Made by a program: the position numbers and the translations under genes
Part shown: positions 1 to 64,000 of the stretch, piece by piece
Position numbering within the stretch: position 1 is the first letter of the stretch
Layout: each line of letters opens with the position of its first letter
Notes under the pieces: generated by a model
What the model saw: the letters and a program-made list of their open reading frames with translations, nothing else
What the model was told of the DNA's origin: nothing
The model's database searches: none
Assembly: GCA_040878325.1 (NCBI GenBank)
Contig: JBBDMM010000018.1
Span: 83,083 to 147,082, forward strand
Length of the DNA: 64,000 bases
Direction: 5' to 3'
DNA from: Acidimicrobiia bacterium
GTDB taxonomy: Bacteria > Actinomycetota > Acidimicrobiia > Spongiisociales > UBA11373

Positions 1-1
1 G

Positions 2-166
2 TACACCCGGCCCGCCGACTTTCGCGGCTGGGTGGTCCCTGAAATCCTGTTGTCCGGCGACCACGCCCGAATCGAGGAGTGGCGGCGCCAAGCACGGGTG
101 GAGCGCACCAGAGCAAGGCGTCCCGACTTGATGGCGGATTTCCAGGAGGACGGCGACACCGTCTAG
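2..166 (+). CDS. trmD: tRNA (guanine37-N1)-methyltransferase TrmD, C-terminal fragment (5' end outside window)
   Basis: Translation [36 protein letters not shown] matches the conserved TrmD C-terminus. It lies upstream of rplS as in the canonical trmD-rplS arrangement, and the stop is TAG at 164-166. Confidence 0.8.
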
Positions 167-202
167 AATCCGGCCCTCGGGCGCTCGCCCGTGGAGGATC
201 CG

Positions 203-553
203 ATGAACACGCTCGATCAGGTCGAGGACGCCTACAAGCGCGACAACATTCCCGATTTCGGACCCGGGGATACCGTTCGCGTGAACGTTCGCGTCGTCGA
301 GGGCGGCCGGGAGCGGGTCCAGGTGTTCGAGGGCAATGTCATCGCCCGCAGCGGCGGCGGCCTGCGCGAGTCGTTCACGGTTCGCAAGATCTCGTTCGGG
401 ATCGGGGTGGAGCGGATCTTCCCGGTCCATGCCCCGATCATCTCTTCGATCGAGGTGATGCGTCGCGGCAAGGTCCGTCGCGCCAAGCTCTACTACCTCC
501 GGGACCGAGTCGGCCAGAAGGCCACCCGGATCAAGGAAAAGCGCGAGACCTGA
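203..553 (+). CDS. rplS: 50S ribosomal protein L19
   Basis: [27 protein letters not shown]... is typical L19. GGAGGA RBS at 193-198. The ORF-track start at 191 is an upstream GTG. Confidence 0.9.
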
Positions 554-569
554 GAGTCTCCAGCCTCCA

Positions 570-675
570 GTCCCCAGTCAAGAGCGTCCTCCTCCGCCGT
601 CCTCGGCGGGGGAGGTGGCGCCGCCGTTTCGGCGGTGACGGAGGGGGCACTGAGACAGCGTGCGGCCCAACGCGG
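570..675. repeat. Copy 1 of dispersed ~95-nt GC-rich multi-hairpin element (+ orientation), 3' of rplS
   Basis: The core aagagcgtcctcctccgccgtcctcggcgggggaggtggcgccgccgtttcggcggtgacggagggggcactgagacagcgtgcgg is shared with copies at 25384, 35752, 35862(rc) and 63191(rc). It contains inverted repeats cctcctccgccg/cggcgggggagg and gccgccg/cggcgg. Confidence 0.55.
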
Positions 676-746
676 TTTCGCCCTTCGCCTTTCGCTCCTC
701 TTGACTCTTGAATCTTGAGTCTCCAGACCACCGCTACCGTCTCGCC

Positions 747-1469
747 GTGACTTCCGACCTTCCGCCGGATCGGCGCGAGCCGCCCGATGACGATCCGGAT
801 GACTTCTTCGGCGTTCCTCCCGAATCGGATGCCGATGCGTTGGAGCGTCTGCGGGTAGAGGCCCAGGGGCGAGGCGAGCGCTCCGATGCGGTCCGGTCGT
901 TCTGGAAGGAGCTGCCCTTTCTGATCGTGGTGGCCCTGGTGGTCGCCGTGATCATCAAGACATTCCTGATTCAGGCGTTCTATATCCCATCGGCTTCGAT
1001 GCGGGAGACCCTCATCGAGGGGGACCGGGTGATGGTCAACAAGCTCTCGTATCGCTTCGGTGAGCCCTCGCGAGGCGACATCGTCGTGTTCGAGTCGCCG
1101 CTCGATCCTGGCGACGACAGCGAGTCGTTCGTTGGGGCAGTCATCCGCCATATCGGTGAGGCGCTCGGGCTCTCGACACCCGACTCCGCCCTCATCAAGC
1201 GGGTGATCGCCATCGAGGGTCAGGTGATCGAGATCTCGGGCAACGCCGTGCTGATCGATGGGGTGCCCATCGCCGAGCCCTACCTGAACGACCGGGTGCA
1301 GATGGGCGACTTCGGCCCATTGACGGTCCCCGACGGATTCGTTTTCGTGATGGGCGACAACCGCAACCAGAGTGAGGACAGCCGCCGCTTCGGCCCGGTC
1401 CCCGTCTCCGACATCATCGGCCGCGCCTTCGTAAGAGTGTGGCCCCCCAGCCGATGGGGAGGGCTGTAG
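747..1469 (+). CDS. lepB: Signal peptidase I
   Basis: Motifs IPSASMRETL and GDNRNQSEDSR, plus a TM segment LPFLIVVALVVAVII. The start is uncertain: the ORF-track TTG at 708 lies inside a repeat tract, and GTG 747 was chosen. Confidence 0.8.
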   Translation: MTSDLPPDRREPPDDDPDDFFGVPPESDADALERLRVEAQGRGERSDAVRSFWKELPFLIVVALVVAVIIKTFLIQAFYIPSASMRETLIEGDRVMVNKLSYRFGEPSRGDIVVFESPLDPGDDSESFVGAVIRHIGEALGLSTPDSALIKRVIAIEGQVIEISGNAVLIDGVPIAEPYLNDRVQMGDFGPLTVPDGFVFVMGDNRNQSEDSRRFGPVPVSDIIGRAFVRVWPPSRWGGL

Positions 1470-1670
1470 TCGGCCGCCTCTGGCGGCCTCCCGCAATTCG
1501 CAAATCGCAATTCGCAATTCGACAGAACCCCGAACGCTTCCTTTAGGGATTGCTCGAATCTTGCGGATGGCGGATGGTGGATGGCGGAAGGCGGAAGGCC
1601 GTCCTGCTGGCGACTGGAGACTGGTGACTGGCGACTCCTCTCCTGTCACCCCCACCTGATATTGATGTCC
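1470..1670. repeat. Tract of degenerate tandem repeats phased at 7 nt (gcaattc x4, gcggatg/gcggaag x5, gactggn x4)
   Basis: Direct reading gives gcaattc gcaaatc gcaattc gcaattc ... gcggatg gcggatg gtggatg gcggaag gcggaag ... gactgga gactggt gactggc gactcct. A single 7-nt phase is held over about 170 nt. Confidence 0.7.
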
Positions 1671-1759
1671 AATGCACCGAACCCTTCCGAACGCGCCGGC
1701 GTTAACATTCATGGCATGCTCCGGCGAATCCGCTGGACCCTCAGGAGACCCTGCCAACC

Positions 1760-2077
1760 ATGAGCGAAGAAGACCTCGAGCGGTACGAATCGGACGTCGA
1801 GCTGCAGATCTATCGGGAGTACCGCGACGTACTTCCGATGTTCAAGTTTGTGATCGAGACCGAGCGGCGCTTCTACCTGGCGAACGCGGTCGACCTCAAC
1901 ACCCGCGAGGCCGGCGGTTCGGTCTACTTCGAGCTTCGGCTCGAGGACGCCTGGGTGTGGGACATGTACCGTCCGGCGCGGTTCCTCGAGAACGTCCGCG
2001 TGCTGACATTCCGCGACGTCAACGTCGAGGAACTCGAGCATCCGGAGATGCAGCCGCCCGACACCGACGAGGCCTAG
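1760..2077 (+). CDS. DUF2469 family protein (conserved actinobacterial protein downstream of lepB)
   Basis: MSEEDLERYESDVELQIYREYRDVLPMFKFVIETERRFYLANAVDL...VWDMYRPARF matches the DUF2469 consensus. Confidence 0.8.
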   Translation: MSEEDLERYESDVELQIYREYRDVLPMFKFVIETERRFYLANAVDLNTREAGGSVYFELRLEDAWVWDMYRPARFLENVRVLTFRDVNVEELEHPEMQPPDTDEA

Positions 2078-2379
2078 GGGCCCGCGGCGAGGCGATCGCT
2101 CTCGCCTTCCTGCGACGCCGGGGTGCCCGACTGATCGCGGCGAACGTCCGGTCGGGTCGCGGGGAGATCGATCTGCTGGTGCGCCTCGACGGTCGAGTGG
2201 TTGCGGTCGAGGTCAAGACCCGGGTGGGTGTCGATCCGCTCACCCAGATGACCGAACTGAAGCATGACCGTCTCCGCCGGGCCGCCCATCATGCCAACCC
2301 GCGACCGACCCGGATCGACGTGGTCGCGGTGATGTTCGACACCACCGGCGCAACCATTCGGTGGGTGAGGGGGATTTGA
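1957..2379 (+). CDS. yraN: YraN family (UPF0102) predicted endonuclease
   Basis: LGARGEAIALAFLRRRGARLIAANVRSGRGEIDLLVRLDGRVVAVEVKTR...IDVVAV matches YraN. The reading frame is open from upstream and overlaps the DUF2469 gene. The true start is unresolved, since no ATG/GTG/TTG lies near the conserved N-terminus; GTG 1957 is the nearest. Confidence 0.55.
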   Translation: MGHVPSGAVPRERPRADIPRRQRRGTRASGDAAARHRRGLGARGEAIALAFLRRRGARLIAANVRSGRGEIDLLVRLDGRVVAVEVKTRVGVDPLTQMTELKHDRLRRAAHHANPRPTRIDVVAVMFDTTGATIRWVRGI

Positions 2380-2494
2380 GGAGGTCTACGGTTGACGGTG
2401 CCCCGAGTTGACTCGTCCGTCTGGCCGTGGTCCCTCGACCGTCGACCACTTTGGTTGACCGCCCTGACCGCCTAACCCTGATCTACCGTCTCGG

Positions 2495-2719
2495 GTGATG
2501 CATTCGCGCGGACTCGAACCCGAGATCGTCACGCCCGTGCAGCCGTATGCGGCGCGGAAGCGTTACGTGTGCCCGGGCTGTGAGGGTTTCGTCGAGCCGG
2601 GGGAGGGGCACCTGGTGGTGGTCCCGGAGGATTGGCCCGATCTCCGCCGCCACTGGCATCGCGCCTGCTGGCATCTCGAGCAGCGCCGCCGCCATGGCCG
2701 GCCGCCCGAGACGGAGTAG
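2495..2719 (+). CDS. Hypothetical small Cys/His-containing protein (CPGC...HRACWH), possible zinc ribbon
   Basis: 74-aa ORF in a non-repeat, lower-GC stretch. No family recognised. Confidence 0.3.
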   Translation: MMHSRGLEPEIVTPVQPYAARKRYVCPGCEGFVEPGEGHLVVVPEDWPDLRRHWHRACWHLEQRRRHGRPPETE

Positions 2720-2830
2720 AGCGATACGCGATAAGCAATTCGCGATACGACGAAAACCTGCCAAGCGCGGGCAGCGCCGGCTTGCGCTCTTTCTGGCTGG
2801 AGCCGGAGCTGGAGCCGGAGCTGTTCAACC
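2720..2830. repeat. Repeat tract phased at 7 nt (gcgatac gcgataa gcaattc gcgatac; ggagcc/ggagct x4)
   Basis: Seen directly; same architecture as the other spacers. Confidence 0.6.
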
Positions 2831-2935
2831 CATCATCGCCCAGACGACCAACCCGGTCGCGACCAGCATCGCTCCGACGACCAGGGCGATGTCGAGGCGG
2901 TTGGTGCGATGCTTGCGGAACGGGTTGAAGCCCAT
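2825..2935 (-). CDS. Candidate 36-aa single-TM small protein (MGFNPFRKHRTNRLDIALVVGAMLVATGLVVWAMMG)
   Basis: ATG...TGA ORF below the ORF-track size cutoff. GC3 is about 90%, which is typical of coding sequence in this genome, and there is a hydrophobic helix. Divergent from the hydratase gene. Confidence 0.3.
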   Translation of the reverse strand: MGFNPFRKHRTNRLDIALVVGAMLVATGLVVWAMMG

Positions 2936-2979
2936 GCAGGGATCGTAGGTGGGCACCGCCGGCCGGTATTCTCCGATGA

Positions 2980-3747
2980 ATGTTCGCGGTGCGCGACGAG
3001 GGGCCGGTGCGATGGCTGACCATCGAGAATCCGGCGCGGCGCAACGCCATTCCGTTCGGTGCCTGGCCCGACCTGGCCGCTCGGTTCGCCGACTTCGCCT
3101 CGTCTGAAGCCCGGGTGCTCGTGGTTATCGGTGCGGGAGAGGATTTCTGCTCCGGTGCCGATGTCGGATCTGGAATGACCTCGGGCGGTAGCGCGGCGGC
3201 GTACGCCACGATGGCGGAAGTGGGGGCGGCGGCGGCGGCGCTTCATCGGCTCACCAAGCCGACGATCGCTGCCGTCGATGGGGTGGCCGTTGGTGCAGGG
3301 ATGAACCTTGCGCTGGGCTGCGACATCGTTATCGCCTCCGACCGCGCCCGTTTCAGCGAGATCTTCGTCAAGCGGGGGCTGACACTCGACTTCGGCGGCA
3401 CCTGGCTGCTTCCCCGGCTCGTCGGCCTCGCCCGCGCCAAGGAAATTGCCCTGACGGGTCGCATGGTCGGCGCGAGCGAGGCTCTCGCCTACGGGATGAT
3501 CGCCGCCGTGGTGGCACCGGAGAACCTTGCCGCAACCGCAGCCGACATGGCCGGGGAGATCGCCGCCGGGGCGCCGCTGGCTCAGCGCTTTGCCAAGCAG
3601 GGGATCGACCGATCGTTCGAGATGTCGTTCGACGAGTCATTGGCATACGAGCAGCAGGCGCAGACCGTCCTCTTCAATTCCGAGGACCTCATCGAGGGCG
3701 TCACCTCCTTCATGGAGAAGCGCTCTCCGGATTTCAAGGGACGATGA
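2980..3747 (+). CDS. Enoyl-CoA hydratase/isomerase family protein
   Basis: Crotonase-fold motifs: LTIENPARRNAI, GAGEDFCSGADV, GVAVGAGMNLALGCDIVIA. Confidence 0.85.
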   Translation: MFAVRDEGPVRWLTIENPARRNAIPFGAWPDLAARFADFASSEARVLVVIGAGEDFCSGADVGSGMTSGGSAAAYATMAEVGAAAAALHRLTKPTIAAVDGVAVGAGMNLALGCDIVIASDRARFSEIFVKRGLTLDFGGTWLLPRLVGLARAKEIALTGRMVGASEALAYGMIAAVVAPENLAATAADMAGEIAAGAPLAQRFAKQGIDRSFEMSFDESLAYEQQAQTVLFNSEDLIEGVTSFMEKRSPDFKGR

Positions 3748-3809
3748 GCACCGCCTGAGTCCGGCTCACCCCACTGTTCTGCGTCGTACCCCGCGCGTAC
3801 TTTGCCCTC

Positions 3810-5285
3810 ATGTTCGCTTCAGTCACCTCATCTGCCCTCGTCGGCGTCGAGCCCCGGCCCGTTCGAGTCGAAGCACACGTCTCCGGCACCGCGGGAGGCC
3901 GCGACCGGTTCAACATCGTCGGCCTGCCCGACGCCTCCATACGCGAGGCCCGTCAGCGGGTCCAGTCGGCGATCCTCGCCACCGGGCATCCCTTTCCCGA
4001 CCGCCGCATCACGGTCAACCTTGCACCGGCCGACTTGCCCAAGGTTGGATCGGCGTACGACCTGCCCATTGCGCTGGGAGTCCTGGCGGCCATCGGCGGA
4101 CTCCCGGCCTATGCCACCAAGGTCGTGGCCCTGGGCGAACTCGCTCTCGACGGTGCGGTGCGGGCGGTGCGCGGCGGGCTTGCCGCCGGGATCGTCGCTG
4201 CCCGCCGGGGTATGCCCTGCATCGTGGGGGTCGACGGCGGCGCCGAGGCGGCGTTGTCGGGGGCCGATGTTCGGGGGGTCACCAGCCTGGCTCACGCCAT
4301 GTCGGTGTGCCGCGGTGAAGACCGAGGTCTTCCGGCGCCGGAAGCGGCGCCACCCATCGAAACCTGCCTCGATCTGTCATCGGTGCGGGGGCAGGCGACG
4401 GCCCGGCGCGCCCTGGAGGTGGCGGCGGCCGGCGGCCACCATTTGCTGTTCGTGGGCCCACCGGGAGCGGGCAAGACGATGCTGGCACGGGCGATGCCCG
4501 GTGTGCTGCCCGACCTTTCCCCGGCGGAGGCACTCGAGGTGGCCCAAGCCCACTCGGCCGCGGGCCGCCCTCCCGCGGTGGGACGCCGCCCACCGTTTCG
4601 GAGCCCGCATCACAGCGCCACCCCGGCAGCCATTCTCGGTGGAGGGTCGGGAGTGCCCGTTCCGGGGGAACTGACCCTTGCCGACCGCGGTGTTCTCTTC
4701 CTCGATGAACTGGCCGAATTCCCGTCGCATCTTCTCGACACCCTGCGCCAGCCGATCGAGGAGGGTCGAGTGCATATCGCCCGCAAGGGGGTGTCGGTGG
4801 CGTTCCCGTGTCGGGTGCAGTTGGTGGCAGCCACCAACCCCTGCCCCTGCGGATATCTGGGGGACGGTCGCACGCCCTGCCGATGCTCGCGGCCGGCGGT
4901 CGACAAGTATCGGACCCGCCTATCGGGCCCGTTGCTCGACCGGTTCGACCTGCGGGTCACCGTGCCTCGGGTCGAGGCGGCCGAACTGCTGGGAGCGGGC
5001 GGTGAGCCATCGGCCGCCATCCGTTCTCGGGTGCTGGAGGCTCGTCAGATTCAGCAGGACCGCGGGGTGCTCAACCGATCGTTGAGCCGCGACCAGCTCG
5101 ACGGGCTTCCGTGGGACGTCGACGCCGGGCGGATGCTGGCGTTGGCAATGGATCGGCAGGCACTCACCGGCCGGGGATGGGACCGGGTGCGCAAGACCGC
5201 CCGAACGATCGCCGATCTCGAAGGCGCCGAACAGGCCGGGGGCAATCATGTGGCCGAGGCGCTCGCCCTCAGGAGCGTGTTGTGA
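3810..5285 (+). CDS. comM: YifB/ComM family Mg-chelatase-like AAA+ ATPase
   Basis: N-terminal Lon-like domain, Walker A GPPGAGKT, and C-terminal ChlI-like domain with a CPCG zinc motif. Confidence 0.9.
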   Translation: MFASVTSSALVGVEPRPVRVEAHVSGTAGGRDRFNIVGLPDASIREARQRVQSAILATGHPFPDRRITVNLAPADLPKVGSAYDLPIALGVLAAIGGLPAYATKVVALGELALDGAVRAVRGGLAAGIVAARRGMPCIVGVDGGAEAALSGADVRGVTSLAHAMSVCRGEDRGLPAPEAAPPIETCLDLSSVRGQATARRALEVAAAGGHHLLFVGPPGAGKTMLARAMPGVLPDLSPAEALEVAQAHSAAGRPPAVGRRPPFRSPHHSATPAAILGGGSGVPVPGELTLADRGVLFLDELAEFPSHLLDTLRQPIEEGRVHIARKGVSVAFPCRVQLVAATNPCPCGYLGDGRTPCRCSRPAVDKYRTRLSGPLLDRFDLRVTVPRVEAAELLGAGGEPSAAIRSRVLEARQIQQDRGVLNRSLSRDQLDGLPWDVDAGRMLALAMDRQALTGRGWDRVRKTARTIADLEGAEQAGGNHVAEALALRSVL

Positions 5286-6331
5286 GCCGCGATGATCGGG
5301 TCGGGGTGGCGTTCTTGGGTCTTCATCCCGACCGGGCCCGCACCGAGGTCGAGCGCCACGGGTCGGTGGCTTCGGTGCTGCGCCTCGCTGCCCGCGCCCG
5401 GCTCGACGGCATCGCACCCCACCGGGTGGTTCCGCCCGCGGAGCGTGTCGAGGCGATGGAGCGGGCGGGCTGCCGGCCGGTGCTCCTGGGGGATCCCGAC
5501 TACCCCACCGCTCTTGCCGAGCTCGGCGACCCACCCGATGTCCTGTTCGTGCGCGGTTCGCTTCCCATGGTTCCCGGGGTGGCGGTGGTCGGCACCAGGC
5601 GCTGCACCGGCTACGGCAGGCGGTTGGCGACAGCGTTCGGGAGAGCGATCGCGGGGGCGGGGTGGCCTCTGATCTCGGGGCTGGCGCGGGGTATCGACGG
5701 CGCCGCCCATCGGGGAACCCTCGAGGCCAGTGGCATTGGGGTGGCCGTGCTGGGATCAGGGTCGGATGTCCTCTACCCGCCAGATCATCGGGAACTCCAC
5801 GACGGGTTGCTCGAATCGGGTGGCGCGGTGATAACCGAGTATCCGCCGGGCACTCGTCCCGACGGATGGCGCTTCCCGCCCCGCAACCGCATCATTTCGG
5901 GTCTCTCGGCGGCGGTCGTGGTCGTGGAGGCCGCGGTGACCGGTGGTGCGCTGGTGACGGCGATGCGCGCCGGGGAACAGGGACGCGCGCTATTCGCGGT
6001 GCCGGGCGACGTCGATCGGGAAGCCTCGGTTGGCTGCAACATGTTGATCAGAGACGGCGCGGTCCCCGTGCTCGGCGCCGAAGACCTGATCGAGGCTCTC
6101 TCCCTGGTCCTGGGCCCTCCCCGACGAATGACCCCTGCAGCCACGGCCGCTTCGGTAACCGGGGTGGACGCCCTGGTGCTGGCCGCCACCGGGACCCCGG
6201 TCACCGCTGATCGCCTGGCAGAGATCGTCGGGTTGCCGGTTTCGGAGGTCCTCGGCGCCATCGCCCGTCTCGAACTCGCCGGCCATGTCGTGACAGGTGA
6301 TGGGGTGGTCGCCGCGGCCGATCAGCGGTAG
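5282..6331 (+). CDS. dprA: DNA-processing protein DprA
   Basis: GLARGIDGAAHRGTL...PPRNRIISGLS...ALFAVPGD. GTG at 5282 overlaps the comM stop (GTGA). Confidence 0.85.
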   Translation: MSRDDRVGVAFLGLHPDRARTEVERHGSVASVLRLAARARLDGIAPHRVVPPAERVEAMERAGCRPVLLGDPDYPTALAELGDPPDVLFVRGSLPMVPGVAVVGTRRCTGYGRRLATAFGRAIAGAGWPLISGLARGIDGAAHRGTLEASGIGVAVLGSGSDVLYPPDHRELHDGLLESGGAVITEYPPGTRPDGWRFPPRNRIISGLSAAVVVVEAAVTGGALVTAMRAGEQGRALFAVPGDVDREASVGCNMLIRDGAVPVLGAEDLIEALSLVLGPPRRMTPAATAASVTGVDALVLAATGTPVTADRLAEIVGLPVSEVLGAIARLELAGHVVTGDGVVAAADQR

Positions 6332-6391
6332 ATCCGAACTGCCCAGTTAACGGTCGTTGACCGGGCGGGCTGGCCCCGCCACGATGGAACC

Positions 6392-7285
6392 ATGGCGAAG
6401 ATCCCCGAGCTCCCCGGATGGGCGCGGATGCGTGTCGATGACTTCCTCGGCCGCCTCTCGGCCCAGCGAGGCTTGTCGGCGAACACGGTCGCGGCCTACC
6501 GGCGAGATCTCGCCCAATTCTTCGACTTCTGCGAGCGCCTCGGGCTCGATTCGATCGAATCGGTGGATCGGCGGGTGGTGAGGAGGTTCCAGGCCCAGTT
6601 GGTGAGCCGGCAGTACGTCGCCGCCTCTATCGCCCGCAAGGCTTCGGCGGTGCGGTCCTTCTACCGGGACGCGGTTCGTCGACACGATGTGGCGGTGGAT
6701 CCGTCGGCCGGCCTTCCGCCGCGTAAACGGCCGTCACGCCTTCCGAGGGCGATAGCCGCGCGTCCCCTCGGCGAGATGCTCGATGCCCTGGTGGGTGATG
6801 ACCCGATCGACGTCCGCGACCGCGCCACACTCGAGCTGCTCTACGGGACGGGGATGCGCGTGTCTGAACTGGCTTCGCTGACCGTCGAAGACGTGGAGGG
6901 GGTCGATCTCGTCCGGGTCCGCGGCAAGGGAGACAAGGAACGGGTCGTCCCCCTCGCCGGCCAGGCCCGGAAGTGGGTCGACCGGTACCTCGAGGCGGGG
7001 CGTCCCGAACTGGTGGGTGAGGGCTCAGATCGCCACTTGTGGTTGGGGGCGAAAGGTGGCCCGCTCGGTGCCCGGGGGGTGCGTCACCTGGTCCAGCGCC
7101 GCCTCGGGACGTTCCCTCACGCCCTCCGACACTCCTTCGCAACCCACCTGCTCGAAGGAGGCGCCGACCTTCGCACGGTGCAGGAGTTGCTGGGCCACAT
7201 TGAACTCGCGACGACGCAGACTTACACTGCTGTATCCCGTTCCCACCTCAAGGCGGCATATGAGCGATCGCACCCGCGCGCCTGA
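6392..7285 (+). CDS. xerC: Tyrosine site-specific recombinase XerC/XerD
   Basis: N-terminal SAM-like domain, and a catalytic region [25 protein letters not shown]...TQTYT with the active-site Tyr. Confidence 0.9.
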
Positions 7286-8054
7286 GCCCACCGAACCGGA
7301 CATCGCCGAGCATTGGCGGCGGTTCAAGAAGACTGGCGACCCCGCGGCCCGCGAGGGCCTGATCCTCCATTTCTCGCCGCTCGTCAAGTTCGTGGCGGGT
7401 CGCGTCGGTGTTGGGCTTCCTCGCAACGTGGAACAGTCCGACCTCGCCTCGTACGGGATGTTCGGCTTGATAGACGCGATCGACAAGTTCGAGCCCGAGC
7501 GGAACATCAAGTTCGAGACCTACGCGGTCAATCGCATCAAGGGGGCCATCCTCGATGAGTTGCGGGCGCTCGACTGGGTGCCGCGATCGGTGCGGGCCCG
7601 AGCCCGCGAGATCCAGCGGTCCCTCGATGAGCTGGAACACCGGCTGAAGCGGAGCGCCACCGAAGAAGAGCTGTCCGATCACATGAGCATTCCGCTCGAG
7701 ACCCTGCAGACACAACTCGGCGAGATCGCCGGGCTCGGTTTCGTCGCCCTCGATGAACTGGTCGACGCCAGCGATCGGGGCTCGGCGACGATGGGCGATC
7801 TTCTCTCCGACCCCCGTGTCGGCGAGCTGGGGTCCGAGCAGGAGCAGCAGGAGAACCGTTACTTCCTCACCGACGCCATCAATCGCCTCCCTGAGCGCGA
7901 ACGCCTGGTGATCACCCTCTACTACTACGAGGGGCTCACCCTCGCCGAGATCGGCGGCGTCCTCGGCGTCACCGAGTCGCGCATCTGCCAGATCCACACC
8001 AAGTCGGTGATGTCCCTCCGCAACCGAATGCTGGAGCCAGGCCAGAAGCCTTAA
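7260..8054 (+). CDS. FliA/WhiG family RNA polymerase sigma factor (sigma-28 type)
   Basis: Region 2 [13 protein letters not shown]...[15 protein letters not shown] and region 4 [30 protein letters not shown] 7260 overlaps the xerC 3' end by 26 nt. Confidence 0.8.
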
Positions 8055-8320
8055 GAAGTCGCCAGTCTCCAGCCTCCAGCCTCCAGCCTAAGAACCGGCT
8101 CCAGCTCCGGCTCCAGCCAGAAAGAACCGGCCTTCCGCCTTCAGCAAGAAGACCTTGGTCCGGGTTTCGCTTTTCGCCTTTCGCATCCTGAATTCCGCCT
8201 CTCGCGAGTCGCACGCTCGCAACTCGCCCACTCTCCACCCGCCGTCGTATCGCGTATCGCGAGTCCCGTATTCAGCATTGCGGGTTGGGGATTGCTGGCC
8301 TCTACACTCCACTCCAATCA
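8055..8320. repeat. Repeat tract phased at 7 nt filling the sigma-rpsB spacer (ccagcct x3, ccggctccagct x2, ttcgctt/ttcgcct, cgcctct cgcgagt cgcacgc...)
   Basis: Seen directly; the 7-nt phase is maintained across about 250 nt. Confidence 0.65.
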
Positions 8321-8417
8321 CTCACGTTGATCGCACCCTTCTGCGGTCGGAGCGCTTGCGCTCCGCGAAGGCCAAAGGATCGGCGGAAGAGACCAACCGC
8401 GAACATGGGAGGTAACG

Positions 8418-9138
8418 GTGGCCGGTGTCACCATGAAGCAGCTGCTCGAAGCGGGGGTCCACTTCGGGCATCAGACAAGGCGTTGGGACCCCAAGATGCG
8501 CCCGTACATTTTCTCGGAGCGCAACGGCATCCACATCATCGACCTCCGCCAGACCCTCGAGGCCGCCCAGGGCGCTTACGCGTTCGTCCGCGACCTGGTG
8601 GCGACTGGTGGGGTGGTGCTCTTCGTGGGCACCAAGAAGCAGGCGCAGTCGGTGGTCGAGGAGGCGGCGGTCAAGGCGGGCATGCCGTTCGTCAACCAGC
8701 GCTGGCTCGGCGGGATGCTCACCAATTTCCAGACGATCCACAAGCGCATCCTCTACATGCGCGAACTCGAGCGCATGGACGAGTCCGGCGAGATGGACTC
8801 GCTCCCCAAGAAGGAGCGGCTGCGGCTGCGCCGTGAGCTCGAGAAGCTGGTCACCGTGCTCGGCGGGGTGCGCGATCTGCAGCGGGCGCCGGATGCAGTG
8901 TTCATCGTCGATGTGCGCACGGAGCACATCGCCGTCACTGAAGCGAGCCGCCTCGAGATCCCGATCATCGCCGTGGTCGACACCAACTGCGACCCCGACC
9001 TGATCGACTTCGTCATCCCCGGCAACGACGACGCCATCCGGGCGGCGCAGCTGATGACGAACGTGATCGCCGACGCCTGTGTGGAGGGAGCCGAGCTGGC
9101 CGGCGCCCGCTCCAAGGACCGGGATCCGGTGAAAGAGG

Positions 9139-9146
<8 letters not shown>
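8418..9146 (+). CDS. rpsB: 30S ribosomal protein S2
   Basis: [35 protein letters not shown] upstream of GTG. Confidence 0.95.
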
Positions 9147-10463
<1,317 letters not shown>

Positions 10464-10518
10464 TGCCGGTGACGGCGATCGGGCGGAGTGTCACCGCCGG
10501 GCACCACAGGAGGCACGG

Positions 10519-11070
10519 GTGATCGACGAGCTACTCCGCGAAGCCGAAGCAAAGATGCATCAGGCGATCGAGCACGTCCGGGGCGAGTTCGGTTCGGTGC
10601 GAACCGGTCGGGCGAATCCATCGATCCTCCACCGGGTGCACGTGGATTACTACGGCACGCCAACGCCTCTGCAACAGCTCGCCTCGGTCTCTGTTCCCGA
10701 ATCCCAGCTGCTCGTGATCGCTCCCTACGACCGGGGGTCGCTCGGTGAGATCGAACGGGCCATTCAGTCGTCAGGCCTGGGGTTGAACCCATCGAATGAC
10801 GGGACCGTGATCAGGCTGTCGTTCCCGCCACTCAACGAGGAACGGCGCCGGGAATTGATCAAGGTCGTCCGCCACATGGCGGAGGAGGGGCGGGTTGCCA
10901 TCCGCAACATACGCCGCCACACCAAGTCCGATCTCGAAGCACTCGAAGGCGAGGTGTCGGAGGACGACGTACGGCGGGGAGAGGCCCGCCTCCAGGAGAT
11001 CACCGACGGTCACACGAGTCGGATCGACGAGCTGCTCGAGCACAAAGAGGCCGAACTGCTGGAGGTGTGA
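10519..11070 (+). CDS. frr: Ribosome recycling factor
   Basis: VIDELLREAEAKMHQAIEHVRGEFGSVRTGRANPSIL. GTG 10519 is preceded by an AGGAGG RBS. The ORF-track start at 10414 is an upstream in-frame extension. Confidence 0.9.
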   Translation: MIDELLREAEAKMHQAIEHVRGEFGSVRTGRANPSILHRVHVDYYGTPTPLQQLASVSVPESQLLVIAPYDRGSLGEIERAIQSSGLGLNPSNDGTVIRLSFPPLNEERRRELIKVVRHMAEEGRVAIRNIRRHTKSDLEALEGEVSEDDVRRGEARLQEITDGHTSRIDELLEHKEAELLEV

Positions 11071-13721
11071 GCCCCGGCAGGCGAGGAGGCGGCGTGAGCG
11101 ACAGGGGAGACAACGACTTTCAGCCCCATCCGGGCGACCCCTGGCATCCCACGTGGGATAGCGCATACGCTGTCGATCGGCCCGTCGATGCTCCCGAAGC
11201 GGATGAGTCCGACCCGGACGGATCTGCTTCCGGAAAGACCAAGCGGGCAAAGCGCGGTCGCCTTGGACGTCGTCGCAAGGATTCCCCGGCTGAGGCGGCA
11301 AGTGACGTCGAAGAGGAGTCGATCGACGATCCGACCCGCGGTGAGGTCGACTTCGATCTCCCGGCGGCGCCGGTAGCCGAGCCGCCGACCGAGGACCGCG
11401 CCCCACTTCCCGCCTGGCTGGCTGAGTCCGGGCCCGACTCCCCGGCCGCACCCGCGCTCGAGGTCGAATTGCCGTCGTGGGTCGGCGGCGCGACTGCCGG
11501 TGCCGATGACGCCGGTGGCGAGTTCCCCGATCAGGTCTTCGACGACCAGGACGAAGGCGACGACGAGTTGGACGACGGAATCAGCGCGCCGGCCGCGGTC
11601 GAGGCATCGGACGAAATTGCGTCGGTACCCCCTCGTGAAGTTCCCGATGACCTGGCGGCGGTGCTCGACGCGCTCGGCGACGACGGCGACGAGATCGAAG
11701 TCCTCGCGGTGGAAGCCTTCGAAGTCGAAGCCGAGGAAGAGGATCCGGAGGAGTTGCCCGATCTCGAGTCACTCGTCGGAGCAGTCGGCGGCTTCCAGGA
11801 CCCCTCGCCCGAGGACGCCGCGGCTCGCTCCGAGTACGGGGTTGCCGGGCGGGATGCGTTCGATGCGCTGAAAGACCCCGATGGATCCGATGACCTCGGC
11901 GACTGGCATCAGTTTGCGGGAGCCACCGGCGACGAGTCGGAGACGCTGCCCATCGAGGTGGTGGTTGATCCCCCGGTGCCTGAGCCGCGCGAAGGTGGGA
12001 AGCGCGGTCGTTGGTTCCGGCGCAAGGTCGAGGAAGCCGACGAGTCGGAGGTCGTCGCCGAGGAGGCGGCCGATTGGGCCGATGACGGCACTGCGATTCC
12101 GGCGGGATGGTTCGCCGAGATCGACGAAGACACCGTGGTCACGCCCCCGGTCGAGCCCCCCGACACCGAGTATCCGGAACCCGACGAGATAGTCGCGGTG
12201 GCGCCGACCGACCTCGGGTCGGATGAGGTCGAGGAGTTGCCGGTGGCGCTGGCGCCGGGGGATTGGTCGGATGAGGTCGAGGAGTTGCCGGCGGCACCGG
12301 TGGCGGGGGATTGGTCGGATGAGGGTGAGGAGTTGCCGGTGGTGCCGGTGGCGCCGTTGGATTGGTCGGTTGAGGGGGAGGTGCTGCGTTCGAATCTCCC
12401 TGCCGCGCCGCAGCCGGGACTCTTCGACGACCGGCATGCCACGGAGGAGTTCGATCCTATCGCTGCAGGCATCGGTGGGGTCGCTCCCGACATTTCCGCA
12501 ACCCCGGATTGGGAAGACGACCGGGCCGGGGAAGCACCAGTGGCGCAAGGGTTAGCCCCCCTGGGCTTCGACGACGGTGAATCGGCCGGTCACGACGAGG
12601 AGCTCACCTCGGACGAGGATGACGAGGGATACGAAGACCGCTGGGTGACTGGCCCCATCGATCTCGGCGGCGAGTACCTCGGGGCGGCCGATGACTCTGG
12701 CGCCTACGAGTCCATCGACGAACTCGACGACGCCACCTATCGGACCTCGTCGACGACCGAACACCGCGGCCTCGCCGAGGAGATCGCCCTCACGGGCGAC
12801 GAGGAGCACGAATGGCAGGCAATGGCCGCGGCGATGCCCGGGGTCGAATCGGGCGTGGTCGGTTTCGAGGATGTGGCCGACCTCGGCGACGACGAGGAGT
12901 ACCTCGATACCAGGGTGCGGTCGGATTTGGGCACCCGGATCCTCACCGGAGTCGTGCTCGGCGGCTTCTTCCTCGGCTCGCTGTGGGTCGCCCCCGAAGC
13001 CCTGGCGGGTTTCATCGCAATCATCCTGCTGCTGGGACTCGGTGAATTCTTCGCAACCGTGCGCCGACGCGGCTGGCGGCCGCTGGCCCTCTTCGGATTT
13101 CTGGGCGCCATCTCGATGCTGGCTACCACCTGGTTCCATGGCCCGATCGCTGTCGCCGCCACGCTGGCGATGACGACGGTCGTGACGTTCTTTGTGTTCG
13201 CCTTCTCGCCGCTGCGCCGGGATGCGCTGACCAACGGCGGTCTCACCGTTCTCGGCCTGGCGTGGGTCGTCGGCACCGCGGCGTTCGTGTACCCGATCCT
13301 GGCCAACGAGGACTATCGGGTCCTGGTGATTGCCATCGTCGTCGTGACCGCAGCCATGGACATCGGCGCATACGCCGTCGGTCGGGCGTGGGGGGTTCGC
13401 GCGCTTGCGCCCGTCCTCTCCCCGAACAAGTCGGTGGAGGGCCTGGTCGGAGGGATCGGCTTGTGCATGCTCGCCGCAGCCGCCGTGGGCAACTTCCTCG
13501 AGCCATTCGACCTGCTCTCCGGCATCGGGTTGGGGATCGTCGTGGTATTCGCCGCGCCCCTGGGCGACCTGGCCGAATCGATGTTCAAGCGAAGCCTCGG
13601 AGTGAAGGACATGGGGTCGATCCTCCCCGGGCACGGCGGAATCCTCGACCGGGTCGATGCCCTCCTCTTCGTGATTCCTGCAGCGTGGGCGTTCTATCAG
13701 ACCGTCGGGTTCCTGGGGTGA
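11067..13721 (+). CDS. cdsA: Phosphatidate cytidylyltransferase (CdsA) with ~590-aa acidic low-complexity N-terminal extension
   Basis: The C-terminal ~290 aa is canonical CdsA (multiple TM helices, SVEGLVGG...AESMFKRSLGVKDMGSILPGHGGILDR). The N-terminal part is D/E/P/A-rich with DWSDEVEELP repeats. The frame is continuously open from GTG 11067, which overlaps the frr stop. The true start is unverified. Confidence 0.75.
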   Translation: MSPGRRGGGVSDRGDNDFQPHPGDPWHPTWDSAYAVDRPVDAPEADESDPDGSASGKTKRAKRGRLGRRRKDSPAEAASDVEEESIDDPTRGEVDFDLPAAPVAEPPTEDRAPLPAWLAESGPDSPAAPALEVELPSWVGGATAGADDAGGEFPDQVFDDQDEGDDELDDGISAPAAVEASDEIASVPPREVPDDLAAVLDALGDDGDEIEVLAVEAFEVEAEEEDPEELPDLESLVGAVGGFQDPSPEDAAARSEYGVAGRDAFDALKDPDGSDDLGDWHQFAGATGDESETLPIEVVVDPPVPEPREGGKRGRWFRRKVEEADESEVVAEEAADWADDGTAIPAGWFAEIDEDTVVTPPVEPPDTEYPEPDEIVAVAPTDLGSDEVEELPVALAPGDWSDEVEELPAAPVAGDWSDEGEELPVVPVAPLDWSVEGEVLRSNLPAAPQPGLFDDRHATEEFDPIAAGIGGVAPDISATPDWEDDRAGEAPVAQGLAPLGFDDGESAGHDEELTSDEDDEGYEDRWVTGPIDLGGEYLGAADDSGAYESIDELDDATYRTSSTTEHRGLAEEIALTGDEEHEWQAMAAAMPGVESGVVGFEDVADLGDDEEYLDTRVRSDLGTRILTGVVLGGFFLGSLWVAPEALAGFIAIILLLGLGEFFATVRRRGWRPLALFGFLGAISMLATTWFHGPIAVAATLAMTTVVTFFVFAFSPLRRDALTNGGLTVLGLAWVVGTAAFVYPILANEDYRVLVIAIVVVTAAMDIGAYAVGRAWGVRALAPVLSPNKSVEGLVGGIGLCMLAAAAVGNFLEPFDLLSGIGLGIVVVFAAPLGDLAESMFKRSLGVKDMGSILPGHGGILDRVDALLFVIPAAWAFYQTVGFLG
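12215..12386. repeat. 48-bp tandem repeat x3.5 inside the cdsA N-terminal extension (encodes DWSDEVEELPxxPVAx)
   Basis: gattggtcggatgaggtcgaggagttgccggyggcrccggtggcgsss repeated head-to-tail. Confidence 0.8.
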
Positions 13722-14860
13722 AGCCGCTAGTCGTCCTCGGGGCGACCGGCTCGATCGGTCGCCAGACCCTCGCCGTCGCCGATCATCTCGGGTGCGAAGT
13801 GGTGGGCATCGCGGCTCGCCGGGGCTCCGAGCAGCTGCTCGAGATCGCCCGCACCCGACCCGAGGCCCTGGTGGCGGTTGCCGCGCCCACCAATAGCGAA
13901 CGAGAGATGTTCGAGGCCGCGTTGGGGGCAAGGGTCCGCTTCGGCCCGGAGTCCCTGGTCGAGATGGCGTCGACAAGCGGGACCATCGTGGTCAACGGCG
14001 TCGTCGGCGCGGTGGGCTTGCCGGTATCGGTCGCCGCCCTGGAGGCCGGCAACCGTCTCGCCCTCGCCAACAAAGAGAGCCTGGTGGTGGGCGGCCCGGT
14101 GGTGACGGCAGCATTGGAGCGGGGCGGCGGCGAGCTCATCCCGGTCGATTCGGAACACAGTGCGCTCCACCAATGCTTGGTCGGCGAGGATCTGGCCGAC
14201 GTGCGTCGGGTGGTTCTCACCGCGTCTGGTGGCCCATTCCGCGGGATGTCCGTGGGGCAGCTGGCCGAAGTGACGGTCGAACAGGCGCTCGAGCATCCGA
14301 CCTGGAAGATGGGGCCGCGGATCACCGTCGACTCGGCGACGCTCATGAACAAGGCGTTCGAGGTGATCGAAGCCCACTATCTGTTCGGATTGGGCTACGA
14401 CGCGATCGACGTGGTCGTCCATCCCCAGAGCATCATCCACGCCTTGGTCGAGTTCGTCGACGGATCGCTGAAGGCGCACCTCGGCGACCCGGACATGCGG
14501 GTCCCCATTCAGTATGCCCTGACCGGTCCCGGCCGGGCCCCGGGCCTCGCCGACCCCTTCACCCTGGCGGGGCGCAACCTGACCTTCGAGCCCCCCGATC
14601 TCGACGCCTTCCCCTGCCTGCGGGTCGGCTACGAGGCAGGGCGGGTGGGCGGCTCGGCGACGACGACCCTCAACGCCGCCGACGAGATCGCGGTGCACGC
14701 CTTCCTGGACCGCAAGATCGGCTTCTCGTCGATCCCCATTGTCGTCGAGCGCACCCTGGAGACGGTCGGGGTGAGCGCCCTCACCACTGTCGACGACGTG
14801 ATGGAGGTGGATCGCGAATCGAGGGCGGTCGCGACGGGGTATCTCGGATCTTCGTGTTGA
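13718..14860 (+). CDS. dxr: 1-deoxy-D-xylulose-5-phosphate reductoisomerase
   Basis: VKPLVVLGATGSIGRQTL...LANKESLV...SGGPFRG. GTG overlaps the cdsA stop. Confidence 0.9.
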   Translation: MKPLVVLGATGSIGRQTLAVADHLGCEVVGIAARRGSEQLLEIARTRPEALVAVAAPTNSEREMFEAALGARVRFGPESLVEMASTSGTIVVNGVVGAVGLPVSVAALEAGNRLALANKESLVVGGPVVTAALERGGGELIPVDSEHSALHQCLVGEDLADVRRVVLTASGGPFRGMSVGQLAEVTVEQALEHPTWKMGPRITVDSATLMNKAFEVIEAHYLFGLGYDAIDVVVHPQSIIHALVEFVDGSLKAHLGDPDMRVPIQYALTGPGRAPGLADPFTLAGRNLTFEPPDLDAFPCLRVGYEAGRVGGSATTTLNAADEIAVHAFLDRKIGFSSIPIVVERTLETVGVSALTTVDDVMEVDRESRAVATGYLGSSC

Positions 14861-14906
14861 ATGCGGCCGGTAGCGTGAAGTCACCTCGGAATCGGAGCGC
14901 CCTGCT

Positions 14907-16016
14907 GTGATCGGCGGCCTCATCGTCCTGTTCGGAATCATCACCATGGTGATGGTCCACGAGGGTGGGCACTTCATCGCTGCCAAGGCGACGGGAATGA
15001 AGGCGACCGAGTTCTTCTTCGGCTTCGGACCGAAGCTGTGGTCCTTCCGCAAGGGTGAGACCGAGTACGGGGTGAAGGCGATCCCGCTCGGCGGGTACGT
15101 GCGCATCATCGGCATGAACCCCTACGAGGAGGTCGCGGCCGAGGACTTCGGCCGCACCTATCGCGAGAAGCCGTTCTGGCAGAAGTCGATCGTGGTGCTC
15201 GCCGGCGTGGCCAGCCACTTCGTGGTGGCCTTCTTGCTCTTCTTCCTGGTCGCCTCGGTGATCGGAACGGGAGCGGCGACGACCACCGTGATGGCGGTGC
15301 AACCGACGCTCGAGGGTGGGGCAGCCACCCCGGCAGCGATGGCCGGCATCAGGAGCGGCGACCGCATCGTGTCGATCGATGGCATGGCCGTCGACACCTG
15401 GCCAGGGCTGGTCGATGTCATCGCCGCCCATCCCGGCGACACGGTGGACCTGGTCGTGGAGCGCGACGGCGTTCAGCTGCAGCTCGAGGCGACGCTGGCG
15501 TCGGTTCCCGACGGCGACGGCGGTACCCGCGGCTTTCTCGGTGTCGAGCCGGTGAGGAGGACCGTGCGAGTGGGGCCGATCGAGGGGATCGGCCACTCCG
15601 CCTCGGCCATCGGGGAGGCAACCGTGCTCTCCGCCCAGGGCTTATGGAGCCTGGTGTCGGGTTTCGGCGATCTGGTGGCCGCCACGATCTCGGGTGACAC
15701 CGACCGCATCAACGAGCGGCGCCCTGCCAGCCCGATCGGGCTGATCCGCATCGGGGCGGAAACCCAGCAGTTCGGCCTCTCGTTCACGCTCGAACTGGTT
15801 GCCCTCATCAACATCTTCGTCGGGCTCTTCAACGTGATCCCGGTGTATCCGCTCGACGGCGGTCACTTTTCGGTGGCGCTCTATGAGAAGGTCCGCGGCC
15901 GGCCCGCCGATGTGAGGAAGCTCGCTCCGATCGCCGCGGTCGTGGTGCTCTTCATGGTCCTGCTCGGGGTGCTCGCCATCTACCTCGACATCGCCGACCC
16001 GTTCCGCCTCCAATGA
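14907..16016 (+). CDS. M50 family site-2 zinc metalloprotease (RseP/Rip1-like)
   Basis: HEGGH motif in the first TM segment, a PDZ-like middle domain, and a C-terminal LDGG motif. Confidence 0.85.
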   Translation: MIGGLIVLFGIITMVMVHEGGHFIAAKATGMKATEFFFGFGPKLWSFRKGETEYGVKAIPLGGYVRIIGMNPYEEVAAEDFGRTYREKPFWQKSIVVLAGVASHFVVAFLLFFLVASVIGTGAATTTVMAVQPTLEGGAATPAAMAGIRSGDRIVSIDGMAVDTWPGLVDVIAAHPGDTVDLVVERDGVQLQLEATLASVPDGDGGTRGFLGVEPVRRTVRVGPIEGIGHSASAIGEATVLSAQGLWSLVSGFGDLVAATISGDTDRINERRPASPIGLIRIGAETQQFGLSFTLELVALINIFVGLFNVIPVYPLDGGHFSVALYEKVRGRPADVRKLAPIAAVVVLFMVLLGVLAIYLDIADPFRLQ

Positions 16017-17221
16017 TCGAGCGCCGCAAGACCCGTGGCCTGATGGTGGGCAAGGTGGCCGTCGGCGGGGGAGCCCCGGTGACGGTTCAGTCGATGACGA
16101 CCACGAAGACCGCCGATGTCGATGGCACCCTTGCGCAGGTGTACGCGCTGGCCGGGGCAGGCGCCGACATCGTTCGGATCACCTGTAACGACGCCGACGC
16201 CGCAGCTGGTCTGGCCGAAATCGTGCCGCGATCGCCGGTGCCCATCATCGCCGACATCCACTTCCAGTACCGGCTGGCGCTGGCTGCCCTCGAGGCGGGG
16301 GTCGACGGTCTCCGGCTCAATCCCGGGAACATCCGCAACCCGGCGCACATCAAGGAGGTGGCGATCGCCGCCCGCGAGCGGGGGGTGCCCATCCGGGTCG
16401 GGGTGAACGCCGGTTCCCTCGACAAGGATCTGCTCGCGAAGCATGGTGCGCCCGTTCCCGAGGCGCTGGTGGAGTCCGCCCTCCACGAGATCAGGCTGCT
16501 CGAGGAGGTCGATTTCCACGACATCAAGATCTCTGTGAAACACAGCCATGTGCCTTCGATGGTCGATTCGTATCGGCTGCTCGCCGACCGGATCGACTAC
16601 CCGCTCCACCTCGGGGTCACCGAAGCCGGCCCCCCGCCGTCGGGGCTGATGAAGTCGGTCGCCGGGATCGCCACCCTGCTGCTCGAAGGAATCGGCGACA
16701 CCATCCGGTTCTCACTCACCGCCGACCCGGTCGAGGAGGCGGAGGCCGGCAGGAAGCTCCTCGAGCAATTGGGGCTCCGCGAGCGGGCGAGCCTCGACCT
16801 GATCGCCTGCCCGTCGTGCGGACGGGCCGAGATCGACGTGGTGGCGGTGGCAGCCGAGGCGATGCGGCGCCTCGAAGCCGAGAAGCTGCCGATCCAGGTG
16901 GCGGTGATGGGTTGTGTGGTGAACGGCCCCGGGGAGGCCCGCGAGGCCGATATCGGGATCGCCGCCGGCCGGGGCAAGGGCCACCTGTTCATCAAGGGAA
17001 ACGTGGTTCGGGTGGTCCCGGAAGCAGAAATGGTGGATGCCCTTGTCGACGAGGCGCGCAAGCTGGTTGCAGAGGGGGTCGACGCCCGGCTGGCGGCCGC
17101 AGACGTCGGAGCCGGGGAACTCGCTGAGCAGACCGCTCGCGAGCTGCTCGAGTTCCAGGGCGATGCGAATCAGGTGGCCGAGTTGCGAGAACGCGTGGCG
17201 AAGGTGGCGCGGGGGGAGTAG
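16013..17221 (+). CDS. ispG: 4-hydroxy-3-methylbut-2-enyl diphosphate synthase (flavodoxin)
   Basis: RRKTRGLMVGKVAVGGGAPVTVQSMTTT... and a CPSCGR cluster motif. ATG overlaps the upstream stop (ATGA). Confidence 0.95.
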   Translation: MIERRKTRGLMVGKVAVGGGAPVTVQSMTTTKTADVDGTLAQVYALAGAGADIVRITCNDADAAAGLAEIVPRSPVPIIADIHFQYRLALAALEAGVDGLRLNPGNIRNPAHIKEVAIAARERGVPIRVGVNAGSLDKDLLAKHGAPVPEALVESALHEIRLLEEVDFHDIKISVKHSHVPSMVDSYRLLADRIDYPLHLGVTEAGPPPSGLMKSVAGIATLLLEGIGDTIRFSLTADPVEEAEAGRKLLEQLGLRERASLDLIACPSCGRAEIDVVAVAAEAMRRLEAEKLPIQVAVMGCVVNGPGEAREADIGIAAGRGKGHLFIKGNVVRVVPEAEMVDALVDEARKLVAEGVDARLAAADVGAGELAEQTARELLEFQGDANQVAELRERVAKVARGE

Positions 17222-17356
17222 GGCCGTCACCAGTCATGGGCTAGGGGGCGTACGCCGCCGTTGCCCGTTGGTGGGTCGTCACTTGCCAATGGTCTCTCAG
17301 GCGGGGTGCTAGTACCTCTCGGGGTCACCGTCGTCCCCGGCGGGGGAGTCGACGCG

Positions 17357-17875
17357 CTACACGAACAGCTGAACGTCGGCGTCGGCGGCGAAGTCGAGGA
17401 AGGCTGCGGCGCCGGCGATCTCACACCCGGGGATGAGGTCGGACTCCTCGACGCCCATCACGCCCATCGTGGTGGAGCAGGCGAAGAGGCGGACCCCTTG
17501 GCTCTGGGCCATCTCGAGGAACTCGCCCACGGTCGGCATGTTGGATCGCCGCATCCACCGGCGCATCATCGTCGTCGCCGCCCTTGTCGCCCCCGGAAGG
17601 GCCCCGAGGAGGTTGGGCACCCGAATCGGGCCCGACGGGTTGGCAAGCGATGCCACCTTGAGGCGCGAAGTGCGCTTCTCGTGGAGGATGTCGAGTCCGT
17701 AGAAGGTGAAGTAGATTCCTGCCTCCCACCCGAGGCTCACCGCCGTCGTGGCGAGGATCAACGGTGGGTACGCCTGGTCGAGCGTGCCCTTGGAGGCGAC
17801 CATGGCGAGTCGACGGGTCCTGGCATCGTGGCCGGCATTGGCGATGAGGCGTCGCGCCTCTGCCGCGGTCGTCAT
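17357..17875 (-). CDS. DsrE/DsrF-like (YchN-fold) sulfur-relay family protein
   Basis: MTTAAEARRLIANAGH...RRLAMVASKGTLDQAYPPLILATTA...VRLFACSTTM, with a conserved Cys. ATG overlaps the tusA stop (ATGA). Confidence 0.7.
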   Translation of the reverse strand: MTTAAEARRLIANAGHDARTRRLAMVASKGTLDQAYPPLILATTAVSLGWEAGIYFTFYGLDILHEKRTSRLKVASLANPSGPIRVPNLLGALPGATRAATTMMRRWMRRSNMPTVGEFLEMAQSQGVRLFACSTTMGVMGVEESDLIPGCEIAGAAAFLDFAADADVQLFV

Positions 17876-18138
17876 CGTCCCGCCCCCTTCTCGATCCAGA
17901 ACACCTGGGTGCCCCCGCGGTCGTCGGAGCGGGTCAGAATGTCGCCGCGCTGTCGGGCCATGGCGGGGATGTCCTCGAGGGACCCGCGGTCGGTGCAGAT
18001 GAGCTCGAGCACCTGTCCCGGCTCCAGGCTCTTGAGGGCCAGGGCCGCCTTGTACACGGGGAGCGGGCACAGCAGCCCGCTGGTATCGAGGGTGACGGCA
18101 GCCTCGGGATCGCCGGTGGTGGTGTCGGTGTCGGTCAT
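17872..18138 (-). CDS. TusA-like sulfurtransferase (SirA/YedF/YeeD family)
   Basis: 88 aa with the signature LLCPLPV (CPxP) motif. AAAGGA RBS. Confidence 0.75.
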   Translation of the reverse strand: MTDTDTTTGDPEAAVTLDTSGLLCPLPVYKAALALKSLEPGQVLELICTDRGSLEDIPAMARQRGDILTRSDDRGGTQVFWIEKGAGR

Positions 18139-18151
18139 GGGTGGTGTCCTT

Positions 18152-19123
18152 TCAGACGGTAGGAAGGCCCTCGTCTCCGAGAATCTCCGCGAAGTAGCTC
18201 GCGTATTTGAGCCCGGAGTCGGGGGAGACGCCGACGACCATGCCCTCGGCGTCGGCGAATCCCTGGAGGGCGGCGTGGACGATGGCCCCCGTGGAGGGGC
18301 CGACGGTGAGCGCCTCCTCCCGGTAGATGCGCCGGGTGGTGTCGTAGGCGGGCCCGTCGTCGACCCGGATCATCTCGTCGACCACGCTGCGGTCGAAGAT
18401 GGCCGGCTCGGCCGATTCGGCGAGCGACTTGAGGCCGGGGAGCCGGTGCCCCGGCTGCGGCTCGACGCCGATGACCCGGATCGTGGGGTCCTGTTCCTTC
18501 AGGAACCGGCCGACTCCGGTCAGGGTGCCCCCGGTGCCGAGGCCGGCGACAAACACCCGCACCCGCCCCTCGGTCTGCGCCCAGATCTCCGGTCCGGTGG
18601 TCTCGTAGTGGGCGGCGACGTTGTCCGGGTTGCCGTACTGGTCGGTCATCACGAACCGGTCGTCGGAGGCGGCAATCGACCGGGCGAGGGCGATGGCGCC
18701 GTCTTTGGGGTGGTCGACGGGGCACAGGTCGTCGGGGGTCTCCCACACCTCGGCGCCGAGCATGCGCAGCAGCACCTTCTTCTCCTCGGGGACCCCGTCG
18801 GGGATGGTCACGGTGAGGCGGCACCCGGCCAGCGAGGCGAGGGCGGCGAGGGCGATGCCGGTGTTCCCCGACGACGCCTCGACGATCTCGCGGCCCTCCA
18901 GCTCGCCGCGGGCGGCGAGGCCGGCGATGAGGTGGGCGGCGGCGCGGTCCTTGATCGACCCGAACGGGTTCAGCCATTCGAGCTTCAGATAGAGCCGCAT
19001 GCCGGCCGGGGCGATGCGCCCGAGGCGGACGAGAGGCGTCGGGTTGTCGGGGCCGGGCAGCATGTGGCGCACGTCCTCGTAGCGACGCAGACTGCGGTCG
19101 GTGGTGCTGATCTGTGCAGTCAT
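18152..19123 (-). CDS. cysM: PLP-dependent cysteine synthase, CysM-like (O-phosphoserine/O-acetylserine sulfhydrylase clade)
   Basis: NPFGSIKDRAA, SSGNTGIALA, DQYGNPDNVAAHYETTGPEI, GLGTGGTLTGVGRFL; closest in pattern to mycobacterial CysM. ATG 19123 with an AGGAG RBS. The ORF-track start at 19243 is an upstream extension. Confidence 0.85.
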   Translation of the reverse strand: MTAQISTTDRSLRRYEDVRHMLPGPDNPTPLVRLGRIAPAGMRLYLKLEWLNPFGSIKDRAAAHLIAGLAARGELEGREIVEASSGNTGIALAALASLAGCRLTVTIPDGVPEEKKVLLRMLGAEVWETPDDLCPVDHPKDGAIALARSIAASDDRFVMTDQYGNPDNVAAHYETTGPEIWAQTEGRVRVFVAGLGTGGTLTGVGRFLKEQDPTIRVIGVEPQPGHRLPGLKSLAESAEPAIFDRSVVDEMIRVDDGPAYDTTRRIYREEALTVGPSTGAIVHAALQGFADAEGMVVGVSPDSGLKYASYFAEILGDEGLPTV

Positions 19124-19149
19124 CGGGTCTCCTGGGGTGGTGACGCGAA

Positions 19150-19183
19150 GAACCCGCATCGGACTGTGCGCCGGTGCGGGTTC
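19150..19183 (-). promoter_or_regulatory. Perfect 9-bp-stem hairpin (gaacccgca-N16-tgcgggttc) in the cysM 5' leader, about 30 nt upstream of the start codon
   Basis: Inverted repeat seen directly. It lies between the putative promoter and the RBS. Confidence 0.3.
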
Positions 19184-19277
19184 GGGGGTCCTGTGGCTTG
19201 GTCGGAGGTCAGGGAGCCATCCCGCGCGGCGCTGTGCTCTCACAGCAGCAGCATTGGCACGGGGTGGCGAGGTGACT

Positions 19278-19306
19278 CACCATCGGCATGGTATCGCCCC
19301 GACGCT
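19278..19306 (-). promoter_or_regulatory. Putative sigma-70-like promoter for the cysM operon (TTGACG-N16-TACCAT on the - strand)
   Basis: Hexamers seen on the - strand. It would give a leader of about 150 nt. Confidence 0.3.
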
Positions 19307-19652
19307 GTTCGTCAAGATCGGATCGCCAGTCGTCTTCCATTCCCCCACCTCACGCAACAGAGGTCAAGACCGATTTGCCACCCATCGCCCTCCGGTGGCG
19401 AGGACTCGGAAGTTGGCCTCGCTGAGGATGTCGATCGTCTGCTCCCTGACGCGTTCCCACGTGTGCCGCAGGGTGCCGCCGACCTCCAGCGATCATCCCT
19501 CGCCGAGTCGGTCGCCGAGGTCTGAAAGCGCTCCCCGGAGAGTCCCCCTTGCGGGAGGCGGGAGGCGTGGCCATGGCCCAAGGCGGCCGGGAGCCGCCAG
19601 AAGGCGGAAGGCCCTCTTGCTGGAGACTGGAGACTTCCTATCCTCGCCTCTC

Positions 19653-21365
19653 ATGCGATGGTCACGCGCCTTCATTCCCACGCTTCGGGAGGATCCGACC
19701 GACGCCGAGTCGGCCAATCACCGGTTGCTGGTGCGCGGCGGCTTCATTCGGCGGCTGATGGCGGGGTCGTGGTCGCTGTTGCCGCTCGGCAAGCGGGTCG
19801 CCGACAAGGTGGAGCGGATCATCCGCGAGGAGATGAATCGCATCGGCGGCCAGGAGATGCTGCTCCCGGTGGTACACCCCGCCGATCCCTGGAAGAAGAC
19901 CGGCCGCTGGGACGACGTCGAGGGCATCGTGGTGAAGTTCCAGGATCGCAAGGAGAGCGATCTGCTCCTGGCGATCACCCACGAGGAGATCTTCACGCTG
20001 ATCGCCGCGGAGCTCTCGTCGTACCGGCAGCTCCCGCAGCTCTGGTACCACCTGCAGACCAAGTTCCGTGACGAGCCCCGGCCCAGGGGAGGCCTCCTCC
20101 GGGTACGCGAATTCACCATGAAGGATTCGTACTCCTTCGATGTCGACCGGGCGGGCCTCGACGTGCAATTCGAGGCGCACCGCGGTGCCTACTCGAGGAT
20201 CTTCGAGCGTCTCGGGCTGGAGGTGATCCCGGTGCAAGCCTCGTCGGGGACGATGGGCGGCAAGGAGTCGGTCGAGTTCATGGTGGAGAGCGAGGCCGGC
20301 GAGGACGACATCGTGGTGTGCCCCAACTGCGGGTACGCCGCCAACACCGAACGGGCCACATCGGGGGCCCCGCCCGTCGAGGACGAGCCGTGGGAGGGTG
20401 AGCCGGCGGAGTTCGATACCCCGGGGATCCGGACTATCGCAGCCCTGGCCGACGCCTTCGACTTCGCCTCCCCCGAGCAGCAGATCAAGACGCTTGCCTA
20501 CGTCGTCGGGGGCGAGCTGACGCTGATCCTGCTTCCCGGGCACCACGAGTTGATGGAACAGAAGCTGATCGACGGCCTGGGGACGTTCGATCTCCGTCCC
20601 GCCCACGACGACGAGATCGTCGCCGCCCTCGGTGCCCACCCCGGCAGCCTGGGTGCTGTTGGAGTCCGCCACCTCCGGGTTATCGCCGACCCGGCACTGC
20701 GGGGACGCTTCAACATGGTGACCGGGGCCAACCGAGACGACTGGCACCTGCGCGGCGTAGACGTGGAGCGGGACATTGCAGTCGACCAGTGGCTCGGCGT
20801 ACGGCTCACGAAGCTCGGGGACCCATGCATTGAGTGCGGGTCGCCCGTGCAGGTGCTCCGTTCCATCGAGGTGGGCCACATCTTCAAACTCGGCACCAAG
20901 TACGCCGAGGCGCTCGGGGCGCGCGTTGTCGACGAGCAGGGCGAGGAGCGCGTCATCTGGATGGGGTCGTACGGCATCGGCGTCGGCCGCAGCGTGGCGG
21001 CGATCGTCGAATCGTCTTTCGACGACAAGGGGATCGTCTGGCCGACGGCGATGGCCCCGTACGAGGCGGTGGTGACCGTGATCAAGATGGACGACGTCCC
21101 CACCGTGGCGGCGGCAGATGCGATCTATCAGGGGTTGGGGGACGCGGGCATCGATGTGATCATCGACGACCGTGAGGAACGGCCCGGGGTGAAATTCGCC
21201 GACGCAGAACTGATCGGCATCCCGTATCGTGTGACCGTCGGCCCCAAGGGCCTGGCCTCCGGAACGGTGGAGATCACCCGACGGAGGGACGGTGTCACCG
21301 AGTCGGTGCCCGTCGACCAGGCCGTGGCGACGGTGGCCAAGGCGGTCCTGGCGGAGCGACGCTGA
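19653..21365 (+). CDS. proS: Proline--tRNA ligase (bacterial type with editing domain)
   Basis: MRWSRAFIPTLREDPTDAESANHRLLVRGGFIRRL...; class II motifs. The ORF-track start at 19101 is an upstream extension across the divergent spacer. Confidence 0.9.
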   Translation: MRWSRAFIPTLREDPTDAESANHRLLVRGGFIRRLMAGSWSLLPLGKRVADKVERIIREEMNRIGGQEMLLPVVHPADPWKKTGRWDDVEGIVVKFQDRKESDLLLAITHEEIFTLIAAELSSYRQLPQLWYHLQTKFRDEPRPRGGLLRVREFTMKDSYSFDVDRAGLDVQFEAHRGAYSRIFERLGLEVIPVQASSGTMGGKESVEFMVESEAGEDDIVVCPNCGYAANTERATSGAPPVEDEPWEGEPAEFDTPGIRTIAALADAFDFASPEQQIKTLAYVVGGELTLILLPGHHELMEQKLIDGLGTFDLRPAHDDEIVAALGAHPGSLGAVGVRHLRVIADPALRGRFNMVTGANRDDWHLRGVDVERDIAVDQWLGVRLTKLGDPCIECGSPVQVLRSIEVGHIFKLGTKYAEALGARVVDEQGEERVIWMGSYGIGVGRSVAAIVESSFDDKGIVWPTAMAPYEAVVTVIKMDDVPTVAAADAIYQGLGDAGIDVIIDDREERPGVKFADAELIGIPYRVTVGPKGLASGTVEITRRRDGVTESVPVDQAVATVAKAVLAERR

Positions 21366-21459
21366 CGGCTTCCTCGAACCGAGAACCTCTCAAATTCGTG
21401 GCGTTTTCTGGGGAAAACCGCCTGGTATACTCACGCGTCAAGCGAGAGGACGCGTAGAG

Positions 21460-21488
21460 GTGGGTCTTCCGAACCCACTTCTCTTTTT
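21460..21488 (+). terminator. Rho-independent terminator-like hairpin plus T-tract (gtgggt cttccga acccac ttctcttttt), between proS and rimP
   Basis: 6-bp GC stem, 7-nt loop, T-rich tail. It lies 15 nt upstream of the rimP RBS. Confidence 0.5.
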
Positions 21489-21503
21489 GTGAGGAGTCGA
21501 CGG

Positions 21504-21995
21504 ATGGTCGAGGCGGATGGCCGGCTCTGGGAGACCCTGGAGCCGTTTCTCGTTGCGGAGGGAGCAGAGCTCGACGACGTCGAGCTGCTCGGCCGCGGCG
21601 CGGGCCGCATCGTCCGGGTGACCGTCGACGCCGCAGGCGGCATCGGCGTCGATCGTCTCGCCGACCTCTCGAAGGGCCTTTCCCGCCTCCTCGACGAAGA
21701 AGAGGTTCTCGACGGCCCGTACACCCTCGAGGTCAGCTCTCCCGGGCTCGAGCGCCGCCTCCGCCGTCCGGCTCATTTCGGCAAGGCCATCGGACGCGAG
21801 GTCATCATCAAGACCCGCGAGCCCATCGAGGGCGCCCAGAGCCATCGGGGGATTCTGAACGCGGTCGTGGACGACTCGGTAGCCGTCGCTGTCGACGGCC
21901 GGGATGTCCGCATCCCTCTCTCCGAGGTCGCACAGGCGAAGACCGTCTTTCGGTGGGAGAAGCCTGCCAAGCCCGGCAAACGAGGTGCGGCATGA
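21504..21995 (+). CDS. rimP: Ribosome maturation factor RimP
   Basis: MVEADGRLWETLEPFLVAEGAELDDVELL...YTLEVSSPGLERRL. GAGGAG RBS. Confidence 0.85.
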   Translation: MVEADGRLWETLEPFLVAEGAELDDVELLGRGAGRIVRVTVDAAGGIGVDRLADLSKGLSRLLDEEEVLDGPYTLEVSSPGLERRLRRPAHFGKAIGREVIIKTREPIEGAQSHRGILNAVVDDSVAVAVDGRDVRIPLSEVAQAKTVFRWEKPAKPGKRGAA

Positions 21996-23185
21996 ACGAG
22001 AATTTCATGGAAGAACTCGACCTTCTCGAGCGCGAGAAGGGCGTGCCCAAGGAGATGATCCTCGACGCCCTGGCCAACGCCCTCGTATCGGCCTACAAGC
22101 GGAGCCCGGGAGCGGCTGAAGAGGCGCGGGTGACCATCGACCAGGACTCGGGCGAGATCACCGTGTATGGCCAGGAACTCGACGAAGACGGCAACGTCAC
22201 CCGTGAGTGGGAAGACACCCCCAGCGACTTCGGCCGCATCGGCGCCCAGACCGCCAAGCAGGTCATCCTGCAGCGGCTGCGCGACGCCAAGCGAGCCCAG
22301 GTGTTCGACATATACGAGGGCCGTGAAGGCGACCTGGTGACCGGGATCGTCCAGCAGTCCGACCATCGCACCGTGATCCTCGACCTCGGCAATGCCGAAG
22401 CCGTGATGCCCGCGGGCGAGCGCATCGCTTACGAACGGCTCGAGCGGGGTGCCCGGGTGAAGGCCCTCATCCTCGAGGTGCGAGCCGAGCCCAAGGGCCC
22501 GCAGATCGTGGTCAGCCGCAGCCACCCCGACTTCATCAGGAGGCTCTTCGAGCTCGAAGTGCCCGAGTTGGTCGAAGGCACCATCGAGATCAGGGCGATT
22601 GCTCGCGATGCCGGCCATCGCACCAAGATCGCGGTCGCATCGAACGATTCCAACGTCGATCCGGTCGGCGCATGCGTCGGTGCTCGCGGATCCCGGGTTC
22701 GTCAGGTGGTCAACGAGCTGCGTGGCGAGAAGGTCGACATCGTGGAGTGGCGTGAGGACGTCAAGCAGTTCATTGCCGAAGCCCTGAGCCCCGCCAAGGT
22801 GCGCTCGGTGACCCTCGACGACGAGGCGATGGAGGCCATCGTGGTGGTGCCCGACCACCAGCTGTCGCTCGCCATCGGCAAGGAGGGCCAGAACGCTCGC
22901 CTCGCCGCCCGGCTCAGCGGCTACCGCATCGACATTCGCCCCGAGAACGAGCCCGAGCCCGAAATCGCCCCCGCCGCAGCCCCCGCGGAAGAGGCCCCTG
23001 CAGCCGCAGCCGCCGAGACACCCGAAGCCGCCGACGAAGTCGAGGCCGCGGTGGCCGCAGCCGGCGAGGAAGCCGCCGACTCGGACGACTCGGACGACTC
23101 AGATGAAGTCGACTCCGACCCGTCTTCCGACGACGAACCCGCCGCATCGTCCGACGAGGACGAGGAGCCGGCGCCCGGGGCCTGA
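21992..23185 (+). CDS. nusA: Transcription termination/antitermination factor NusA (acidic C-terminal tail)
   Basis: MNENFMEELDLLEREKGVPKEMILDAL...; S1, KH domains. ATG overlaps the rimP stop. Confidence 0.9.
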   Translation: MNENFMEELDLLEREKGVPKEMILDALANALVSAYKRSPGAAEEARVTIDQDSGEITVYGQELDEDGNVTREWEDTPSDFGRIGAQTAKQVILQRLRDAKRAQVFDIYEGREGDLVTGIVQQSDHRTVILDLGNAEAVMPAGERIAYERLERGARVKALILEVRAEPKGPQIVVSRSHPDFIRRLFELEVPELVEGTIEIRAIARDAGHRTKIAVASNDSNVDPVGACVGARGSRVRQVVNELRGEKVDIVEWREDVKQFIAEALSPAKVRSVTLDDEAMEAIVVVPDHQLSLAIGKEGQNARLAARLSGYRIDIRPENEPEPEIAPAAAPAEEAPAAAAAETPEAADEVEAAVAAAGEEAADSDDSDDSDEVDSDPSSDDEPAASSDEDEEPAPGA

Positions 23186-23227
23186 CCCCGTGCGTGGCAC
23201 AATGACGAAGACCCCCGGAGGCTGATC

Positions 23228-25363
23228 ATGCGCGTCTACGAACTTGCCCGTGACCTGGGCATGGAATCGAAGGATGTGCTGGCGCGCGTCCATGAGTTGG
23301 GCGTCGATGCCAAGACCGCTTCGTCCGGCATTTCCGACGACGATGCCGCACTCGTCAGACTCTCCTACGAAGAGGAGAAGGCGGCAACTGCGGCACCTGC
23401 CGCGCCCGCTGCTCCCACCCCCGCCGCCGAACCCGCCGCGGTGACCCTCGAGGTGGTCGTCGACGAAGACGACGACGATGACGTCGATGAGGACGGTGCC
23501 GAGGACGGCGATGGCGACGGCCCCGAGATGCGGGCAAAGTCCGGCAAGCGCAAGGGGCGGCTGGTCGGCGACGACGGCCCCGCGCCGCGCCGGCCGGTGA
23601 CCGTGCGCGAAGGCATCACCGTCCAGGAGTTCTCCGACCTCACCCGCCGCCCGGTAGGGATCGTGGTTCGGGAACTGATCACCCGCGGCCTGATGGCTGG
23701 CGCCACCCAGCCGATCCCTGTCGAGATGCTCGAAGTGGTGGGGGAGGCCCTGGGTTACGACGTGACCGTGGAGAAGGCCGTTGCCCCGGCCGTCGTCCCG
23801 GATGAGCCGTTGGTGCGTCCCAAGCGCGAATTCGCCGACGATCCCGCCACCCTGAAGCTGCGTCCCCCGGTCGTCACCGTGATGGGCCACGTCGACCACG
23901 GCAAGACCCAGCTGCTCGACACCATCCGGCGCACCAACGTCGTCGCCGGCGAGGCAGGCCGCATCACCCAGCACATCGGCGCCTATCAGGCAGGCATCGG
24001 CGACAAGAAGATCACCTTCATCGACACTCCCGGCCACGAGGCGTTCACCTCGCTGCGTGCCCGTGGGGCGGAAGTGACCGACGTCGTCGTTCTCGTGGTC
24101 GGTGCCGACGATGGCGTCATGCCGCAGACGGTGGAGGCGATCAGCCACGCCAAGGCCGCCGGGGTGCCGATCGTGATCGCCATAAACAAGATGGACCTCC
24201 CCGGCGCCGATCCCGCCACGGTCCGGGCCCAGCTCACCGAGCACGGCATCATCGTCGAAGGCCTCGGCGGCGACGTCATCAGTGCTGAGGTCTCCGCCCT
24301 CACCGGCCAGGGCATCGAGCAGCTGCTCGAGTACCTCGGCCTCATCGCCGAGATCGAAGAATTCTCGGCGAACCCGGATGCTCCGGCCTCCGGCACGGTC
24401 ATCGAGTCCCAGCTCGAAAAGGGTCGGGGTCCGGTGACCACCCTCATCGTGCAGCGCGGCACCCTCAATCGGGGTGATGCCATCGTCGCCGGAGCGGTCT
24501 CCGGGCGGGTGCGGGCGATGTTCGATCATGCCGGCGAGCAGATCGAAACCGCCGGGCCGAGCACTCCTGTGGTCGTCATGGGATGGGACGACGTCCCCCA
24601 GGCAGGAGACTTCTTCGAGGCAGTCGCCGATGACAAGACCGCACGGGCGATGGCCGCCGATCGGGAAACGGCGACGCGCGACCGAGATCTGTTCGTGCCC
24701 ACGGCGGCCGCTCGCCTCAGCCAGTTGCTCGACGACCTCCGTACCGCCGACGACGCCGAGTTGCCGATCATCGTGAAGGCCGATGCCCATGGGTCGCTCG
24801 AGGCGATCCGGGATTCGGTTGCCAAGATCGGCCGCGAAGGCGGGTCCATTTCGATCATCCACGCCGCAGTCGGCGGCATCACCGAGACCGACGTCCTTCT
24901 TGCGGAGACCACCAACGCCATCGTGTTCGGCTTCAACGTGCGCCCCGACGCCAACTCCCGCAAGGCGGCAGAGGCGGCCGGGGTCGAGGTCCGGACCTAC
25001 CGGATCATCTACGAACTGCTCGACGACATCGAAGCGATCCTCGTGGGGCGCCTCGCCCCCGACGAGGTCGAGCGTGTCACCGGTTCTGCCGAAGTTCGGG
25101 CAACCTTCCGGGCGCCGCGCTTCGGCACCATCGCCGGCTCGTATGTCACCGAGGGCGAGATCACCCGCGGTTCCAAGGTGCGGCTGGTACGTAACGGCGT
25201 CGTCGTATACGACGGCGTCATCGCCTCCCTCCGGCGCTTCAAGGACGACGTCCGCTCGGTCGCCTCCGGCTTCGAATGCGGTATCGCCCTGGAGAACTTC
25301 CGCGACGTAAAGGAAGGCGACGTGATGGAGACGTACGAGGTGCGAGAGGTAGCGCGGACGTAG
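23228..25363 (+). CDS. infB: Translation initiation factor IF-2
   Basis: [18 protein letters not shown]...[14 protein letters not shown]... Confidence 0.9.
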
Positions 25364-25383
25364 GGACGCCACCAGCCTCCCAC

Positions 25384-25472
25384 AAGAGCGTCCTCCCCCG
25401 GCTTCCGGGGGAGGTGCCGAAGCGAAGCGAGGCGGAGGGGGCAGCGGAGACAGCGTGCGGTCCGACGACGGA
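25384..25472. repeat. Copy 2 of the ~95-nt GC-rich hairpin element (+ orientation), 3' of infB
   Basis: aagagcgtcctcccccggcttccgggggaggtgccgaagcgaagcgaggcggagggggcagcggagacagcgtgcggtccgacgacgg aligns to the 570 and 35752 copies. Confidence 0.55.
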
Positions 25473-25575
25473 GCCTTCTCCAGGAACCGGGACAGTCCTG
25501 CTCGCACCGATTGACTTTCTGGCGAATCGCCAATCGCCAATTGCCTTTCGCGCCGAGCAAAGCGAGGCTTCTTCC

Positions 25576-25863
25576 ATGCACGCCGCCGCTCTCCGCATCG
25601 AGATCCGTCTGTCTGACGTTCATTCGCTCAAGGGGAAGCGGGCGATCTTGCGGCCGGTGATTCGGCGGCTGCGGGCGATGGAGTTGTCGGTGAGCGAGGT
25701 GGATCACCAGGACACCTGGCAACGCGCCACACTGGGGGTGGCCGTTATCGCCCCGCAGGCGGGGCGGCTCGACGAGGTGGTGGCGACCGTGCAGCGCTCG
25801 CTCCTGGAGGATCCGACGATCGAGGTCATCGAAGTGGACGTGACGCACATGGAGATTCCGTGA
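25576..25863 (+). CDS. DUF503 family protein (YlxP-like, between infB and rbfA)
   Basis: MHAAALRIEIRLSDVHSLKGKRAILRPVI...; conserved position in the nusA-infB operon. Confidence 0.8.
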   Translation: MHAAALRIEIRLSDVHSLKGKRAILRPVIRRLRAMELSVSEVDHQDTWQRATLGVAVIAPQAGRLDEVVATVQRSLLEDPTIEVIEVDVTHMEIP

Positions 25864-26240
25864 CCCGCGGCGGCCCGCGTATGAGGCGCGTCAACGAGCT
25901 CCTGCGAGAGGTGATCGCCGATGAGGTGGCCCGCCTCAAGGATCCCGGTCTCGGGTTCGTCACCATCACCGGGGTCGACACCTCGCCCGACCTGCGCGCG
26001 GCCCGGGTCTACTATTCGGTGCTCGGCGACGCCGGCCAGCAGAAGGAGACTGCCGCCGCCCTGGAGAGGGCTTCGTCGCGAATCCGGGCCGCTACCGGCG
26101 GCCAGGTGCGCATGAAGTACCTGCCGAGGATCGAGTTCGAGTTGGACGAGTCGATCGAGCGCGGCGTCCGAATGGAGGCGCTCTTTCGTCAACTGGGAGA
26201 GGAGGAGTCCGATGAAGGAAGCCCTGCGGAAGGCGGCTGA
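25860..26240 (+). CDS. rbfA: Ribosome-binding factor A
   Basis: RRVNELLREVIADEVARLKDPGLGFVTITGVDTSPDLRAARVYYSV. The start is GTG 25860 (GTGA overlap) or ATG 25881. Confidence 0.85.
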   Translation: MTRGGPRMRRVNELLREVIADEVARLKDPGLGFVTITGVDTSPDLRAARVYYSVLGDAGQQKETAAALERASSRIRAATGGQVRMKYLPRIEFELDESIERGVRMEALFRQLGEEESDEGSPAEGG

Positions 26241-27168
26241 AGTCATCGAGGCCGCCGACACGCTGGCGATCTCCTGCCATGTGTCTCCCGACGGCGACGC
26301 CCTCGGTTCTGCCCTCGGGCTCGCCCATGCGGCGATCGCCGCCGGCAAGGGCGCGGTGGTGTCCTTCGGTACCCCCTTCGTGGTACCTCCGTCGCTCGGC
26401 TTCCTCGACGGCTCTCCGTTGGTGAAGCCCAAGGACTTCCCCGAGGAACCAGCGGTCATGGTGGTCTTCGATGTGGGGTCCTTCGACCGCCTGGTAGAGC
26501 TCGGATCCTCGGCGAAGCGGGCCGGCACTTTGATCGTGGTCGACCACCACGTGACCAACCAGGGTTTCGGCGACGTGCAGATCATCGACGGGTCGGTGGC
26601 GGCATCGGGCCAGTTGGCGGTCTACCTCCTCGACGAATTGGGATGGACGATCGATGAGAAGGTGGCGACCTGTCTGCTCACGGCCATCGTCACCGATACC
26701 GGCCGCTTTCAGTACTCCTCCACCTCCCCCGAGACCCTGCGGGTGGCCGCCCGGTTGGTCGAGGCGGGGGCCCGTCCCGAGATGATCGGACAGCACGTCT
26801 ACGAGTCGGTGGCGTTCGGATACCTGAAGGCGTCGTCCCTGGTGCTCGGGCGGGCCGAGCTCGACGAAGACCTTGCCATGGTGTGGTCGTGGGTGGGCCA
26901 CCAGGACCTGTCCAGCTCGGGCGCCCGCTATGAGGACCTCGACGGCCTGATCGACGACATCCGGATCGCCCGAGAGGCCGAGGTGGCGGTGCTCCTCAAA
27001 GAGGTCGACAAGGGGTGGAAGGTGAGCATGCGGTCCCGCGGCGGGGTCGACGTCGGCTCCATCGCGGTGGCCCACGGCGGTGGCGGCCATCACAACGCCT
27101 CGGGTTTCACGGCCACCGGCACCGTCGACGAGATAGTCGAGGCGATCCGGGCGCAACTTCGTGGTTGA
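26212..27168 (+). CDS. nrnA: DHH/DHHA1 family phosphoesterase (NrnA-type bifunctional oligoribonuclease/pAp phosphatase)
   Basis: ISCHVSPDGDALGS, DHH at VVDHH, and a C-terminal GGGH motif. Confidence 0.8.
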   Translation: MKEALRKAAEVIEAADTLAISCHVSPDGDALGSALGLAHAAIAAGKGAVVSFGTPFVVPPSLGFLDGSPLVKPKDFPEEPAVMVVFDVGSFDRLVELGSSAKRAGTLIVVDHHVTNQGFGDVQIIDGSVAASGQLAVYLLDELGWTIDEKVATCLLTAIVTDTGRFQYSSTSPETLRVAARLVEAGARPEMIGQHVYESVAFGYLKASSLVLGRAELDEDLAMVWSWVGHQDLSSSGARYEDLDGLIDDIRIAREAEVAVLLKEVDKGWKVSMRSRGGVDVGSIAVAHGGGGHHNASGFTATGTVDEIVEAIRAQLRG

Positions 27169-28048
27169 CGGGTTTCTCCTCGTCGACAAACCGACGGGAT
27201 GGACCTCGCACGATGTCGTTGCCCGGGCGCGGTCGTTGCTCAGGGAGCGCAAGATCGGTCATGCGGGCACGCTCGACCCGATGGCCACCGGCCTCCTGGT
27301 GCTGGGGGTCGGCCGGGCTACCCGGCTGATTCGTTTCGCCCAGGAGGGCGTCAAGGTCTACGAGGCCACTGCCCTGTTCGGAGTGGCCACCGACACCCTC
27401 GACGCCGATGGGGGGATTCTGTCGCGCGACGAGATGCATGTCACCGAGGACGAGGTTCGCGTCGCGGTCAAGCGCTTCATCGGGCGGATCCCGCAAGTGC
27501 CTCCGATGGTCTCGGCCAAGAAGGTCGATGGCCGTCGGCTGTACGAAATGGCGCGGGTGGGGCTCGAGGTCGAGCGCGAGCCGGTGATGGTGCAAATCCA
27601 CGATATCGAGGTGCTCGACGTGTCGCCGGGGCCATACCCCGAGGTCGAATTGCGGGTCCGGTGCGGCACCGGAACCTATGTGAGGACTCTGGCCGACGAC
27701 ATTGCCGCCGCGCTCGGCGGGCGGGCGCACCTGACGGCGCTCCGCCGAACCTCCACCGGCTCGCTTTCGGTGGACGATGCCCACACGATCGAGCAACTGG
27801 CCGCTGCGGCCGACGGCGGCAGCATCGCCGACCTGGTCATGCCGTCTGCCGAGGCCCTTTGCGATCTGCCCGCGGTGACCGTTGCCTCCGACACTGCGGT
27901 CGCGGTCGGCCACGGGTCGGTCTTCCCGGCGGCGGCGCTGGGAATCGACCAGGCGGGGCATCACCGCATCCTCGACGGCAGCGGCAACCTGCTGGCGGTT
28001 TACCAGTCCGACGGCCGCCGCGCCTCGCCAGAGGTGGTGCTGGCGTGA
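27161..28048 (+). CDS. truB: tRNA pseudouridine(55) synthase
   Basis: GFLLVDKPTGWTSHDVVARAR...GHAGTLDPMATGLLVL. Confidence 0.9.
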   Translation: MVDGFLLVDKPTGWTSHDVVARARSLLRERKIGHAGTLDPMATGLLVLGVGRATRLIRFAQEGVKVYEATALFGVATDTLDADGGILSRDEMHVTEDEVRVAVKRFIGRIPQVPPMVSAKKVDGRRLYEMARVGLEVEREPVMVQIHDIEVLDVSPGPYPEVELRVRCGTGTYVRTLADDIAAALGGRAHLTALRRTSTGSLSVDDAHTIEQLAAAADGGSIADLVMPSAEALCDLPAVTVASDTAVAVGHGSVFPAAALGIDQAGHHRILDGSGNLLAVYQSDGRRASPEVVLA

Positions 28049-28971
28049 AGGTGCTTCGCGGCGATCCGGCGGGATGGATTTTGGGGGCGGGTCGCGGTGC
28101 GTTCGCGGTGGGGGTGTTCGATGGGGTCCACCTCGGGCATCGCCACATCCTGTCGGTGCTCCGCGATCGCGCGGCGGAGACGGGTCTCACCCCGAAGGTG
28201 CTGACATTCGAGCCGCACCCGTTGAGGATCGTCGCCCCCGATCACGCTCCGGCGATGCTCACCGGCATCGACCATCGGCTCGAGCTGCTGGCGGCACTCG
28301 GGGTGGAGGTGACCGCGGTTCTCGAGTTCGACGAGAAGGTGCGGGAGTGGACCCCGGCCAGGTTCCTTGCCGAGACGCTGGCCGGGCCGCTGGCGGCAGA
28401 ACTGGTGGTGGTGGGCGAGGACTTCCGGTTTGGCAAGGACCGCATCGGGGATGTCGCCATGCTCGGCGAGCTGGGGAGCCGGCTGGGTCTGAAGTCCGAA
28501 GTCGTGTCGTTGGTCGGCGGCGACACGCCGGTTTCGTCGACCCGGATTCGGGAGATGATCATCGCCGGCGACGTCAGCGGCGCGGCGGTGTCACTCGCCC
28601 GGCCCCATGAGCTCTGGGGGGAGGTGGTGCCGGGTGATGGGCGGGGCCGCACCATCGGGATCCCGACCGCCAACCTGGCGGTGCCACCGGAGATGGCGAT
28701 CCCGCAACGGGGGGTATACGCCGTGACCGTCGGCCGCCACGCCGACGAGGCGTTGCCTGCGGTCGCCAACGTCGGGGTCCGACCCACCTTCGGCGGGGAG
28801 GTCGAGACCATCGAAGCCCACCTGTTCGACTTCGATGCCGACCTCTACGGCCAACACCTGCGGGTGCGTTTCATCGATCGGATCCGCGGCGAGCAGAAGT
28901 TCGAGAGTGCCGAGGCACTCGTCCAGCAGATCGGCCGCGACATCGAGTGGGCCCGTCACCTGCTCACCTGA
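28045..28971 (+). CDS. ribF: Bifunctional riboflavin kinase / FMN adenylyltransferase
   Basis: AVGVFDGVHLGHRHIL...GRTIGIPTANL. GTG overlaps the truB stop. Confidence 0.9.
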   Translation: MKVLRGDPAGWILGAGRGAFAVGVFDGVHLGHRHILSVLRDRAAETGLTPKVLTFEPHPLRIVAPDHAPAMLTGIDHRLELLAALGVEVTAVLEFDEKVREWTPARFLAETLAGPLAAELVVVGEDFRFGKDRIGDVAMLGELGSRLGLKSEVVSLVGGDTPVSSTRIREMIIAGDVSGAAVSLARPHELWGEVVPGDGRGRTIGIPTANLAVPPEMAIPQRGVYAVTVGRHADEALPAVANVGVRPTFGGEVETIEAHLFDFDADLYGQHLRVRFIDRIRGEQKFESAEALVQQIGRDIEWARHLLT

Positions 28972-28992
28972 ACCGCCTTCGAGTCGCCCCCC

Positions 28993-30099
28993 TTGACTGG
29001 AGTGGTGTGGCGGGGCACCCTGCCCTCCCCGCCCTTCCCCGGAAGGGGCACCGTGGTCTCTTTGCTGGTGGCCTCCCTGTGGCTGGGTGGCCTGGGTCTC
29101 ACCGAGGGGGAGCAGCCGGTGGTGCCGACCGACACCAGGCCCCCGGCGGAGGAGCCGGCGGTGCCCGCCGGCGACCGTCCAACGAACCCCATCGTTCCCG
29201 CCGCCATCGGGATGGGGGCGATGCTCGGCCTGTTGCTTTCCCGGCGGGAGGGGCCGGGGGCGGCCCTGATGCTGGAGGCACCCGAGGAGAACCTCGTGGT
29301 CTTCGTCCCGGGTCACGGTCACGGTCCGGGCCAGCAGGTGTTCGACGACCTGGTCGACCTGATGGGGATCGACCCCGAGGACGCCCGCTTCTTCGACTAC
29401 CGGCTCGCCGGAGGATGGCCAGATGCAGAGATGGCGTCGCAGCACCTCCCTGTCAGAGACGCCGCCTCGTCCCTCAACTCGTATCTCGATGCGGTGGCTG
29501 AAGAGGGGCGGCCGATCTACCTGGTCGGGTTCAGCAAGGGAGGCGCCACCGTCGCCCACTTGATCGCCGCCTGGGACGACGGGGCGTATGGGCCGAATGA
29601 TTCGGTCACCGGCGCCGCCCTGCTCGACCCCCCGCTGGCGGCGGGATCGCTCGGCTGGGCGCAGAGCGCCGGGCGTTTCTGGGGATCGGTCCCCGACGAC
29701 GGAGGCTACGACCCGGTGCGCTGCGACTTCATCTGGGTCGGGTGCGAGGACGCCCGGGACAACCTCGGCGACGCATCCGGGGTCGACGTGGTGGTCGTTC
29801 GTAATCCCCGCGCGGGGGTGACGTCCTTCTCGGACTTTCCCGAGGCGCTGCGCATCTACAACGCCGTCGACGAGGGGCCAGGGCTCTGGGACCAGCTGTG
29901 GCGCAACCCGTTCGGCCTGCCAGCCCGGATCTCCCAGGCGCATCATGCCGTTCTCGACGACCCGGAGGTGGCCCGGTGCCTGGTCGCAGAGATGTGGGAC
30001 CCCGGATCGTGCGAACTACCCCGCCACGAGCCCTTCCGCTACCCGGTCTGGCGCCAGCCAGTAGCCGCGCGAGCCCATCGAGGGATATGGCCGATCTAG
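28993..30099 (+). CDS. Secreted/membrane-anchored alpha/beta-hydrolase-fold protein (lipase/esterase-like, GFSKGG nucleophile elbow)
   Basis: N-terminal hydrophobic segment [15 protein letters not shown], and a GxSxG motif. An alternative GTG start at 29053 lies just after a small hairpin. Confidence 0.55.
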
Positions 30100-30114
30100 G
30101 TGCAGGCTCGCCTT

Positions 30115-30168
30115 CGGCTTCCGGCATCCGCAAGAAATGCGGCGGCCGGCCCCGAGGAAGCCTTTAGT
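30115..30168 (+). terminator. Terminator-like nested hairpin (ggcttcc...ccgcaagaaatgcgg...ggaagcc) followed by tttagt
   Basis: Inverted repeats seen directly, immediately 3' of the hydrolase gene. Confidence 0.35.
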
Positions 30169-30172
30169 GGCG

Positions 30173-30215
30173 TCGCGCATTGCGCATTGCGCATTGCGCA
30201 TTGCGTATCGCGTTC
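30173..30215. repeat. gcgcatt x4 heptamer tandem repeat (then gcgtatc gcg)
   Basis: Perfect 7-nt tandem copies, seen directly. Confidence 0.8.
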
Positions 30216-30286
30216 GACGGAATGGACCCCCTCGTACGTCTGTTACAGTTCATGTCGCTAGAGGAGTTCTCCTCCAGCGCTTTCCC

Positions 30287-30544
30287 ATGAAAGACACCAA
30301 GACCATCGTCGCCGAGCACGGCAAACACGCCACGGACACGGGTGCGCCCGAGGTCCAGGTGGCGCTGCTCACCGAGAAGATCAATCATCTCACCGAGCAT
30401 CTGAAGGTCCACACCAAGGACCATCACAGCCGCCGTGGTCTCCTGATGATGGTGGGCCAGCGTCGCCGGCTGCTCGACTACCTGCGTAGGCAGGACGTCG
30501 AGCGCTATCGCGACATCATCGCCCGTCTGGGTCTGCGCCGCTGA
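30287..30544 (+). CDS. rpsO: 30S ribosomal protein S15
   Basis: [53 protein letters not shown]. Confidence 0.9.
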
Positions 30545-30697
30545 AATCTCGCCTTTGGGTCGGGTTTCGTGGTTGCATGGGGGGCACAGAATGACGGAGG
30601 GCGGCCTCGTCAGTTGCTAGTTGCCACCCCTCGACACGTATCGAGGCGTGACCACTGGTAATTGACGGCCCGCTCTCCACAACAGAAAAGAGAGAGC

Positions 30698-33133
30698 GTG
30701 TCCGAAGTATCCGCACGCACCACAGTCGGTGCGGTCGAGATCGAGTTCACCACCGGACGGTTGGCCCTTCAGGCCGACGGTGCCGTGGTCGCCAAGGCGG
30801 GGGGAACAGAAATCCTCGCCACCGCAGTCGCCAACCGGCGTCTTCGTGAAGGGGTCGACTTCTTCCCCCTCACCGTCGATGTCGAGGAGCGCATGTATGC
30901 CGCCGGGAAGATCCCCGGGTCGTTCTTCCGCCGTGAAGGCCGTCCCACCGACCGGGCGGTCCTCACCTGCCGCCTCATCGACCGGCCGCTGCGCCCGTCG
31001 TTTCGCGAGGGGTATCGATCTGAGACGCACATCGTCGCCACGATCATGTCGGTCGACGAGGTCAACCCTTATGACGTGATCGCCCTGAATGCGGCCTCGG
31101 CGGCGCTGATGGTCAGCCCGATTCCGTTCGAGGGGCCGATCGCCGCAGTGCGCTTGGCGTACTTGCACGGCGAGTGGATTCCGATGCCGTCGTTCGAGCA
31201 GCTGAATGAGGCGGTCTTCGACCTGGTCGTCGCCGGCAAGCGCAATGCCGAAGGCAACGTGGACATCGCGATGGTGGAAGCGGGGGCAACAGAAAACGCC
31301 CTCCGCTTCATCGAAGATGGCCAGGCGCCCACCGATGAGGCTGCGGTCGCCCGCGGGCTCGAGGAGAGCAAGGCGTACATCGCCGCTCTGCTCGATGCCC
31401 AGATCGAGCTGCGCTCGCAGGTGGAGATCCCCGAGATGGAGTGGCCGGTCGTCACCGACTACTCCGACGAGCTCTACGGCCGCATCGAAACCCTCGCCAA
31501 GGCACGCCTTTCCGAGGTGTACCGGATCGAGGGCAAGCAAGACCGCAACACGGCCGAGGACGAAACCCTCGTCGCGGTGCTGGCCGAGGCCGGCCTCGCC
31601 GAGGGCGACGACGATTTCGGCGCCGCCAAGCGGGCCTTCAAGTCGGTCGCCAAGAAGGTGATGCGCCAGCGCGTTATCGACGATGGCATCCGGCTCGACG
31701 GTCGCGGCATCGGTGATGTCCGTCCGATCGTCGTCGACACCGGGTTGGTGTCGCGGGCCCATGGGTCGGCGCTCTTCCAGCGCGGTGAGACCCAGGTGCT
31801 CAACGTGACAACGGTCGGCATGCTCCGGATGGAGCAGTTGCTCGACACCATCTCGATGGAGGAGAGGAAGCGGTACATGCACCACTACAACTTCCCGCCC
31901 TTCTCCACCGGCGAGGTCGGCTTCATGCGCGGCCCCAAGCGGCGGGAGGTGGGCCACGGGGCCCTGGCCGAGAAGGCGGTCCATCCGATCGTGCCGACGG
32001 CAGACGAGTTCCCCTACGCCTTCCGCCTCGTATCCGAGGTGCTGTCGAGCAACGGGTCGTCGTCGATGGCCTCGGTCTGTGGTTCGAGCCTCTCGCTGAT
32101 GGATGCGGGCGTGCCGGTGAAGGCCGCGGTCGCCGGGGTGGCGATGGGCCTCATCGCCCACGACGGCAACTTCGTGACGCTCACCGACATCCTCGGTGCC
32201 GAGGACGCCCTTGGCGACATGGACTTCAAGGTGGCCGGCACTGCCGACGTCATCACCGCCCTGCAGCTCGACACCAAGATCGAGTCGCTGCCGGCGGAGG
32301 TGCTGTCGCAGGCTCTCGACCAGGCACGGACCGCCCGGCTCCACATCCTCGGTGAGATGAACAAGGTCATCTCGAAGCCGAGGGCGGAGTTGAGCGCCAA
32401 CGCCCCGCGTATCGAGGCGGTGCAGGTGCCCAAGGACAAGCTCGGCGAGATCATCGGCCCCAAGGGCAAGGTCATCCGCGAGATCGAAGAGAAGACCGGT
32501 GCCACGCTCGAGATCGACGACGACGGCACGGTGCGTATCGGCGCAACCGACGGAGAGTCGCTGCAGAAGGCCAAGGACTGGGTGTTGGCGATCGCCTTCC
32601 CGCCCGAGGCCGTGGTCGGCAAGGAGTACGAGGGCGAAGTGGTGAACATCACCAAGTTCGGTGCTTTCGTCAACATCCTGCCGGGCAGGGACGGGCTGCT
32701 GCACATCTCGAAGATCGGCGGCAACAAGCGGATCGACAACGTCGAGGACGTGTACTCGCTGGGTGACAAGGTCCAGGTCGTGGTCCGTGAGATCGACGAC
32801 CGGGGCAAGGTAAGCCTCGACGTCGCCGGCGCCGAGGTTCCCTCGGGCGACGACGACGACAACTCGGCCCCCGAACCGGGCAACAGCGACCGCGGCGAGC
32901 GCGACCGGACCCCCGACCGCGCCCCCCGCGGCGGCCGCGACGGCGCCAGCGGCGGCGGCAGCAGCGATCGTGGCAACCGCGATGGCGGCGCCAGCCGCGA
33001 TCGGGGAAGCCGTGACCGCGGCGGAGACCGCAGCGGCAGCCGGGGAGGCGACCGCAAGCCGGCCGCCGCCCCCGCCGAGAAGCCCGGCCGTTCGGTCGTC
33101 TCCTTCGAAGAGGAGTTCGAAAGCGGGAAGTAG
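30698..33133 (+). CDS. pnp: Polyribonucleotide nucleotidyltransferase (PNPase) with C-terminal RG/SD-rich tail
   Basis: Two RNase PH domains, KH and S1 domains. GTG 30698 after a purine-rich RBS. About 90 aa of GGRDG/SRDRG repeats at the C-terminus. Confidence 0.9.
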   Translation: MSEVSARTTVGAVEIEFTTGRLALQADGAVVAKAGGTEILATAVANRRLREGVDFFPLTVDVEERMYAAGKIPGSFFRREGRPTDRAVLTCRLIDRPLRPSFREGYRSETHIVATIMSVDEVNPYDVIALNAASAALMVSPIPFEGPIAAVRLAYLHGEWIPMPSFEQLNEAVFDLVVAGKRNAEGNVDIAMVEAGATENALRFIEDGQAPTDEAAVARGLEESKAYIAALLDAQIELRSQVEIPEMEWPVVTDYSDELYGRIETLAKARLSEVYRIEGKQDRNTAEDETLVAVLAEAGLAEGDDDFGAAKRAFKSVAKKVMRQRVIDDGIRLDGRGIGDVRPIVVDTGLVSRAHGSALFQRGETQVLNVTTVGMLRMEQLLDTISMEERKRYMHHYNFPPFSTGEVGFMRGPKRREVGHGALAEKAVHPIVPTADEFPYAFRLVSEVLSSNGSSSMASVCGSSLSLMDAGVPVKAAVAGVAMGLIAHDGNFVTLTDILGAEDALGDMDFKVAGTADVITALQLDTKIESLPAEVLSQALDQARTARLHILGEMNKVISKPRAELSANAPRIEAVQVPKDKLGEIIGPKGKVIREIEEKTGATLEIDDDGTVRIGATDGESLQKAKDWVLAIAFPPEAVVGKEYEGEVVNITKFGAFVNILPGRDGLLHISKIGGNKRIDNVEDVYSLGDKVQVVVREIDDRGKVSLDVAGAEVPSGDDDDNSAPEPGNSDRGERDRTPDRAPRGGRDGASGGGSSDRGNRDGGASRDRGSRDRGGDRSGSRGGDRKPAAAPAEKPGRSVVSFEEEFESGK

Positions 33134-33175
33134 CAAGGCGGCCAACGGCCGCCCCGCGATCTGGCGATTAGCCCA

Positions 33176-33217
33176 GAAGCGGTTGGGGTCTTACGGGGTC
33201 CCAACCGCTTCTTTATG
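33176..33217 (+). terminator. Rho-independent terminator of pnp (12-bp perfect stem gaagcggttggg / cccaaccgcttc plus tttat)
   Basis: Perfect inverted repeat followed by a T-tract, 40 nt after the pnp stop. Confidence 0.6.
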
Positions 33218-33261
33218 GGTGACCAGGTCAATTCTTTCGGGCGAAATGCCGATGTGGGGGG

Positions 33262-33453
33262 ATGAAGGTTCGTTCATTCATCGCCTGCTTCCTGATCGTC
33301 ACCGCGTGTGGCGGTGGGGGTGATCCGTCGGTGCCCGCAGGGCAGGACGACGGGCTCATCACCGGAAATGTCGAGCGGTCCCAAGAGGTCGCCGACCAGG
33401 CGAGCGATCGGGAGAGCGAACTCGAACAGATCGTGGAGGACATGGGGGGATAG
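33262..33453 (+). CDS. Hypothetical small lipoprotein (signal peptide plus LIVTAC lipobox, acidic mature part)
   Basis: 63-aa ORF in a locally lower-GC segment. MKVRSFIACFLIVTACGGGG. Confidence 0.35.
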   Translation: MKVRSFIACFLIVTACGGGGDPSVPAGQDDGLITGNVERSQEVADQASDRESELEQIVEDMGG

Positions 33454-33454
33454 C

Positions 33455-33577
33455 CCCCAGCCTCCATCCTCCAGCAAGAGGCGCGCTAGTCGGGTTCTGC
33501 CTTTCGCTCTTCGCCTTTCGCATCCCATAAGGCGCTCTGTCGCGGTGCGCATCGCGCATCGCGCATTGCATTGCGCA
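33455..33577. repeat. Repeat tract phased at 7 nt (ccagcct/ccatcct, ttcgctc ttcgcct ttcgcat, gcgcatc gcgcatc gcgcatt gcattgc gcatcga)
   Basis: Seen directly. Confidence 0.6.
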
Positions 33578-33593
33578 TCGAACATATGTTCGG
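33578..33593 (+). promoter_or_regulatory. LexA operator (actinobacterial/Cheo-type SOS box TCGAAC-ATAT-GTTCGG), followed by a TAAGAT -10-like hexamer
   Basis: Perfect CGAAC-N4-GTTCG palindrome 10 nt upstream of the imuA' start. Established consensus for Gram-positive/actinobacterial LexA. Confidence 0.6.
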
Positions 33594-33602
33594 TAAGATC
33601 GA

Positions 33603-34265
33603 GTGCCCTTGGACCGGGCATCTCTTCTCCTCGCCGGCGCAACAAGTGCCCCTTCTCACGAACCGGCCGCGCCCTTCGCCATCCAGGCAGAGCCCGGCCG
33701 GGTGCTCGGCCTGGTGGGGCCCGCCGGTTTTGGGCTCACCCGTCTCGGCCTGAGCCTGCTCGCCGCCCCTTCCCTCACCGGGATGGTCGCCGTGGTCGAT
33801 GTCCGGGGCTGGTTGTGCCCGGTGGCCGCCTGGGAGGTGGGGGTCGACCCCGAGCGGCTGGTGATGGTTCGCTGCCCCGATCGTCGGGCATGGCGGCAGG
33901 TCACCGCTTCCCTCCTCGAAGGCTTTCCCGTCGTCTTCGCCGAAGTGCCCGTGGGCACCGCTGAGGCCGACCTGCGTCGCCTCGCCGCCCTGTCACGGGC
34001 GCGGCGGGCGGCATTGCTGCTTCGCCCGGTTTCGGGTGACCTCCCTGCCGGAGTGCTCCATCTGCGGATCGAGGCGACGGCGGTCCGTTGGGAGGGGGTG
34101 GACCGCGGCCATGGCGCCCTGCTGCGGCGCCACCTCACCCTGCTCGCCTCGGGCAAGGGGGCTCGGGGCATCGAGCGGGTAGTGGAGATGGAGGACGATG
34201 GCACGCACGCTGTGCGTCTGGTTCCCGGACTGGCCGTTGCGCCGTCCGGACTCGCCGCCGGATAG
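33603..34265 (+). CDS. ImuA'-like (RecA-fold/SulA-like) mutasome accessory protein
   Basis: About 220 aa with a degenerate P-loop-like GLVGPAGFGLTRLGL. It lies immediately upstream of, and overlapping, an ImuB-like gene and downstream of a LexA box. The start (GTG 33603) would make the transcript near-leaderless. Confidence 0.55.
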   Translation: MPLDRASLLLAGATSAPSHEPAAPFAIQAEPGRVLGLVGPAGFGLTRLGLSLLAAPSLTGMVAVVDVRGWLCPVAAWEVGVDPERLVMVRCPDRRAWRQVTASLLEGFPVVFAEVPVGTAEADLRRLAALSRARRAALLLRPVSGDLPAGVLHLRIEATAVRWEGVDRGHGALLRRHLTLLASGKGARGIERVVEMEDDGTHAVRLVPGLAVAPSGLAAG

Positions 34266-35658
34266 GCCCTGCCAGGTCGTCGACGACAAGGGGATGGTGG
34301 TGGCGGCCACCGCCGATGCCGTCGACGCCGGGGTCCGCACCGGCATGCGTCGTCGCGAGGCGGAGGCGCTCTGTCCCAATGCGGTCACCCTCGTGGCCGA
34401 CCCCGGCGCCGAGGCGGTGGCCTTCGAGCCGGTGGCCGTTGCCATCGAAGCCGTGGTGCCCCGGATGGAGTTGGCTGCCCCCGGCCTGGTGTTCGTGCCC
34501 GCCGCCGGGGCAGTCCACTACTACGGGTCCGAGGATGCTCTGGTGGGGAAGATGGTGGCGGCGGTGGAGGCGATGGCGCCAGGGGGCCGCTTCGGACTGG
34601 CCGACGGGCCTTTCGCCGCCCGGCTGGCCGCCGAGGCTGCAGTAGAGGAGCCCCTGATCGTCGTCGACACCGCCGCCTTCCTCGCCGGGCTGGATGTCGC
34701 CACCCTGGGGGCGGACGATCTGGTCGCCACCTTCCGGTGGTTGGGAGTAGGCACCCTCGGAGACCTCGCCTCCCTGCCCCGCGCCGCCATCGCCTCCCGA
34801 TTCGGGCCGATCGGATTGGATGCCCACCGCATCGCCAGCGGGGAGGATCGTCCGGTCGAGCCGCGACGGATCGGCGAAGAGATCGCGGTGGAAGAGGTCT
34901 TCGAGCATCCACTCGAGGACTTCGAGCGGGCATCGTTCGCGGCCCGGGGGCTGGCGGGGAGGCTCCTCGAGGCGGTGGCGCCCACCGGGGGGATGCCCCA
35001 CCGGGTGGAGGTGGAGGCCGAGTCGGCCCTGGGGGAGCTGCGCACCCGCACCTGGCGGAGTGCCCATCCGTTCTCCGAAGCGGAACTGGCCGAGCGGGTC
35101 CGGTGGCAGATCAGGGCGTGGATCGAATCGGGCGGGGTGCCCGGGGGGATCATCCGGATCCGCTTGGCCCCCGCCGACCTGTCCGACCTCGGTCGGCAAC
35201 TCAAACTGGGGGAGGACGCCGCCTCCGAGGATGATGCCCGCCGGGCCCTCAGCCGGGCCCAGGGGCTGATCGGCCCCGACGCGGTGCTCCAGGCGATGCC
35301 CCAAGGAGGACGCGACCCGGGGGAGCGGGTCCACTGGTACCGATGGGGCGAACCGCCGGGCGCCGAGGCGCGGGACCCGAAGGCCCCCTGGCCGGGAAGG
35401 CTGTCCCAGCCCTCACCCGCCCTGGTGCCCCCCGACCCGCGGCCCTTCGAAGTCGAATGGGAAGACGGCTTCCCCACCAGGGTCCGCCTGGGGAGCCGCT
35501 GGGAGCCGGTCCTCGGCTGGGCCGGCCCCTGGCGCCGGACCGGCAAGTGGTGGGAAGGTGAGCCCGCCGCCGACCGCTATCAGATCGTCACCTCCGCCGG
35601 CGCCTTCCTGTGCGAGGTGAGGGAAGAGAGGTGTTGGTTGGTGGGGGTGTATGACTAG
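34198..35658 (+). CDS. imuB: ImuB-like Y-family DNA polymerase paralogue (catalytically inactive type)
   Basis: N-terminus MARTLCVWFPDWPLRR is the hallmark ImuB/DinB-fold start. The palm/fingers region is alignable to Y-family polymerases. The gene overlaps imuA' by 68 nt. Confidence 0.75.
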   Translation: MARTLCVWFPDWPLRRPDSPPDRPCQVVDDKGMVVAATADAVDAGVRTGMRRREAEALCPNAVTLVADPGAEAVAFEPVAVAIEAVVPRMELAAPGLVFVPAAGAVHYYGSEDALVGKMVAAVEAMAPGGRFGLADGPFAARLAAEAAVEEPLIVVDTAAFLAGLDVATLGADDLVATFRWLGVGTLGDLASLPRAAIASRFGPIGLDAHRIASGEDRPVEPRRIGEEIAVEEVFEHPLEDFERASFAARGLAGRLLEAVAPTGGMPHRVEVEAESALGELRTRTWRSAHPFSEAELAERVRWQIRAWIESGGVPGGIIRIRLAPADLSDLGRQLKLGEDAASEDDARRALSRAQGLIGPDAVLQAMPQGGRDPGERVHWYRWGEPPGAEARDPKAPWPGRLSQPSPALVPPDPRPFEVEWEDGFPTRVRLGSRWEPVLGWAGPWRRTGKWWEGEPAADRYQIVTSAGAFLCEVREERCWLVGVYD

Positions 35659-35745
35659 CGGCCGCCTTCGGCGGCCAGGCGATTGGCGATTGGCGATTGG
35701 CAAGAAAGAAGAGAAGAGTCTTATCTCCTCCCGGAACCCGGAGGA
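35659..35745. repeat. Repeat tract phased at 7 nt (ggcgatt x3, then aagaaga gaagagt cttatct)
   Basis: Seen directly. Confidence 0.7.
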
Positions 35746-35751
35746 GATAAG

Positions 35752-35847
35752 AAGAGCGTCCTCCTCCGTCGTCTTCGACGGGGGAGGTGGCGCCGCCGTC
35801 TTCGGCGGTGACGGAGGGGGCGGCGGAGACAGCGGGCGGTCGGACGA
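35752..35847. repeat. Copy 3 of the ~95-nt GC-rich hairpin element (+ orientation), 3' of imuB
   Basis: aagagcgtcctcctccgtcgtcttcgacgggggaggtggcgccgccgtcttcggcggtgacggagggggcggcggagacagcgggcggtcggacgac; about 90% identical to the copy at 570. Confidence 0.6.
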
Positions 35848-35861
35848 CTTCTTCAAGAACC

Positions 35862-35948
35862 GGGTCCAGTCCCTCTCGCAGGGTCAGCCGCCCCCCCTCC
35901 CCCCTTCGGGGTACTCCCCCCGGAAGCCGGAGGGAGACGTCGGGAAGG
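35862..35948. repeat. Copy 4 of the element in - orientation (3' of recQ), forming an inverted pair with copy 3
   Basis: ctcgcagggtcagccgcccc...ccggaagccggagggag; its reverse complement contains ccggcttccgggggga, matching the 25384 copy, and the 5' end matches the 63191 copy. Confidence 0.5.
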
Positions 35949-35968
35949 TGAGGTCCTCGTGCTTCTCG

Positions 35969-37630
35969 CTAATCGCCCAGCACCTCCAGGAACGCCTCCC
36001 CATACGACTCGAGTTTCATCGGGCCTACCCCGCTGACTTCGAGCAACTCGGATCTCGATTGCGGTCTCCGGGCGACCATGTCTCTCAGGGTGGCGTCACT
36101 GAAGATCACATACGCGGGAACGCCTCGTTTGTCGGCGAGTTGCTTGCGAAGTTCGCGGAGGCGGTTGAACAACGGGTCGTCGGCTACTCCCGCTTTGACG
36201 TTCCTCGCCGCGCGTTGGTCCTTCTTGGTGGTCACATCGAGAGTCGATCCCCGGCACGAGTCGCACGAGTCGTCGCACTGGTCGATCGTCTCGCCGAAGT
36301 AGCCGACCAGATTGCGCCAGCGGCAGCGGGGATTCTCCGCCCAGTGGTACATCCGGCGGATCTGCTCGCTGCGCAGGTCGGCGCCGGCCTCGCCCGCCCA
36401 GAGGCGTTCCCGGCCGATCACGTCGGACCACGAGTAGAAGAGCACGCAGTCGCTGGGCAGTCCGTCCCGTCCCGCCCGGCCGATCTCCTGGTAGTACGAC
36501 TCGACCGACGCCGGCATGTCGCGGTGGATCACGAAGCGGATGTTCGACTTGTCGATCCCCATCCCGAAGGCCACGGTGGCGCACACCACCCCCACCTCGT
36601 CGCGGATGAAGGCGTCCTGCACGCGGGTGCGGTCATCCGACGACATCCCGGCGTGATAGGCGAGTGCGGGGACGCCCTGCTTGCGGAGGTAGTCGGCGGT
36701 CGACTCGGCCGCCTTGCGTGACAGGGTGTACACGATGCCGCTCTCGCCCTTCCGGTCCTTGCAGATCTGTCCGATCGCACTGCGCGTGTTCACCTTCTTG
36801 CCGTCGGGCTGTTCACCCTTCTTGACGACGTGGAGGTTCAGGTTGGGGCGGAAGAAGGAGCCCCGCAGCATCAGCGGATCCTCCAACCCGAGTTGGTCGA
36901 CGATGTCGCGGGTGACCTCGGCGGTGGCGGTGGCGGTGAGGGCGAGCACCGGGACGCCGAACCGGCCCTTCAACCCGCGCAGATTGCGATAGGACGGGCG
37001 GAAGTCGTGGCCCCACTGGCTGATGCAGTGCGCCTCGTCGACGGCGATGAGCCGCAGGTCGACCCCTTCGAGGGCGGCGCCCACCGAGGCGTCGATCCCT
37101 TCCGGGGCGGCGTACACCAACTCGTACTCGCCCCGACGCATGCGGTCGACCCGCTGCCGCCGTTCCTCCGGTTCGAGGCTGGAGTTGAGGAAGGTCGCCC
37201 GCATCCCCACCTCGTCCAACCCATCGACCTGGTCCTTCATCAGCGCGATCAGCGGAGAGATCACCAGGGTGGTCCCGCCGAGCAGCCGGGCGGTCAGTTG
37301 AAAGGTGAGCGACTTACCGGCGCCGGTCGGCATGATCCCGATGCAGTCGCGGCCGATGAGCAGGGCGGAGATGATCTCCCGCTGGCCAGGCCGAAACTCG
37401 GAGAATCCGAAGACTTCCCGGAGGGCGGCGTCGAGGTCGTCGCTGATCGTCGATTGGAGTTGTGCGCCGACCTGGCGCAGCCGGGCGATGGAGTCGGGCG
37501 TGAAGTCCTCAGGCTGGTCCTGCCATCGGGCTCGCAATGCAGCGAGCTCGCGACGGGCGCTCGCCGGGTCGCGCGTTGCGAGCGCACCGAGGCCCGTGAT
37601 CCGGTCGGTGAGTTCGGCGGGCTCGGTCAT
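35969..37630 (-). CDS. recQ: ATP-dependent DNA helicase RecQ (helicase, RQC zinc motif, HRDC domain)
   Basis: [57 protein letters not shown], and a C-terminal [18 protein letters not shown]. Confidence 0.9.
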
Positions 37631-37764
37631 CGGAAGGGACGGTACCTTCCGACACCGTCACAGCATCCGGCTCGCCGAGGACGTTGCCCAGGTAGCCTCC
37701 GATTCGTGGCCCACAGCCTTACGTTGTTGCTCCTCCCCGGGCGGGTGCGTCGCCCCATGGCCCG

Positions 37765-39390
37765 ATGAGATTGGAGCGGCAGGGCACCTCGGCGCGCCGG
37801 GCCGCCTTCAACCGGGTGGCCGGCCACGGCGGGCTGCGGCGGACGCTGCTTGCCTACCTCGCCTTCTGCAGCGTCGAGTTCGCCGCCTGGGTGGCCGTCC
37901 TCGTCTACGCCATGTCGGAGGGCGATGCCACGACGGTGGCGATCGTGGCCGTCGTGCAGCTCGTTCCGGCTGCGCTGCTCGCCCCCGTGCTCGCCTCACG
38001 GCTGGATCGCATCCGTCGCGGCGCCGTGCTCCGGGTTGCGTACGGTGCGGTCACGGTGCTGCTGGCCGCCACCGCCGTGGCGATGCTGGTCGGCCTTGCC
38101 CTCCCGGTCGTCGTGGGCATGTCGATGCTGGCGACTGTCGTGATCGCCATGGGTCGCCCCGCCCACTTCAGCATCGTTCCCCGTCTCGTCGACGAACCCG
38201 AGGACCTGGTGGCGGCCAACGTCGTCTCCACCTCTGCCGATGCCATGGGCACTCTCCTCGGGCCCGGCATGGCCGGTCTGATCATGGCGCTGGCGTCGCC
38301 CGGATTCGCCGTGTTGGCGAGCGCCGTCTTGATGGCGTTTGGTGTGGCGATCATCGTGTCCTTGCGGATACCCGACGACGACTCTTCCGCTGGGACATCG
38401 GGGGACCGGCTTTCGGAACTGGTCGACGACGAGCCGACCACTCGTGTGGCCACCCCCATCCTCATCGGCGCGATGTTGGGAGTCATCGCCGGGGCCAGCG
38501 ACGTCCTCATCGTCGTACTCGCTCTCGACATACTGGCGCTCGGCGACGCCGGCGCCGGCTACCTCAACGCCGCGTTGGGTCTTGGGGGCGTGCTCGGCAG
38601 CGTCGTGGCGGCCTCGCTGGTAGGGGCGAAGAGGTTGGGCCCCGCTCTGGTCCTCGGGGCGGCTGTTGCCGCCACTGCGATGGCCCTGATCTCCGTGGTT
38701 CCAGTTGCCCCATTGCTGATCGGAGTGCTGGGTCTCGGGTATTCGGTGGCCGAGGTCGCCAATCGCACGCTGCTCCAGCGGACCGCTCCGATGAGAGGCC
38801 TGGGAGCCGCCTTCGGGCGACTCGAAGGGGCCATGCTCATCGGCCTCGCGCTGGGGTCGATGACCTCCCCCTTTGTGATCGACCGCGTCGGTGGCGAGGG
38901 AGCGTTCGGCGTCTTCGGGCTCCTGTTCTTCGTGGTCGTCGTCAGGCGGTGGGGCAGCCTCCGCCGCGCCGACGCCTCGTTCGAGGTGCCAATGAGGGTG
39001 CTCGAGATCCTGCGGGGGGCGACCATGTTCGCTCCGCTTGCTCCGCCGATGATCGAGCGTCTCGCCCGAGGCGGCCGCCTGATGACGGTTGCCGCCGGCA
39101 CGGCGATTCTGACCCAGGGTGAGCAGAGCACGGAGATGTATGTGATCGGTGATGGCGTGGTGTCGATAGTGCGAGACGGTGCGGAGTTGCGGTCCCTCGA
39201 AACCGGCGACGTGTTCGGGGAGATCGCCTTGCTCACCGACGCCCCCCGGAATGCCACGGTGGTGGCAACCGTCCCGACCACCGTGGTTCGCCTCGAGCGG
39301 GAAGTCGTGATGGAAGCATTGGCCGCCAACCGCGGCAGCCGACGGGCGTTGGGCCGTCTGGCGGCATCGCGGATGACTCGGGGCAACTGA
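37765..39390 (+). CDS. MFS-type transporter fused to a C-terminal cyclic-nucleotide-binding (CAP effector) domain
   Basis: About 12 predicted TM helices across 400 aa, then GDVFGEIALLTDAPRNATVVA, which is the typical cNMP-binding beta-roll signature. Confidence 0.7.
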   Translation: MRLERQGTSARRAAFNRVAGHGGLRRTLLAYLAFCSVEFAAWVAVLVYAMSEGDATTVAIVAVVQLVPAALLAPVLASRLDRIRRGAVLRVAYGAVTVLLAATAVAMLVGLALPVVVGMSMLATVVIAMGRPAHFSIVPRLVDEPEDLVAANVVSTSADAMGTLLGPGMAGLIMALASPGFAVLASAVLMAFGVAIIVSLRIPDDDSSAGTSGDRLSELVDDEPTTRVATPILIGAMLGVIAGASDVLIVVLALDILALGDAGAGYLNAALGLGGVLGSVVAASLVGAKRLGPALVLGAAVAATAMALISVVPVAPLLIGVLGLGYSVAEVANRTLLQRTAPMRGLGAAFGRLEGAMLIGLALGSMTSPFVIDRVGGEGAFGVFGLLFFVVVVRRWGSLRRADASFEVPMRVLEILRGATMFAPLAPPMIERLARGGRLMTVAAGTAILTQGEQSTEMYVIGDGVVSIVRDGAELRSLETGDVFGEIALLTDAPRNATVVATVPTTVVRLEREVVMEALAANRGSRRALGRLAASRMTRGN

Positions 39391-39473
39391 GCGGGTCAGC
39401 GCCTGGCCGGACCTCTAGTACCGACAGCGAGGTCGTGAGACGATCCTGATGGTTACGAGAGTGTGTGTACAGT

Positions 39474-39710
39474 ATGCGCATGGCGCGCCTCAACATCTAC
39501 TTCCCGGATGATCTAGCCCGAGCCGCCAAGGCGTCGGGGCTCAATATCTCGGGTCTCGCCCAGGAGGCAGTTCGCTCGGCCCTGGCGGCATCGGCCACCG
39601 ACGATTGGTTCGATGCGATGGCCCGGCTGAGTCCCCTTGACATCGACCCCGTACTGGTCAGGGACGCCGTTGCGGGCGCCAAAGACGACCTCGAGCGGGG
39701 CCGTGGCTGA
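39474..39710 (+). CDS. Ribbon-helix-helix type II antitoxin (VapB-like)
   Basis: MRMARLNIYFPDDLARAAKASGLNISGLAQEAVRSAL. It lies directly upstream of a PIN-domain gene; ATG 39474/39480. Confidence 0.6.
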   Translation: MRMARLNIYFPDDLARAAKASGLNISGLAQEAVRSALAASATDDWFDAMARLSPLDIDPVLVRDAVAGAKDDLERGRG

Positions 39711-39720
39711 GGGATTGATC

Positions 39721-40095
39721 ATGGACGCGTCGGCGATGGTTGACGTGCTCGTCGGCGCCAGAACCTCACAGGCGATTCGTGACCATACGAGGGGTCGAGT
39801 GCTCCACGCCCCGGGCCATTTCGATGCAGAGGTGCTGTCTGCGATCGGACGGCTGCATCGCGCCGGCGCCATCTCGGCGAAGGCGGCGACCGCACGGTTG
39901 AGGTCGCTGGCGGCATCGCCCGTTCAGCGACATCCACTCGACTCTCTGGTCGGGGAAGCGTGGTCGCGACGTCATAACCTTCGGCTAACCGACGCGCTGT
40001 ATGCGGCGCTTTCCGAACGGCTGAACCTGCCGATCATCACCACGGACGCATCCTTCGTTTCAGCAGCGCCTGGGGCGATCCTCGTGGAGCCCTGA
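39721..40095 (+). CDS. PIN-domain toxin (VapC-like)
   Basis: MDASAMVDVL...D...PIITTD; the acidic residues of the PIN fold are present. ATG lies 10 nt after the antitoxin stop. Confidence 0.7.
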   Translation: MDASAMVDVLVGARTSQAIRDHTRGRVLHAPGHFDAEVLSAIGRLHRAGAISAKAATARLRSLAASPVQRHPLDSLVGEAWSRRHNLRLTDALYAALSERLNLPIITTDASFVSAAPGAILVEP

Positions 40096-40101
40096 ATTCG
40101 A

Positions 40102-40851
40102 TCAGAACTCAGGGAAGGCTCTGGCGAGCTGGTCGGCGATCAGCTCCCGCCCCCCCGCCGCCATCGGACCCTTCTTTCCGAGTCGCTTGATGAGTCCGCG
40201 CGGTGACGCCACCAAGACTCCGTTGACCCATTCCGTCCGAAACAGGCTGGCCCAATCGCCTTCTACGAAGCAGAGCACACTCCGCACCGGAACTTCATAC
40301 TCGAGGCTGGCCTTTACGATCTTGCCCTCCTCGCCGGCCTTTTCGAGGTCCTCCTTACGATTGCGGCCCCCGACAATAAGCCGCTTCTTCTCCAGGAACG
40401 GCGCCTTGATCTCGATCGTCCCTGACCATTTCTTGGCGTTGATGACAAACACGCCGCTTGCCGCTACCACGATGTGGTCGATGTTCCTCTTGGAGCCGGG
40501 GATGATGCGGTCATGGAGGGTCTCGATGTCCCGATCGGCTTCGCGTTTGCGGTCGAGCAGGCCGCCGAGGACGATCTCGCCCTCCTCTCCCTTTCGCCAG
40601 GTCTGGCCCCGTCGCTCGCCTCGCTTGACCGCCTCCGCTCCGGCCGATCGACCCGCTACGCCGCGGCGGATCCGATCGATGGGCACGAGATCGAATGGGT
40701 CCGCCACCGGTGCTGGACACACGATGCAGCGGACGGTGCTCGCCGCCGGATCCCAATGCGCCTTGGTCCCCACTTCCATCGGGTGATCACAATCCGCGCA
40801 ACGGCCGGCGTATTTGAGTGTGATGACCCTCCGTTCCTGATTCTGGAGCAT
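40102..40851 (-). CDS. NERD (nuclease-related domain) protein with N-terminal Cys-rich zinc-ribbon
   Basis: NIDHIVVAASGVFVINAKKW is the NERD core. N-terminal CADCDH...CIVC. Confidence 0.7.
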   Translation of the reverse strand: MLQNQERRVITLKYAGRCADCDHPMEVGTKAHWDPAASTVRCIVCPAPVADPFDLVPIDRIRRGVAGRSAGAEAVKRGERRGQTWRKGEEGEIVLGGLLDRKREADRDIETLHDRIIPGSKRNIDHIVVAASGVFVINAKKWSGTIEIKAPFLEKKRLIVGGRNRKEDLEKAGEEGKIVKASLEYEVPVRSVLCFVEGDWASLFRTEWVNGVLVASPRGLIKRLGKKGPMAAGGRELIADQLARAFPEF

Positions 40852-40893
40852 GGGGGCGTCATCGGCACGTTCCTCCCAGAATCTTGAACAGAA

Positions 40894-41571
40894 TTAGGAG
40901 GATTCTGCCACCCAGACGATGTGAGAGAGCAGGGCGCCCCGATACTCGGCGGTGATCTCCCAGCAGCCTGGAGTGGGAAGCACCAACCCGGTCACCATGA
41001 AGGTCCCGGTGTCTGCACGGCCTCCGTTGTTGGCCCGGGAAGCGGTCGCGGTCGGGGCGTCCCCGTCGAGCCGAACCGCCGTGACTATGAGCTCGGGTGC
41101 CGCGAAGTCGTGAGACGCCGTCCTGAAGTGCCTGCTCCAGTAGAAGAGCTTGTCGCCCGGGGCGTATATCGCCGCACCAGTGGACGGGATGACCGTCCAG
41201 AGATCCTCCGTGCCGTACCAGTGGCCCTCGTGGATAGGAACCTCGCCGGGCGGGGTCGCGGGCCACGGCTCGGGTGGGACCAGGTACGGCGGGGTGGCGA
41301 AGGTCACCGGGCATTCGCCACCCGTGACCGGCCAGGGGCCGCCGTCCCTGACGAAGACGACCGTTGCCGCCACCAGCGCCAAAGCCGCCGCCGGTATTAG
41401 ATAGCGGGCAAGCCCCCTCGTTACCGGGGTCGCGGGTTCGGCGCCCACGGCTACTTCGGTGCTCGCAAGGGTGCGGTCACGAGCGCGCGTGCCAGCCGGC
41501 GAACGCACCCATCGGTCGCCCTGATCCCCGGAAACCGGGTTCAGGTGATCGAGGTCGATGCGGCGCTTCAT
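40894..41571 (-). CDS. Putative membrane-anchored anti-sigma factor (single TM, extracytoplasmic domain)
   Basis: ATG overlaps the stop of the upstream ECF sigma gene (ATGA). TM segment ARYLIPAAALALVAATVVFV. Confidence 0.5.
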   Translation of the reverse strand: MKRRIDLDHLNPVSGDQGDRWVRSPAGTRARDRTLASTEVAVGAEPATPVTRGLARYLIPAAALALVAATVVFVRDGGPWPVTGGECPVTFATPPYLVPPEPWPATPPGEVPIHEGHWYGTEDLWTVIPSTGAAIYAPGDKLFYWSRHFRTASHDFAAPELIVTAVRLDGDAPTATASRANNGGRADTGTFMVTGLVLPTPGCWEITAEYRGALLSHIVWVAESS

Positions 41572-42062
41572 GGAGTTTCCTCTCCGGATTGGGCGGCCAT
41601 CGCCTTGGCGAGACGGCGTCTCGCCCGCGACAGACGCATGCGGTAGGAGGGGGAGGACACTCCGAGAGCACGCGCCGCGTCACCGGCGTCGAGCCCTTCC
41701 CAGGCCGCCAGCAGGAGCACCTCGCGGTCATCCTCGCTGAGCGCGTCGAGGGCAGCCCTGGCGGCGAGCCGCGCGTCCGGGTCGGGGTTGTGGAGCGACC
41801 CTGAACCAGTGGTCAGACGATCCACGAGACCCTGGAAACGATCGCCCGATCGCCTTCGGTCGCCGATGACCCGCCGCGCCACGCCGTAGAGCCAGGGGAG
41901 CTCACGCGAGGGTCGGCTCCCTCGGTTCCTCCACGCCACGACAAAGGTGTCGGCGACGACGTCATCGGCCGCATCACGGCCGACCCGGCGGGCGGCATAG
42001 GCATAGATCTTCCCGGCGTGCTGGTTCCACATGGCCTCGAGCCACTCTCGGTCGTCGTTCAT
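41568..42062 (-). CDS. ECF-family RNA polymerase sigma factor
   Basis: Region 2 IYAYAARRVGRDAADDVVADTFVVAW and region 4 LSEDDREVLLLAAWEGLDAGDAARALGVSSPSYRMRLSRARRRL. Start at MNDDREW. Confidence 0.8.
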   Translation of the reverse strand: MNDDREWLEAMWNQHAGKIYAYAARRVGRDAADDVVADTFVVAWRNRGSRPSRELPWLYGVARRVIGDRRRSGDRFQGLVDRLTTGSGSLHNPDPDARLAARAALDALSEDDREVLLLAAWEGLDAGDAARALGVSSPSYRMRLSRARRRLAKAMAAQSGEETP

Positions 42063-42144
42063 CCCTCGGAAGGGTATGTGGCCGGCAGGGCTGGTATCGC
42101 AACAGCGCAGGGCCGCTGGGCGCACGCCCGTTACCCTTTGCCTT

Positions 42145-42750
42145 ATGGATCGCCACGCCTGGGACGAGCGTTACCGCGACAAGGAACTGCTGTGGACCGC
42201 CGAGCCCAATCGGTTTCTGGTGGAGATCGCATCAGGACTGGAGCCGGGTACCGCACTCGACCTCGCCGGCGGTGAGGGACGCAACGCCGTGTGGCTCGCC
42301 GAACAAGGGTGGCGGGTGACGGTGCTCGACTGGTCGAAGGTCGCCCTGGAGAAGGGCCGCACCCTGGCCGAGGCGCGCGGGGTGACATCCGAGGTCAGCT
42401 TCATGGAGGCGGACCTGCTCGCCTGGGAACCGGCCAAGGCGACAGCCAACCTGGTCCTGATCGTCTACCTGCAGATCCCGGCGGAGCATCGAGCGAGCGT
42501 GTGGCGCAACGCCGCTGCCGCGGTGTGCGACGGAGGCCGCCTGGTGGTGATCGGGCACGATTCGAGCAACCTCGTCGACGGATACGGCGGACCCCAGGAC
42601 CCGGCGGTGCTGTTCACCGCCGACGAGGTCGCCGCGGTGGTGGCGAAGACCCTTTCGGTGGAGCGGTCAGAACGGGTGGACCGGCCGGTCGACACCGAGG
42701 ACGGCATGCGGGTCGCCCTCGACAACGTGACGGTGGCGGTCAGGTCCTGA
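42145..42750 (+). CDS. Class I SAM-dependent methyltransferase
   Basis: LDLAGGEGRNAVWLAEQGWRVTVLD is the glycine-rich SAM-binding motif I. Confidence 0.75.
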   Translation: MDRHAWDERYRDKELLWTAEPNRFLVEIASGLEPGTALDLAGGEGRNAVWLAEQGWRVTVLDWSKVALEKGRTLAEARGVTSEVSFMEADLLAWEPAKATANLVLIVYLQIPAEHRASVWRNAAAAVCDGGRLVVIGHDSSNLVDGYGGPQDPAVLFTADEVAAVVAKTLSVERSERVDRPVDTEDGMRVALDNVTVAVRS

Positions 42751-43474
42751 TCTGCTCGTAGGTGGCGGCGACGACCTCCCGCACCTGGTCGCGTAGTCCG
42801 TCGATGTCCCCGGGTCCTATCGCCGTGGTGGGGATCGGATCGTGGATGACCAGCCGCACGTTCCCGCCGTAGATGAGCTTGCCGCCGGGACGCCACACCT
42901 TCTCGGCCCCGGTAATGGTCATCGGCACCACCGGCAGCCCGTTGTCGATGGCGATGCGGAACGCCCCCTTCTTGAAGGCCTTCATCTCGGCATCCTTCGA
43001 CCGGGTTCCCTCGGGGTAGATCACCAGCGATAGCCCGGCCGCGACCACCTGGGTCACCTGCTCGTTGATCGACCGGTGGGCGGCGGTGCCCGCCTGGCGG
43101 TCGGTGCGGACGATGTGGATCGCCTTCATCGCCCCGCCGAGAACCGGCACCCGGAACAGCTCTTTCTTGGCGAGGAATCGGATCGGCACCGGGAGGTGGC
43201 GGGCGATCACCGGGACGTCGATGTTGGAGATGTGGTTGCCGGTGAACACATACGACGCCGCCGGGTCGATCTTCTCGAGCCCCTCCACCGTGGCACGGGT
43301 GCCGGTAACGGCGAGGAACACTCCGCCCCAAACCCGCATCAGCCGGGTTACCTGCCGGGTGCGGGGGCGGATCTTGAGCAGGACGATGATGTAGGTGCCG
43401 AGGATGATCGTCGTCAGGGCGACGACGGTGAGGGCAAATACGGTGCGAATCGGCGCCAGGAGGCGGCGGATCAT
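42740..43474 (-). CDS. plsC: 1-acyl-sn-glycerol-3-phosphate acyltransferase
   Basis: NHISNIDVP (HX4D), and EGTRS. Confidence 0.8.
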   Translation of the reverse strand: MIRRLLAPIRTVFALTVVALTTIILGTYIIVLLKIRPRTRQVTRLMRVWGGVFLAVTGTRATVEGLEKIDPAASYVFTGNHISNIDVPVIARHLPVPIRFLAKKELFRVPVLGGAMKAIHIVRTDRQAGTAAHRSINEQVTQVVAAGLSLVIYPEGTRSKDAEMKAFKKGAFRIAIDNGLPVVPMTITGAEKVWRPGGKLIYGGNVRLVIHDPIPTTAIGPGDIDGLRDQVREVVAATYEQIRT

Positions 43475-44273
43475 GGCGGTAGGCTACCGACCCGTGCCCG
43501 ACGTCCTGTACTCAGTGGCCGACCATGTCGCCACCATCACCATTAACCGGCCCGAGAAGAAGAACGCCTTCACGGTCGACATGTTCGACCTGCTCGGCGA
43601 TCTGCTCAATCAGGCTGCGGCTGATCGTGAGGTGCGCTGCATCGTCCTCACCGGGTCGGGCGATGCCTTCTCCGCCGGTCTCGACTTTGCCGAGGCGGCG
43701 AACCAGATCGACCGTCTCGACGAAGTGGCGTTCACCTTCGAACCTCAACGCTCCCCGGCGGTGATCCTCCAGCAACTCGAGGTGCCGGTGATCGCCGCGG
43801 TGAACGGCGCCGCTGCCGGATACGCCGTGGGCCTGGCGATCAACGCCGACATCCGGGTGATGGCCCGCACCGCCCGCTTCGTCCCCGCCACCAAGCGCAA
43901 TCTGCTCCCCGAGAGCGGTGACACCTGGCTGCTGCCCCGGCTCGCCGGATGGGAGCAGGCGGCCCGCTTCTACTTCCTCGGCGAGGACATGAGCGGCGAC
44001 CAGGCGTTCGCCGCCGGGATTGTCTCGGAGTTGGCTGAGGATTCGGACGGGGCCAAGGCGCGGGCAGCCGAGCTGGCGGCGCAGGTGGTGGCGATGCCGC
44101 CTCAGGCGGTTCGAGCCGCCAAGCGCCTGATGCGGGCCGGGCGCACCGACGAGTACTCCGAGCATGTGCAGCGGGCGTTGCTCCAACTGCTGCCGATGTT
44201 CCGCACCAAGGACTTCGCCGAGGCGATCGCCGCCTTCTTCGAGAAGCGCCCACCGAACTTCACCGGAGAGTGA
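43473..44273 (+). CDS. Enoyl-CoA hydratase/isomerase family protein
   Basis: ITINRPEKKNAF, LTGSGDAFSAGLD. Confidence 0.8.
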   Translation: MAVGYRPVPDVLYSVADHVATITINRPEKKNAFTVDMFDLLGDLLNQAAADREVRCIVLTGSGDAFSAGLDFAEAANQIDRLDEVAFTFEPQRSPAVILQQLEVPVIAAVNGAAAGYAVGLAINADIRVMARTARFVPATKRNLLPESGDTWLLPRLAGWEQAARFYFLGEDMSGDQAFAAGIVSELAEDSDGAKARAAELAAQVVAMPPQAVRAAKRLMRAGRTDEYSEHVQRALLQLLPMFRTKDFAEAIAAFFEKRPPNFTGE

Positions 44274-45355
44274 GGCGCCTCACCGTGGTCCAGGCCCGGC
44301 GGGCCGCCCTCGCCGCCCAGGGACTGGCCGCGCCGCGCCCCAAGTCACCCAACCTCAGTCACCTGACCAGGGCGATCCGCACCGCCGGGGTGCTGCAGAT
44401 CGACTCGGTGAACGTCGTCGAGCGGGCCCACCATCTCACCCTGTTCTCCCGACTCGGCCCCTACGACACCGGGTTGTTGTGGCGGGCACTCGACGAGCGG
44501 CGCATCTTCGAGTACTGGGGGCGGATGGCGTCGTTCTGCCCCATCGAGGACGTGTACCGCCAGGTGGCCGAGCGGGGGCCGCTGACCGCGTCCGACCTGG
44601 ACGAACCGGGCGACCGGGGCGGTCCCTGGTGGGGATGGGCCGACGGCAAGGTGGCCCTCGAGCACCTGTTCGGCGCGGGGAAGGTGGCAGTTTCCCACCG
44701 CAACAATTTCACCCGGTACTACGACATCATCGAACGGGTGGTGCCGGAGCAGCATCGCGGCGCGAAGACCCTGGAGCCGCGTGAGGCTCAGAAGCAGTTG
44801 TTGGTGAACGCCACCCGGTCGTTGGCGGTGGGGACCGCCCGGGACATCGTCGACTACTACTGGATTAGGCCGGCGACCGGAAGGCCGCTGCTCGCAGAAC
44901 TCGTCGACAAGGGCTCGATCGTCGAAGTTGAAGTCGAGGGCTGGAAGGAGCCGGCCTACATCGACCCGGCGACCCGGATCCCCCGCTCGGTCGACGCCCG
45001 GACCCTGATCAACCCCTTCGATACCTACGCCTGGAATCGCGATCGCCTCGAACGACTCCACGGGTTCCAGTACCGGATCGAGATCTATGTCCCCGCTCCG
45101 AAGCGAACCTTCGGGTACTACGTGTTCCCGTTCCTCCTCGGCGACGACCTGGTCGCCCGGGTCGACCTCAAGGCCGATCGCAAAGCCGGCGTGTTGCGGA
45201 TACCGGGAGCGTTTCTCGAAACGGGCCAGGATGCCAAGCGAGTGGCGCGGGAGTTGGCGATCGAACTGGCCGAGATGGCGCGGTGGTTGGGTCTCGGCGA
45301 GATCGAAGTGGGACCCAAGGGCGACCTGGCGGGAGAGTTACGCCGGGCGGTGTAG
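44270..45355 (+). CDS. Winged-helix DUF1006/YcaQ (AlkZ-like) family protein
   Basis: About 360 aa with YcaQ-like conservation (VLQIDSVNVVERAHHLTLFSR...). Confidence 0.65.
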   Translation: MRRLTVVQARRAALAAQGLAAPRPKSPNLSHLTRAIRTAGVLQIDSVNVVERAHHLTLFSRLGPYDTGLLWRALDERRIFEYWGRMASFCPIEDVYRQVAERGPLTASDLDEPGDRGGPWWGWADGKVALEHLFGAGKVAVSHRNNFTRYYDIIERVVPEQHRGAKTLEPREAQKQLLVNATRSLAVGTARDIVDYYWIRPATGRPLLAELVDKGSIVEVEVEGWKEPAYIDPATRIPRSVDARTLINPFDTYAWNRDRLERLHGFQYRIEIYVPAPKRTFGYYVFPFLLGDDLVARVDLKADRKAGVLRIPGAFLETGQDAKRVARELAIELAEMARWLGLGEIEVGPKGDLAGELRRAV

Positions 45356-45369
45356 GGTCCGATCGCGCC

Positions 45370-46449
45370 TCACCGACGCGGAGCAACCGACTCCATCACC
45401 CGGTCGTACTCCGGGGCCAGCCTGTCCCAGGAGAAGCGGGCCATGGCGGCAGCCAGCCCATGCGGGGCGATCGGTTCGGCGAGCGCCGTCTTCAGCGCGT
45501 CGACCAACCCGTCCTCGCTGTAGAGCACGGTGTCGTGGTACTCGGGAGGAACGATCCAGGGGTAGGAGAGCCGATGGGGCAGCACCGGCCGGCATCCGGC
45601 GGCGATCGCTTCGACCACGGAGACCCCGAAGAACTCCTGCCGGGCGGTGGACACCACCACATCCGAGCCGGCCACCAGGCTCCGGTACTGGTCGAGGGGT
45701 GCCTCCCCGTCGTAGACGATCCGGTCGCCGGCGACCTGGCGCAGCCGGATCAGGGCGGGCGGCGGGTTGGGCGGCCGGGCGCCCAGCAGCACCAGCTCAA
45801 AGTCGGCTCCATCGTCGATCAGCGCCTCGATTGCGGCGGCGAAGGCGTCGGCGTCCTTGTCGTGGTCCCAGCGGTGGTTCCACAGGATCCGGGGCGGTCT
45901 TTCCCGAGGCGCCCGGTCGCCGATCCAGGACAGGTCGACCCCTACCGGCAGCACTTCGCTGCGGGCGGCGACCTCGCCGATCAGGTGGTCGTGGGTCAGG
46001 TCGGGGAAGTTGCGGAGCAGCCGGGGAAGCTGGTCGAAGAACACCTCGAAGTGGTAATCCGAGTTGAACAGCACCCGATCGGCGGCGACTGCCGACAGCC
46101 AGTTGGTCACCGCGTAGGAAAGGTCGGGCTCGCTCTCGGCGGGTGGGGGGTAGGTGAGCTGCGATTCGTGGAAGTAGAGGACCGTCGGGGGATCACCGAG
46201 GTGTGGCCGGGCGAAGAAGCGGAACTGGGGCAGGTCGATCATGTCGGAGGCAAGCACCACATCGGGCCGCCAACCGTCGAGTTCGGCGAGCGACCCGGCA
46301 AGTGTCAGCGCCGCCCCCCGGACCCTCCATTTCCACCATCGCCCCGGGTGGGTGACCAGCCGAACCTCGTGATTCGAGTGGGCGGCGTAACCCTCCGCCC
46401 AGGCTCGATGCGACCCGACGAAGTACGGCTCGACCAGGAGGACATTCAC
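45370..46449 (-). CDS. DUF3524-containing family-1 glycosyltransferase (queuosine-tRNA mannosyltransferase-like)
   Basis: VNVLLVEPYFVGSHRAWAEGY is the N-terminal DUF3524 signature. C-terminal GT1 EFFGVSVVEA. The first 196 codons of the track ORF are an upstream extension. Confidence 0.6.
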   Translation of the reverse strand: MNVLLVEPYFVGSHRAWAEGYAAHSNHEVRLVTHPGRWWKWRVRGAALTLAGSLAELDGWRPDVVLASDMIDLPQFRFFARPHLGDPPTVLYFHESQLTYPPPAESEPDLSYAVTNWLSAVAADRVLFNSDYHFEVFFDQLPRLLRNFPDLTHDHLIGEVAARSEVLPVGVDLSWIGDRAPRERPPRILWNHRWDHDKDADAFAAAIEALIDDGADFELVLLGARPPNPPPALIRLRQVAGDRIVYDGEAPLDQYRSLVAGSDVVVSTARQEFFGVSVVEAIAAGCRPVLPHRLSYPWIVPPEYHDTVLYSEDGLVDALKTALAEPIAPHGLAAAMARFSWDRLAPEYDRVMESVAPRR

Positions 46450-46478
46450 TTGAGGCTGGGCACCCGCACCCGGCGACG

Positions 46479-47606
46479 TTACCGCTGGCGCCCGACTCTT
46501 CCAGATGACTCCGGTTCCCGATCGGATTCGCTCTCGGCGCTCGCCGGGTAGAAGCGATGGCGTGCCCACAGGGCGACGTAGACGAGCCCGACCAGGACCG
46601 GCACCTCGATCAATGGGCCGACCACCCCGGCGAGCGCCTGACCCGAGGTGACCCCGTAGACGCCGATGGCCACCGCGATCGCCAGTTCGAAGTTGTTGGA
46701 CGCCGCGGTGAAGGCGATCGAAGCGTTGCGGGGGTATTCGATCCGCATCCGCAATCCGATGGCGAACGACACCACCCACATCACGAAGAAGTAGATGAGC
46801 AGTGGCAGAGCGATGCGGGCGACATCGAAAGGCTTGGCGGTGATCGTCTCGCCCTGGAGGGCGAAGAGCACCACGATGGTGAACAGCAACCCGTAGAGGG
46901 CCCAGGGTGCGATGCGAGGGATGAAGCGCTCCTCGTACCACTCGACCCCTTTGGCCCGCTCGCCCCATACCCGCGTGAGCCACCCGGCTACCAGGGGGAT
47001 GCCTAGGAAGATGAGCACGATGCGGGCGATTTCCCACAGCGACACATCGAGCGTGTCGGTGTCGAGACCCAGCCAGGTGGGGAGCAGCTGAAGGTAGAAG
47101 TAGCCGAGCAGCGAGTAGGCGACGATCTGGAAGATCGAGTTGAGAGCCACCAGCACCACCGCGGCTTCCCGGTCTCCGCAGGCGAGGTCGTTCCAGATGA
47201 GCACCATGGCGATGCAGCGGGCCAGTCCGATGATGATCAGCCCGGTGCGGTACTCGGGCAGGTCGGGCAGGAGCAGCCAGGCGAGGGTGAACATCAAAGC
47301 GGGGCCGATCACCCAGTTGAGTACCAGGGAGAGGGTGAGCATCTGCCGGTCGGCGGCCACCTCGGTCACCTTCGAGTACCGCACCTTGGCCAGCACGGGG
47401 TACATCATCGCCAGCAGCCCGAGGGCGATCGGCAGCGACACCGAACCGATCTTGATCGTGTCCAGCGCGTCATTCAGCGCGGGGAACAGCCGCCCGAGGC
47501 CGATTCCCATCGCCATGGCGAGGAGGATCCACGCCGGCAGGAACCGATCCAGCACCGACAGGCGGGCGAGAACCGCCTGCTCCTCGACGGGGTGTGCCGA
47601 GGTCAC
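46479..47606 (-). CDS. acr3: ACR3 family arsenite efflux transporter
   Basis: LSVLDRFLPAWILLAMAMGIGLG... with the typical ACR3 topology. GTG overlaps the upstream stop (GTGA). Confidence 0.85.
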   Translation of the reverse strand: MTSAHPVEEQAVLARLSVLDRFLPAWILLAMAMGIGLGRLFPALNDALDTIKIGSVSLPIALGLLAMMYPVLAKVRYSKVTEVAADRQMLTLSLVLNWVIGPALMFTLAWLLLPDLPEYRTGLIIIGLARCIAMVLIWNDLACGDREAAVVLVALNSIFQIVAYSLLGYFYLQLLPTWLGLDTDTLDVSLWEIARIVLIFLGIPLVAGWLTRVWGERAKGVEWYEERFIPRIAPWALYGLLFTIVVLFALQGETITAKPFDVARIALPLLIYFFVMWVVSFAIGLRMRIEYPRNASIAFTAASNNFELAIAVAIGVYGVTSGQALAGVVGPLIEVPVLVGLVYVALWARHRFYPASAESESDREPESSGRVGRQR

Positions 47607-47851
47607 GACCCGGTTCCGGCGAGGATCGTCATGAGTTCCGCCACCTTGGGCACCCGTCCACTGAACACCACCCGATCGTCGACGACGAGGGCGGGGGTGC
47701 TCATCACGCCGTATCCGGCGATCTGGATGTAATCGGTGACCATCTCCACTGTCCCGTCCGCGCCCAGTTGGGTGAGCGCTTCGTTGGTCCGGTCCTCGAG
47801 GGTGTGACAGCTGGCGCATCCGGCGCCGAGCACTTTGATATGCACAATCAT
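47603..47851 (-). CDS. Thioredoxin-fold redox-active disulfide protein (TM0996/MTH895-like, CxxC)
   Basis: MIVHIKVLGAGCASCHTLE...TPALVVDDRVVFSGRVP. AAAGGA RBS. Confidence 0.65.
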   Translation of the reverse strand: MIVHIKVLGAGCASCHTLEDRTNEALTQLGADGTVEMVTDYIQIAGYGVMSTPALVVDDRVVFSGRVPKVAELMTILAGTGS

Positions 47852-47858
47852 GTCCTTT

Positions 47859-48920
47859 CTACAGCACGGCGTTGAACAGGTAACCAACGGCGAGGATGCC
47901 CACTGCGACGACTCCGACGAAGATCGCCAGCAGCCGCGGCTTGAGGACCCTTCGCAGCAGCACCATCTCGGGGAGCGAGAGGGCAACCACCGACATCATG
48001 AAGGCGAGCGAGGTGCCCAGGGCCACCCCCTTGGCATGGAGCGCCTCGACCAGGGGAATGGTGCCGGCGGCGTTCGAATAGAGGGGGATCCCGACCAACA
48101 CCGCCACCGGGAGGGCGAGGGGATTGTCGGGTCCGGCGTATCGAGCGAAGAAGTCCTCCGGGGCCCACCCGTGGATCACCGCGCCGATGCCGATACCGGC
48201 GAGGAGGTATGGCCAGACGCGACGGAAGATCGCCGCCATCTCCCGGCGGCCGATGGCGAACCGTGCCTGCCACGAGAGATGCTGACCCGCCGCACCCGCC
48301 CCGCCGACCCGCGCCTCGTATACGAACCCTTCGACCCACCGTTCCAGACCGAGCCGCCCGATGGTGACACCGGCGGCGAGGGCGATGGCGAGGCCGGCAG
48401 TGATGTAGAGGGCAGCCACTTGCCATCCGAAGGTGCCGCCGATCAGCACCACCGCCACCTCGTTGACGAGGGGGCTGGCGATCAAGAAGGTCATGGTGAT
48501 CCCGAGGGGCACCCCGGCCGCCACGAACCCGATGAACACCGGGACTGCCGAGCACGAGCAGAAGGGGGTGGCGACGCCGAGGACCGCGGCCAGCGCGTAC
48601 CCGGCGATTTGGTGGCGACCACCGAGGAGTTGCCGGGTGCGCTCGACGGAGATGAAGGTCCGCAAGACGGCGACGGCGAAAATGATCCCGCTGAGGAGCA
48701 GGGCGATCTTCACCGAGTCGTACAGGAAGAAGTGGACCGACCCCGCGAGGTGGGAGCCTGCTTCCAAGCCGGCGAGGTCGTGGACCGCCCAGTCCCACAG
48801 TGGGCGATTGCCGGCGTACGCGGCAACCCAGATGACCGTGGCGACGGCCAGCCCGAGCCATGGCGACCTGCCCGTCGACCGGCGCGCCGGCAGTCGGTCT
48901 TCGATGGCAGTACCGCTCAT
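47859..48920 (-). CDS. arsP: ArsP-like permease (organoarsenical efflux permease, TPFCSCS motif)
   Basis: The conserved TPFCSCSAVP motif characteristic of ArsP, and multiple TM helices. ATG overlaps the arsR stop. Confidence 0.7.
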   Translation of the reverse strand: MSGTAIEDRLPARRSTGRSPWLGLAVATVIWVAAYAGNRPLWDWAVHDLAGLEAGSHLAGSVHFFLYDSVKIALLLSGIIFAVAVLRTFISVERTRQLLGGRHQIAGYALAAVLGVATPFCSCSAVPVFIGFVAAGVPLGITMTFLIASPLVNEVAVVLIGGTFGWQVAALYITAGLAIALAAGVTIGRLGLERWVEGFVYEARVGGAGAAGQHLSWQARFAIGRREMAAIFRRVWPYLLAGIGIGAVIHGWAPEDFFARYAGPDNPLALPVAVLVGIPLYSNAAGTIPLVEALHAKGVALGTSLAFMMSVVALSLPEMVLLRRVLKPRLLAIFVGVVAVGILAVGYLFNAVL

Positions 48921-49213
48921 GAGCCGCGCTCCGACGGGATTGCCGACCGCAGGCGGTCGAGCGTCTCGGGGGCGAGGCAGTAGTCGACCCACCGCCCTCG
49001 TCGCTCTCCGACGATGAGCCCCGCTTCCCGCAGCACCCGTAGGTGATAGGACAACAGGTTGGGGGCGACCTCGATCGCCTCCAGCAAGTCGCAGACGCAC
49101 TGGTGCCCGTCGACCAGCGCCGCCAGCACCCGCAGCCGGATCGGGTCGCCCAACGCCGAGAAGCCGTCGGCCGCCGATTCGATGGTTATCGATTCAACAT
49201 CGGCTGAAGTCAT
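48917..49213 (-). CDS. arsR: ArsR/SmtB family metalloregulatory repressor
   Basis: Metal-binding HQCVCDL, and HTH LLSYHLRVLREAGLI. Confidence 0.8.
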   Translation of the reverse strand: MTSADVESITIESAADGFSALGDPIRLRVLAALVDGHQCVCDLLEAIEVAPNLLSYHLRVLREAGLIVGERRGRWVDYCLAPETLDRLRSAIPSERGS

Positions 49214-49454
49214 GACCCGATCGTGTCAGGCCAGCCCTGCAGGGGATATGGGCGAAGGTCCCTATTTGCGTGGAATACACCGCGCCAGGCCCCATCACCG
49301 GTCCCCCCGGCGGGGCCATGTCTAGGAGCAGCTCAAGCCCTCGGAAACCCTGTCGAGAGTTGGCCGTTGCTCAGGTCCCATTCCCGGATCACACCACCAG
49401 GCATCGGTGGTCAGTGATCGTGGAGCCGTAAGGGTGATGGAACGGCGAACGACC

Positions 49455-49483
49455 TTCTCATGTTGGTATACGTTGCGTATACT
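49455..49483 (+). promoter_or_regulatory. Promoter (TTCTCA-N17-TATACT) overlapping the palindromic operator GTATAC-GTTGC-GTATAC; the transcript would be leaderless
   Basis: Hexamers and palindrome seen directly. The -10 ends 7 nt before the antitoxin ATG at 49491. Confidence 0.45.
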
Positions 49484-49490
49484 CATCGGT

Positions 49491-49742
49491 ATGACAACCC
49501 CAATCCCAACTCGATTCACCGACGAGGAACTCGCACTCATCGACGAACTCGTGACCAGAGGCATCGGAGACAGCCGATCGGCGGTGATCCGCCGCGGCAT
49601 CCATCACCTCGCCGATGCCGTTCGCCGAACTCAGATCGGTGAAGCCATAGCGCAGTCGTATCGCGAACAGCCCCAGAGCGCCGAGGACGACGCCCTCGCC
49701 ATGGCCAGCGCCATCGCAATGACGGAGGCGGAGCCGTGGTAG
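49491..49742 (+). CDS. Ribbon-helix-helix antitoxin (MazE/ParD-like)
   Basis: MTTPIPTRFTDEELALIDELVTRGIGDSRSAVIRRGIHHL. It lies upstream of, and overlapping, a MazF-like gene. Confidence 0.6.
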   Translation: MTTPIPTRFTDEELALIDELVTRGIGDSRSAVIRRGIHHLADAVRRTQIGEAIAQSYREQPQSAEDDALAMASAIAMTEAEPW

Positions 49743-50047
49743 CCCAGACCGAACTCTGGTTGATGGAGACCCCCAACCAGAAGCGCAGACCGGTGCTCGT
49801 AGTCACCCGCGACGAGGTCATCGCGGTCCTGAGCAACATCATCGTGGCTCCCATCACCAGCACGATCCGCGCCATCCCCACCTGTATTCCGGTCGGACCG
49901 GACGAAGGCATCGACCACGACAGCGTGGCCACCTTCGACAACCTCGCCGCCGTGCCCAAATCGGTGCTCACCACACGCCTCGGCAAGCTCGGCCCCGATG
50001 GGCACCGGCGGATCTGCATGGCCCTCGAAGCAGTCGCCAACTGCTGA
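49736..50047 (+). CDS. mazF: MazF/PemK family endoribonuclease toxin
   Basis: ELWLMETPNQKRRPVLVVTRD...IIVAPITS. GTG start overlaps the antitoxin 3' end. Confidence 0.7.
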   Translation: MVAQTELWLMETPNQKRRPVLVVTRDEVIAVLSNIIVAPITSTIRAIPTCIPVGPDEGIDHDSVATFDNLAAVPKSVLTTRLGKLGPDGHRRICMALEAVANC

Positions 50048-50209
50048 TCAACGCCACCAAGAGCCCCTCGGCACCGGCTGGGAGTTCCCCGCCGTGCAGG
50101 TTCCGTTCTGGATCGGGCCATGACGCGGCTGTGGCGCGCAGTCGCCCACTGCCATCTTGTGACGATCCCACACCTTGACGACGACCTAGGCACTCATACA
50201 CTCGCCGCC

Positions 50210-50668
50210 ATGCACTCAACCACACTCGTCCGCAGCCTCATTGCCTTCAGTCTCGTTCTGGTTGCCGCGTGTGGAGGAGGAAGCGGAGATGGCGGGTCGA
50301 CGACCACGTCCGCCCTCATCGAGGCTGTTTCGTTCGAGGAGATCGCCGAAGTCCTCGCCGCCGGAGGACTCGTGTGTGAGCCACTCCTCCAGTCCTCGGG
50401 GTCGCTAGTCGGCGACGAACCGACCGCGACCTGCGGGACGACCAGCGGTTCGATTTCCCTTGCCCTATGGCCCGAGGGGATCGACGCAGACGGGATGGAG
50501 GCCTTCGCCCGCTCGACTCTCTGCTCACGCGTCAGCGCCTGGATGTACGTAGACGTCGTGTCGTGGACCGCGCAACCGCCCGTCGTCAACAACGCCCAGG
50601 ACCAGGCGCTCTTGGACGCAATCGTCGCCGCCAGCGGCGGCACCATCGTCTCGGTGCCCTGCTCCTGA
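50210..50668 (+). CDS. Hypothetical lipoprotein (signal peptide, LVAAC lipobox)
   Basis: MHSTTLVRSLIAFSLVLVAACGGGSG. Confidence 0.5.
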   Translation: MHSTTLVRSLIAFSLVLVAACGGGSGDGGSTTTSALIEAVSFEEIAEVLAAGGLVCEPLLQSSGSLVGDEPTATCGTTSGSISLALWPEGIDADGMEAFARSTLCSRVSAWMYVDVVSWTAQPPVVNNAQDQALLDAIVAASGGTIVSVPCS

Positions 50669-50831
50669 CCGACGAGTGCCGTCAGTCCGACGGGGGCCGT
50701 TCCCACCAACGTCACATTGGCGGTTGTCGGAAGTCCCTAGGCGTAGCGGGCTCGTCCGCAGCCGGATAGCCAAGCTCCGACCACTCCCGCCTACCCTTGC
50801 CTTCTCGACGGGCGGCAAGAGGATTGAACGC

Positions 50832-51737
50832 ATGATCGACTTTCAGGATCGGGTCGCGCTGGTCACCGGGGCGGGTAGGGGCCTTGGGGCCAGTCATGCC
50901 CGCTTGCTCGCTTCCCGCGGCGCCGCCGTGGTGGTCAACGACCCCGGGGTGGCTACCGACGGCACCGCATCGGAGGCTCGTCCTGCTGATGAGGTGGTCG
51001 CCGAGATCAAGGAGGCGGGTGGAGCCGCCGTCGCCGACTACGGGAGCGTCTCCGACCCCGAGCAGGCCGAAGCCATGGTGCAGAGGGCGATCGACGAGTT
51101 CGGGCGGATCGACATCGTGGTCAACAACGCCGGGATCCTGCGCGACAAGGCGTTCCACAATCTCGAGTGGCCCAACCTCGAGGCGGTCCTCGACGTGCAC
51201 CTCAAGGGTGCCTTCTTCGTCACCAGGCCCGCCTTTCGGCACATGCGCGAGCAGTCCTATGGGCGGATCGTGGTGACCTCCTCCAACTCGGGGCTGCTGG
51301 GCAACTTCGGCCAGGCCAACTACGGCGCCGCCAAGATGGGGCTGGTCGGGCTGATGAACGTGCTGGCCATCGAGGGCGCCAAGTACGACATCAAGGTGAA
51401 CGCGGTGGCCCCCGTTGCCGCCACCCGGATGACCGAGGACATCCTCGGGCCTATCGCCGAGAAACTCGACCCGTCGCAGGTTTCGCCGGTGGTCGCCTTC
51501 CTCTGCTCGGAGGCGTGCCCGGTGACCGCCGAGGTCTTCTCGGCGGCAGGTGGGGTGGTGAGCCGGATGTTCGTCGGGCTCACCCCGGGCTGGTTCAAGC
51601 ATCCCGAGAAGGAAGGTGCCCTCACTCTCGAGGACATCGCCGAGCACTTCGACGAGATCCGCGACGAGACCGGCTACATCGTCCCCGCCTCCAACCAGGA
51701 CGAGCTGCAGAAGCTCGCCCCGCTGCTCTTCTCGTGA
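50832..51737 (+). CDS. SDR family oxidoreductase (HSD17B4-like 3-hydroxyacyl-CoA dehydrogenase type)
   Basis: VTGAGRGLG, NNAGILRD, YGRIVVTSSNSGLLGNFGQANYGAAK. Confidence 0.8.
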   Translation: MIDFQDRVALVTGAGRGLGASHARLLASRGAAVVVNDPGVATDGTASEARPADEVVAEIKEAGGAAVADYGSVSDPEQAEAMVQRAIDEFGRIDIVVNNAGILRDKAFHNLEWPNLEAVLDVHLKGAFFVTRPAFRHMREQSYGRIVVTSSNSGLLGNFGQANYGAAKMGLVGLMNVLAIEGAKYDIKVNAVAPVAATRMTEDILGPIAEKLDPSQVSPVVAFLCSEACPVTAEVFSAAGGVVSRMFVGLTPGWFKHPEKEGALTLEDIAEHFDEIRDETGYIVPASNQDELQKLAPLLFS

Positions 51738-51777
51738 GAGGGCCAGCGGACTCGCCCGCCAGCACGCCAGCCACCAA

Positions 51778-52344
51778 GTGACTCCCGGCGAAACCGATAC
51801 CCCCGGCACAACGGCGGGGAAGGCGGAGTGGCGGCAGTGGGTCCGTCGGGTGCGGGGCGACATCGACTGGCCATCCGTATCCGAAGCGGTGGTCGCCGCC
51901 CTTCATGAGTGGATTCCCCCCGACAGCCGGGTGCTGCTCTACGACCCGCTGCCCGACGAGGTCGACCTGCTTCCCCTGGTCGCGTCGTTCGCGACCTTCG
52001 TCACCCGCACCCCGGACGATGGGGGGCTGACGGTTCATCCGTACGACTCGGTGCGTGAGGTTCATCGTCTCGGGTTCTCCCAGCCGATCGATGGATCGCC
52101 GGAGATCGATCCGGCCGACATCGATGTGGTGCTGCTCCCCGGGCTGGCATTCGACCGGGCCGGGGTGCGGTTGGGCAGGGGAGGGGGCCATTACGACCGG
52201 CTGCTTCCCCGGCTGCCGCCCGACTGCGCGCTCGTCGGCGTCGCCTCCGATGCGGTGGTGGTCGATCGGCTTCCCCGAGAGGAACACGATGTGCTGGTCA
52301 CCCATCTAGCGACCGAATCCGGCGTGGGTATGGTCCGCCGATGA
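51778..52344 (+). CDS. 5-formyltetrahydrofolate cyclo-ligase
   Basis: VVLLPGLAFDRAGVRLGRGGGHYDR. GTG start assumed. Confidence 0.7.
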   Translation: MTPGETDTPGTTAGKAEWRQWVRRVRGDIDWPSVSEAVVAALHEWIPPDSRVLLYDPLPDEVDLLPLVASFATFVTRTPDDGGLTVHPYDSVREVHRLGFSQPIDGSPEIDPADIDVVLLPGLAFDRAGVRLGRGGGHYDRLLPRLPPDCALVGVASDAVVVDRLPREEHDVLVTHLATESGVGMVRR

Positions 52345-54047
52345 CCGCCGACCTCGTCGCCGCCGCCCGGACCTGGATCGCCGGTGATCCCGATCCGATC
52401 ACCCGGGCTGAGTTGGAGGCGCTCCTCGACGACCCGGAGGCGCTCGAAGACCGCATGGGAGCCGTCCTCCGCTTCGGCACCGCCGGCATCCGTGGCCAGG
52501 TGGGGGCCGGGTCGAATCGGATGAACCGGGCCACGGTGATCCGGGTCACCCGGGGGATCGCCGACTATCTGATTGCCCGTGGCCGCGGTGCCGGGCCGGT
52601 GGTCGTCGGGTTCGACGGGCGCACCGACAGCGAGCAGTTCGCCGAAGACGCCGTGGGGGTGTTCGCCGCCGCCGGCATCCCCACCCGCTGGTTCCCGGCG
52701 GTGACCCCGACACCGCTGGTGGCGTACGCCGCGCTGATGGAGGGGGCGGAGATGGCGGTGGTGGTCACCGCCAGCCACAACCCGCCCGCCGACAACGGGT
52801 ACAAGGCGTACGACGCCAACGGCGCCCAGATCATCCCCCCGGTCGACACCGACATCGCCGCCGCCATCGACGCGGTCGGCCCCGCAGCCGCGGTGCCCCG
52901 GATCGGGGGGGTCTTCGAGGACGGGCACGAGTTCGCCCTCCCCATCGGGCTGGAGGCGGAGGAGCGTTACGTCGAGGAGGTCTTTGCCTTCCGGGGCGAT
53001 CCCCCCGCGGGCGCCCCGATCCGCCTCGCATATACCGCCCTCCACGGGGTGGGCGGCCCATTGGCGATCCGCATCCTCGCCGCCGGCGGCCACGGCGACG
53101 TCCATGTGGTCGAGGAGCAGTGGGCGCCCGACGGGCGCTTCCCCACGGTCGCCTTCCCCAACCCAGAGGAGCCGGGCGCCCTCGACCTGGCCGAGGCGCT
53201 GGGCACCCGGGTGGGGGCCGATGCGGTGCTGGCCAACGACCCCGACGGCGACCGGCTGGGGGTGAGCCTTCCTCACGACGGCGGCTGGACCCAGTTGAGC
53301 GGCAATCAGATCGGCATTCTCCTCGGCGACTTCATCCTCGAACGGACTGCCGGCGATGGCCGTCTGGTGGTGAGCAGCGTGGTCTCGTCGCCGATGCTGG
53401 GCGCAGTGGCCGCCCACCACGGCGCCCGCCACGAGGTGACCCTCACCGGGTTCAAGTGGATCTGCAACGCCGCCCTGGCGCTCGAGGAGCAGGGCCTGCG
53501 GTTCGTCTTCGGCTTCGAGGAGGCGCTGGGATACACCGTGGGCCCGGTGGTACACGACAAGGACGGCTTCTCGGCGGCGTTGTGGTTCGCCGACCTGGTG
53601 GCCGTCGAGAAGGCGCGGGGGAGGGCCGTGTTCGATCACCTCGCCGACCTCTATGTGCGAGACGGGCTGTGGGTGAGCGTCCCCCGCAGCGTGGTCCGCG
53701 CCGGCGCCGACGGGGTCGAGGAGATCGCCGCCGCCATGGACCGCCTCGCCGGGTCGCAGCCGACGACGCTGGGAGGGCTGGCCGTCACCGGGTTCACCGA
53801 CTACCGGCAGGGAGCCGCCGACCGCCCCTTCTGGCTCCCCGCGACCCCGCTGGTCGATTTTTCACTCGAGGGCGGCAGCCGGGTGCTGGTCCGCCCCAGC
53901 GGCACCGAACCCAAACTGAAGGTGTATGCCGACATCCGGGGGTCGGCCGCTTCGATCGACGAGGTCCCCGCGGCCGAGGCCGAGGCCCGCCGGGTGGCCG
54001 CCGCCGCCGGTGACGATCTGCTCGACTTCCTGGGATGGGGTGGGTGA
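52341..54047 (+). CDS. Phospho-sugar mutase (phosphoglucomutase/phosphomannomutase family)
   Basis: FGTAGIRG, the TASHNP active-site serine loop, and the GEES-equivalent FEEALG. Confidence 0.85.
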   Translation: MTADLVAAARTWIAGDPDPITRAELEALLDDPEALEDRMGAVLRFGTAGIRGQVGAGSNRMNRATVIRVTRGIADYLIARGRGAGPVVVGFDGRTDSEQFAEDAVGVFAAAGIPTRWFPAVTPTPLVAYAALMEGAEMAVVVTASHNPPADNGYKAYDANGAQIIPPVDTDIAAAIDAVGPAAAVPRIGGVFEDGHEFALPIGLEAEERYVEEVFAFRGDPPAGAPIRLAYTALHGVGGPLAIRILAAGGHGDVHVVEEQWAPDGRFPTVAFPNPEEPGALDLAEALGTRVGADAVLANDPDGDRLGVSLPHDGGWTQLSGNQIGILLGDFILERTAGDGRLVVSSVVSSPMLGAVAAHHGARHEVTLTGFKWICNAALALEEQGLRFVFGFEEALGYTVGPVVHDKDGFSAALWFADLVAVEKARGRAVFDHLADLYVRDGLWVSVPRSVVRAGADGVEEIAAAMDRLAGSQPTTLGGLAVTGFTDYRQGAADRPFWLPATPLVDFSLEGGSRVLVRPSGTEPKLKVYADIRGSAASIDEVPAAEAEARRVAAAAGDDLLDFLGWGG

Positions 54048-54655
54048 GGCCGCTCGTCGCCCTGGTGCGGCGGGTTCCGGCGGTGGCCTGGTTCACCGCC
54101 GCTCATGTGGTGGTGTTCACCATCGTCGGGGTGGCCCGAGGCCAGACCTTCCTGTGGATCTACCTGCCCCTACTGGCGGCTTCTATCGCCGTCGTGGTGT
54201 GGATCGATCACAAGTGGGGGCCGATCCCCACGGTGCTGCTGTGGCTGCTGTCGATATGGGCGGCGATGCATCTCGCCGGGGGACTGGCCCCCGACCCCAG
54301 CGGCCGACGCGACATCCTCTACAACTGGTGGCTGCTCGACGGATACCTGAAATGGGACCATGTGGTCCACGGCTTCGGCATCGGCGTTGCCACCGCGGTG
54401 CTGGCGTACGCGGCGCGTGATACGGATCGTCCCCTGTGGTGGGCGTTCCTGTTCGCCCAGGGGATCGGCGTGGTCAACGAGACAGTCGAGAACATCTTTG
54501 CGGCGTTGGTGGAGGGGTCGAACGTGGGGGATGCGGCTAACACGGCCTGGGACCTCGGCTGGCACCTCATCGGTTCGCTGATGGCGATCGTATGGATGAG
54601 CAAACGGGGGATTCCGGGCACAGGCCCGGCCCGACCCGAATTGGAGGGTGCATGA
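54035..54655 (+). CDS. Hypothetical polytopic membrane protein
   Basis: Six hydrophobic segments. The start overlaps the upstream stop. Confidence 0.5.
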   Translation: MGWVRPLVALVRRVPAVAWFTAAHVVVFTIVGVARGQTFLWIYLPLLAASIAVVVWIDHKWGPIPTVLLWLLSIWAAMHLAGGLAPDPSGRRDILYNWWLLDGYLKWDHVVHGFGIGVATAVLAYAARDTDRPLWWAFLFAQGIGVVNETVENIFAALVEGSNVGDAANTAWDLGWHLIGSLMAIVWMSKRGIPGTGPARPELEGA

Positions 54656-55128
54656 CGATTCCGGAGGCATCGCAACGGGTGATCGAAGGCGGCCGGGCAC
54701 TGGGCGTGGAGATCGACATCCACGTGTTCCCCGAAGGCACCAAGACCTCCGCCGACGCCGCCGCCGCCATCGGCTGCGACCTGTCGGCGATCGCCAAATC
54801 GATCGTCTTCACCCTCGACGACCGAGAGCAAGTGGTGGTCTTCGCCAGCGGCGACACCAGGATCGACGTGGGGAAACTCGCGGCGGTGGTTGGTGTCGAT
54901 TCGGTACGCCGAGCCACGCTGGAGGAGGCCAGGGAGGCCACCGGATTCGCCCCCGGAGGCACGCCGCCGTTCGGATACCCCGGCCCGGTCAGGGTGTTCG
55001 CTGATGAGGCCTTGCGACGCCACGATTTGGTGTGGGCGGCAGGCGGCACGCCGACGACGGTGTTCCCGATCAAGTTGGAGGAGTTGGTCCGCGCGGCAGG
55101 AGCGGAGTGGGTGGAGGTGAGTGAGTAG
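54652..55128 (+). CDS. ybaK: YbaK/ProX-family aminoacyl-tRNA deacylase
   Basis: IGCDLSAIAKSIVF...VVVFASGDTRID...GGTPPFG. GGAGGG RBS; ATGA overlap. Confidence 0.8.
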   Translation: MTIPEASQRVIEGGRALGVEIDIHVFPEGTKTSADAAAAIGCDLSAIAKSIVFTLDDREQVVVFASGDTRIDVGKLAAVVGVDSVRRATLEEAREATGFAPGGTPPFGYPGPVRVFADEALRRHDLVWAAGGTPTTVFPIKLEELVRAAGAEWVEVSE

Positions 55129-55193
55129 GCGTGGGCGTGGAGGTTCGAGTCGGCTCTCCGACACCCCCCGCACCCTGGCTCGCGACTTGCCTC

Positions 55194-56498
55194 TCAGGCC
55201 GCGATCCATTCCGCCATGACGTCCGCTGCTTGGATCGTGTTGGTGCAGTACTGCTTGAGGAAGGCCGCGTCGAGCTCCTGGTCGAGGGGGATCGCTTCGG
55301 CGGCGGCCAGGGCTCGGGTGCCGTCGAAGTCGACGTAGGAGACCCTGGCGGTCAGTTCTTCGGCGCTGCGCCCGAACGCTGCTCCCGGCAGGAGGGCGAC
55401 GCCGGTGTCGACGAGCAGTTGTTCGCAGAGATCGGTGGAGGTCCGCACGCCCCGTTCGGCAAGCGGCGCTCGAAGCGGTGAGAAGTCCGGGAAGAGGTAG
55501 AACGCCCCCTGCGGACCGGGGACGAACACGCCGGCCGAGCGGAGCCTCTCGGCGAAGGCGGCACCGAGCGCCCGCAGGATGCGCCGCGCATTGACCAGAT
55601 AGCGGGTGAGTTCACTTCCCCCTTGGAAGGCGCGGACGGCTGCGAACTGGATCGGCGCGCTCGTCGACGTGTAGGTCTCGCTGGCGACGGCCGCCATCGC
55701 TTCGCGCAGCCAGCCGAGCGCCCGCGGGAACGTGAAGGTTCCGAGGCGCCAACCCCCGGCGCCACACCACTTGCTGAGACCGCCACTGATGATGGTGCCC
55801 TCGGGGTAGAAGCTGGCGATCGAGACATGTCGCCCCTGATGATCGAGTTCGCCGTAGATCTCGTCGGAAAGAAGGATCACCCGGTACCGGCGTGCCACGG
55901 CCGCGAGTTCCTGGAGGGCTTCGATGTCGTATGTCTGGCCGGTGGGATTCGACGGATAGTTGAGCAGCACCAGCCGCGGTCGAGAGGGGTCTTCCCGGCA
56001 AACGGCGTCGAGTTCAGCCGGCTGCAGCGGCCAGCCGTGTTCGGCGGTGGTCGGCACCCAACGAACCTTGCGTCCGATGATGTGCGCCTGCGGGGCGTAG
56101 GACACCCAGCTCGGCGTCGGGATCACCAGGTCGCCGTAGTACACCAACTGGGCGAGGAACATGAGTTCCTTGGATCCCGGCCCGATGAGCACATCGTCGG
56201 CAGTGCACCCGATGCCGTACCGGCGCTCGTAGTAGTTCGACACCGCATCCCGGAGGGCGGGAAGGCCGGCAACGTCGAGGTAGTCCTTCTGGTGGGCGTT
56301 GGCGCGGAGTTCGTCGACCACGGGTTGGGGGATCGGGAAGGGAGACTGGCCGAGACCGAGCCGGTAGACATGCCGGCCCTCCGATTGCAGCCGCTTGCTC
56401 CGCTCGTTGATGGCGAGGGTGGCCGAGTGTCCGAGTCCCCGGACGTTGAGGTTGAGATTGATCGGGTGGGCGAAATCGCCTGAAGCCATGCGGGTCAT
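55194..56498 (-). CDS. PLP-dependent aminotransferase (class I/II fold)
   Basis: LGLGQSPFP, NYPSNPTG, SGGLSKWCGAGGWRLG (PLP lysine region). Confidence 0.8.
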   Translation of the reverse strand: MTRMASGDFAHPINLNLNVRGLGHSATLAINERSKRLQSEGRHVYRLGLGQSPFPIPQPVVDELRANAHQKDYLDVAGLPALRDAVSNYYERRYGIGCTADDVLIGPGSKELMFLAQLVYYGDLVIPTPSWVSYAPQAHIIGRKVRWVPTTAEHGWPLQPAELDAVCREDPSRPRLVLLNYPSNPTGQTYDIEALQELAAVARRYRVILLSDEIYGELDHQGRHVSIASFYPEGTIISGGLSKWCGAGGWRLGTFTFPRALGWLREAMAAVASETYTSTSAPIQFAAVRAFQGGSELTRYLVNARRILRALGAAFAERLRSAGVFVPGPQGAFYLFPDFSPLRAPLAERGVRTSTDLCEQLLVDTGVALLPGAAFGRSAEELTARVSYVDFDGTRALAAAEAIPLDQELDAAFLKQYCTNTIQAADVMAEWIAA

Positions 56499-56625
56499 GG
56501 TACGAGAGCACCCCCGATCCCGCAGGAGTCGCTCGTGTCGGTGGTCCGAAGGGTTTGCGGCGACCTCCGCGCCCCAATCGGGCCACCCGAATCCCCGAGC
56601 CACCTTCCCCCTACCCTTCCATCCC

Positions 56626-57954
56626 ATGCCCACCACCCGCTACGCCCGCAGCGGTGATGTCAACATCGCCTATCAGGTCGTCGGCGACGGATCGCGCGAC
56701 CTGGTCTACGTCCCCGGCTGGGTATCGAACATCGAAGTGATGTGGGAGGACCCCGGGCTGGCTCGATTCCTGGAGCACCTGGCCGGGTTTGCCCGGCTGA
56801 TCGCTTTCGACAAGCGGGGGACGGGACTGTCGGACCCGGTGCCGGTGGAGCATCTCCCCACCCTGGAGACCCGGATGGACGACCTGCGTGCGGTGATGGA
56901 CGCCGTTGGGTCGGAGCGGGCGACGCTGTTCGGCCACTCCGAAGGGGGCAGCATGTGCGTGTTGTTCGCCGCCACCTACCCGGACCGGGTGGACGGGCTG
57001 ATCCTCACCGGTTCGTACGCGGCGCGGATTCGCAGTCCGGAGTACCCGTGGGCGCCGACTTGGGAAGAACGCCTCGTCGAGATCGAGCAAACCGAGGCCA
57101 CCTGGGGCACCGTCGACCCGACCGACTACAACGCCCCGAGCCGCGCAAACGACCCAGCGTTTCGTCAGTGGATGATGCGCTACACCCGCCTCTCCGCCAG
57201 CCCACGGGCTGCGGCGGCGCTGTTGCGAATGAACTCGCAGATCGATGTCACCCAGGTGTTGCCCGCACTGCGCGTGCCGGCGTTGCTGTTGTACCGGACC
57301 CACGATCCCGACGTGAACGTGGAGGAGGGCCGTTGGATCGCCTCGCGGATCCCGGGGGCACGATTCGTGGAACTCGAGGGGGCCGACCACATGTTCTGGG
57401 CCGGTGACAGTGACGTGATCCTCCAGGAGATCGAGGAGTTCGTCACCGGGCATCGTCCCGGGCTGGCGGCCGATCGGGTGCTGGCCACGGTGCTGTTCAC
57501 CGATCTGGTCGGCTCCACCGAGCGCGCCGCGACCATGGGGGACCGGGCGTGGGGCGATTTGTTGGAGCGGCACCACAAGTTGGTGCGCTCCAGCCTGGCG
57601 CGTTGGCGGGGCAGAGAGGTAGGCACCTGGGGTGACGGATTCTTCGCCACCTTCGACGGGCCGGTGCGCGCGATCCAGTGTGCCCGCGCCATCGCAGCCG
57701 AAATGAAGTCCCTCGGGCTCGAGGTTCGAGCCGGGCTCCATACCGGCGAGGTCGAAATGGTGGGCGCCGATGTCACCGGACTCGCGGTCAATATCGGGGC
57801 CCGGGTGGGCGCATTGGCGGGTCCGGGGGAGGTGCTGGTGTCACGAACGGTGAAGGATCTGGTCGCAGGTTCGGGTCTGGAGTTCGAGTCGCGCGGCCTC
57901 CAGGAGTTGAAGGGCGTACCCGATCGCTGGGAGGTGTTCGCGGTCGCGGGGTGA
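56626..57954 (+). CDS. Alpha/beta-hydrolase fused to class III adenylate/guanylate cyclase domain (LipJ-like)
   Basis: N-terminus GHSEGG (GxSxG). C-terminus VLFTDLVGST...GDGFFATFDG...HTGEV... cyclase homology domain. Confidence 0.8.
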   Translation: MPTTRYARSGDVNIAYQVVGDGSRDLVYVPGWVSNIEVMWEDPGLARFLEHLAGFARLIAFDKRGTGLSDPVPVEHLPTLETRMDDLRAVMDAVGSERATLFGHSEGGSMCVLFAATYPDRVDGLILTGSYAARIRSPEYPWAPTWEERLVEIEQTEATWGTVDPTDYNAPSRANDPAFRQWMMRYTRLSASPRAAAALLRMNSQIDVTQVLPALRVPALLLYRTHDPDVNVEEGRWIASRIPGARFVELEGADHMFWAGDSDVILQEIEEFVTGHRPGLAADRVLATVLFTDLVGSTERAATMGDRAWGDLLERHHKLVRSSLARWRGREVGTWGDGFFATFDGPVRAIQCARAIAAEMKSLGLEVRAGLHTGEVEMVGADVTGLAVNIGARVGALAGPGEVLVSRTVKDLVAGSGLEFESRGLQELKGVPDRWEVFAVAG

Positions 57955-57978
57955 GGGCGGGCCCCGCCCGTCCGTCGC

Positions 57979-58118
57979 CTGTCGGCAATCGCCAAATCGA
58001 ATCGTGTTCGCCCTCGATGGCCAGGAACAAGTGGTGGTCTTCGCCCGCCACGTCACCAGGATCGACATGGGCGGGTTGACTGCGATTGCCGGAGCCGATG
58101 GAGCGCTATCGAGTCGCC
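57979..58118 (+). pseudogene. Non-coding relic: ~140-bp duplicated fragment of ybaK (about 80% identical to 54781-54920)
   Basis: ctgtcggcaatcgccaaatcga...caagtggtggtcttcgcc...caccaggatcgac aligns base-for-base with the intact ybaK. Confidence 0.55.
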
Positions 58119-58140
58119 TGTGCGGTGACATACTCCTCGA

Positions 58141-58794
58141 ATGGATCGCACTGAGCGGCGTTCTCGTTCCGACCATGTCCTCGCTGGGTACGCCAGCGGA
58201 CCTGGGGCGACGAGCCGTGAGCGGGACGCCGCACTCGCTCGCTCCGAGAGCGCTCGCATGGTCATCCTCGTCGAGGGGATCAGCGATCTGATGGCTCTCG
58301 ATGCCGTCGCCCAGCGCCAGGGGCGCGACCTGGTGCAAGAGGGCATCGTCGTCCTACCCGTTGGGGGCGCACACGCTTTCGGGCGGCACCTCGAACTGCT
58401 TGGCGATCATCAAATCGGGCTGAGGTGCCTCGTCGATGAAGCCGAGGAGGCCATCGTTCGGGCTGCGACCACTGCGACTGCAGGGGTCGGGGGCGCCACG
58501 AGTCCAGTTGGGGAGCGCATCGACATGTTCGTGTGTGTCGAGGACCTGGAGCACGAACTGATCCGAGCGGTGACACCGTCGAGGGTCGGGGCGATCCTGG
58601 AGCGGGAAGCAGATCTCGGGTCGTTCCGGATTCTCCAGAAGCAGCCGGCGTGGCGTGACGGTGATTTGGTGGCGCAGCTGCGTCGATTCCTGGGAGCCGG
58701 CGCCCGCCGCAAACTCCGCTACGCCCGGCTTCTGGCTCTCGAGCTCGAACTCGGGGACGTCCCTCGTCCACTTGCCGGCGCGCTGGAGGTCTGA
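58141..58794 (+). CDS. Stand-alone TOPRIM-domain protein (OLD/RNase M5-like nuclease fold, no ATPase domain)
   Basis: MVILVEGISDLMALD (catalytic Glu), ...VVLPVGG..., acidic CVEDLEHE. The start is ATG 58141 or 58258. Confidence 0.5.
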   Translation: MDRTERRSRSDHVLAGYASGPGATSRERDAALARSESARMVILVEGISDLMALDAVAQRQGRDLVQEGIVVLPVGGAHAFGRHLELLGDHQIGLRCLVDEAEEAIVRAATTATAGVGGATSPVGERIDMFVCVEDLEHELIRAVTPSRVGAILEREADLGSFRILQKQPAWRDGDLVAQLRRFLGAGARRKLRYARLLALELELGDVPRPLAGALEV

Positions 58795-58987
58795 TTACTA
58801 GTCCGTCGGGCCTGGACTGTCGTCGGCTAGGGTTCGCTCTCGATCCGGGCCTGCCGTCGCCCGGGGAAGGGAGGCCAAAATGAGCACGCTCCTATTCATC
58901 GCTCCTTCGCCGCTTCCCGACTTGTTCGTCTGACACTCACTTTCGATCTCCTCGGGATGCGGCTCACGCCCATCCAAAGGAGACCTC

Positions 58988-59740
58988 TTGTCCGACGACC
59001 CGTCTGAGTATTTCATCGACGAGCTGTACATCAGCTCGGTTATCCGACCCATCAAGAGCGGCAAGGAAGCAAACGTGTTGTTGTGCCGCGCCAACGCCGA
59101 TCTCGCCGGCGCCGACCTCGCCGCCCTCAAGGTCTATGTTCCGTCGGACAATCGGGACTTCCGCCACGACGCCGTATACCGCGCCGGGGAGTGGATTCCT
59201 GACGCCCGCGCCCGTCGCGCCATGGACACGAAGACCCGTTTCGGCAGGAAGGTCCAGGCCGGCACCTGGGTGGACCGCGAGTGGCAGGCCATGAGTCGCC
59301 TCCACGCCGCGGGCGTTTCCGTTCCGAGACCGATCGCCAGAAGCGACGACGCCATCCTCATGGCCTATGTGGGCGACGAGGACGGACCCGCCCCGCTCCT
59401 GCGGGCGTATCGGCCGGTGGACCCGGGCGCGGCCGAACTCCTGCTCGATCAGGTGCTCGCTGCCGCGCGATCGATGCTGCGCCTCGGCATCGTCCACGCC
59501 GACCTGTCCCCCTACAACGTCCTGGTGTGGGAGGGTCGAGCCGTCGTGATCGACCTCCCCCAGGCGGTGGACCCATCACAGAACCCGGAGGCCGATGAGC
59601 TCTTCCGCCGGGATATCGCCCGAATCTGCACTTGGGCGGCTCGCCACGGCGTGGCTCGTGATGCCCGTGAGGTCGCCGCCGACCTGTGGGAGTCGTGGCG
59701 ATACGCGGAGAGCATCCCGGAGGACCTGCGCTGGCCGTGA
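58988..59740 (+). CDS. RIO1-family atypical serine protein kinase
   Basis: KSGKEANVLLC, LKVY, MAYVGDEDGPAPLL, LGIVHADLSPYNVLV, VIDLPQAVD. TTG start with an AAGGAG RBS. Confidence 0.8.
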   Translation: MSDDPSEYFIDELYISSVIRPIKSGKEANVLLCRANADLAGADLAALKVYVPSDNRDFRHDAVYRAGEWIPDARARRAMDTKTRFGRKVQAGTWVDREWQAMSRLHAAGVSVPRPIARSDDAILMAYVGDEDGPAPLLRAYRPVDPGAAELLLDQVLAAARSMLRLGIVHADLSPYNVLVWEGRAVVIDLPQAVDPSQNPEADELFRRDIARICTWAARHGVARDAREVAADLWESWRYAESIPEDLRWP

Positions 59741-59817
59741 GATGGTGGACTGAGCCTGACCCCAAGCGCCCAGAAACGGGTGTACGCGGCGCGCCGGTCG
59801 CCGCGTAGTCTCACGCC

Positions 59818-60207
59818 GTGGCTATTCGCCTCGATCACACCATCCTCGAGGTCGACGACCTGGCCGAGTCGCTCGCGTTCTATCGAGATGTCGTTGGGTT
59901 GGCCCACGGGGGAACGAATGGTCCCTTCGAGGTCATGCTCGTCACTGCTGACCTGGCGATCGATCTCTACGAGGGCCCCGTCGACTCGTCCCGCCACCTG
60001 GCCTTCGGCATGGATCGCGACACCTTCGATGCCACCTTCGAGCGGATCCGGGCTGCCGGCATCACATTCGGCAATGGGCCGAGCAAGGCGAGCAACATGA
60101 AGGGACCGGGCCGATCCTCCGGGGTACACGGGGCGACCGCGTCCGTGTACTTCGAGGACCCCAACGGGCACATGCTCGAGATCCTCACCTACGACCTGGG
60201 GTCCTGA
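59818..60207 (+). CDS. VOC/glyoxalase-bleomycin resistance family protein
   Basis: IRLDHTILEVDDLAESLAFYRDVVG...HLAFG...YFEDPNGHMLEI. Confidence 0.8.
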   Translation: MAIRLDHTILEVDDLAESLAFYRDVVGLAHGGTNGPFEVMLVTADLAIDLYEGPVDSSRHLAFGMDRDTFDATFERIRAAGITFGNGPSKASNMKGPGRSSGVHGATASVYFEDPNGHMLEILTYDLGS

Positions 60208-60289
60208 ACCCGGCCCGGGTCACCCCGACCAGCATCGCCCGGCGCGTGTAGCCTCGGCTGCTAGCAGCCTCAGCAGAGAGGGGATCGGA

Positions 60290-60721
60290 ATGACTTCCGA
60301 CGCAACACCACCCGCACCACCCCCGGCGAGTTCGGGCGGGGGCTCGGGCGGCATGGATTTCTCGAGCCTGAGTCAGGGTGAGAAGCTCGTCGGTCTCGGC
60401 GCGCTGGCGGTGATCGCGGTGTATGTGATCTTCGAGTTGATCACCGAGGACTACTTCGTCAACTACATCGCGATCCTGCTCGCAGCCTTCATCCTCGGCG
60501 TCTTGTGGATGAAGCTGCAGCGCCCGGGCACGAGGTTGGCCGTGCCGCCGTCATCGTTGCTGCGCGTATCCGGCTATCTGCTCCTCGTGTTCGGTGTGGT
60601 CCTGTTCATCGACCAACTCAAGGATGACATCTTCGACGCACCGGGAGCGACCGTCGCGGCCGCGTTGATCCTGTACGGAGCATGCGCCCTTGCGGGCTAC
60701 GGGGCCAAGCAGCTCGACTAG
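60290..60721 (+). CDS. Hypothetical membrane protein (Pro/Gly-rich N-terminus, 4 TM helices)
   Basis: GAGGGG RBS and hydrophobic helices. Confidence 0.55.
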   Translation: MTSDATPPAPPPASSGGGSGGMDFSSLSQGEKLVGLGALAVIAVYVIFELITEDYFVNYIAILLAAFILGVLWMKLQRPGTRLAVPPSSLLRVSGYLLLVFGVVLFIDQLKDDIFDAPGATVAAALILYGACALAGYGAKQLD

Positions 60722-61085
60722 AGAGGTCTGGCAGCGGGTCGTCTTCCCCTGACCCCGCGACGCCCGCGCGAATAGCGTTGCGGGAGCAGGCTTCGAAGCA
60801 CGCCGGACCGAACTGGTCGAACGACCGGGTACGATCAGCCCTCCGTTCGATCAAGGAGCCGCGCCTGTCCACCTCTCATCTCTGTAGCGGCAAATGGCGT
60901 CCCGGGCCGGTCAAGGACTGCCCGAAGCACACGCGCCTCAGCAAGAAGCAGAAGTCGGTGTACCGCAGCGCCGACCAGCAGCCGGGCGGATCGTCGGGCT
61001 CAGACGCTGGCAAGTCGTCGAGTTCAGGTTCCAAGGACTGATTGTCAGGCCTTGATCATCCTTCGGTGACGATACCGACTGACCC

Positions 61086-62096
61086 TCAGACCTCGATGAC
61101 CACGTTGCCGACCTTTTGGCCCGTCTCCACGAAGCGGTAGGCCTCGACGATTTGGTCGAGGGGATAGGTGCGGTCGATCACCGGCTTGAAGGTGCCGGAG
61201 AGGATCTGCTCGCGTAGCCATTGCAGGGTCTCGGTGTCGAGGCTCGGGCCGCCGAACCTCTGGCGGCGGCCGCGGAACAGCTTGGTGATCCCCGCCAAGA
61301 TCAGCCACCAGGCGAACACCGGGACGAACATGAACGGCGCGTGGAGCAGCGGGCGGTCGGTTGCCACATAGATGCCCTTCGGCTTCAACAGGTGCCGGCA
61401 CTTGAGGAACGAATACTTTCCCACCGCGTCGTAGACGACGTCGTATCGCTCGCGGTCCTTGGTGAAGTCCTCGGTTTGGTAGTCGATCACCCGGTCGGCT
61501 CCCAGTGTCTTGACCAGCTCGAGGTTCGCCGTGCCGCACACCGCGGTCACCTTCGCCCCTTTGGCCTTCGCCAGTTGCACCGCCGCCGAGCCGATCGCCC
61601 CGGTAGCGCCGTAGATCAGGATCGAGTCACCCGCCTTCAGGTTGGTGGCGTGGATCATGCTCACCGCGTAGTGCGACCCCTCGGTGCTCGGCGCCGCCTC
61701 GACGTAGCTCCGGCCCTCCGGGATCGGCATCGTCAGCGGGCGGCCCGCTTTCACGGTCATGTACTCGGCATGGGCGCCGAAGGTGCCCTCGCACCACCCC
61801 ATTATTCGGTCACCCGCCTGGAACGCGGTGACATCCTTACCCATCCCCACCACGTCACCGGCGAACTCAGTGCCGAGGATCGGCCTCTTGGGCCGGCGAA
61901 GGCCACTGAAGAACCGGATGACAAACGGGCTTGCCGCCCGGTAGCCACAGTCGGTCCGATTCACGGTGGTGGCCCGCACTCGCACCAGCAACTCGTCGTC
62001 CTGCGGGGCCGGGACGGCGACCTGTTCGATCCGCACTCGGTCGATCGGGCCGTAGCGGCGGCACACGGCTGCCTTCATCATGGCTGCGGGGGTCAT
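61086..62096 (-). CDS. Zinc-type/MDR NAD(P)-dependent alcohol dehydrogenase / quinone oxidoreductase
   Basis: MKAAVCRRYGP..., and the GATGAIGSAAVQLAKAKGAKV Rossmann motif. GAGGAAAG RBS before ATG 62096. Confidence 0.85.
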   Translation of the reverse strand: MTPAAMMKAAVCRRYGPIDRVRIEQVAVPAPQDDELLVRVRATTVNRTDCGYRAASPFVIRFFSGLRRPKRPILGTEFAGDVVGMGKDVTAFQAGDRIMGWCEGTFGAHAEYMTVKAGRPLTMPIPEGRSYVEAAPSTEGSHYAVSMIHATNLKAGDSILIYGATGAIGSAAVQLAKAKGAKVTAVCGTANLELVKTLGADRVIDYQTEDFTKDRERYDVVYDAVGKYSFLKCRHLLKPKGIYVATDRPLLHAPFMFVPVFAWWLILAGITKLFRGRRQRFGGPSLDTETLQWLREQILSGTFKPVIDRTYPLDQIVEAYRFVETGQKVGNVVIEV

Positions 62097-62152
62097 CGTT
62101 CTTTCCTCACTCTGGCTCAGTTCGGTGGGGCGATTCGAGGGAGAGCCCATCG

Positions 62153-62341
62153 TCAGCGCAGCTCCCTGAAGAACCGGATGAGAAACGGCTTCCCGCTCCG
62201 GTCGATGTCGATCGAGTCGATGGGTCTCTTGGCGGCCGGTGCCCGGTTGGTGCCGGCGGTAGTCGGTTCTGCTCTCTGGAAAACGATCACGTCAGGTGGT
62301 CCAGCCACCATGACTACTGCTGCCACTACTCGAGTTGTCAT
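62153..62341 (-). pseudogene. Truncated N-terminal fragment of a paralogous MDR dehydrogenase (about 62 codons ending ...FLIRFFRELR*)
   Basis: ctgaagaaccggatgagaaacgg... parallels ctgaagaaccggatgacaaacgg... at 61900-61945 within the intact gene. The encoded peptide aligns to the N-terminus (..PFVIRFFSGLR). Confidence 0.4.
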
Positions 62342-62344
62342 GTC

Positions 62345-63085
62345 CTAATTCCTCTCTGTGGTCGTCCGGTGGATCGGGCCGCCGTCGCGCCAAGCCTTGC
62401 CTGCTTTGAACAACTCGGGCGGTCGGCCGCCTTCAGGGCCGGGGCGTGCGCGGCGGCCGGTGGGGATCACCCAGCCTTCTTCGCCGAGGACGGCGCGTCG
62501 GAAGTTGGCGGCGTCGAGTTGGACGCCCCAGATGGCCTCGTATACGGCGCGGAGTTCGGCGATCGTGAAAATCGTCCCGACGAAAGCGGTGGCGATGCCG
62601 GACGTCTCGAGTTCGACGCGAGCCCGGTCGATGGCGTCGTGGAGTATGCGGAGGTGGTCGAACGCCAGCTCGATTTCCTCGTTGAGTACCTGCGACACCG
62701 GCACCAGGGCGGCGTCGGCGGCGTCGGATCCGGCCACCACCGCGCCCACATCGCGCAGTACTGCCAGGTAGCCGACGGTCACCACATTCATCCGCGGGTC
62801 GCGGCCGGGGTCGCCGTAGGCGCCGAACTGGGTGAGCAAGCGAGCGGCGTCGACACCGGTCTCCTCGGAGAGTTCCCGCTTTGCCGCTTCGTCCAAGGTC
62901 TCGTGCGGGCGCTTGAATCCGCCGGGGATGGCCCACATTCCCTCGAAGGGGTCCTCGCCGCGTCGAATGAGCAGTACCTGCAGCCCACTGTGGTTCATCG
63001 TGAGGATCACGATGTCGACGGTGACGGCGAACGGGGGAAAGTTCGAGGGGTCGTATCCGACCGGGGGATCAGTTCGTGTCGTCAT
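62345..63085 (-). CDS. Nudix hydrolase with C-terminal winged-helix domain (NrtR-like)
   Basis: Nudix box GGFKRPHETLDEAAKRELSEETG. C-terminus FTIAELRAVYEAIWG...ANFRRAV as in NrtR. ATG 63085 or 63097. Confidence 0.7.
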   Translation of the reverse strand: MTTRTDPPVGYDPSNFPPFAVTVDIVILTMNHSGLQVLLIRRGEDPFEGMWAIPGGFKRPHETLDEAAKRELSEETGVDAARLLTQFGAYGDPGRDPRMNVVTVGYLAVLRDVGAVVAGSDAADAALVPVSQVLNEEIELAFDHLRILHDAIDRARVELETSGIATAFVGTIFTIAELRAVYEAIWGVQLDAANFRRAVLGEEGWVIPTGRRARPGPEGGRPPELFKAGKAWRDGGPIHRTTTERN

Positions 63086-63190
63086 GACTGGAACCATATC
63101 ACATGGTTATGGTCGTGTCGACTAGAACATTTACGAGAGGCGATGGGCGAATCGAGAAGGGGATTGGCAATCGAGGTCTTGAAGTCGTCA

Positions 63191-63290
63191 GAGTGCTCGC
63201 AGGGTCAGCTGCCCCCTCCGCCTCGCTTCGCTTCGGCACCTCCCCCGCCCCAGGCGGCAGGGGAGGACCCTGGCCTCCCTCAACCGTCCA
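63191..63290. repeat. Copy 5 of the ~95-nt GC-rich hairpin element (- orientation), 3' of the ABC ATPase gene
   Basis: Its reverse complement contains ggaggtgccgaagcgaagcgaggcggagggggcag, matching the 25384 copy. Confidence 0.55.
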
Positions 63291-64000
63291 ACAGGGCGAA
63301 TGCCTCCGGGGGGACTTCGAGCCGGACCACCTGGCCGGGGGTGATTGGTTGGTGATGGGGTACCCGGATGGTGCCGCCGGTCACGCTGACCGCGATCAGG
63401 TAACCGGGGCCTTCGAATACCGAGTCCTCGACCACGCCTTCGGTGGTTCCGTCGGGGGCGATGCGGACCGCCTCTTCGCGGATCACCGCGCGGGCGTGGC
63501 GGCCCTCGCCGTGGCCCAGTCGAACTCCGTCGCGGCCCACCGTCACGTCGGCGATAGTCGAGAGGCCGAGGAGGCGGGCGGCGGCTTCGGTGCCGGGGGC
63601 CCGCCACAGGCGCTCGGGGGTGCCGACCCGGGCGATCGTGCCGCCTTCGAGGAGGGCGATCCGGTCGGCGACGGCGAAGGCCTCATCGGGGTCGTGGGTG
63701 ACATGGAGGGCGGGGATACCGGCCGAGCGGAGGGCGGCGCGCAGGTCGCCGGCCAGTTCGCGGCGGAAGGCTCGGTCGAGGGAGCCGAGCGGCTCGTCCA
63801 TCAGCAGCAGCCGGGGGCGGGCGGCGAGCGCACGGGCCACTGCCACTCGCTGTGCCTGGCCTCCCGAGAGTTCGCCCACCCGGCGCCGCTCGTACCCGCC
63901 GAGGCCCACCCGCTCCAGCTCTTCGACCACCCGGGCTCGTCGCTGCGGCGCGGGCAGGTCGGCGATCCCGAAGGCGACGTTGGCGGCGACGTCGAGATGC
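63280..64000 (-). CDS. ABC transporter ATP-binding protein, C-terminal part with TOBE-like domain (5' end outside window)
   Basis: LSGGQAQRVAVARALAARPRLLLMDEPLGSLD (signature/Walker B), and the H-loop HVTHD. Confidence 0.8.
   Translation of the reverse strand, partial: HLDVAANVAFGIADLPAPQRRARVVEELERVGLGGYERRRVGELSGGQAQRVAVARALAARPRLLLMDEPLGSLDRAFRRELAGDLRAALRSAGIPALHVTHDPDEAFAVADRIALLEGGTIARVGTPERLWRAPGTEAAARLLGLSTIADVTVGRDGVRLGHGEGRHARAVIREEAVRIAPDGTTEGVVEDSVFEGPGYLIAVSVTGGTIRVPHHQPITPGQVVRLEVPPEAFALLDG

What the first reader, a model, noticed from the sequence alone, without database searches (positions are those of the whole stretch)
17357..19123. cysM-tusA-dsrE operon: a CysM-type cysteine synthase coupled to a TusA/DsrE sulfur relay instead of a CysO (MoaD-like) carrier
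Three - strand genes are translationally coupled: 14-nt gap from cysM to tusA, ATGA overlap from tusA to dsrE. The enzyme is closest in pattern to the mycobacterial CysM class, which accepts sulfur from a thiocarboxylated protein. Here there is no ThiS/MoaD-like ORF. Instead there is a TusA (CPxP) protein and a DsrE/DsrF-like protein with a conserved Cys. These are the families that bind and shuttle persulfide or thiosulfonate sulfur. This suggests a thiosulfate- or persulfide-fed cysteine route: TusA/DsrE deliver activated sulfur, CysM makes S-sulfocysteine or cysteine. I do not know this as a characterised pathway.
Basis: partly seen in the sequence, partly recalled or inferred. Interest (0 to 1): 0.65.

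Follow-up and report, generated by a model that had tools for sequence, protein, structure and literature searches.

The report
TusA/DsrE2-coupled cysteine synthase operon
A three-gene operon pairs an unusual cysteine-making enzyme with two small sulfur-carrier proteins, and this pairing is kept across several bacterial phyla, which points to an undescribed way of feeding sulfur into cysteine on a protein carrier instead of as free sulfide.

Summary
On the - strand lie a 323-aa PLP cysteine-synthase homologue (19123-18152), an 88-aa TusA (18138-17872, CPLP motif) and a 172-aa DsrE2B-type protein (17875-17357). They are separated by a 13-nt gap and an ATGA overlap, and sit between ispG and proS in an Acidimicrobiia MAG.

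The enzyme is not "mycobacterial CysM-like". It belongs to a separate CysM-family clade (88-97% bootstrap). The clade is marked by a unique insert, TPDDLCPVDHPKDG, with an invariant cysteine. It scores below all NCBIfam CysK/CysM cut-offs.

Linkage is very tight:
- 67 of 69 informative metagenome loci with this DsrE2B carry cysM-tusA-dsrE2 in the same order.
- 13 of 13 clade members in species genomes have a TusA domain beside them, against 4 of 65 other CysM/CysK loci.
- Flanking genes are not conserved.

In a sister subclade the same enzyme sits inside sulfate-assimilation operons (sulfate ABC transporter or Sat-CysH, siroheme synthase, small sulfite reductase). There it is followed by, or fused to, TusA. 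No CysO-like gene occurs.

Best reading: a TusA-dependent assimilatory cysteine synthase. Whether the carried sulfur is a persulfide or a thiosulfate/S-sulfocysteine species is unresolved. I found no published description.

The parts
18152..19123 (-). cysM-like PLP beta-replacement enzyme (323 aa), member of a distinct TusA-linked clade of the CysK/CysM family
   Evidence: PF00291 E=1e-69. NCBIfam cysKM 267 bits (cut-off 344) and cysM 257 bits (cut-off 394), both below cut-off. Best PDB match is Salmonella/E. coli CysM at 211 bits. Own clade with 88-97% bootstrap. AlphaFold model pLDDT 85 with a generic OASS/CBS fold.
18950..18952 (-). codon of Lys58, the PLP-binding lysine (motif GSIKDR)
   Evidence: Aligned with the SVKDR/SIKDR lysine of E. 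coli CysM and M. tuberculosis CysM. Invariant in the clade.
18698..18739 (-). clade-specific insert TPDDLCPVDHPKDG, with invariant Cys134 (codon 18724-18722)
   Evidence: Cys134 is conserved in 56 of 56 clade sequences. The insert is absent from E. coli CysK and CysM, M. tuberculosis CysM and all other sampled CysM-type sequences. It is present in the sulfite-reductase-linked sister operons. Modelled as a lower-confidence loop, pLDDT about 69.
17872..18138 (-). tusA (88 aa), with invariant Cys24 in the CPLP motif (codon 18069-18067)
   Evidence: PF01206 E=3e-19, above the gathering score. Below the NCBIfam TusA and YedF equivalog cut-offs. Cys24 is conserved in 82 of 82 sequences. Best PDB matches are Ta1170 and E. 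coli TusA.
17357..17875 (-). dsrE2B-type DsrE-family protein (172 aa), with invariant Cys133 in FACSTTMG (codon 17479-17477)
   Evidence: PF13686 E=1e-41. NF047629 DsrE2 145 bits, cut-off 210. Best PDB match is 2qs7, S. solfataricus SSO1126, which PMC4175335 calls DsrE2B. Cys133 is conserved in 83 of 83 sequences. 100% identical to NCBI protein P0121 from an Acidimicrobiia MAG.
19288..19315 (-). promoter-like site (TTGACG-16-TACCAT), about 165 nt upstream of the cysM-like start, in the divergent cysM/proS intergenic region
   Evidence: Consensus scan: 1 site found against 0.1 expected. This is a pattern match only. No Rfam element was found in 16900-19900.

Best explanation
This is a self-contained operon for carrier-protein-assisted, assimilatory cysteine synthesis.

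The enzyme is a PLP beta-replacement enzyme of the CysM type. It has the PLP lysine, the SSGNTG substrate loop, and the short CysM-type loop with a basic residue (K232). It belongs to a separate clade that has gained a surface insert with an invariant cysteine (Cys134). In every architecture seen, the clade is encoded next to a TusA domain.

The mechanism I think most likely is as follows, and all of it is inferred.
1. The enzyme forms the aminoacrylate intermediate from O-acetyl- or O-phospho-serine.
2. The sulfur does not arrive as free sulfide. It arrives as sulfane sulfur on TusA Cys24, as a persulfide.
3. In this operon TusA is loaded or recycled through DsrE2B Cys133. In the sister operons that role falls to a small sulfite reductase.
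4. Attack of the persulfide on the aminoacrylate gives a TusA-S-S-cysteine mixed disulfide.
5. The disulfide is resolved by Cys134, by DsrE2B or by sulfide. This releases cysteine and regenerates the carrier.

In function this parallels the CysO-thiocarboxylate/CysM system, with a Cys-persulfide relay in place of a ubiquitin-like thiocarboxylate.

Shown: gene content, clade identity, linkage, invariant cysteines, and the assimilatory context of the sister operons.

Inferred: that the proteins interact, the chemical form of the carried sulfur, the order of transfer, and the role of Cys134.
For: - Domain identities.
- The enzyme clade is distinct from the E. coli CysM, M. tuberculosis CysM and CysK clades, with 88% and 97% bootstrap support.
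- From the DsrE2B side, 67 of 69 informative metagenome loci carry cysM-like, tusA and dsrE2 in that order.
- From the enzyme side, a TusA domain lies within 5 kb in 13 of 13 clade members at 60% identity or more, against 4 of 65 other CysM/CysK loci.
- No flanking gene family recurs in more than 7 of 91 triad loci, so selection acts on the three genes as a unit. Flanks differ between the window, L001 and L005.
- There is one invariant cysteine in each of the three proteins. The enzyme's lies in a clade-specific insert that is kept in the sister subclade.
- Sister-subclade operons read: sulfate ABC transporter or Sat-CysH-TauE, then siroheme synthase, cysM-like, small sulfite reductase and TusA, followed by a CymR-like Rrf2 regulator and a cystathionine gamma-synthase family gene. 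In L022 and in Opitutaceae the sulfite reductase is fused to TusA.
- No CysO-like ORF lies adjacent to the genes of any triad locus.
- Established background: TusA-family proteins carry persulfide or thiosulfonate on the conserved Cys and exchange it with DsrE-family proteins (PMC4175335, PMC11094781). A TusA-like protein, YeeD, serves thiosulfate assimilation (PMC11073785).
Against: - There is no biochemical evidence for any member.
- The only DsrE2B studied, from M. cuprina, reacted with none of the sulfur compounds tested and accepted no thiosulfonate from TusA or DsrE3A (PMC4175335).
- The TusA proteins of the two architectures are only about 22% identical, with CPLP in one and CPMT in the other. 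They may not do the same job.
- Loading a thiol with sulfide from a six-electron sulfite reductase needs an oxidation step or a pre-existing persulfide or disulfide.
- The closest solved relatives are the thiosulfate-using enterobacterial CysM enzymes, and JGI names close homologues S-sulfocysteine synthase. This fits the rival thiosulfate reading equally well.
- I could not measure where Cys134 lies relative to the active site. The insert is modelled with modest confidence.
- Two loci keep tusA-dsrE2 without the enzyme, and one keeps the enzyme and tusA without dsrE2.
Confidence: 0.5

Rival explanations
1. Thiosulfate/S-sulfocysteine route. The enzyme acts like enterobacterial OASS-B and condenses thiosulfate with OAS (or OPS) to give S-sulfocysteine. 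TusA and DsrE2B are not sulfur donors. They act as a dedicated thiol pair, or thiosulfonate carriers, that bring in thiosulfate or cleave S-sulfocysteine to cysteine plus sulfite. In the sister operons the released sulfite is reduced by the adjacent or fused sulfite reductase, so both sulfur atoms are used.
For: - The best solved relatives are Salmonella/E. coli CysM (211 bits).
- The enzyme has the CysM-type short loop with a basic residue at the R210 position.
- JGI names close homologues S-sulfo-L-cysteine synthase.
- TusA and DsrE3A form Cys-S-thiosulfonates (PMC4175335).
- The TusA-like YeeD handles thiosulfate for assimilation (PMC11073785).
- The sister operons carry a transporter of the sulfate/thiosulfate family.
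- A sulfite reductase next to, or fused to, TusA fits capture of released sulfite.
Against: - The enzyme is not in the enterobacterial CysM clade and scores below the cysM cut-offs.
- Some sister operons carry the full sulfate-to-sulfite route (Sat, CysH), which needs no thiosulfate.
- M. cuprina TusA and DsrE3A did not react with thiosulfate itself, only with tetrathionate, and DsrE2B reacted with nothing.
- No thiosulfate transporter or rhodanese recurs beside the triad.
Confidence: 0.3
2. Sulfur mobilisation in the catabolic direction. The PLP enzyme works as a cysteine (or cystine) desulfhydrase and hands the released sulfur to TusA/DsrE2B. The sulfur then goes to cofactor or tRNA thiolation, detoxification or oxidation.
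For: - Members of this fold family include desulfhydrases. There is a weak NCBIfam hit to Cds1, E=7e-17.
- TusA classically receives sulfur derived from cysteine (PMC11094781 background).
- An enzyme cysteine (Cys134) could accept a persulfide.
Against: - The sister subclade sits in operons with sulfate uptake, activation and reduction genes, siroheme synthase and a CymR-like regulator. That is an anabolic context.
- Beta-eliminating fold-type II enzymes release H2S rather than a persulfide.
- No tRNA-thiolation, Moco, Hdr or Dsr genes recur beside the triad.
Confidence: 0.1
3. An ordinary sulfide-dependent cysteine synthase that merely shares an operon with a TusA/DsrE2 pair of unrelated function, with no direct functional coupling.
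For: All catalytic motifs of a normal O-acetylserine sulfhydrylase are present. No interaction has been shown.
Against: - The order is kept in 97% of informative loci, with translational coupling, across variable genomic contexts and several phyla.
- TusA adjacency tracks the enzyme clade (13 of 13 against 4 of 65). It persists in a second, independent architecture that includes gene fusions.
- The invariant cysteine insert is specific to the clade.
Confidence: 0.07

Closest known systems
CysM/CysO (with Mec) of Mycobacterium tuberculosis: O-phosphoserine sulfhydrylase fed by a thiocarboxylated ubiquitin-like carrier
   Same: Both are CysM-type PLP enzymes encoded next to a small protein sulfur carrier, giving a carrier-fed rather than free-sulfide route. 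Both have the short CysM-type loop with a basic residue at the R220 position; here it is K232.
   Different: The carrier family and chemistry differ: TusA and DsrE2B use Cys-bound sulfur, whereas CysO uses a C-terminal thiocarboxylate. No CysO-like ORF lies adjacent to the genes of any triad locus, and no conserved fourth gene such as Mec or MoeZ recurs beside them. The enzyme lies outside the M. tuberculosis CysM clade and scores only 161 bits to 3dwg. It also has an extra invariant Cys134 insert.
Enterobacterial CysM (O-acetylserine sulfhydrylase B), which makes S-sulfocysteine from thiosulfate
   Same: This is the highest-scoring solved relative, at about 38-40% identity. The overall CysM architecture and catalytic motifs are the same. 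The thiosulfate chemistry would fit carriers of the TusA/DsrE type.
   Different: The window enzyme scores below the NCBIfam cysM cut-offs (257 against 394; 240 against 413). It sits in a separate clade. It has the TPDDLCPVDHPKDG insert, which E. coli CysM lacks. It is encoded with tusA and dsrE2 rather than with cysPUWA.
dsrE3A-dsrE2B-tusA cluster of Metallosphaera cuprina and the rhd-tusA-dsrE2 clusters of sulfur oxidisers (Dsr/sHdr sulfur relays)
   Same: Both have an adjacent TusA and DsrE2-type gene pair, each protein with a conserved cysteine. The DsrE2-like protein's best solved relative is the Sulfolobus DsrE2B structure 2qs7 (PMC4175335).
   Different: Those clusters serve dissimilatory sulfur oxidation and flank hdr, dsr, rhodanese or lipoamide genes. 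Here none of those recur. The constant partner is a cysteine synthase, and the sister operons are assimilatory. The protein scores below the NCBIfam DsrE2 cut-off.
YeeE/YeeD (TsuA/TsuB) thiosulfate uptake system
   Same: A TusA-family protein serves sulfur assimilation into cysteine through a reactive Cys (PMC11073785).
   Different: No YeeE-like membrane protein is linked here. The match to the YeeD model is negligible, 17.9 bits against a 147.5 cut-off. The partner is an enzyme rather than a transporter.

Membership tests
CysM, O-acetylserine sulfhydrylase B (TIGR01138 / NF008735) | Scores above the curated equivalog cut-off | tested here: not met
   257 bits against a 394 cut-off, and 240 against 413. 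The broader cysKM subfamily model also fails, 267 against 344.
CysM, O-acetylserine sulfhydrylase B (TIGR01138 / NF008735) | PLP lysine, Asn/substrate loop (T/S-S-G-N-T), and the short CysM-type loop with a basic residue at E. coli R210 | tested here: met
   K58 in GSIKDR, SSGNTG at 84-89, and GHRLPGLK with K232. The long CysK loop is absent.
CysM, O-acetylserine sulfhydrylase B (TIGR01138 / NF008735) | Groups with enterobacterial CysM in a phylogeny | tested here: not met
   In an NJ tree with 200 bootstraps it forms a separate clade (88%, or 97% with L019). E. coli CysM groups with Rosenbergiella, Pseudomonadales and others.
CysM, O-acetylserine sulfhydrylase B (TIGR01138 / NF008735) | Uses thiosulfate to form S-sulfocysteine | not testable with these tools
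   This needs an enzyme assay.
Mycobacterial-type CysM (OPS- and CysO-dependent) | Encoded with a CysO (ThiS/MoaD-like) carrier | tested here: not met
   A tblastn with M. tuberculosis CysO finds CysO-like ORFs beside 11 other CysM-type genes. It finds none adjacent to the genes of any triad locus, and none in the window region. The only triad-locus hit is a weak one about 3 kb downstream in L163, E=4e-8.
Mycobacterial-type CysM (OPS- and CysO-dependent) | Groups with M. tuberculosis CysM in a phylogeny | tested here: not met
   M. tuberculosis CysM groups with Nakamurella and Frankiales at 100% bootstrap, apart from the window clade. The reference sequence was verified as 100% identical to PDB 3dwg.
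Mycobacterial-type CysM (OPS- and CysO-dependent) | Specificity for O-phosphoserine (role of Arg220) | tested here: inconclusive
   The aligned residue is Lys232, or Arg in a few clade members. The same position is basic in the OAS-using E. coli CysM, so it does not discriminate.
TusA family (PF01206) | Pfam score above gathering, and the conserved Cys in a CPxP motif | tested here: met
   68.9 bits against 28.6. Cys24 in CPLP is invariant in 82 of 82 sequences.
TusA proper / YedF / YeeD equivalogs (NF001423, NF008242, NF041048) | Scores above the equivalog cut-off | tested here: not met
   33.7 against 78, 36.2 against 79, and 17.9 against 147.5. It is a TusA-family member but not an orthologue of any named E. 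coli paralogue.
DsrE2 group of the DsrE family (PF13686; NF047629) | Pfam DrsE_2 score above gathering, and the conserved active-site Cys | tested here: met
   142.8 bits against 25. Cys133 in FACSTTMG is invariant in 83 of 83 sequences and aligns with the FACSTTM motif of 2qs7.
DsrE2 group of the DsrE family (PF13686; NF047629) | NCBIfam DsrE2 equivalog cut-off | tested here: not met
   144.6 bits against a 210 cut-off.
DsrE2 group of the DsrE family (PF13686; NF047629) | Genetic or functional link to Dsr or Hdr sulfur-oxidation systems (group definition in PMC4175335) | tested here: not met
   No gene family recurs in the flanks of 91 triad loci. The window flanks are ispG and proS. The constant neighbour is the cysteine synthase.

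The most novel reading that the evidence does not exclude
A previously unrecognised class of cysteine synthase takes its sulfur from a TusA cysteine persulfide rather than from free sulfide. An enzyme-borne relay cysteine (Cys134) and either DsrE2B or a small sulfite reductase act as the upstream loader. This would be a protein-bound sulfur route from sulfite reduction, or from sulfane-sulfur pools, to cysteine, spread over several phyla. It would give DsrE2B its first function. It would also echo the old 'carrier-bound' model of assimilatory sulfate reduction.
Probability: 0.3. Interest if true: 0.85.

Novelty: new variant of a known kind. Interest (0 to 1): 0.72.

Why it matters
Cysteine synthesis is the entry point of sulfur into biomass, and only one carrier-protein-fed version (CysO/CysM) is characterised.

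If this clade really works with TusA, several things follow.
- TusA's known roles (tRNA thiolation, Moco, dissimilatory sulfur oxidation, thiosulfate uptake) would extend to cysteine biosynthesis itself.
- DsrE2B, which was inert in every assay published so far, would gain a testable function.
- The fusion of TusA domains to assimilatory sulfite reductases would have an explanation.
- It would suggest how abundant uncultured Acidimicrobiia and other soil, sediment and marine bacteria assimilate sulfur at very low or toxic free-sulfide levels, or from thiosulfate and sulfane sulfur.

The three small soluble proteins are easy to express, so the idea can be tested directly.

Tried and rejected
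- The claim of closeness to mycobacterial CysM is rejected by the PDB scores and the tree.
- A riboswitch or other known RNA upstream: an Rfam scan of 16900-19900 at E<=1 found nothing.
- A conserved fourth gene (transporter, rhodanese, CysE, reductase): all-against-all clustering of flank ORFs from 91 triad loci found no family in more than 7 loci.
- Fold search of the AlphaFold model: every OASS/CBS structure matched at TM about 0.82, so it does not discriminate between subfamilies. Coordinates are not returned, so the distance from Cys134 to the active site could not be measured.
- The first bootstrap tree, built with Biopython's distance calculator, timed out. It was redone with numpy distances.
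- Literature searches found no description of this gene trio or of a TusA-dependent cysteine synthase. The combinations tried were TusA/DsrE2/cysteine synthase, TusA/DsrE/CysM/thiosulfate, S-sulfocysteine synthase/TusA, TusA/sulfite reductase/cysteine synthase, and PF13686. The library lacks most subscription-journal papers, for example the 2019 TusA review, so absence is not proof.
- A selenium-metabolism reading was considered because the weak best NCBIfam hit of TusA is YedF. I set it aside because the score is far below cut-off and the sister operons are sulfate-assimilation operons.
Counts are therefore samples, not a census, and no cultured carrier of the triad was identified.
Full report
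**1. What is in the sequence**

Three - strand ORFs occupy 19123-17357.

The first runs from ATG 19123 to TGA 18152 and encodes 323 aa.
- It is a fold-type II PLP enzyme: PF00291, E=1e-69.
- Its best NCBIfam hits are the cysteine-synthase models, but all fall below their curated cut-offs. cysKM scores 267 against 344, cysM 257 against 394, and cysK 234 against 351.

The second runs 18138-17872 and encodes 88 aa.
- It is a TusA-family protein: PF01206, 68.9 bits against a 28.6 cut-off.
- It carries a CPLP motif.

The third runs 17875-17357 and encodes 172 aa.
- It is a DsrE-family protein of the DrsE_2 type: PF13686, E=1e-41.
- It scores below the NCBIfam DsrE2 cut-off, 145 against 210.

Gene spacing is tight. 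The tusA stop and the dsrE2 start overlap as ATGA. Purine-rich Shine-Dalgarno-like stretches precede all three starts.

The flanking genes are housekeeping genes: dxr, rseP and ispG on one side, and proS (true start near 19653), rimP and nusA on the other. A promoter-like hexamer pair lies about 165 nt upstream of the first gene. No Rfam element is present.

The DsrE2-like protein is 100% identical to an NCBI protein from an Acidimicrobiia MAG (P0121). That identifies the source.

**2. What the enzyme is related to**

Against PDB sequences, the best matches are Salmonella and E. coli CysM (OASS-B) at 208-211 bits. M. tuberculosis CysM scores 161 bits.

I built a neighbour-joining tree with 200 bootstraps. 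It contained:
- window-type sequences;
- 37 CysM/CysK-type sequences from named genomes;
- E. coli CysK and CysM;
- M. tuberculosis CysM, with the sequence verified as 100% identical to PDB 3dwg.

The window enzyme falls in a clade of its own, with 88% support, or 97% if a Coriobacteriia outlier is included. This clade is separate from the enterobacterial CysM clade and from the M. tuberculosis/Nakamurella/Frankiales CysM clade, which has 100% support.

The catalytic motifs are all present:
- Lys58 in GSIKDR;
- SSGNTG;
- the short CysM-type loop with a basic residue, K232, at the position of E. coli R210 and M. tuberculosis R220.

The clade is set apart by a 6-7-residue insert, TPDDLCPVDHPKDG. 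Its cysteine (Cys134) is invariant in 56 of 56 sequences. The insert is absent from every other sequence sampled.

By alignment to E. coli CysK the insert ends a few residues before the GMKG loop. From my recollection of published OASS structures, which I did not check here, that loop lines the active-site entrance. Placing Cys134 near the entrance is therefore an inference, not a measurement.

The AlphaFold model is confident overall (pLDDT 85) but only about 69 in this loop. The fold search returns all OASS/CBS structures at the same TM score and does not discriminate between subfamilies.

**3. Is the gene trio conserved?**

Yes, strongly, and from both directions.

*Starting from the enzyme.* I scanned one genome per species and followed with tblastn.
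- All 10 loci with 63% identity or more carry tusA immediately downstream. They come from Acidimicrobiia, Acidobacteriota, Armatimonadota and other Actinomycetota.
- Nine of those carry dsrE2. L012 lacks it, and two others are cut by contig ends.

*Starting from DsrE2.* I scanned metagenome contigs (80 loci at 65-82% identity).
- 67 loci show cysM-like, tusA and dsrE2 in that order.
- 11 loci have no room upstream because the contig ends.
- Only 2 loci, L089 and L133, have tusA-dsrE2 with 1.3 kb or more upstream and no synthase.

*Neighbourhood look-ups* of two close homologues give the same trio, with 4-nt overlaps.

The surroundings differ from locus to locus. Examples are ispG/proS here, APH/DUF4386 in L001, and EamA/peptidase M19 in L005. 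In an all-against-all comparison of flank ORFs, no gene family recurs in more than 7 of 91 triad loci. The unit under selection is therefore the three genes.

A tblastn with M. tuberculosis CysO finds CysO-like ORFs beside 11 other CysM-type genes. It finds none adjacent to the genes of any triad locus. The only triad-locus hit is a weak one about 3 kb downstream in L163.

**4. A second architecture that informs function**

Three clade members at 60-67% identity lack dsrE2. They come from Deferrimicrobiaceae, a deltaproteobacterial MAG and Opitutaceae. Each is followed instead by a sulfite reductase that carries, or is followed by, a TusA domain.
- The L022 ORF combines NIR_SIR_ferr, NIR_SIR, Fer4 and TusA.
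- The Opitutaceae protein is a 798-aa NirA-type sulfite reductase with a C-terminal TusA domain.

I searched with the L022 enzyme and looked up four homologues. This gave complete operons of three kinds:
- sulfate ABC transporter, siroheme synthase, cysM-like, small sulfite reductase, TusA, Rrf2 and a Cys_Met_Meta_PP gene;
- PAPS/APS reductase, ATP sulfurylase, TauE, siroheme synthase, cysM-like, small sulfite reductase and TusA;
- cysM-like followed by a sulfite reductase::TusA fusion.

NCBIfam supports these assignments.
- Four pass their curated cut-offs: the sulfate permease, CysG, phosphoadenylyl-sulfate reductase and sulfate adenylyltransferase.
- The Rrf2 regulator passes only the Rrf2 superfamily model. 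Its CymR hit is below cut-off, 89 against 195.
- The sulfate-binding protein falls just below its cut-off, 148.1 against 155.5.
- The cystathionine gamma-synthase family gene is below every equivalog cut-off.
- The small sulfite reductase is far below the AsrC cut-off, 143 against 324.

These enzymes keep the DDLCP(V/I)(D/N)HPKDG insert.

With a broader TusA profile, a TusA domain lies within 5 kb of 13 of 13 clade members. The figure is 4 of 65 for other CysM/CysK loci, and those four are all Comamonadaceae with a cysM-NUDIX-tusA arrangement.

The clade is therefore (i) assimilatory and (ii) always partnered with TusA. DsrE2B and sulfite reductase are alternative third components.

**5. The carriers**

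TusA Cys24 is invariant in 82 of 82 sequences, and DsrE2 Cys133 in 83 of 83. No other cysteine in either protein is invariant.

The DsrE2-like protein's best solved relative is 2qs7. That is Sulfolobus SSO1126, which Liu et al. class as DsrE2B (PMC4175335).

Published work bears on these carriers as follows.
- M. cuprina TusA and DsrE3A form Cys-S-thiosulfonates from tetrathionate and exchange them.
- DsrE2B reacted with none of six sulfur compounds and accepted no thiosulfonate.
- The function of DsrE2 proteins is still described as unclear (PMC11094781).
- The TusA-like YeeD binds and decomposes thiosulfate during uptake for assimilation (PMC11073785).

The TusA proteins of the two architectures are only about 22% identical, with CPLP in one and CPMT in the other.

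**6. How it most likely works**

*Shown:*
- a CysM-type catalytic core;
- a clade-specific invariant cysteine;
- obligatory genetic linkage to TusA;
- an assimilatory context;
- no CysO.

*Inferred.* The enzyme forms the aminoacrylate from OAS or OPS. It then receives sulfur from TusA Cys24 rather than from free sulfide, most simply as a persulfide. This gives a TusA-S-S-Cys intermediate, which is resolved by Cys134, by DsrE2B Cys133 or by sulfide.

If sulfide resolves the intermediate, the persulfide is regenerated at no net redox cost. TusA-SSH would then act as a catalytic sulfide-capturing carrier.

DsrE2B in this operon, or the small sulfite reductase in the sister operons, would load or recycle TusA.

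I put 0.5 on TusA-coupled assimilatory cysteine synthesis, with the persulfide version as my preferred detail.

*Main rival (0.3).* This is an OASS-B-like thiosulfate to S-sulfocysteine route. TusA and DsrE2B would handle thiosulfate, or cleave S-sulfocysteine. The sulfite reductase would consume the released sulfite. This fits the enzyme's closest solved relatives and the thiosulfonate chemistry known for these carriers. It fits less well the sister operons that contain a complete sulfate-to-sulfite route.

*Other rivals.* A catabolic desulfhydrase role (0.1) and mere co-location (0.07) are disfavoured by the operon contexts and the linkage statistics.

**7. Comparison with what is known**

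The module works like the CysO/CysM system in one respect: a carrier protein feeds a CysM-type enzyme. It is not a member of that system, because the carrier family, the clade and the gene partners all fail the membership tests.

It is not an orthologue of enterobacterial CysM either. It scores below the cut-offs, sits in a separate clade and has the extra insert.

The tusA-dsrE2 pair resembles the relays of sulfur oxidisers. It lacks their Dsr, Hdr and rhodanese partners.

I found no publication describing this trio or a TusA-dependent cysteine synthase. The searchable library is incomplete.

**8. Verdict**

The coupling idea gains considerable comparative-genomic support. The mycobacterial-CysM affinity is wrong. 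The chemistry is open.
- I classify this as a new variant of a known kind, a carrier-fed cysteine synthase.
- Interest is 0.72. It is a clean, widely conserved and experimentally tractable lead that would give new roles to TusA and DsrE2B.

Noticed in passing
window 11067-13721 (+), repeat at 12217-12375: The phosphatidate cytidylyltransferase (CdsA; PF01148 at aa 623-879) carries an acidic N-terminal extension of about 620 aa. The extension contains 3.2 tandem copies of a 48-bp (16-aa) unit.
   Followed up: partly
L020 5982-8429; L175/L176 6014-8455; L022 about 6120-7220: Sulfite reductases are fused to a C-terminal TusA domain. Opitutaceae have a NirA-type fusion of about 800 aa. A deltaproteobacterial MAG has a small AsrC-like reductase with a ferredoxin insert. 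Each lies directly downstream of the insert-bearing cysM-like gene.
   Followed up: partly
L043, L058 (Comamonas thiooxydans), L066, L081: In Comamonadaceae a canonical cysM is followed by a NUDIX hydrolase gene and then a TusA-like gene with a CPLP motif. These are the only TusA neighbours found outside the special clade.
   Followed up: partly
L089 3257-4071; L133 1514-2286; L012 4953-6235: There are rare exceptions to the trio. Two metagenome contigs have tusA-dsrE2 with unrelated, Pfam-less genes upstream. One Acidimicrobiia genome has cysM-like and tusA without dsrE2.
   Followed up: partly
L034, L035, L036, L040, L041, L046, L051, L065, L075, L077, L080: CysO-like (ThiS/MoaD-type) ORFs lie next to CysM-type genes in Chloroflexia, Anaerolineaceae, Limnocylindrales, Roseiflexaceae, Vicinamibacterales and a deltaproteobacterial MAG, as well as in Actinobacteria. 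The CysO/CysM pairing is therefore widespread.
   Followed up: no
P0122-P0240 (homologues of window 17357-17875): JGI annotates these DsrE2B-type proteins as 'peroxiredoxin family protein'. The Pfam matches (PF13686, PF02635) do not support that name.
   Followed up: no
window 19101-19652 (+): The proS reading frame is open for 184 codons upstream of the region matching the ProS models (match starts at aa 185). This long upstream extension overlaps the divergent promoter region and is probably not translated.
   Followed up: no

What the first reader, a model, noticed from the sequence alone, without database searches (positions are those of the whole stretch)
33578..35658. LexA-box-controlled imuA'-imuB cassette without an adjacent dnaE2
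A perfect Cheo-type SOS box TCGAAC-ATAT-GTTCGG lies 10 nt upstream of a small RecA-fold-like gene. That gene overlaps an ORF beginning MARTLCVWFPDWPL, the hallmark ImuB N-terminus. In the canonical actinobacterial mutasome the error-prone polymerase dnaE2 follows imuB or lies elsewhere. Here the cassette ends in the hairpin-element pair and faces recQ. The spacing implies a near-leaderless imuA' transcript.
Basis: partly seen in the sequence, partly recalled or inferred. Interest (0 to 1): 0.5.

Follow-up and report, generated by a model that had tools for sequence, protein, structure and literature searches.

The report
SOS-controlled imuA'-imuB mutagenesis operon
This is an ordinary DNA-damage-inducible operon for two helper proteins of an error-prone DNA polymerase, laid out in an uncultured Acidimicrobiia bacterium much as it is in Mycobacterium tuberculosis, so it adds a new member to a well-known system and no new biology.

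Summary
TCGAACATATGTTCGG (33578-33593) is the only perfect CGAAC-N4-GTTCG site in the 64 kb. It fills the 17-bp spacer between a -35-like TTGCGC and a -10 TAAGAT. The 220-aa ORF passes NCBIfam's ImuA' model (67 bits, cutoff 65) and has a RecA core with Walker A GKT changed to GLT. The 486-aa ORF is a Y-family homologue lacking the catalytic Asp/Glu, which makes it ImuB. The two genes overlap by 68 nt. No dnaE2 lies in the window. All 62 orthologous Acidimicrobiia loci with enough upstream flank keep the box and the flanking TAnnnT. In 20 of 37 loci with at least 9 kb of downstream flank, dnaE2 lies 4.7-9.7 kb downstream behind its own identical box. It is never adjacent to imuB. [quoted passage not shown] Near-leaderless expression is plausible here, but the true start codon (GTG 33603 or TTG 33609) is unresolved. 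Whether this genome encodes dnaE2 and lexA could not be checked. Verdict: real, correctly interpreted, ordinary; a new member of a known kind with low interest.

The parts
33571..33576 (+). -35-like hexamer TTGCGC, formed by the last unit of a GCGCAT(C/T) heptamer array
   Evidence: A TTGnnn hexamer sits 17-18 bp upstream of the -10 in most orthologous loci. Nucleotide homology with L001, L002 and L003 begins at 33570-33571.
33578..33593 (.). SOS (LexA) box TCGAACATATGTTCGG, which fills the promoter spacer
   Evidence: It is the only perfect CGAAC-N4-GTTCG in 64 kb. It is conserved in 62 of 62 orthologous loci. The same box precedes dnaE2 in 20 related loci. It matches the mycobacterial LexA consensus TCGAAC(N4)GTTCGA (PMC3381160).
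33594..33599 (+). -10 hexamer TAAGAT; its TAA is in frame with imuA' and closes the ORF upstream
   Evidence: A TAnnnT hexamer lies 0-1 nt after the box in 62 of 62 loci. The stop-to-stop ORF begins at 33597.
33603..34265 (+). imuA' (220 aa from GTG 33603, or 218 aa from the invariant TTG 33609): a RecA-fold, ATPase-dead accessory protein
   Evidence: NF058630 scores 67.0 bits against a cutoff of 65, and 37 of 37 orthologues hit it. The RecA P-loop alignment shows GPESSGKT changed to GPAGFGLT.
34198..35658 (+). imuB (486 aa): a catalytically dead Y-family polymerase homologue, with QLKLG at residues 334-338 as a candidate clamp-binding motif and a conserved C-terminal domain
   Evidence: Pfam IMS scores 35.4 bits against a cutoff of 23.2. 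Pol IV D103/E104 align with G96/L97. It aligns with 32 orthologues, including alphaproteobacterial imuB genes that lie upstream of dnaE2.
34198..34265 (+). 68-nt overlap of the imuA' 3' end with the imuB 5' end, in different reading frames
   Evidence: The same 68-nt overlap occurs in most Acidimicrobiia loci but not in the L050/L052/L055 clade, so the ImuA' tail is probably dispensable.
35660..35676 (+). GC-rich hairpin GGCCGCC-UUC-GGCGGCC two bases after the imuB stop codon; candidate terminator without a U-tract
   Evidence: Minimum-free-energy fold. Nucleotide homology with relatives ends at the imuB stop codon.
35678..35701 (.). heptamer tandem array (GGCGATT x 3.4)
   Evidence: Arrays with different units (GCAATTG, ATCTCAG) sit at the same position in L003 and L002.
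35719..35825 (.). three further strong hairpins (35719-35752, 35757-35789, 35791-35825); the first is terminator-like on the minus strand
   Evidence: I10; z = -5.9.
35969..37630 (-). recQ, the convergent neighbour; context only, not part of the cassette
   Evidence: TIGR00614 scores 442 bits, and Pfam finds DEAD, Helicase_C, RecQ_Zn_bind and HRDC. recQ is absent from the fetched flanks of all related loci.

Best explanation
A LexA-repressed housekeeping-type promoter drives a two-gene imuA'-imuB operon. The 16-bp SOS box occupies the whole spacer between the -35 (TTGCGC) and the -10 (TAAGAT). A bound LexA dimer would therefore block RNA polymerase.

After DNA damage, RecA-stimulated LexA self-cleavage would free the promoter. 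Transcription is predicted to begin about 33605-33607. That leaves little or no leader before the imuA' start codon (TTG 33609 or GTG 33603). imuB is translated from an ATG inside the 3' end of imuA'.

ImuA' is a RecA-fold protein without a Walker A lysine. ImuB is a Y-family homologue without catalytic carboxylates that serves as a hub binding the beta clamp. Together they are accessory subunits that bring the error-prone polymerase DnaE2 (ImuC) to stalled forks for translesion synthesis and induced mutagenesis. DnaE2 is expected to be encoded elsewhere in this genome behind its own SOS box, giving a 'split' cassette as in mycobacteria.

Shown here:
- the sequence features;
- the family memberships;
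- conservation of the box and promoter;
- the separate, box-bearing dnaE2 in related genomes.

Inferred:
- LexA binding;
- damage induction;
- the transcription and translation start sites;
- the protein interactions;
- the presence of dnaE2 and lexA in this genome.
For: **Box and promoter**
- The box is unique in the window.
- It is conserved in 62 of 62 orthologous loci, with TAnnnT immediately 3' and TTGnnn 17-18 bp upstream.
- The nucleotide block conserved between the window and L001, L002, L003 and L063 runs from the -35 (33570) to the imuB stop (35658). Both flanks are unrelated.

**Proteins**
- ImuA' passes NF058630 above its cutoff, as do 37 of 37 orthologues. It has RecA-core homology with GKT changed to GLT.
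- ImuB has a Pfam IMS hit and G96/L97 in place of Pol IV D103/E104. Its N-terminus, QLxL motif and C-terminal domain are conserved and shared with alphaproteobacterial ImuB.

**dnaE2 in relatives**
- dnaE2 was identified with NF004225 at 1247-1265 bits against a cutoff of 939.
- It has an identical box followed by a -10 in all 20 related loci where it is seen.

**Literature**
- Split imuA'-imuB/dnaE2 cassette; ImuB as a catalytically dead hub with clamp motif QLPLWG (PMC10421592, PMC6511836).
- Rv3395c is the strongest LexA ChIP-seq peak, the consensus is TCGAAC(N4)GTTCGA, and the TSS lies 7 bp before the start codon (PMC3381160).
Against: - No lexA, recA or dnaE2 lies in the 64 kb. The source genome could not be traced, so the regulator and the catalytic partner are assumed for this genome.
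- The -35 matches TTGACA at only 3 of 6 positions, and the generic promoter scan did not call the site.
- GTG 33603 lies only 3 nt after the -10, too close for a canonical TSS. The alternative, TTG 33609, is a weak codon for leaderless initiation.
- The candidate clamp motif QLKLG lacks the aromatic residue of the mycobacterial QLPLWG.
- There are no expression or binding data.
Confidence: 0.9

Rival explanations
1. This lineage has lost dnaE2. ImuA'-ImuB would then act without it, for example by handing the clamp to another polymerase such as DnaE1 or DinB, or by acting as a damage-induced brake on replication.
For: There is no dnaE2 in the 64 kb. There is none within 10 kb downstream in the nearest relatives that have flank: L063, L011 and L013.
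Against: In 20 of 37 class members with sufficient flank, dnaE2 is present with the same SOS box. Absence from a 10-64 kb neighbourhood is what a split cassette predicts; in M. tuberculosis, Rv3370c and Rv3395c have separate LexA peaks about 27 kb apart (PMC3381160, Table 1). Both imuA' and imuB are intact and well conserved. The two papers read here treat imuA/imuA'-imuB and dnaE2 as parts of a single cassette (PMC6511836, PMC10421592); that imuB and dnaE2 always co-occur across genomes is my recollection of the literature and was not checked here.
Confidence: 0.05
2. The palindrome is not a LexA operator. It would be a site for another regulator, or simply a conserved promoter spacer.
For: No lexA lies in the window and there are no binding data. 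One-mismatch copies are over-represented in the window (15 sites including the perfect box, against about 3-4 expected), which shows that composition and codon effects favour the half-site.
Against: The site matches the experimentally defined actinobacterial LexA consensus at 15 of 16 positions (PMC3381160). It is invariant in the half-sites and variable in N4 across 62 loci. It also precedes dnaE2, the other canonical SOS mutagenesis gene. Most of the one-mismatch sites lie inside called genes, and 13 of the 14 lose one of the four A/T positions of the half-sites.
Confidence: 0.03
3. The pair is a SulA-like division inhibitor plus an active DinB-type translesion polymerase, not ImuA'/ImuB.
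For: ImuB gives weak hits to DinB (Pol IV) models. Three of the 37 ImuA' orthologues also touch the ImuA model.
Against: The DinB model scores are 26-46 bits against cutoffs of 256-399. The catalytic D103/E104 equivalents are G and L. The ImuA' model is passed above its cutoff. The C-terminal domain is shared with bona fide imuB genes that lie next to dnaE2.
Confidence: 0.02

Closest known systems
Mycobacterial split mutasome cassette imuA'-imuB (Rv3395c-Rv3394c) / dnaE2 (Rv3370c)
   Same: Both have a two-gene imuA'-imuB operon, with ImuA' rather than ImuA. Both carry a TCGAAC-N4-GTTCGA-type SOS box at the promoter and have a very short 5' leader. In both, dnaE2 is unlinked and has its own SOS box. 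ImuB lacks catalytic residues and has a QLxL motif after the polymerase-like region (PMC3381160, PMC10421592, PMC6511836).
   Different: The host is an uncultured Acidimicrobiia bacterium. Here the box sits wholly in the -35/-10 spacer, so the predicted TSS is downstream of the box; in M. tuberculosis the TSS lies within the box. The genes overlap by 68 nt. The candidate clamp motif is QLKLG, not QLPLWG. A PafBC or RecA-NDp second layer of control was not looked for.
Proteobacterial imuA-imuB-dnaE2 (imuABC) cassette, for example in Caulobacter, Pseudomonas and Maricaulis
   Same: ImuB is homologous along its full length at 28-33% identity. The cassette is LexA-associated and has the same presumed function (PMC6511836).
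   Different: In those organisms dnaE2 follows imuB directly in one operon (L072-L080). The first gene is ImuA (NF033429), not ImuA'. The LexA box has a different sequence.
E. coli umuDC (Pol V)
   Same: Both are SOS-repressed operons for damage-induced mutagenesis that pair a Y-family protein with a RecA-related partner. This is a functional analogy made in PMC6511836.
   Different: UmuC is catalytically active, whereas ImuB is not. There is no UmuD homologue here. Catalysis is delegated to a C-family polymerase.

Membership tests
ImuA' (NCBIfam NF058630, Rv3395c-like) | Score above the curated model cutoff | tested here: met
   The window protein scores 67.0 bits against a cutoff of 65, E = 1.5e-18. 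All 37 orthologues hit the model, with a best E-value of 1.4e-20. The margin over the cutoff is small for the window protein itself.
ImuA' (NCBIfam NF058630, Rv3395c-like) | RecA-like core with a degenerate ATPase site | tested here: met
   Residues 31-93 align to RecA 59-121, and GPESSGKT becomes GPAGFGLT. The orthologue profile hits RecA chains at E about 1e-4, and L45 (the residue replacing the lysine) is conserved in at least 90% of 37 sequences.
ImuA' (NCBIfam NF058630, Rv3395c-like) | Encoded immediately upstream of imuB, on the same strand, in one operon | tested here: met
   The genes overlap by 68 nt with no room for an internal promoter or terminator. Co-transcription itself is inferred.
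ImuA' (NCBIfam NF058630, Rv3395c-like) | Physical interaction with the ImuB C-terminal region | not testable with these tools
   This needs a pull-down or two-hybrid experiment. Complex structure prediction was not attempted.
ImuB | Y-family polymerase homology | tested here: met
   Pfam IMS (PF00817) scores 35.4 bits against a cutoff of 23.2. Residues 30-240 align to E. coli Pol IV structures at E = 7e-6.
ImuB | Loss of the catalytic carboxylates | tested here: met
   Pol IV D103/E104 align with G96/L97. By eye, Pol IV D8/D10 in VDMD correspond to W8/P10 in the invariant CVWFPDWPL; this second point is inference.
ImuB | Beta-clamp-binding motif after the polymerase-like region | tested here: inconclusive
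   QLKLG at 334-338 lies within a conserved GRQLxL stretch. M. tuberculosis has 352-QLPLWG-357 (PMC10421592). The Q-L-x-L positions are kept but the aromatic position is not. Binding was not tested.
ImuB | Conserved C-terminal extension (RecA-NT-like motif plus ImuB-C) | tested here: met
   The C-terminal 150 residues or so are conserved across the class and alignable to Maricaulis and Hyphomonas ImuB up to the terminal ...GVYD / ...GLFA. The RecA-NT motif was not delineated separately.
ImuB | Co-occurrence with dnaE2 (imuC) in the genome | not testable with these tools
   dnaE2 is absent from the 64-kb window, and the genome could not be traced. It is present in 20 related Acidimicrobiia loci.
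LexA/SOS regulon (Gram-positive/actinobacterial box) | Palindrome matching TCGAAC-N4-GTTCGA | tested here: met
   The site matches at 15 of 16 positions, and at 14 of 14 in the CGAAC-N4-GTTCG core. The consensus is taken from PMC3381160.
LexA/SOS regulon (Gram-positive/actinobacterial box) | Operator overlaps the core promoter | tested here: met
   The box fills the 17-bp spacer between TTGCGC and TAAGAT. The architecture is conserved in 62 loci. The promoter itself is predicted and has not been mapped.
LexA/SOS regulon (Gram-positive/actinobacterial box) | Box conserved at orthologous loci and shared with other SOS genes | tested here: met
   It is found upstream of imuA' in 62 of 62 loci and upstream of dnaE2 in 20 of 20.
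LexA/SOS regulon (Gram-positive/actinobacterial box) | LexA encoded in the genome, binding the site, with damage-inducible expression | not testable with these tools
   No S24-peptidase GDSM motif was found in a plausible ORF in the window. There are no genome, binding or expression data.

The most novel reading that the evidence does not exclude
The organism may have no dnaE2 at all. The SOS-controlled ImuA'-ImuB pair would then work with a different polymerase or have a polymerase-independent role at the clamp. That would break the imuB-dnaE2 co-occurrence that I recall being reported as general (not checked in the papers read here).
Probability: 0.05. Interest if true: 0.55.

Novelty: new member of a known kind. 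Interest (0 to 1): 0.15.

Why it matters
Little hinges on this finding. It shows that the mycobacterial design extends across the deep-branching actinobacterial class Acidimicrobiia with striking conservation of promoter and operator. That design has four parts: an SOS box in the promoter, a near-leaderless imuA', an imuA'-imuB operon, and an unlinked dnaE2 with its own box. The practical uses are in annotation. The 220-aa gene should be named imuA', the 486-aa gene imuB, and the imuA' start codon should be reconsidered. The site can also seed a LexA-regulon motif for this class. It opens no long-standing question.

Tried and rejected
- **Tracing the source genome.** Exact-sequence look-ups of the window's ImuB and RecQ, meant to find dnaE2 and lexA, both returned 'not on record'.
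- **RNA families.** An Rfam scan of 29900-38000 gave one sub-threshold chance hit and nothing at the leader or the hairpins.
- **Generic promoter scan.** It found no promoter in 33100-36100 because the -35 matches TTGACA at only 3 of 6 positions. The comparative alignment was more informative.
- **Long ORF next to imuB in L030.** I first suspected an adjacent dnaE2, but it has no DnaE2 similarity.
- **Other boxes in the window.** The 14 one-mismatch sites and two GAAC-N4-GTTC cores were examined as possible further SOS boxes. Most lie inside called genes and none sits in a recognisable promoter.
- **Alternative imuA' starts.** Translation from GTG 33702 or 33714 was rejected. Relatives L003, L005 and L008 have no start codon there, and the preceding residues (PL-RASLLAGA) are conserved at the protein level.
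- **A 5' RNA hairpin.** The short inverted repeat TGCCC-N7-GGGCA at 33604-33620 was considered. It would be truncated by the predicted TSS and coincides with conserved codons, so I did not pursue it.
- **Literature gaps.** Erill et al. 2006 is not in the held library and is cited only through PMC10421592. A search on heptanucleotide repeats was uninformative.
Full report
**Observation**

Reading 33300-36200 shows TCGAACATATGTTCGG at 33578-33593. It is followed directly by TAAGAT (33594-33599), then CGA, then GTG at 33603. The GTG opens a 220-aa ORF that ends at 34265. An ATG at 34198 opens a 486-aa ORF beginning MARTLCVWFPDWPL and ending at 35658, so the two genes overlap by 68 nt.

The site is the only perfect CGAAC-N4-GTTCG in the window. 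The other two GAAC-N4-GTTC cores lie inside ispG (16405) and an aminotransferase gene (56157). One perfect site in 64 kb is only mildly improbable on its own; I estimate about 0.07 expected from base composition. Its position and its conservation make it significant.

**Identity of the two proteins**

The 220-aa protein passes the curated cutoff of NCBIfam NF058630, 'DnaE2-dependent mutagenesis accessory factor ImuA'', at 67.0 bits against 65.
- Its residues 31-93 align with the RecA P-loop region, and RecA's GPESSGKT is replaced by GPAGFGLT.
- I collected 36 orthologues from related loci and aligned them (A1).
- All 37 sequences hit NF058630.
- Their profile finds RecA chains in the PDB at about 1e-4.
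- The leucine that replaces the Walker A lysine is nearly invariant.

The 486-aa protein passes Pfam IMS at 35.4 bits against 23.2.
- It aligns to E. coli Pol IV over residues 30-240, where the catalytic D103/E104 correspond to G96/L97.
- DinB models are missed by hundreds of bits.
- Its N-terminus CVWFPDWPL, a GRQLxL stretch (QLKLG at 334-338) and its C-terminal domain are conserved across the class.
- The same features are shared with Maricaulis and Hyphomonas imuB genes. Those genes are followed directly by an ORF scoring 1451 bits on the error-prone polymerase model NF004225.

These are ImuA' and ImuB.

**Organism and surroundings**

The closest loci are Acidimicrobiia MAGs. L001 reaches 96% amino-acid identity for ImuB.

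The window carries a housekeeping stretch:
- cdsA, ispG, proS, infB, a DHH phosphoesterase, truB, rpsO and pnp;
- a 63-aa lipoprotein-like ORF (33262-33453);
- the cassette;
- a convergent recQ;
- an MFS/cNMP-domain gene, a small ORF overlapping a PIN-domain gene, and a NERD nuclease gene.

No ORF of 900 aa or more exists in the window. tblastn with an Acidimicrobiia DnaE2 finds nothing.

**Conservation of the operator and promoter**

Every orthologous locus with enough upstream flank (62 of 62) has a perfect CGAAC-N4-GTTCG about 500-850 nt upstream of imuB. The four loci without a box all have fewer than 600 nt of upstream sequence.
- In all 62, a TAnnnT hexamer starts 0-1 nt after the 16-mer.
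- In most, TTGnnn lies 17-18 bp upstream of that hexamer.
- The box is therefore the promoter spacer, a classic repressor-occlusion layout.
- In the window the elements are TTGCGC (33571-33576), the box, and TAAGAT.

Nucleotide homology between the window and L001, L002, L003 and L063 starts at 33570-33577 and stops at the imuB stop codon, 35656-35658. In L003 it runs about 50 nt further, to 35708. Both flanks are unrelated, and L001 even has an extra 0.8 kb upstream holding what looks like a toxin-antitoxin pair on the minus strand (read by eye, not scanned). The unit under selection is therefore -35, operator, -10, imuA' and imuB.

**Leader and start codon**

The TAA of TAAGAT is in frame with imuA', so the ORF cannot extend further upstream. 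The only start codons conserved in the window's clade are [G/T]TG, 3 nt after the -10 (33603), and an invariant TTG, 9 nt after it (33609).
- The next candidate, GTG 33702, is missing in L003, L005 and L008.
- The residues before it (PL-RASLLAGA) are conserved at the protein level.
- A canonical TSS 6-8 nt after the -10 would fall at 33605-33607. That is inside or just past the GTG and 2-4 nt before the TTG.

Other clades show three geometries:
- ATG 6-7 nt after the -10, which is truly leaderless geometry (L050-L057);
- GTG or ATG 9-10 nt after it (L012, L026, L046 and others);
- a leader that places the start 23-29 nt after the -10, preceded by a GGAG Shine-Dalgarno sequence (L009, L017 and others).

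I favour TTG 33609 slightly, by analogy with the 9-10-nt class, but this is unresolved. In M. tuberculosis the Rv3395c transcript starts 7 bp before the start codon (PMC3381160), so even this detail has precedent.

**dnaE2**

In related Acidimicrobiia, an ORF of 1100-1160 aa scoring 1247-1265 bits on NF004225 (cutoff 939) lies 4.7-9.7 kb downstream of imuB on the same strand. This holds in 20 of 37 loci with at least 9 kb of downstream flank.
- Each copy is preceded by its own box (consensus TCGAACATATGTTCGA, N4 variable). In most loci a TAGTAT- or TAGAAT-like -10 follows it; in the L050/L055-L057 clade the coding sequence begins within a few bases of the box.
- In the other 17 loci, including the window's nearest relatives with flank (L063, L011, L013), none lies within 10 kb.
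- In no Acidimicrobiia locus is dnaE2 adjacent to imuB.

Absence of an adjacent dnaE2 is therefore the rule for the class, and the shared box marks the two units as one regulon. Whether this particular genome has dnaE2 and lexA could not be tested.

**Downstream end**

The 310 nt between imuB and recQ fold far better than shuffles (z = -5.9). The structures are hairpins at 35660-35676, 35719-35752, 35757-35789 and 35791-35825, plus a GGCGATT heptamer array at 35678-35701.
- The first hairpin, two bases after the stop codon, is the likely imuB terminator, although it has no U-tract.
- The 35719-35752 hairpin has a T-run on the minus strand.

**Comparison with what is known**

The literature describes exactly this arrangement.
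- A LexA-regulated imuA-imuB-dnaE2 cassette is widespread.
- Mycobacteria have a 'split' imuA'-imuB/dnaE2 version.
- ImuB is a catalytically dead hub that binds the beta clamp through QLPLWG and binds ImuA' and DnaE2 through its C-terminal region.
- ImuA' is a RecA homologue without ATPase motifs (PMC10421592, PMC6511836).
- In M. tuberculosis, Rv3395c is the strongest LexA ChIP-seq peak, dnaE2 has its own perfect box, and the consensus is TCGAAC(N4)GTTCGA (PMC3381160).

The window differs only in details:
- the host class;
- the operator lying wholly within the spacer;
- the 68-nt gene overlap;
- QLKLG instead of QLPLWG;
- a -35 formed by a heptamer repeat.

**Verdict**

The feature is a new member of a known kind. 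Interest is low (0.15). The only reading that would raise it, a genome truly lacking dnaE2, is unlikely (about 5%) and needs the full genome.

Noticed in passing
window 555-579, 677-722, 1492-1636, 2721-2749, 8062-8261, 19551-19635, 25525-25545, 30175-30205, 33452-33578, 35678-35701: About 19 short tandem arrays of period 7 (3-5 copies, many different units such as GCGCATT, GGCGATT, CGCAATT, AGCCTCC) sit in intergenic regions. In a stricter count of my own, period 7 was the only period between 5 and 12 with a clear excess over shuffles (5 arrays against 0; period 6 gave 1 against 0). Close relatives carry arrays at the same position just after imuB but with different units (L003 GCAATTG, L002 ATCTCAG, L005 AATGCGC). 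L001 lacks the array that abuts the imuA' promoter in the window. From memory, this resembles cyanobacterial STRR heptamer repeats. I know of no description for Acidimicrobiia, and a literature search was uninformative.
   Followed up: partly
L001-L004, L006, L008, L010, L016, L042, L059, L067 (3' ends of contigs): Eleven related MAG contigs end within 0-275 nt after the imuB stop codon. This suggests that repeat and hairpin elements downstream of imuB break short-read assemblies at this point.
   Followed up: partly
window 35892-35937; L001 11502-11543: A G/C-rich hairpin element (CCCCCCCTCCCCCCTTCGGGGTACTCCCCCCGG) lies near the recQ 3' end. It recurs in inverted orientation downstream of imuB in L001 at 87% identity. 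There it sits between two mutually inverted hexamer arrays (CCAGCC... / GCTGGA...), which looks like a small mobile or REP-like element.
   Followed up: no
window-wide: 14 sites such as 3606, 9624, 43997, 50439: CGAAC-N4-GTTCG with at most one mismatch occurs 15 times, counting the perfect box. About 3.75 are expected from dinucleotide shuffles, and the mean is 2.7 for the 30 permuted half-site palindromes. Thirteen of the 14 imperfect sites lose one of the four A/T positions, and most lie inside called genes. This is probably a codon-context effect (G-TTC-G around the favoured Phe codon), not a set of weak operators.
   Followed up: partly
window 34198-34265 and orthologous loci: The ImuA' C-terminal tail (...DDGTHAVRLVPGLAVAPSGLAAG) is encoded entirely within the first 22 codons of imuB in another frame. 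The 68-nt overlap is kept in most of the class. The L050/L052/L055 clade ends ImuA' before imuB and lacks the tail, so the tail may be a by-product of the conserved imuB N-terminus.
   Followed up: partly
window 33262-33453 (+): A 63-aa ORF with a signal peptide and a lipobox-like LIVTAC motif lies between pnp and the cassette. It is conserved at 74-83% nucleotide identity in L001 and L002. It is not part of the cassette.
   Followed up: no
L001 8561-8668 and 8700-9260: Between pnp and imuA', L001 carries a 57-nt direct duplication and what looks like a small toxin-antitoxin gene pair on the minus strand. Both are absent from the window, which shows that the flank just upstream of the conserved promoter is a hotspot for insertions.
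   Followed up: no

What the first reader, a model, noticed from the sequence alone, without database searches (positions are those of the whole stretch)
35752..35948. Inverted pair of the hairpin element between convergent imuB and recQ
Copy 3 (+) and copy 4 (-) face each other across 14 bp. They form a roughly 200-bp perfect-in-principle palindrome at a convergent gene junction. Such inverted pairs can act as bidirectional terminators. They are also the geometry expected for MITE ends or recombination hotspots.
Basis: seen in the sequence. Interest (0 to 1): 0.5.

Follow-up and report, generated by a model that had tools for sequence, protein, structure and literature searches.

The report
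Inverted pair of triplex-type DNA repeats
The spacer between the converging imuB and recQ genes holds two facing copies of an abundant, apparently unnamed intergenic repeat found in many bacterial phyla. Each copy is built like a known "intrastrand triplex" DNA element, and this junction differs in repeat content in almost every close relative.

Summary
The inverted pair is real, but it is not a 200-bp palindrome.

**What is there.** The two halves are different subtypes of one repeat family: an L unit at 35758-35821 (+) and an R unit at 35938-35892 (-). They lie tail to tail, and each is in sense orientation to its nearest gene. A covariance model built only from foreign genomes finds exactly five copies in the window, including both halves.

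**The family.** It occurs in alphaproteobacteria and at least nine other phyla. Copies usually form head-to-head or tail-to-tail dimers at gene 3' ends.

**Unit anatomy.**
- Hairpin P1, whose base is CCTCCCCC/GGGGGAGG.
- One T.
- A variable hairpin P2.
- A purine tail, GGAGGGGG, that mirrors the P1 purine arm.

**Structural evidence.**
- Both hairpins covary.
- Wobble pairs fall on the G-rich strand only (73 against 4).
- The tail covaries with P1 in a parallel, mirrored register.

That register matches a class II purine-motif intrastrand triplex, as shown in vitro for E. coli BoxC/PIT/TMECO repeats, which also form type A + type B inverted pairs and mark unstable loci.

**Relatives.** The same junction carries no unit, one unit, tandem units or order-swapped units.

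**Verdict.** This is a new variant of a known kind. Triplex formation, mobility and any terminator role are inferred.

The parts
35660..35676 (+). Context: a GC hairpin (GGCCGCC-TTC-GGCGGCC) starting 2 nt after the imuB stop codon (35656-35658). It is terminator-like but has no T tract.
   Evidence: Read from the sequence. The same position holds a hairpin with different stem sequences in relatives L121, L207, L209 and L214.
35678..35701 (.). Context: a heptamer tandem repeat, (GGCGATT) x 3.4. Relatives carry GCAATTG, GCGATTC or GCGATTG repeats at the same place.
   Evidence: TRF. Relatives.
35719..35752 (-). Context: a 16-bp hairpin (TCTTATCTCCTCCCGG AA CCCGGAGGAGATAAGA) followed on the - strand by a T-rich tail. 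It is the only canonical terminator-like site in the spacer and lies beyond both units in the recQ direction.
   Evidence: the repeat finder pair I3. Terminator scan.
35752..35757 (+). Lead-in AAGAGC. It is identical in window copies A (580-585) and B (25384-25389) and frequent before L units in relatives (CAAGAGCGTCC).
   Evidence: (family D7).
35758..35821 (+). L unit core, in sense orientation to imuB. Its parts are:
- head GT, 35758-35759
- P1 5' arm, 35760-35771 (the basal 8 nt, CCTCCTCC, are homopyrimidine)
- P1 loop, 35772-35775
- P1 3' arm, 35776-35787 (basal GGGGGAGG)
- linker T, 35788
- P2 hairpin, 35789-35812
- mirror purine tail GGAGGGGG, 35813-35820
- C, 35821
   Evidence: R1 hit of 34.9 bits, E 5.8e-8. 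It is 94% identical to copy A over 88 nt. Hairpins appear in the fold. Coordinates read.
35822..35891 (.). The two tails plus the linker:
- L tail GGCGGAGACAGCG, 35822-35834
- apex near 35848-35860
- R tail, seen on the + strand as CGCAGGGTCAGCC, 35877-35889

Together they form an imperfect central hairpin with conserved purine-purine mismatches.
   Evidence: Inverted repeat I1, 75%. Folds. The same linker is conserved in composites from other loci.
35892..35938 (-). R unit core, in sense orientation to recQ. Read on the - strand, its parts are:
- head GT, 35938-35937
- P1 5' arm, 35936-35927 (CTCCCTCCGG)
- P1 loop, 35926-35924
- P1 3' arm, 35923-35914 (CCGGGGGGAG)
- linker T, 35913
- P2, 35912-35900 (ACCCC GAA GGGGG)
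- mirror tail GAGGGGGG, 35899-35892
   Evidence: R1 hit of 33.3 bits, E 1.7e-7. The same subtype recurs as the right arm of 16 composites and in L091. The register of the tail depends on counting an A.G pair in P2.
586..648 (+). Family copy A. It lies 33 nt after rplS (191-553) and before lepB (708-1469), in sense orientation.
25390..25442 (+). Family copy B. It lies 27 nt after the infB stop codon (25361-25363), in sense orientation.
63211..63268 (-). Family copy D. It lies 12 nt after a - strand ABC-transporter ATPase gene (ends 63280) and before a NUDIX/NrtR gene, in sense orientation.

Best explanation
The region is a tail-to-tail heterodimer of two subtypes (L and R) of a high-copy, G+C-rich intergenic repeat family.

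**Unit anatomy, all on one strand.**
- A pyrimidine arm, CCTCCCCC.
- A purine arm, GGGGGAGG. With the pyrimidine arm it forms the base of hairpin P1, which continues upward as a variable Watson-Crick stem.
- A single T.
- A variable connector hairpin, P2.
- A purine tail, GGAGGGGG, that is the mirror image of the purine arm.

This is the domain order of a class II (purine-motif) potential intrastrand triplex. The tail can lie antiparallel to the purine arm and form G.G-C and A.A-T triplets. The same arrangement was shown in vitro for E. coli BoxC/PIT/TMECO repeats.

**Likely mode of action (inferred).**
- The fold forms only when the G-rich strand is single-stranded.
- In this lineage that strand is the non-template strand, and also the RNA, of the upstream gene.
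- The element behaves as a self-propagating or recombination-spread repeat that is tolerated at gene 3' ends.
- It turns over quickly.
- By analogy with TMECO and H-DNA, it probably stalls polymerases and makes its locus rearrangement-prone.

**Shown here.**
- Family membership of both halves.
- Covariation in both hairpins.
- Strand asymmetry of wobble pairs.
- Mirrored covariation between tail and P1.
- Recurrence of the heterodimer at other loci.
- Bias toward gene 3' ends and sense orientation.
- Hypervariability of this junction among relatives.

**Inferred only.**
- Triplex formation.
- The mechanism of spread.
- Any effect on replication, transcription or rearrangement.
For: **Membership.**
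- The foreign-built model R1 finds both halves.

**Breadth.**
- Hits came from Alphaproteobacteria, Rhodothermales, Dormibacterota, Acidimicrobiia and other Actinomycetota, Phycisphaerae, Chloroflexi, Acidobacteriota, Saccharibacteria, Bacteroidota and Bacillota, among others.

**Hairpins.**
- In 147 hits, 94.7% of cells are paired.
- 11 of 13 pairs show changes on both sides.
- The covariation score is 0.289, against 0.094 for shuffles and at most 0.053 for slid registers.

**Strand.**
- There are 73 G.U pairs on the G-rich strand and 4 A.C pairs.
- In minimum-energy folds the counts are 199 and 17.
- The G-rich strand is the more stable in 102 cases against 42.

**Mirror tail.**
- Mutual information between tail and P1 is confined to the mirrored diagonal:

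| P1 position <-> tail position | Bits |
|---|---|
| 24<->39 | 0.25 |
| 23<->40 | 0.13 |
| 21<->42 | 0.08 |
| 20<->43 | 0.06 |
| 17<->46 | 0.13 |

- The 22<->41 cell is weak, at 0.05 bits.
- Most other cells are near 0. The neighbouring cells 22<->40 and 23<->41 reach 0.04-0.06.
- 16 of 36 variant purine arms have an exactly mirrored tail. The maximum in 20,000 shuffles is 4.
- Five distinct coordinated states were seen. In one, the bottom pair is inverted to G-C and the tail base is T in 6 of 6 cases.
- A parallel register cannot be a Watson-Crick helix.

**Dimers.**
- 146 of 230 copies have a neighbour within 150 nt: 36 head to head, 27 tail to tail and 14 in tandem.
- There are 16 distinct L + R composites like the window's.

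**Location.**
- Spacer types for the copies: convergent 41, co-directional 48, divergent 6.
- In the window's own lineage the upstream gene is on the same strand in 38 cases against 10 (p = 6e-5).
- Unit strand shows no link to local GC skew, 15 against 21.

**Turnover at the orthologous imuB/recQ junction.**

| Locus | Identity to window protein | Content of the junction |
|---|---|---|
| L209, L210 | RecQ 93% | R-type (+) then L-type (-), order swapped |
| L213 | RecQ 84% | one L unit |
| L214, L215 | RecQ 81% | two tandem L units |
| L122 | ImuB 86% | a toxin-antitoxin pair, no unit |
| L121 | ImuB 96% | different neighbour gene, no unit |
| L207 | ImuB 94% | L core absent |

**Precedent (PMC4666352).**
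- TMECO folds into a stable triplex as single-stranded DNA.
- It is intergenic.
- Its inverted pairs in E. coli MG1655 are always type A + type B.
- Its loci are more rearranged between strains than control sites.
Against: - No experiment was possible, so the triplex is inferred from sequence alone.
- The mirrored covariation rests on a handful of variant states in related sequences, and no phylogeny-aware test was available.
- The alignments were fitted to the model.
- The R-type tail register depends on how a G run is split between P2 and the tail. Under the model's own alignment, 6 R-type copies do not mirror.
- The connector is 10-27 nt and structured. The first 'loop' is an extended stem. 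Both lie outside the loop limits used to define such motifs: 1-6 nt in ITxF and 0-10 nt in Hoyne and Maher (PMC4666352).
- For TMECO itself, triplex formation was not detected in vivo (PMC4666352).
- The sense-orientation bias and the G.U pairs would equally fit an RNA-level role for the two hairpins.
- No mobilising enzyme and no target-site duplication were found.
Confidence: 0.6

Rival explanations
1. The units are an RNA-level 3'-UTR device. They are transcribed with the upstream genes, and the very stable P1/P2 hairpins stop transcription or block 3'-to-5' exonucleases. On this reading the pair works as a bidirectional terminator or stabiliser for imuB and recQ, much as REP sequences do in E. 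coli operons.
For: - All five window copies are in sense orientation and lie 12-100 nt after a stop codon.
- In the lineage, 38 of 48 L units follow a same-strand gene.
- Orientation tracks transcription, not GC skew.
- Wobble pairs sit on the transcribed-sense strand.
- The hairpins are very stable. The 211-nt region folds at -115.5 kcal/mol.
Against: - No T or U tract follows any unit.
- A canonical hairpin plus T tail for the recQ direction lies beyond the pair.
- The units are absent, replaced or reordered at the same junction in close relatives, so they are not a conserved part of these genes' expression.
- In alphaproteobacteria, co-directional spacers hold 28 sense and 20 antisense copies.
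- One copy lies in frame inside a leuS gene.
- RNA hairpins do not explain the mirrored tail covariation, and purine-motif triplexes are reported not to form in RNA (PMC4666352, citing Semerad and Maher 1994).
- PIT elements had no terminator activity (PMC4666352).
Confidence: 0.25
2. [quoted passage not shown] It is moved as one piece by a transposase encoded elsewhere, and the two units are its imperfect terminal inverted repeats. Single units are decay products.
For: - The composite recurs at 16 distinct loci with conserved tails and linker and with ends CGTCCTCC... and ...GGGAGACG.
- It is present or absent between relatives.
- G+C-rich copies occur in low-GC genomes and inside a gene, which suggests insertion.
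- Short-read contigs break inside the repeat.
Against: - No target-site duplication is visible in 16 composites.
- No Y1/RAYT-like transposase was found in 1.53 Mb of element-bearing loci. This is a weak negative, because the queries were recalled from memory.
- Singletons, head-to-head dimers, tandem arrays and order-swapped dimers are all common.
- P1 and P2 stems are mixed and matched between composites, which does not fit copying as a unit.
Confidence: 0.2
3. The pair is a chance juxtaposition of G+C-rich hairpins in a 72% G+C spacer, with no shared origin.
For: Direct alignment of the two halves does not beat shuffled controls. The overall fold z-score is modest.
Against: A model built from other phyla scores both halves at E of about 1e-7, with nothing comparable elsewhere in 64 kb. 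The same two subtypes recur together at 16 loci.
Confidence: 0.02

Closest known systems
E. coli BoxC, also called PIT elements or TMECO: intrastrand triplex motif repeats (Hoyne and Maher 2000, 2002; Holder et al. 2015, PMC4666352)
   Same: - Same domain order on one strand: pyrimidine arm, purine arm, then a mirror purine (reverse-Hoogsteen) arm. This is class II, with C-G.G and T-A.A triplets.
- G+C-rich, multi-copy and intergenic.
- Inverted pairs are always made of two different subtypes.
- Associated with locally rearranged loci.
- No linked transposase.
   Different: - The sequence differs: CCCTCNCCC/GGGNGAGGG in TMECO against CCTCCCCC/GGGGGAGG here. The TMECO pattern has 0 matches in the window.
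- Here the first 'loop' is an extended, covarying Watson-Crick stem.
- Here the family spans many phyla, whereas TMECO was reported in proteobacteria.
- Here there is a sense-strand and 3'-end bias, whereas TMECO showed no strand bias and lay more often upstream of ORFs.
REP, BIME and REPIN elements (E. coli, Pseudomonas), including the GTAG- and CGTC-tagged REP superfamilies (Di Nocera et al. 2013, PMC3733652)
   Same: - Short, G+C-rich intergenic palindromic units.
- High copy number.
- Head-to-head and tail-to-tail dimers, often heterodimers.
- Clusters of alternating orientation.
- Enriched between convergent genes and at 3' ends.
- Occasional intragenic copies.
   Different: - The unit here has two hairpins plus a mirror tail, about 47-65 nt, rather than one 20-40-nt hairpin.
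- It lacks the defining CGTC-family features: an 8-9-bp stem with A/T at its base, a 4-5-nt loop and a CCA tail.
- It has no GTAG head.
- No RAYT was found.
Bacterial MITEs and in-frame palindromic elements (Correia/NEMIS, RUP, Rickettsia RPE)
   Same: - Non-autonomous.
- Fold into long hairpins.
- Polymorphic between strains.
- Can sit in frame inside genes, as the copy in a Saccharibacteria leuS does.
   Different: - No target-site duplication.
- No matching insertion sequence.
- The modular single unit is the common form.
CIR, the CcrM-associated intergenic repeats of Caulobacter and Brucella (Chen and Shapiro 2003, as summarised in PMC2229807)
   Same: - Two stem-loop arms joined by a linker.
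- Abundant in Caulobacter and other alphaproteobacteria.
- Conserved between species.
   Different: - CIRs are about 110 bp and are defined by a GANTC site in a terminal loop.
- No GANTC occurs in 35752-35948.
- I saw none by eye in the Caulobacter copies listed.
- The original paper could not be read, so identity is not excluded.
Double-hairpin elements of fungal mitochondrial DNA
   Same: Short mobile elements made of two adjacent hairpins. They are found in spacers and inside genes.
   Different: They are organellar, have unrelated sequence, and no mirror tail is described. This comparison rests on my own knowledge plus the titles and mentions returned.

Membership tests
Class II potential intrastrand triplex (PIT/TM) motif | On one strand, from 5' to 3': a pyrimidine-rich domain, then a purine-rich domain, then a reverse-Hoogsteen purine domain (PMC4666352) | tested here: met
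   L unit: CCTCCTCC (35760-35767), GGGGGAGG (35780-35787), GGAGGGGG (35813-35820). The R unit has the same order on the - strand.
Class II potential intrastrand triplex (PIT/TM) motif | The third domain mirrors the purine domain, giving at least 6-8 consecutive G.G-C, A.A-T or T.A-T triplets with at most one mismatch | tested here: met
   - L unit: 8 of 8 levels, one of them over a T.G wobble.
- R unit: 8 of 8 if P2 includes an A.G pair.
- Across the family, mutual information lies on the mirrored diagonal, and 16 of 36 variant arms are mirrored against at most 4 in shuffles.
Class II potential intrastrand triplex (PIT/TM) motif | Short connecting loops: 1-6 nt in ITxF, 0-10 nt in Hoyne and Maher | tested here: not met
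   - In the L unit, loop 1 is a further 4-bp stem plus a 4-nt loop.
- In the L unit, loop 2 is a T plus a 24-nt hairpin.
- Across the family, the connector is 8-30 nt.
Class II potential intrastrand triplex (PIT/TM) motif | Forms a triplex as isolated single-stranded DNA (CD, NMR, melting) | not testable with these tools
   Needs synthetic oligonucleotides.
TMECO / BoxC | The pattern CCCTCNCCC-N3-6-GGGNGAGGG-N3-GGGNGAGGG | tested here: not met
   0 matches on either strand of the window.
REP / REPIN | A single imperfect palindrome of 20-40 nt with a conserved GTAG (or CGTC) head | tested here: not met
   - The unit is two hairpins plus a tail, 47-64 nt.
- The head is GTCCTCC.
- A C precedes it in actinobacterial copies but is not conserved elsewhere.
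- The CGTC-family stem, loop and tail rules are not met (PMC3733652).
REP / REPIN | Inverted dimers and clusters, enriched at gene 3' ends and between convergent genes | tested here: met
   - Head to head 36, tail to tail 27, tandem 14.
- Convergent spacers 41 against divergent 6.
REP / REPIN | A cognate RAYT (Y1 transposase) gene flanked by the repeats | tested here: inconclusive
   tblastn with two Y1 transposase sequences recalled from memory found nothing in 1.53 Mb of held loci. Whole genomes were not available.
MITE | Terminal inverted repeats plus a target-site duplication | tested here: not met
   The composite has imperfect inverted ends, but the flanks of 16 composites show no duplication.
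Intrinsic (Rho-independent) terminator | A G+C-rich hairpin immediately followed by a T/U tract | tested here: not met
   There are 0-2 T in the 15 nt after each of the five cores. The consensus scan reports only the separate hairpin at 35752-35719 on the - strand.
Any Rfam 15 family | A match at the gathering score | tested here: not met
   No match in the whole window. Only chance microRNA-type matches with E > 0.02 in 35600-36000.
CIR (Caulobacter) | An element of about 110 bp with a GANTC site in a terminal loop | tested here: not met
   No GANTC in 35752-35948. The CIR sequences themselves could not be obtained.

The most novel reading that the evidence does not exclude
This is a previously uncatalogued family of DNA elements, spread across many phyla, that is selected to fold on one strand into a hairpin-triplex. 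The fold is a purine-motif triple helix closed by a structured connector hairpin. The three-way covariation between pyrimidine arm, purine arm and mirror tail would then be comparative, evolutionary evidence that an intrastrand DNA triplex forms and matters in living bacteria. Experiments on E. coli TMECO could not show that. Because the units point with transcription, the fold would form on the non-template strand behind RNA polymerase at gene ends. There it could act as a roadblock or as a programmed fragile site.
Probability: 0.3. Interest if true: 0.8.

Novelty: new variant of a known kind. Interest (0 to 1): 0.6.

Why it matters
**What is already known.** Intrastrand triplex repeats are known from E. 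coli and a few other bacteria. Their biological reality is unsettled: they fold in vitro, but folding has not been detected in vivo.

**What this family would add if the reading holds.**
- A far wider distribution, covering at least ten phyla, including genomes where the element is a G+C-rich island or sits inside a gene.
- A structured connector that existing triplex finders cannot see.
- Coordinated three-way substitutions, which are the kind of evidence that established RNA structures.

**What it would make testable.** Whether bacteria tolerate or exploit DNA triplexes at gene ends, and whether they drive the local gene-content turnover seen at this imuB/recQ junction.

**Practical points.**
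- These repeats break short-read assemblies.
- I have seen them read as spurious ORFs in genome annotations. That is my own recollection and was not tested here.

Tried and rejected
- **Rfam.** The whole window at gathering score and the spacer at E <= 10 gave nothing relevant. No tRNA or tmRNA was found.
- **Literature search by sequence words.** It returned only unrelated eukaryotic papers.
- **CIR (Chen and Shapiro 2003).** The paper is not held. Only second-hand descriptions were available.
- **CGTC-tagged REP family.** I considered it because actinobacterial copies start with CGTCC. I rejected it on that family's own stem, loop and tail rules.
- **Shine-Dalgarno / anti-Shine-Dalgarno mimicry.** GGAGGUG is a perfect SD and CCUCC looks like the anti-SD. 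I rejected this as the main explanation for three reasons:
  - no start codons follow the units;
  - the family also occurs in lineages that I recall as making little use of SD sequences (Bacteroidota, Rhodothermales);
  - the mirrored tail covariation explains the conserved motifs better.
- **Alternative Watson-Crick pairing of the 5' arm with the tail.** Rejected, because the covariation register is parallel, not antiparallel.
- **Direct-repeat relation between the purine arm and the tail.** Rejected, because mutual information lies on the mirrored mapping, not the direct one.
- **Replication-strand bias.** Unit strand does not follow local GC skew, 15 against 21.
- **Transposase search.** tblastn with RAYT and IS608 TnpA sequences recalled from memory gave no hits. 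This is only a weak negative.
- **Gene calling.** No gene caller was available, so I used a GC3-based ORF chooser. It misses short genes and sometimes lets ORFs overrun repeats. For that reason, 44 of 212 copies were set aside as 'overlapping a gene'.
Full report
**1. What is at the coordinates**

- The window has about 67% G+C.
- 35752-35948 lies in a 310-bp spacer between two converging genes:
  - a + strand ImuB-like gene, 34198-35658, with an IMS domain;
  - a - strand RecQ gene, 35969-37630, with DEAD, Helicase_C, RecQ_Zn_bind and HRDC domains.
- ImuB and RecQ homologues place the window in Acidimicrobiia.
- From left to right the spacer holds:
  - a GC hairpin right after the imuB stop codon;
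  - a (GGCGATT) x 3.4 heptamer repeat;
  - a 16-bp hairpin that, read on the - strand, is followed by a T-rich tail;
  - the two repeat units.

**2. Checking the observation**

Repeat finding across the window showed copies of the left half:
- after rplS, starting at 580;
- after infB, starting at 25384;
- inverted, near 63184-63271.

The left half is 94% identical to the rplS copy over 88 nt. Aligned to the reverse complement of the right half, it scores no better than shuffles: 21 against 17.1 +/- 2.6.

To test relatedness independently, I scanned one genome per species for GTCCTCC-N6-30-GGAGGTG-N8-30-GGAGGGGGC. The scan hit the 120-locus limit. From 31 of those foreign sequences I built covariance model R1.

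With filters off, R1 finds five hits in the window at E <= 5e-7 and nothing else above 16 bits. The five include 35758-35821 (+) and 35892-35938 (-).

So the inverted pair is real, but the two halves are different subtypes. Folding shows two local hairpins on each side plus an imperfect central hairpin made by the tails, with z of about -2.1 to -2.4. It is not a long perfect palindrome.

**3. The family**

*Distribution.* All but about six of the 130 pattern matches carry two well-formed hairpins with highly variable stems. The carriers are:
- mostly Caulobacterales, Hyphomonadaceae and Sphingomonadales;
- also Rhodothermales, Dormibacterota, Acidimicrobiia and other Actinomycetota, Phycisphaerae, Chloroflexi, Acidobacteriota, Saccharibacteria, Lewinella, Oscillospiraceae and others.

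Outside the alphaproteobacteria only Lewinella is an isolate. However, several MAGs carry copies on several contigs.

*Copy arrangement.* R1 finds 230 non-overlapping copies in these loci.
- 146 have a neighbour within 150 nt: 36 head to head, 27 tail to tail and 14 in tandem.
- One 7-kb contig has 12 copies filling almost every spacer.

*Location.* Copies avoid divergent spacers (6) and favour convergent ones (41). Co-directional spacers hold 28 sense and 20 antisense copies.

*Intragenic copy.* In a 43% G+C Saccharibacteria contig, a 37-nt copy lies in frame inside leuS.

*Databases.* Rfam has no such family.

**4. Structure**

On 147 model-aligned hits:
- 94.7% of cells pair;
- 11 of 13 pairs change on both sides;
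- the covariation score is 0.289, against 0.094 for shuffles and at most 0.053 for slid registers.

The alignment is fitted to the model, which favours the structure. The unmodelled inner stems are plainly complementary and different in almost every copy.

Non-Watson-Crick pairs are strongly one-sided:
- 73 G.U pairs on the G-rich strand against 4 A.C pairs;
- 199 against 17 in minimum-energy folds.

The fold is therefore selected on the GTCCTCC...GGAGGGGGC strand as a single strand, not as a symmetrical cruciform.

**5. The tail**

The conserved 3' tail GGAGGGGG is the mirror image of the P1 purine arm GGGGGAGG. The subtypes change all three segments together:

| 5' arm | Purine arm | Tail |
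|---|---|---|
| GTCCTCC | GGAGGTG | GGAGGGGG |
| GTGCTCC | GGAGCTG | TGAGGGGG |
| GTCTCCC | GGGAGTG | GAGGGGGG |

Other coordinated states are CCTGCC/GGAAGG/GGAAGG, CTTCCC/GAAGGG/GAAGGG and CCTCTC/GGAGAG/GGAGAG (purine arm read from the base of P1 upward).

- Mutual information between tail and P1 columns lies on the mirrored diagonal. The 22<->41 cell is weak, and two neighbouring cells are comparable to it.
- Among 272 unique copies, 16 of 36 variant purine arms have an exactly mirrored tail. The maximum in 20,000 shuffles is 4.
- The register is parallel to the pyrimidine arm, so it cannot be a Watson-Crick helix.
- It is the register of a purine-motif triple helix: G.G-C, A.A-T, and T opposite an inverted C-G pair.

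Both units of the finding obey the rule. For the R unit, this holds if P2 is read with an A.G pair.

Caveats: the variant states are few, the sequences are related, and I had no phylogeny-aware test.

**6. What is known**

A literature search on this idea led to Holder et al. 2015 (PMC4666352).
- E. coli BoxC, also called PIT or TMECO, has the pattern CCCTCNCCC-N3-6-GGGNGAGGG-N3-GGGNGAGGG.
- It is a class II purine-motif intrastrand triplex.
- 3610 copies were found in 262 proteobacterial genomes.
- As single-stranded DNA it folds stably in vitro (CD and NMR, Tm 70-82 C). Folding was not detected in vivo.
- It is always intergenic.
- It forms five inverted pairs in MG1655, each made of a type A and a type B unit.
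- Its loci are more rearranged between strains than control sites.
- Earlier work found no promoter or terminator activity.
- The paper states that purine-motif triplexes do not form in RNA.

The present family shares the architecture and the heterodimer habit, but differs in several ways:
- The sequence is different. The TMECO pattern has 0 matches in the window.
- The first loop is an extended stem, and the second loop is a 10-27-nt hairpin. Both are beyond the 1-6-nt loops that the ITxF finder searched.
- The family has a wider host range.

It also does not fit the GTAG/CGTC REP superfamilies by their own rules. CIR repeats of Caulobacter could not be compared directly.

**7. The pair in its own lineage**

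A metagenome scan for the L subtype with its tail returned 80 loci from four related samples.

*Composite.*
- L units carry a short third hairpin (GCGCG-N4-CGCGC) or a longer linker.
- In 16 distinct loci they are joined tail to tail to an R unit exactly as in the window.
- The tails pair imperfectly, with the same purine-purine mismatches each time.
- No target duplication is visible.

*Orientation.*
- L units follow a same-strand gene in 38 cases against 10 (p = 6e-5).
- Co-directional spacers hold 12 sense and 5 antisense copies; convergent 15; divergent 2.
- Unit strand is unrelated to local GC skew, 15 against 21.
- All five window copies are in sense orientation to the gene just upstream.

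*Flanks.* Units are often bracketed by CAAGAG ... CTCTTG and by heptamer tandem repeats of complementary type.

**8. The same junction in relatives**

| Locus | Identity to window protein | What lies between imuB and recQ |
|---|---|---|
| L206 | ImuB 100% | Same sequence; the contig ends inside P1 |
| L209, L210 | RecQ 93% | A tail-to-tail pair with swapped order: R-type next to imuB, L-type next to recQ, with different stems |
| L212 | same RecQ protein as L209 | A further variant |
| L213 | RecQ 84% | One L unit |
| L214, L215 | RecQ 81% | Two tandem L units with heptamer repeats |
| L122 | ImuB 86% | A PIN/CcdA pair; no unit next to recQ |
| L121 | ImuB 96% | Neighbour gene is a VIT1 gene, not recQ; no unit |
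| L207 | ImuB 94% | L core absent, but flanks present |
| L123 | ImuB 83% | An R unit without an L core; the contig ends there |

The pair is therefore not a conserved part of imuB or recQ expression. The site is a place of rapid turnover.

**9. Interpretation**

*Shown.*
- The region is an inverted heterodimer of a widespread repeat family.
- The unit has two covarying hairpins, is selected on one strand, and carries a tail that tracks P1 in mirror register.

*Inferred.*
- The G-rich strand folds into a hairpin-triplex when single-stranded. In this lineage that strand is the non-template strand of the upstream gene.
- The elements spread by an unknown route.
- They promote local instability, by analogy with TMECO and H-DNA.

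*Rivals.*
- An RNA-level terminator or stabiliser role for the hairpins is a live rival, and the two roles need not exclude each other.
- A classical MITE reading is weaker.
- Chance is excluded.

**10. Verdict**

- The thing is a new variant of a known kind, intrastrand triplex-type repeats.
- It has two unusual features: a structured connector, and three-way covariation across phyla.
- Interest: 0.6.

Noticed in passing
window 555-579, 677-722, 1492-1636, 2721-2749, 8062-8089, 8165-8261, 19551-19635, 25525-25545, 30175-30205, 33452-33578, 35678-35701: There are many period-7 tandem repeats of 2.5-5 copies with different unit sequences (AGTCTCC, CGCAATT, GCGGATG, CTGGCGA, GCGCATT, GGCGATT and others). 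At least those next to the repeat units are intergenic. They often flank the triplex-type units. Relatives carry a different heptamer at the same position. Some occur as distant inverted pairs, for example 35677-35708 with 25515-25546 (91%) and 2788-2818 with 8095-8125 (100% over 31 nt).
   Followed up: partly
L127 2474-2887; L214 4740-4940; L215 2016-2216: Whole modules (heptamer repeats + CAAGAG lead-in + L unit + CTCTTG) are themselves tandemly duplicated, with periods of about 147-174 bp. This happens at the imuB/recQ junction of relatives (L214, L215) and at another locus of the same contig (L127).
   Followed up: partly
L098 1439-4378 (Saccharibacteria MAG contig, 43% G+C): A 979-aa leucyl-tRNA synthetase ORF carries a 37-nt copy of the element in frame within the editing-domain region. 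It also gives a NUDIX domain match at residues 411-514, which is an unusual insertion for LeuRS.
   Followed up: partly
window 35719-35752 (- strand): This is the only canonical hairpin-plus-T-tract terminator-like site in the spacer. It lies on the recQ strand but beyond both repeat units, which implies that recQ transcripts would include the whole pair.
   Followed up: no
window 698-722 and 555-565: Three GANTC sites (GACTC, GAATC, GAGTC) are packed into the 25-nt heptamer repeat after copy A, and another lies just before it. GANTC is the CcrM methylation site in alphaproteobacteria. Its meaning in an Acidimicrobiia genome is unknown.
   Followed up: no
window 12217-12375: A 48-nt tandem repeat of 3.2 copies at 82% identity, probably inside a coding region.
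   Followed up: no
L122 171-482 and 2887-3529; L125 886-1197; L207 52-363; L209 7239-7550: Toxin-antitoxin genes (PemK; PIN with CcdA) lie beside, or are inserted into, the imuA'-like/imuB/recQ region in several relatives. This adds to the picture of a gene-content hotspot.
   Followed up: no
L206, L207, L208, L123 (contig ends 34-125 nt after imuB): Four independent short-read assemblies break within or just before the repeats downstream of imuB. This fits the repeats being present in many copies in those genomes.
   Followed up: partly
window 35969-37630 with 35758-35938: The neighbouring gene encodes RecQ. From my own knowledge, RecQ-family helicases are reported to unwind non-B DNA such as triplexes and quadruplexes. 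With four of five window copies next to unrelated genes, this is probably a coincidence.
   Followed up: no
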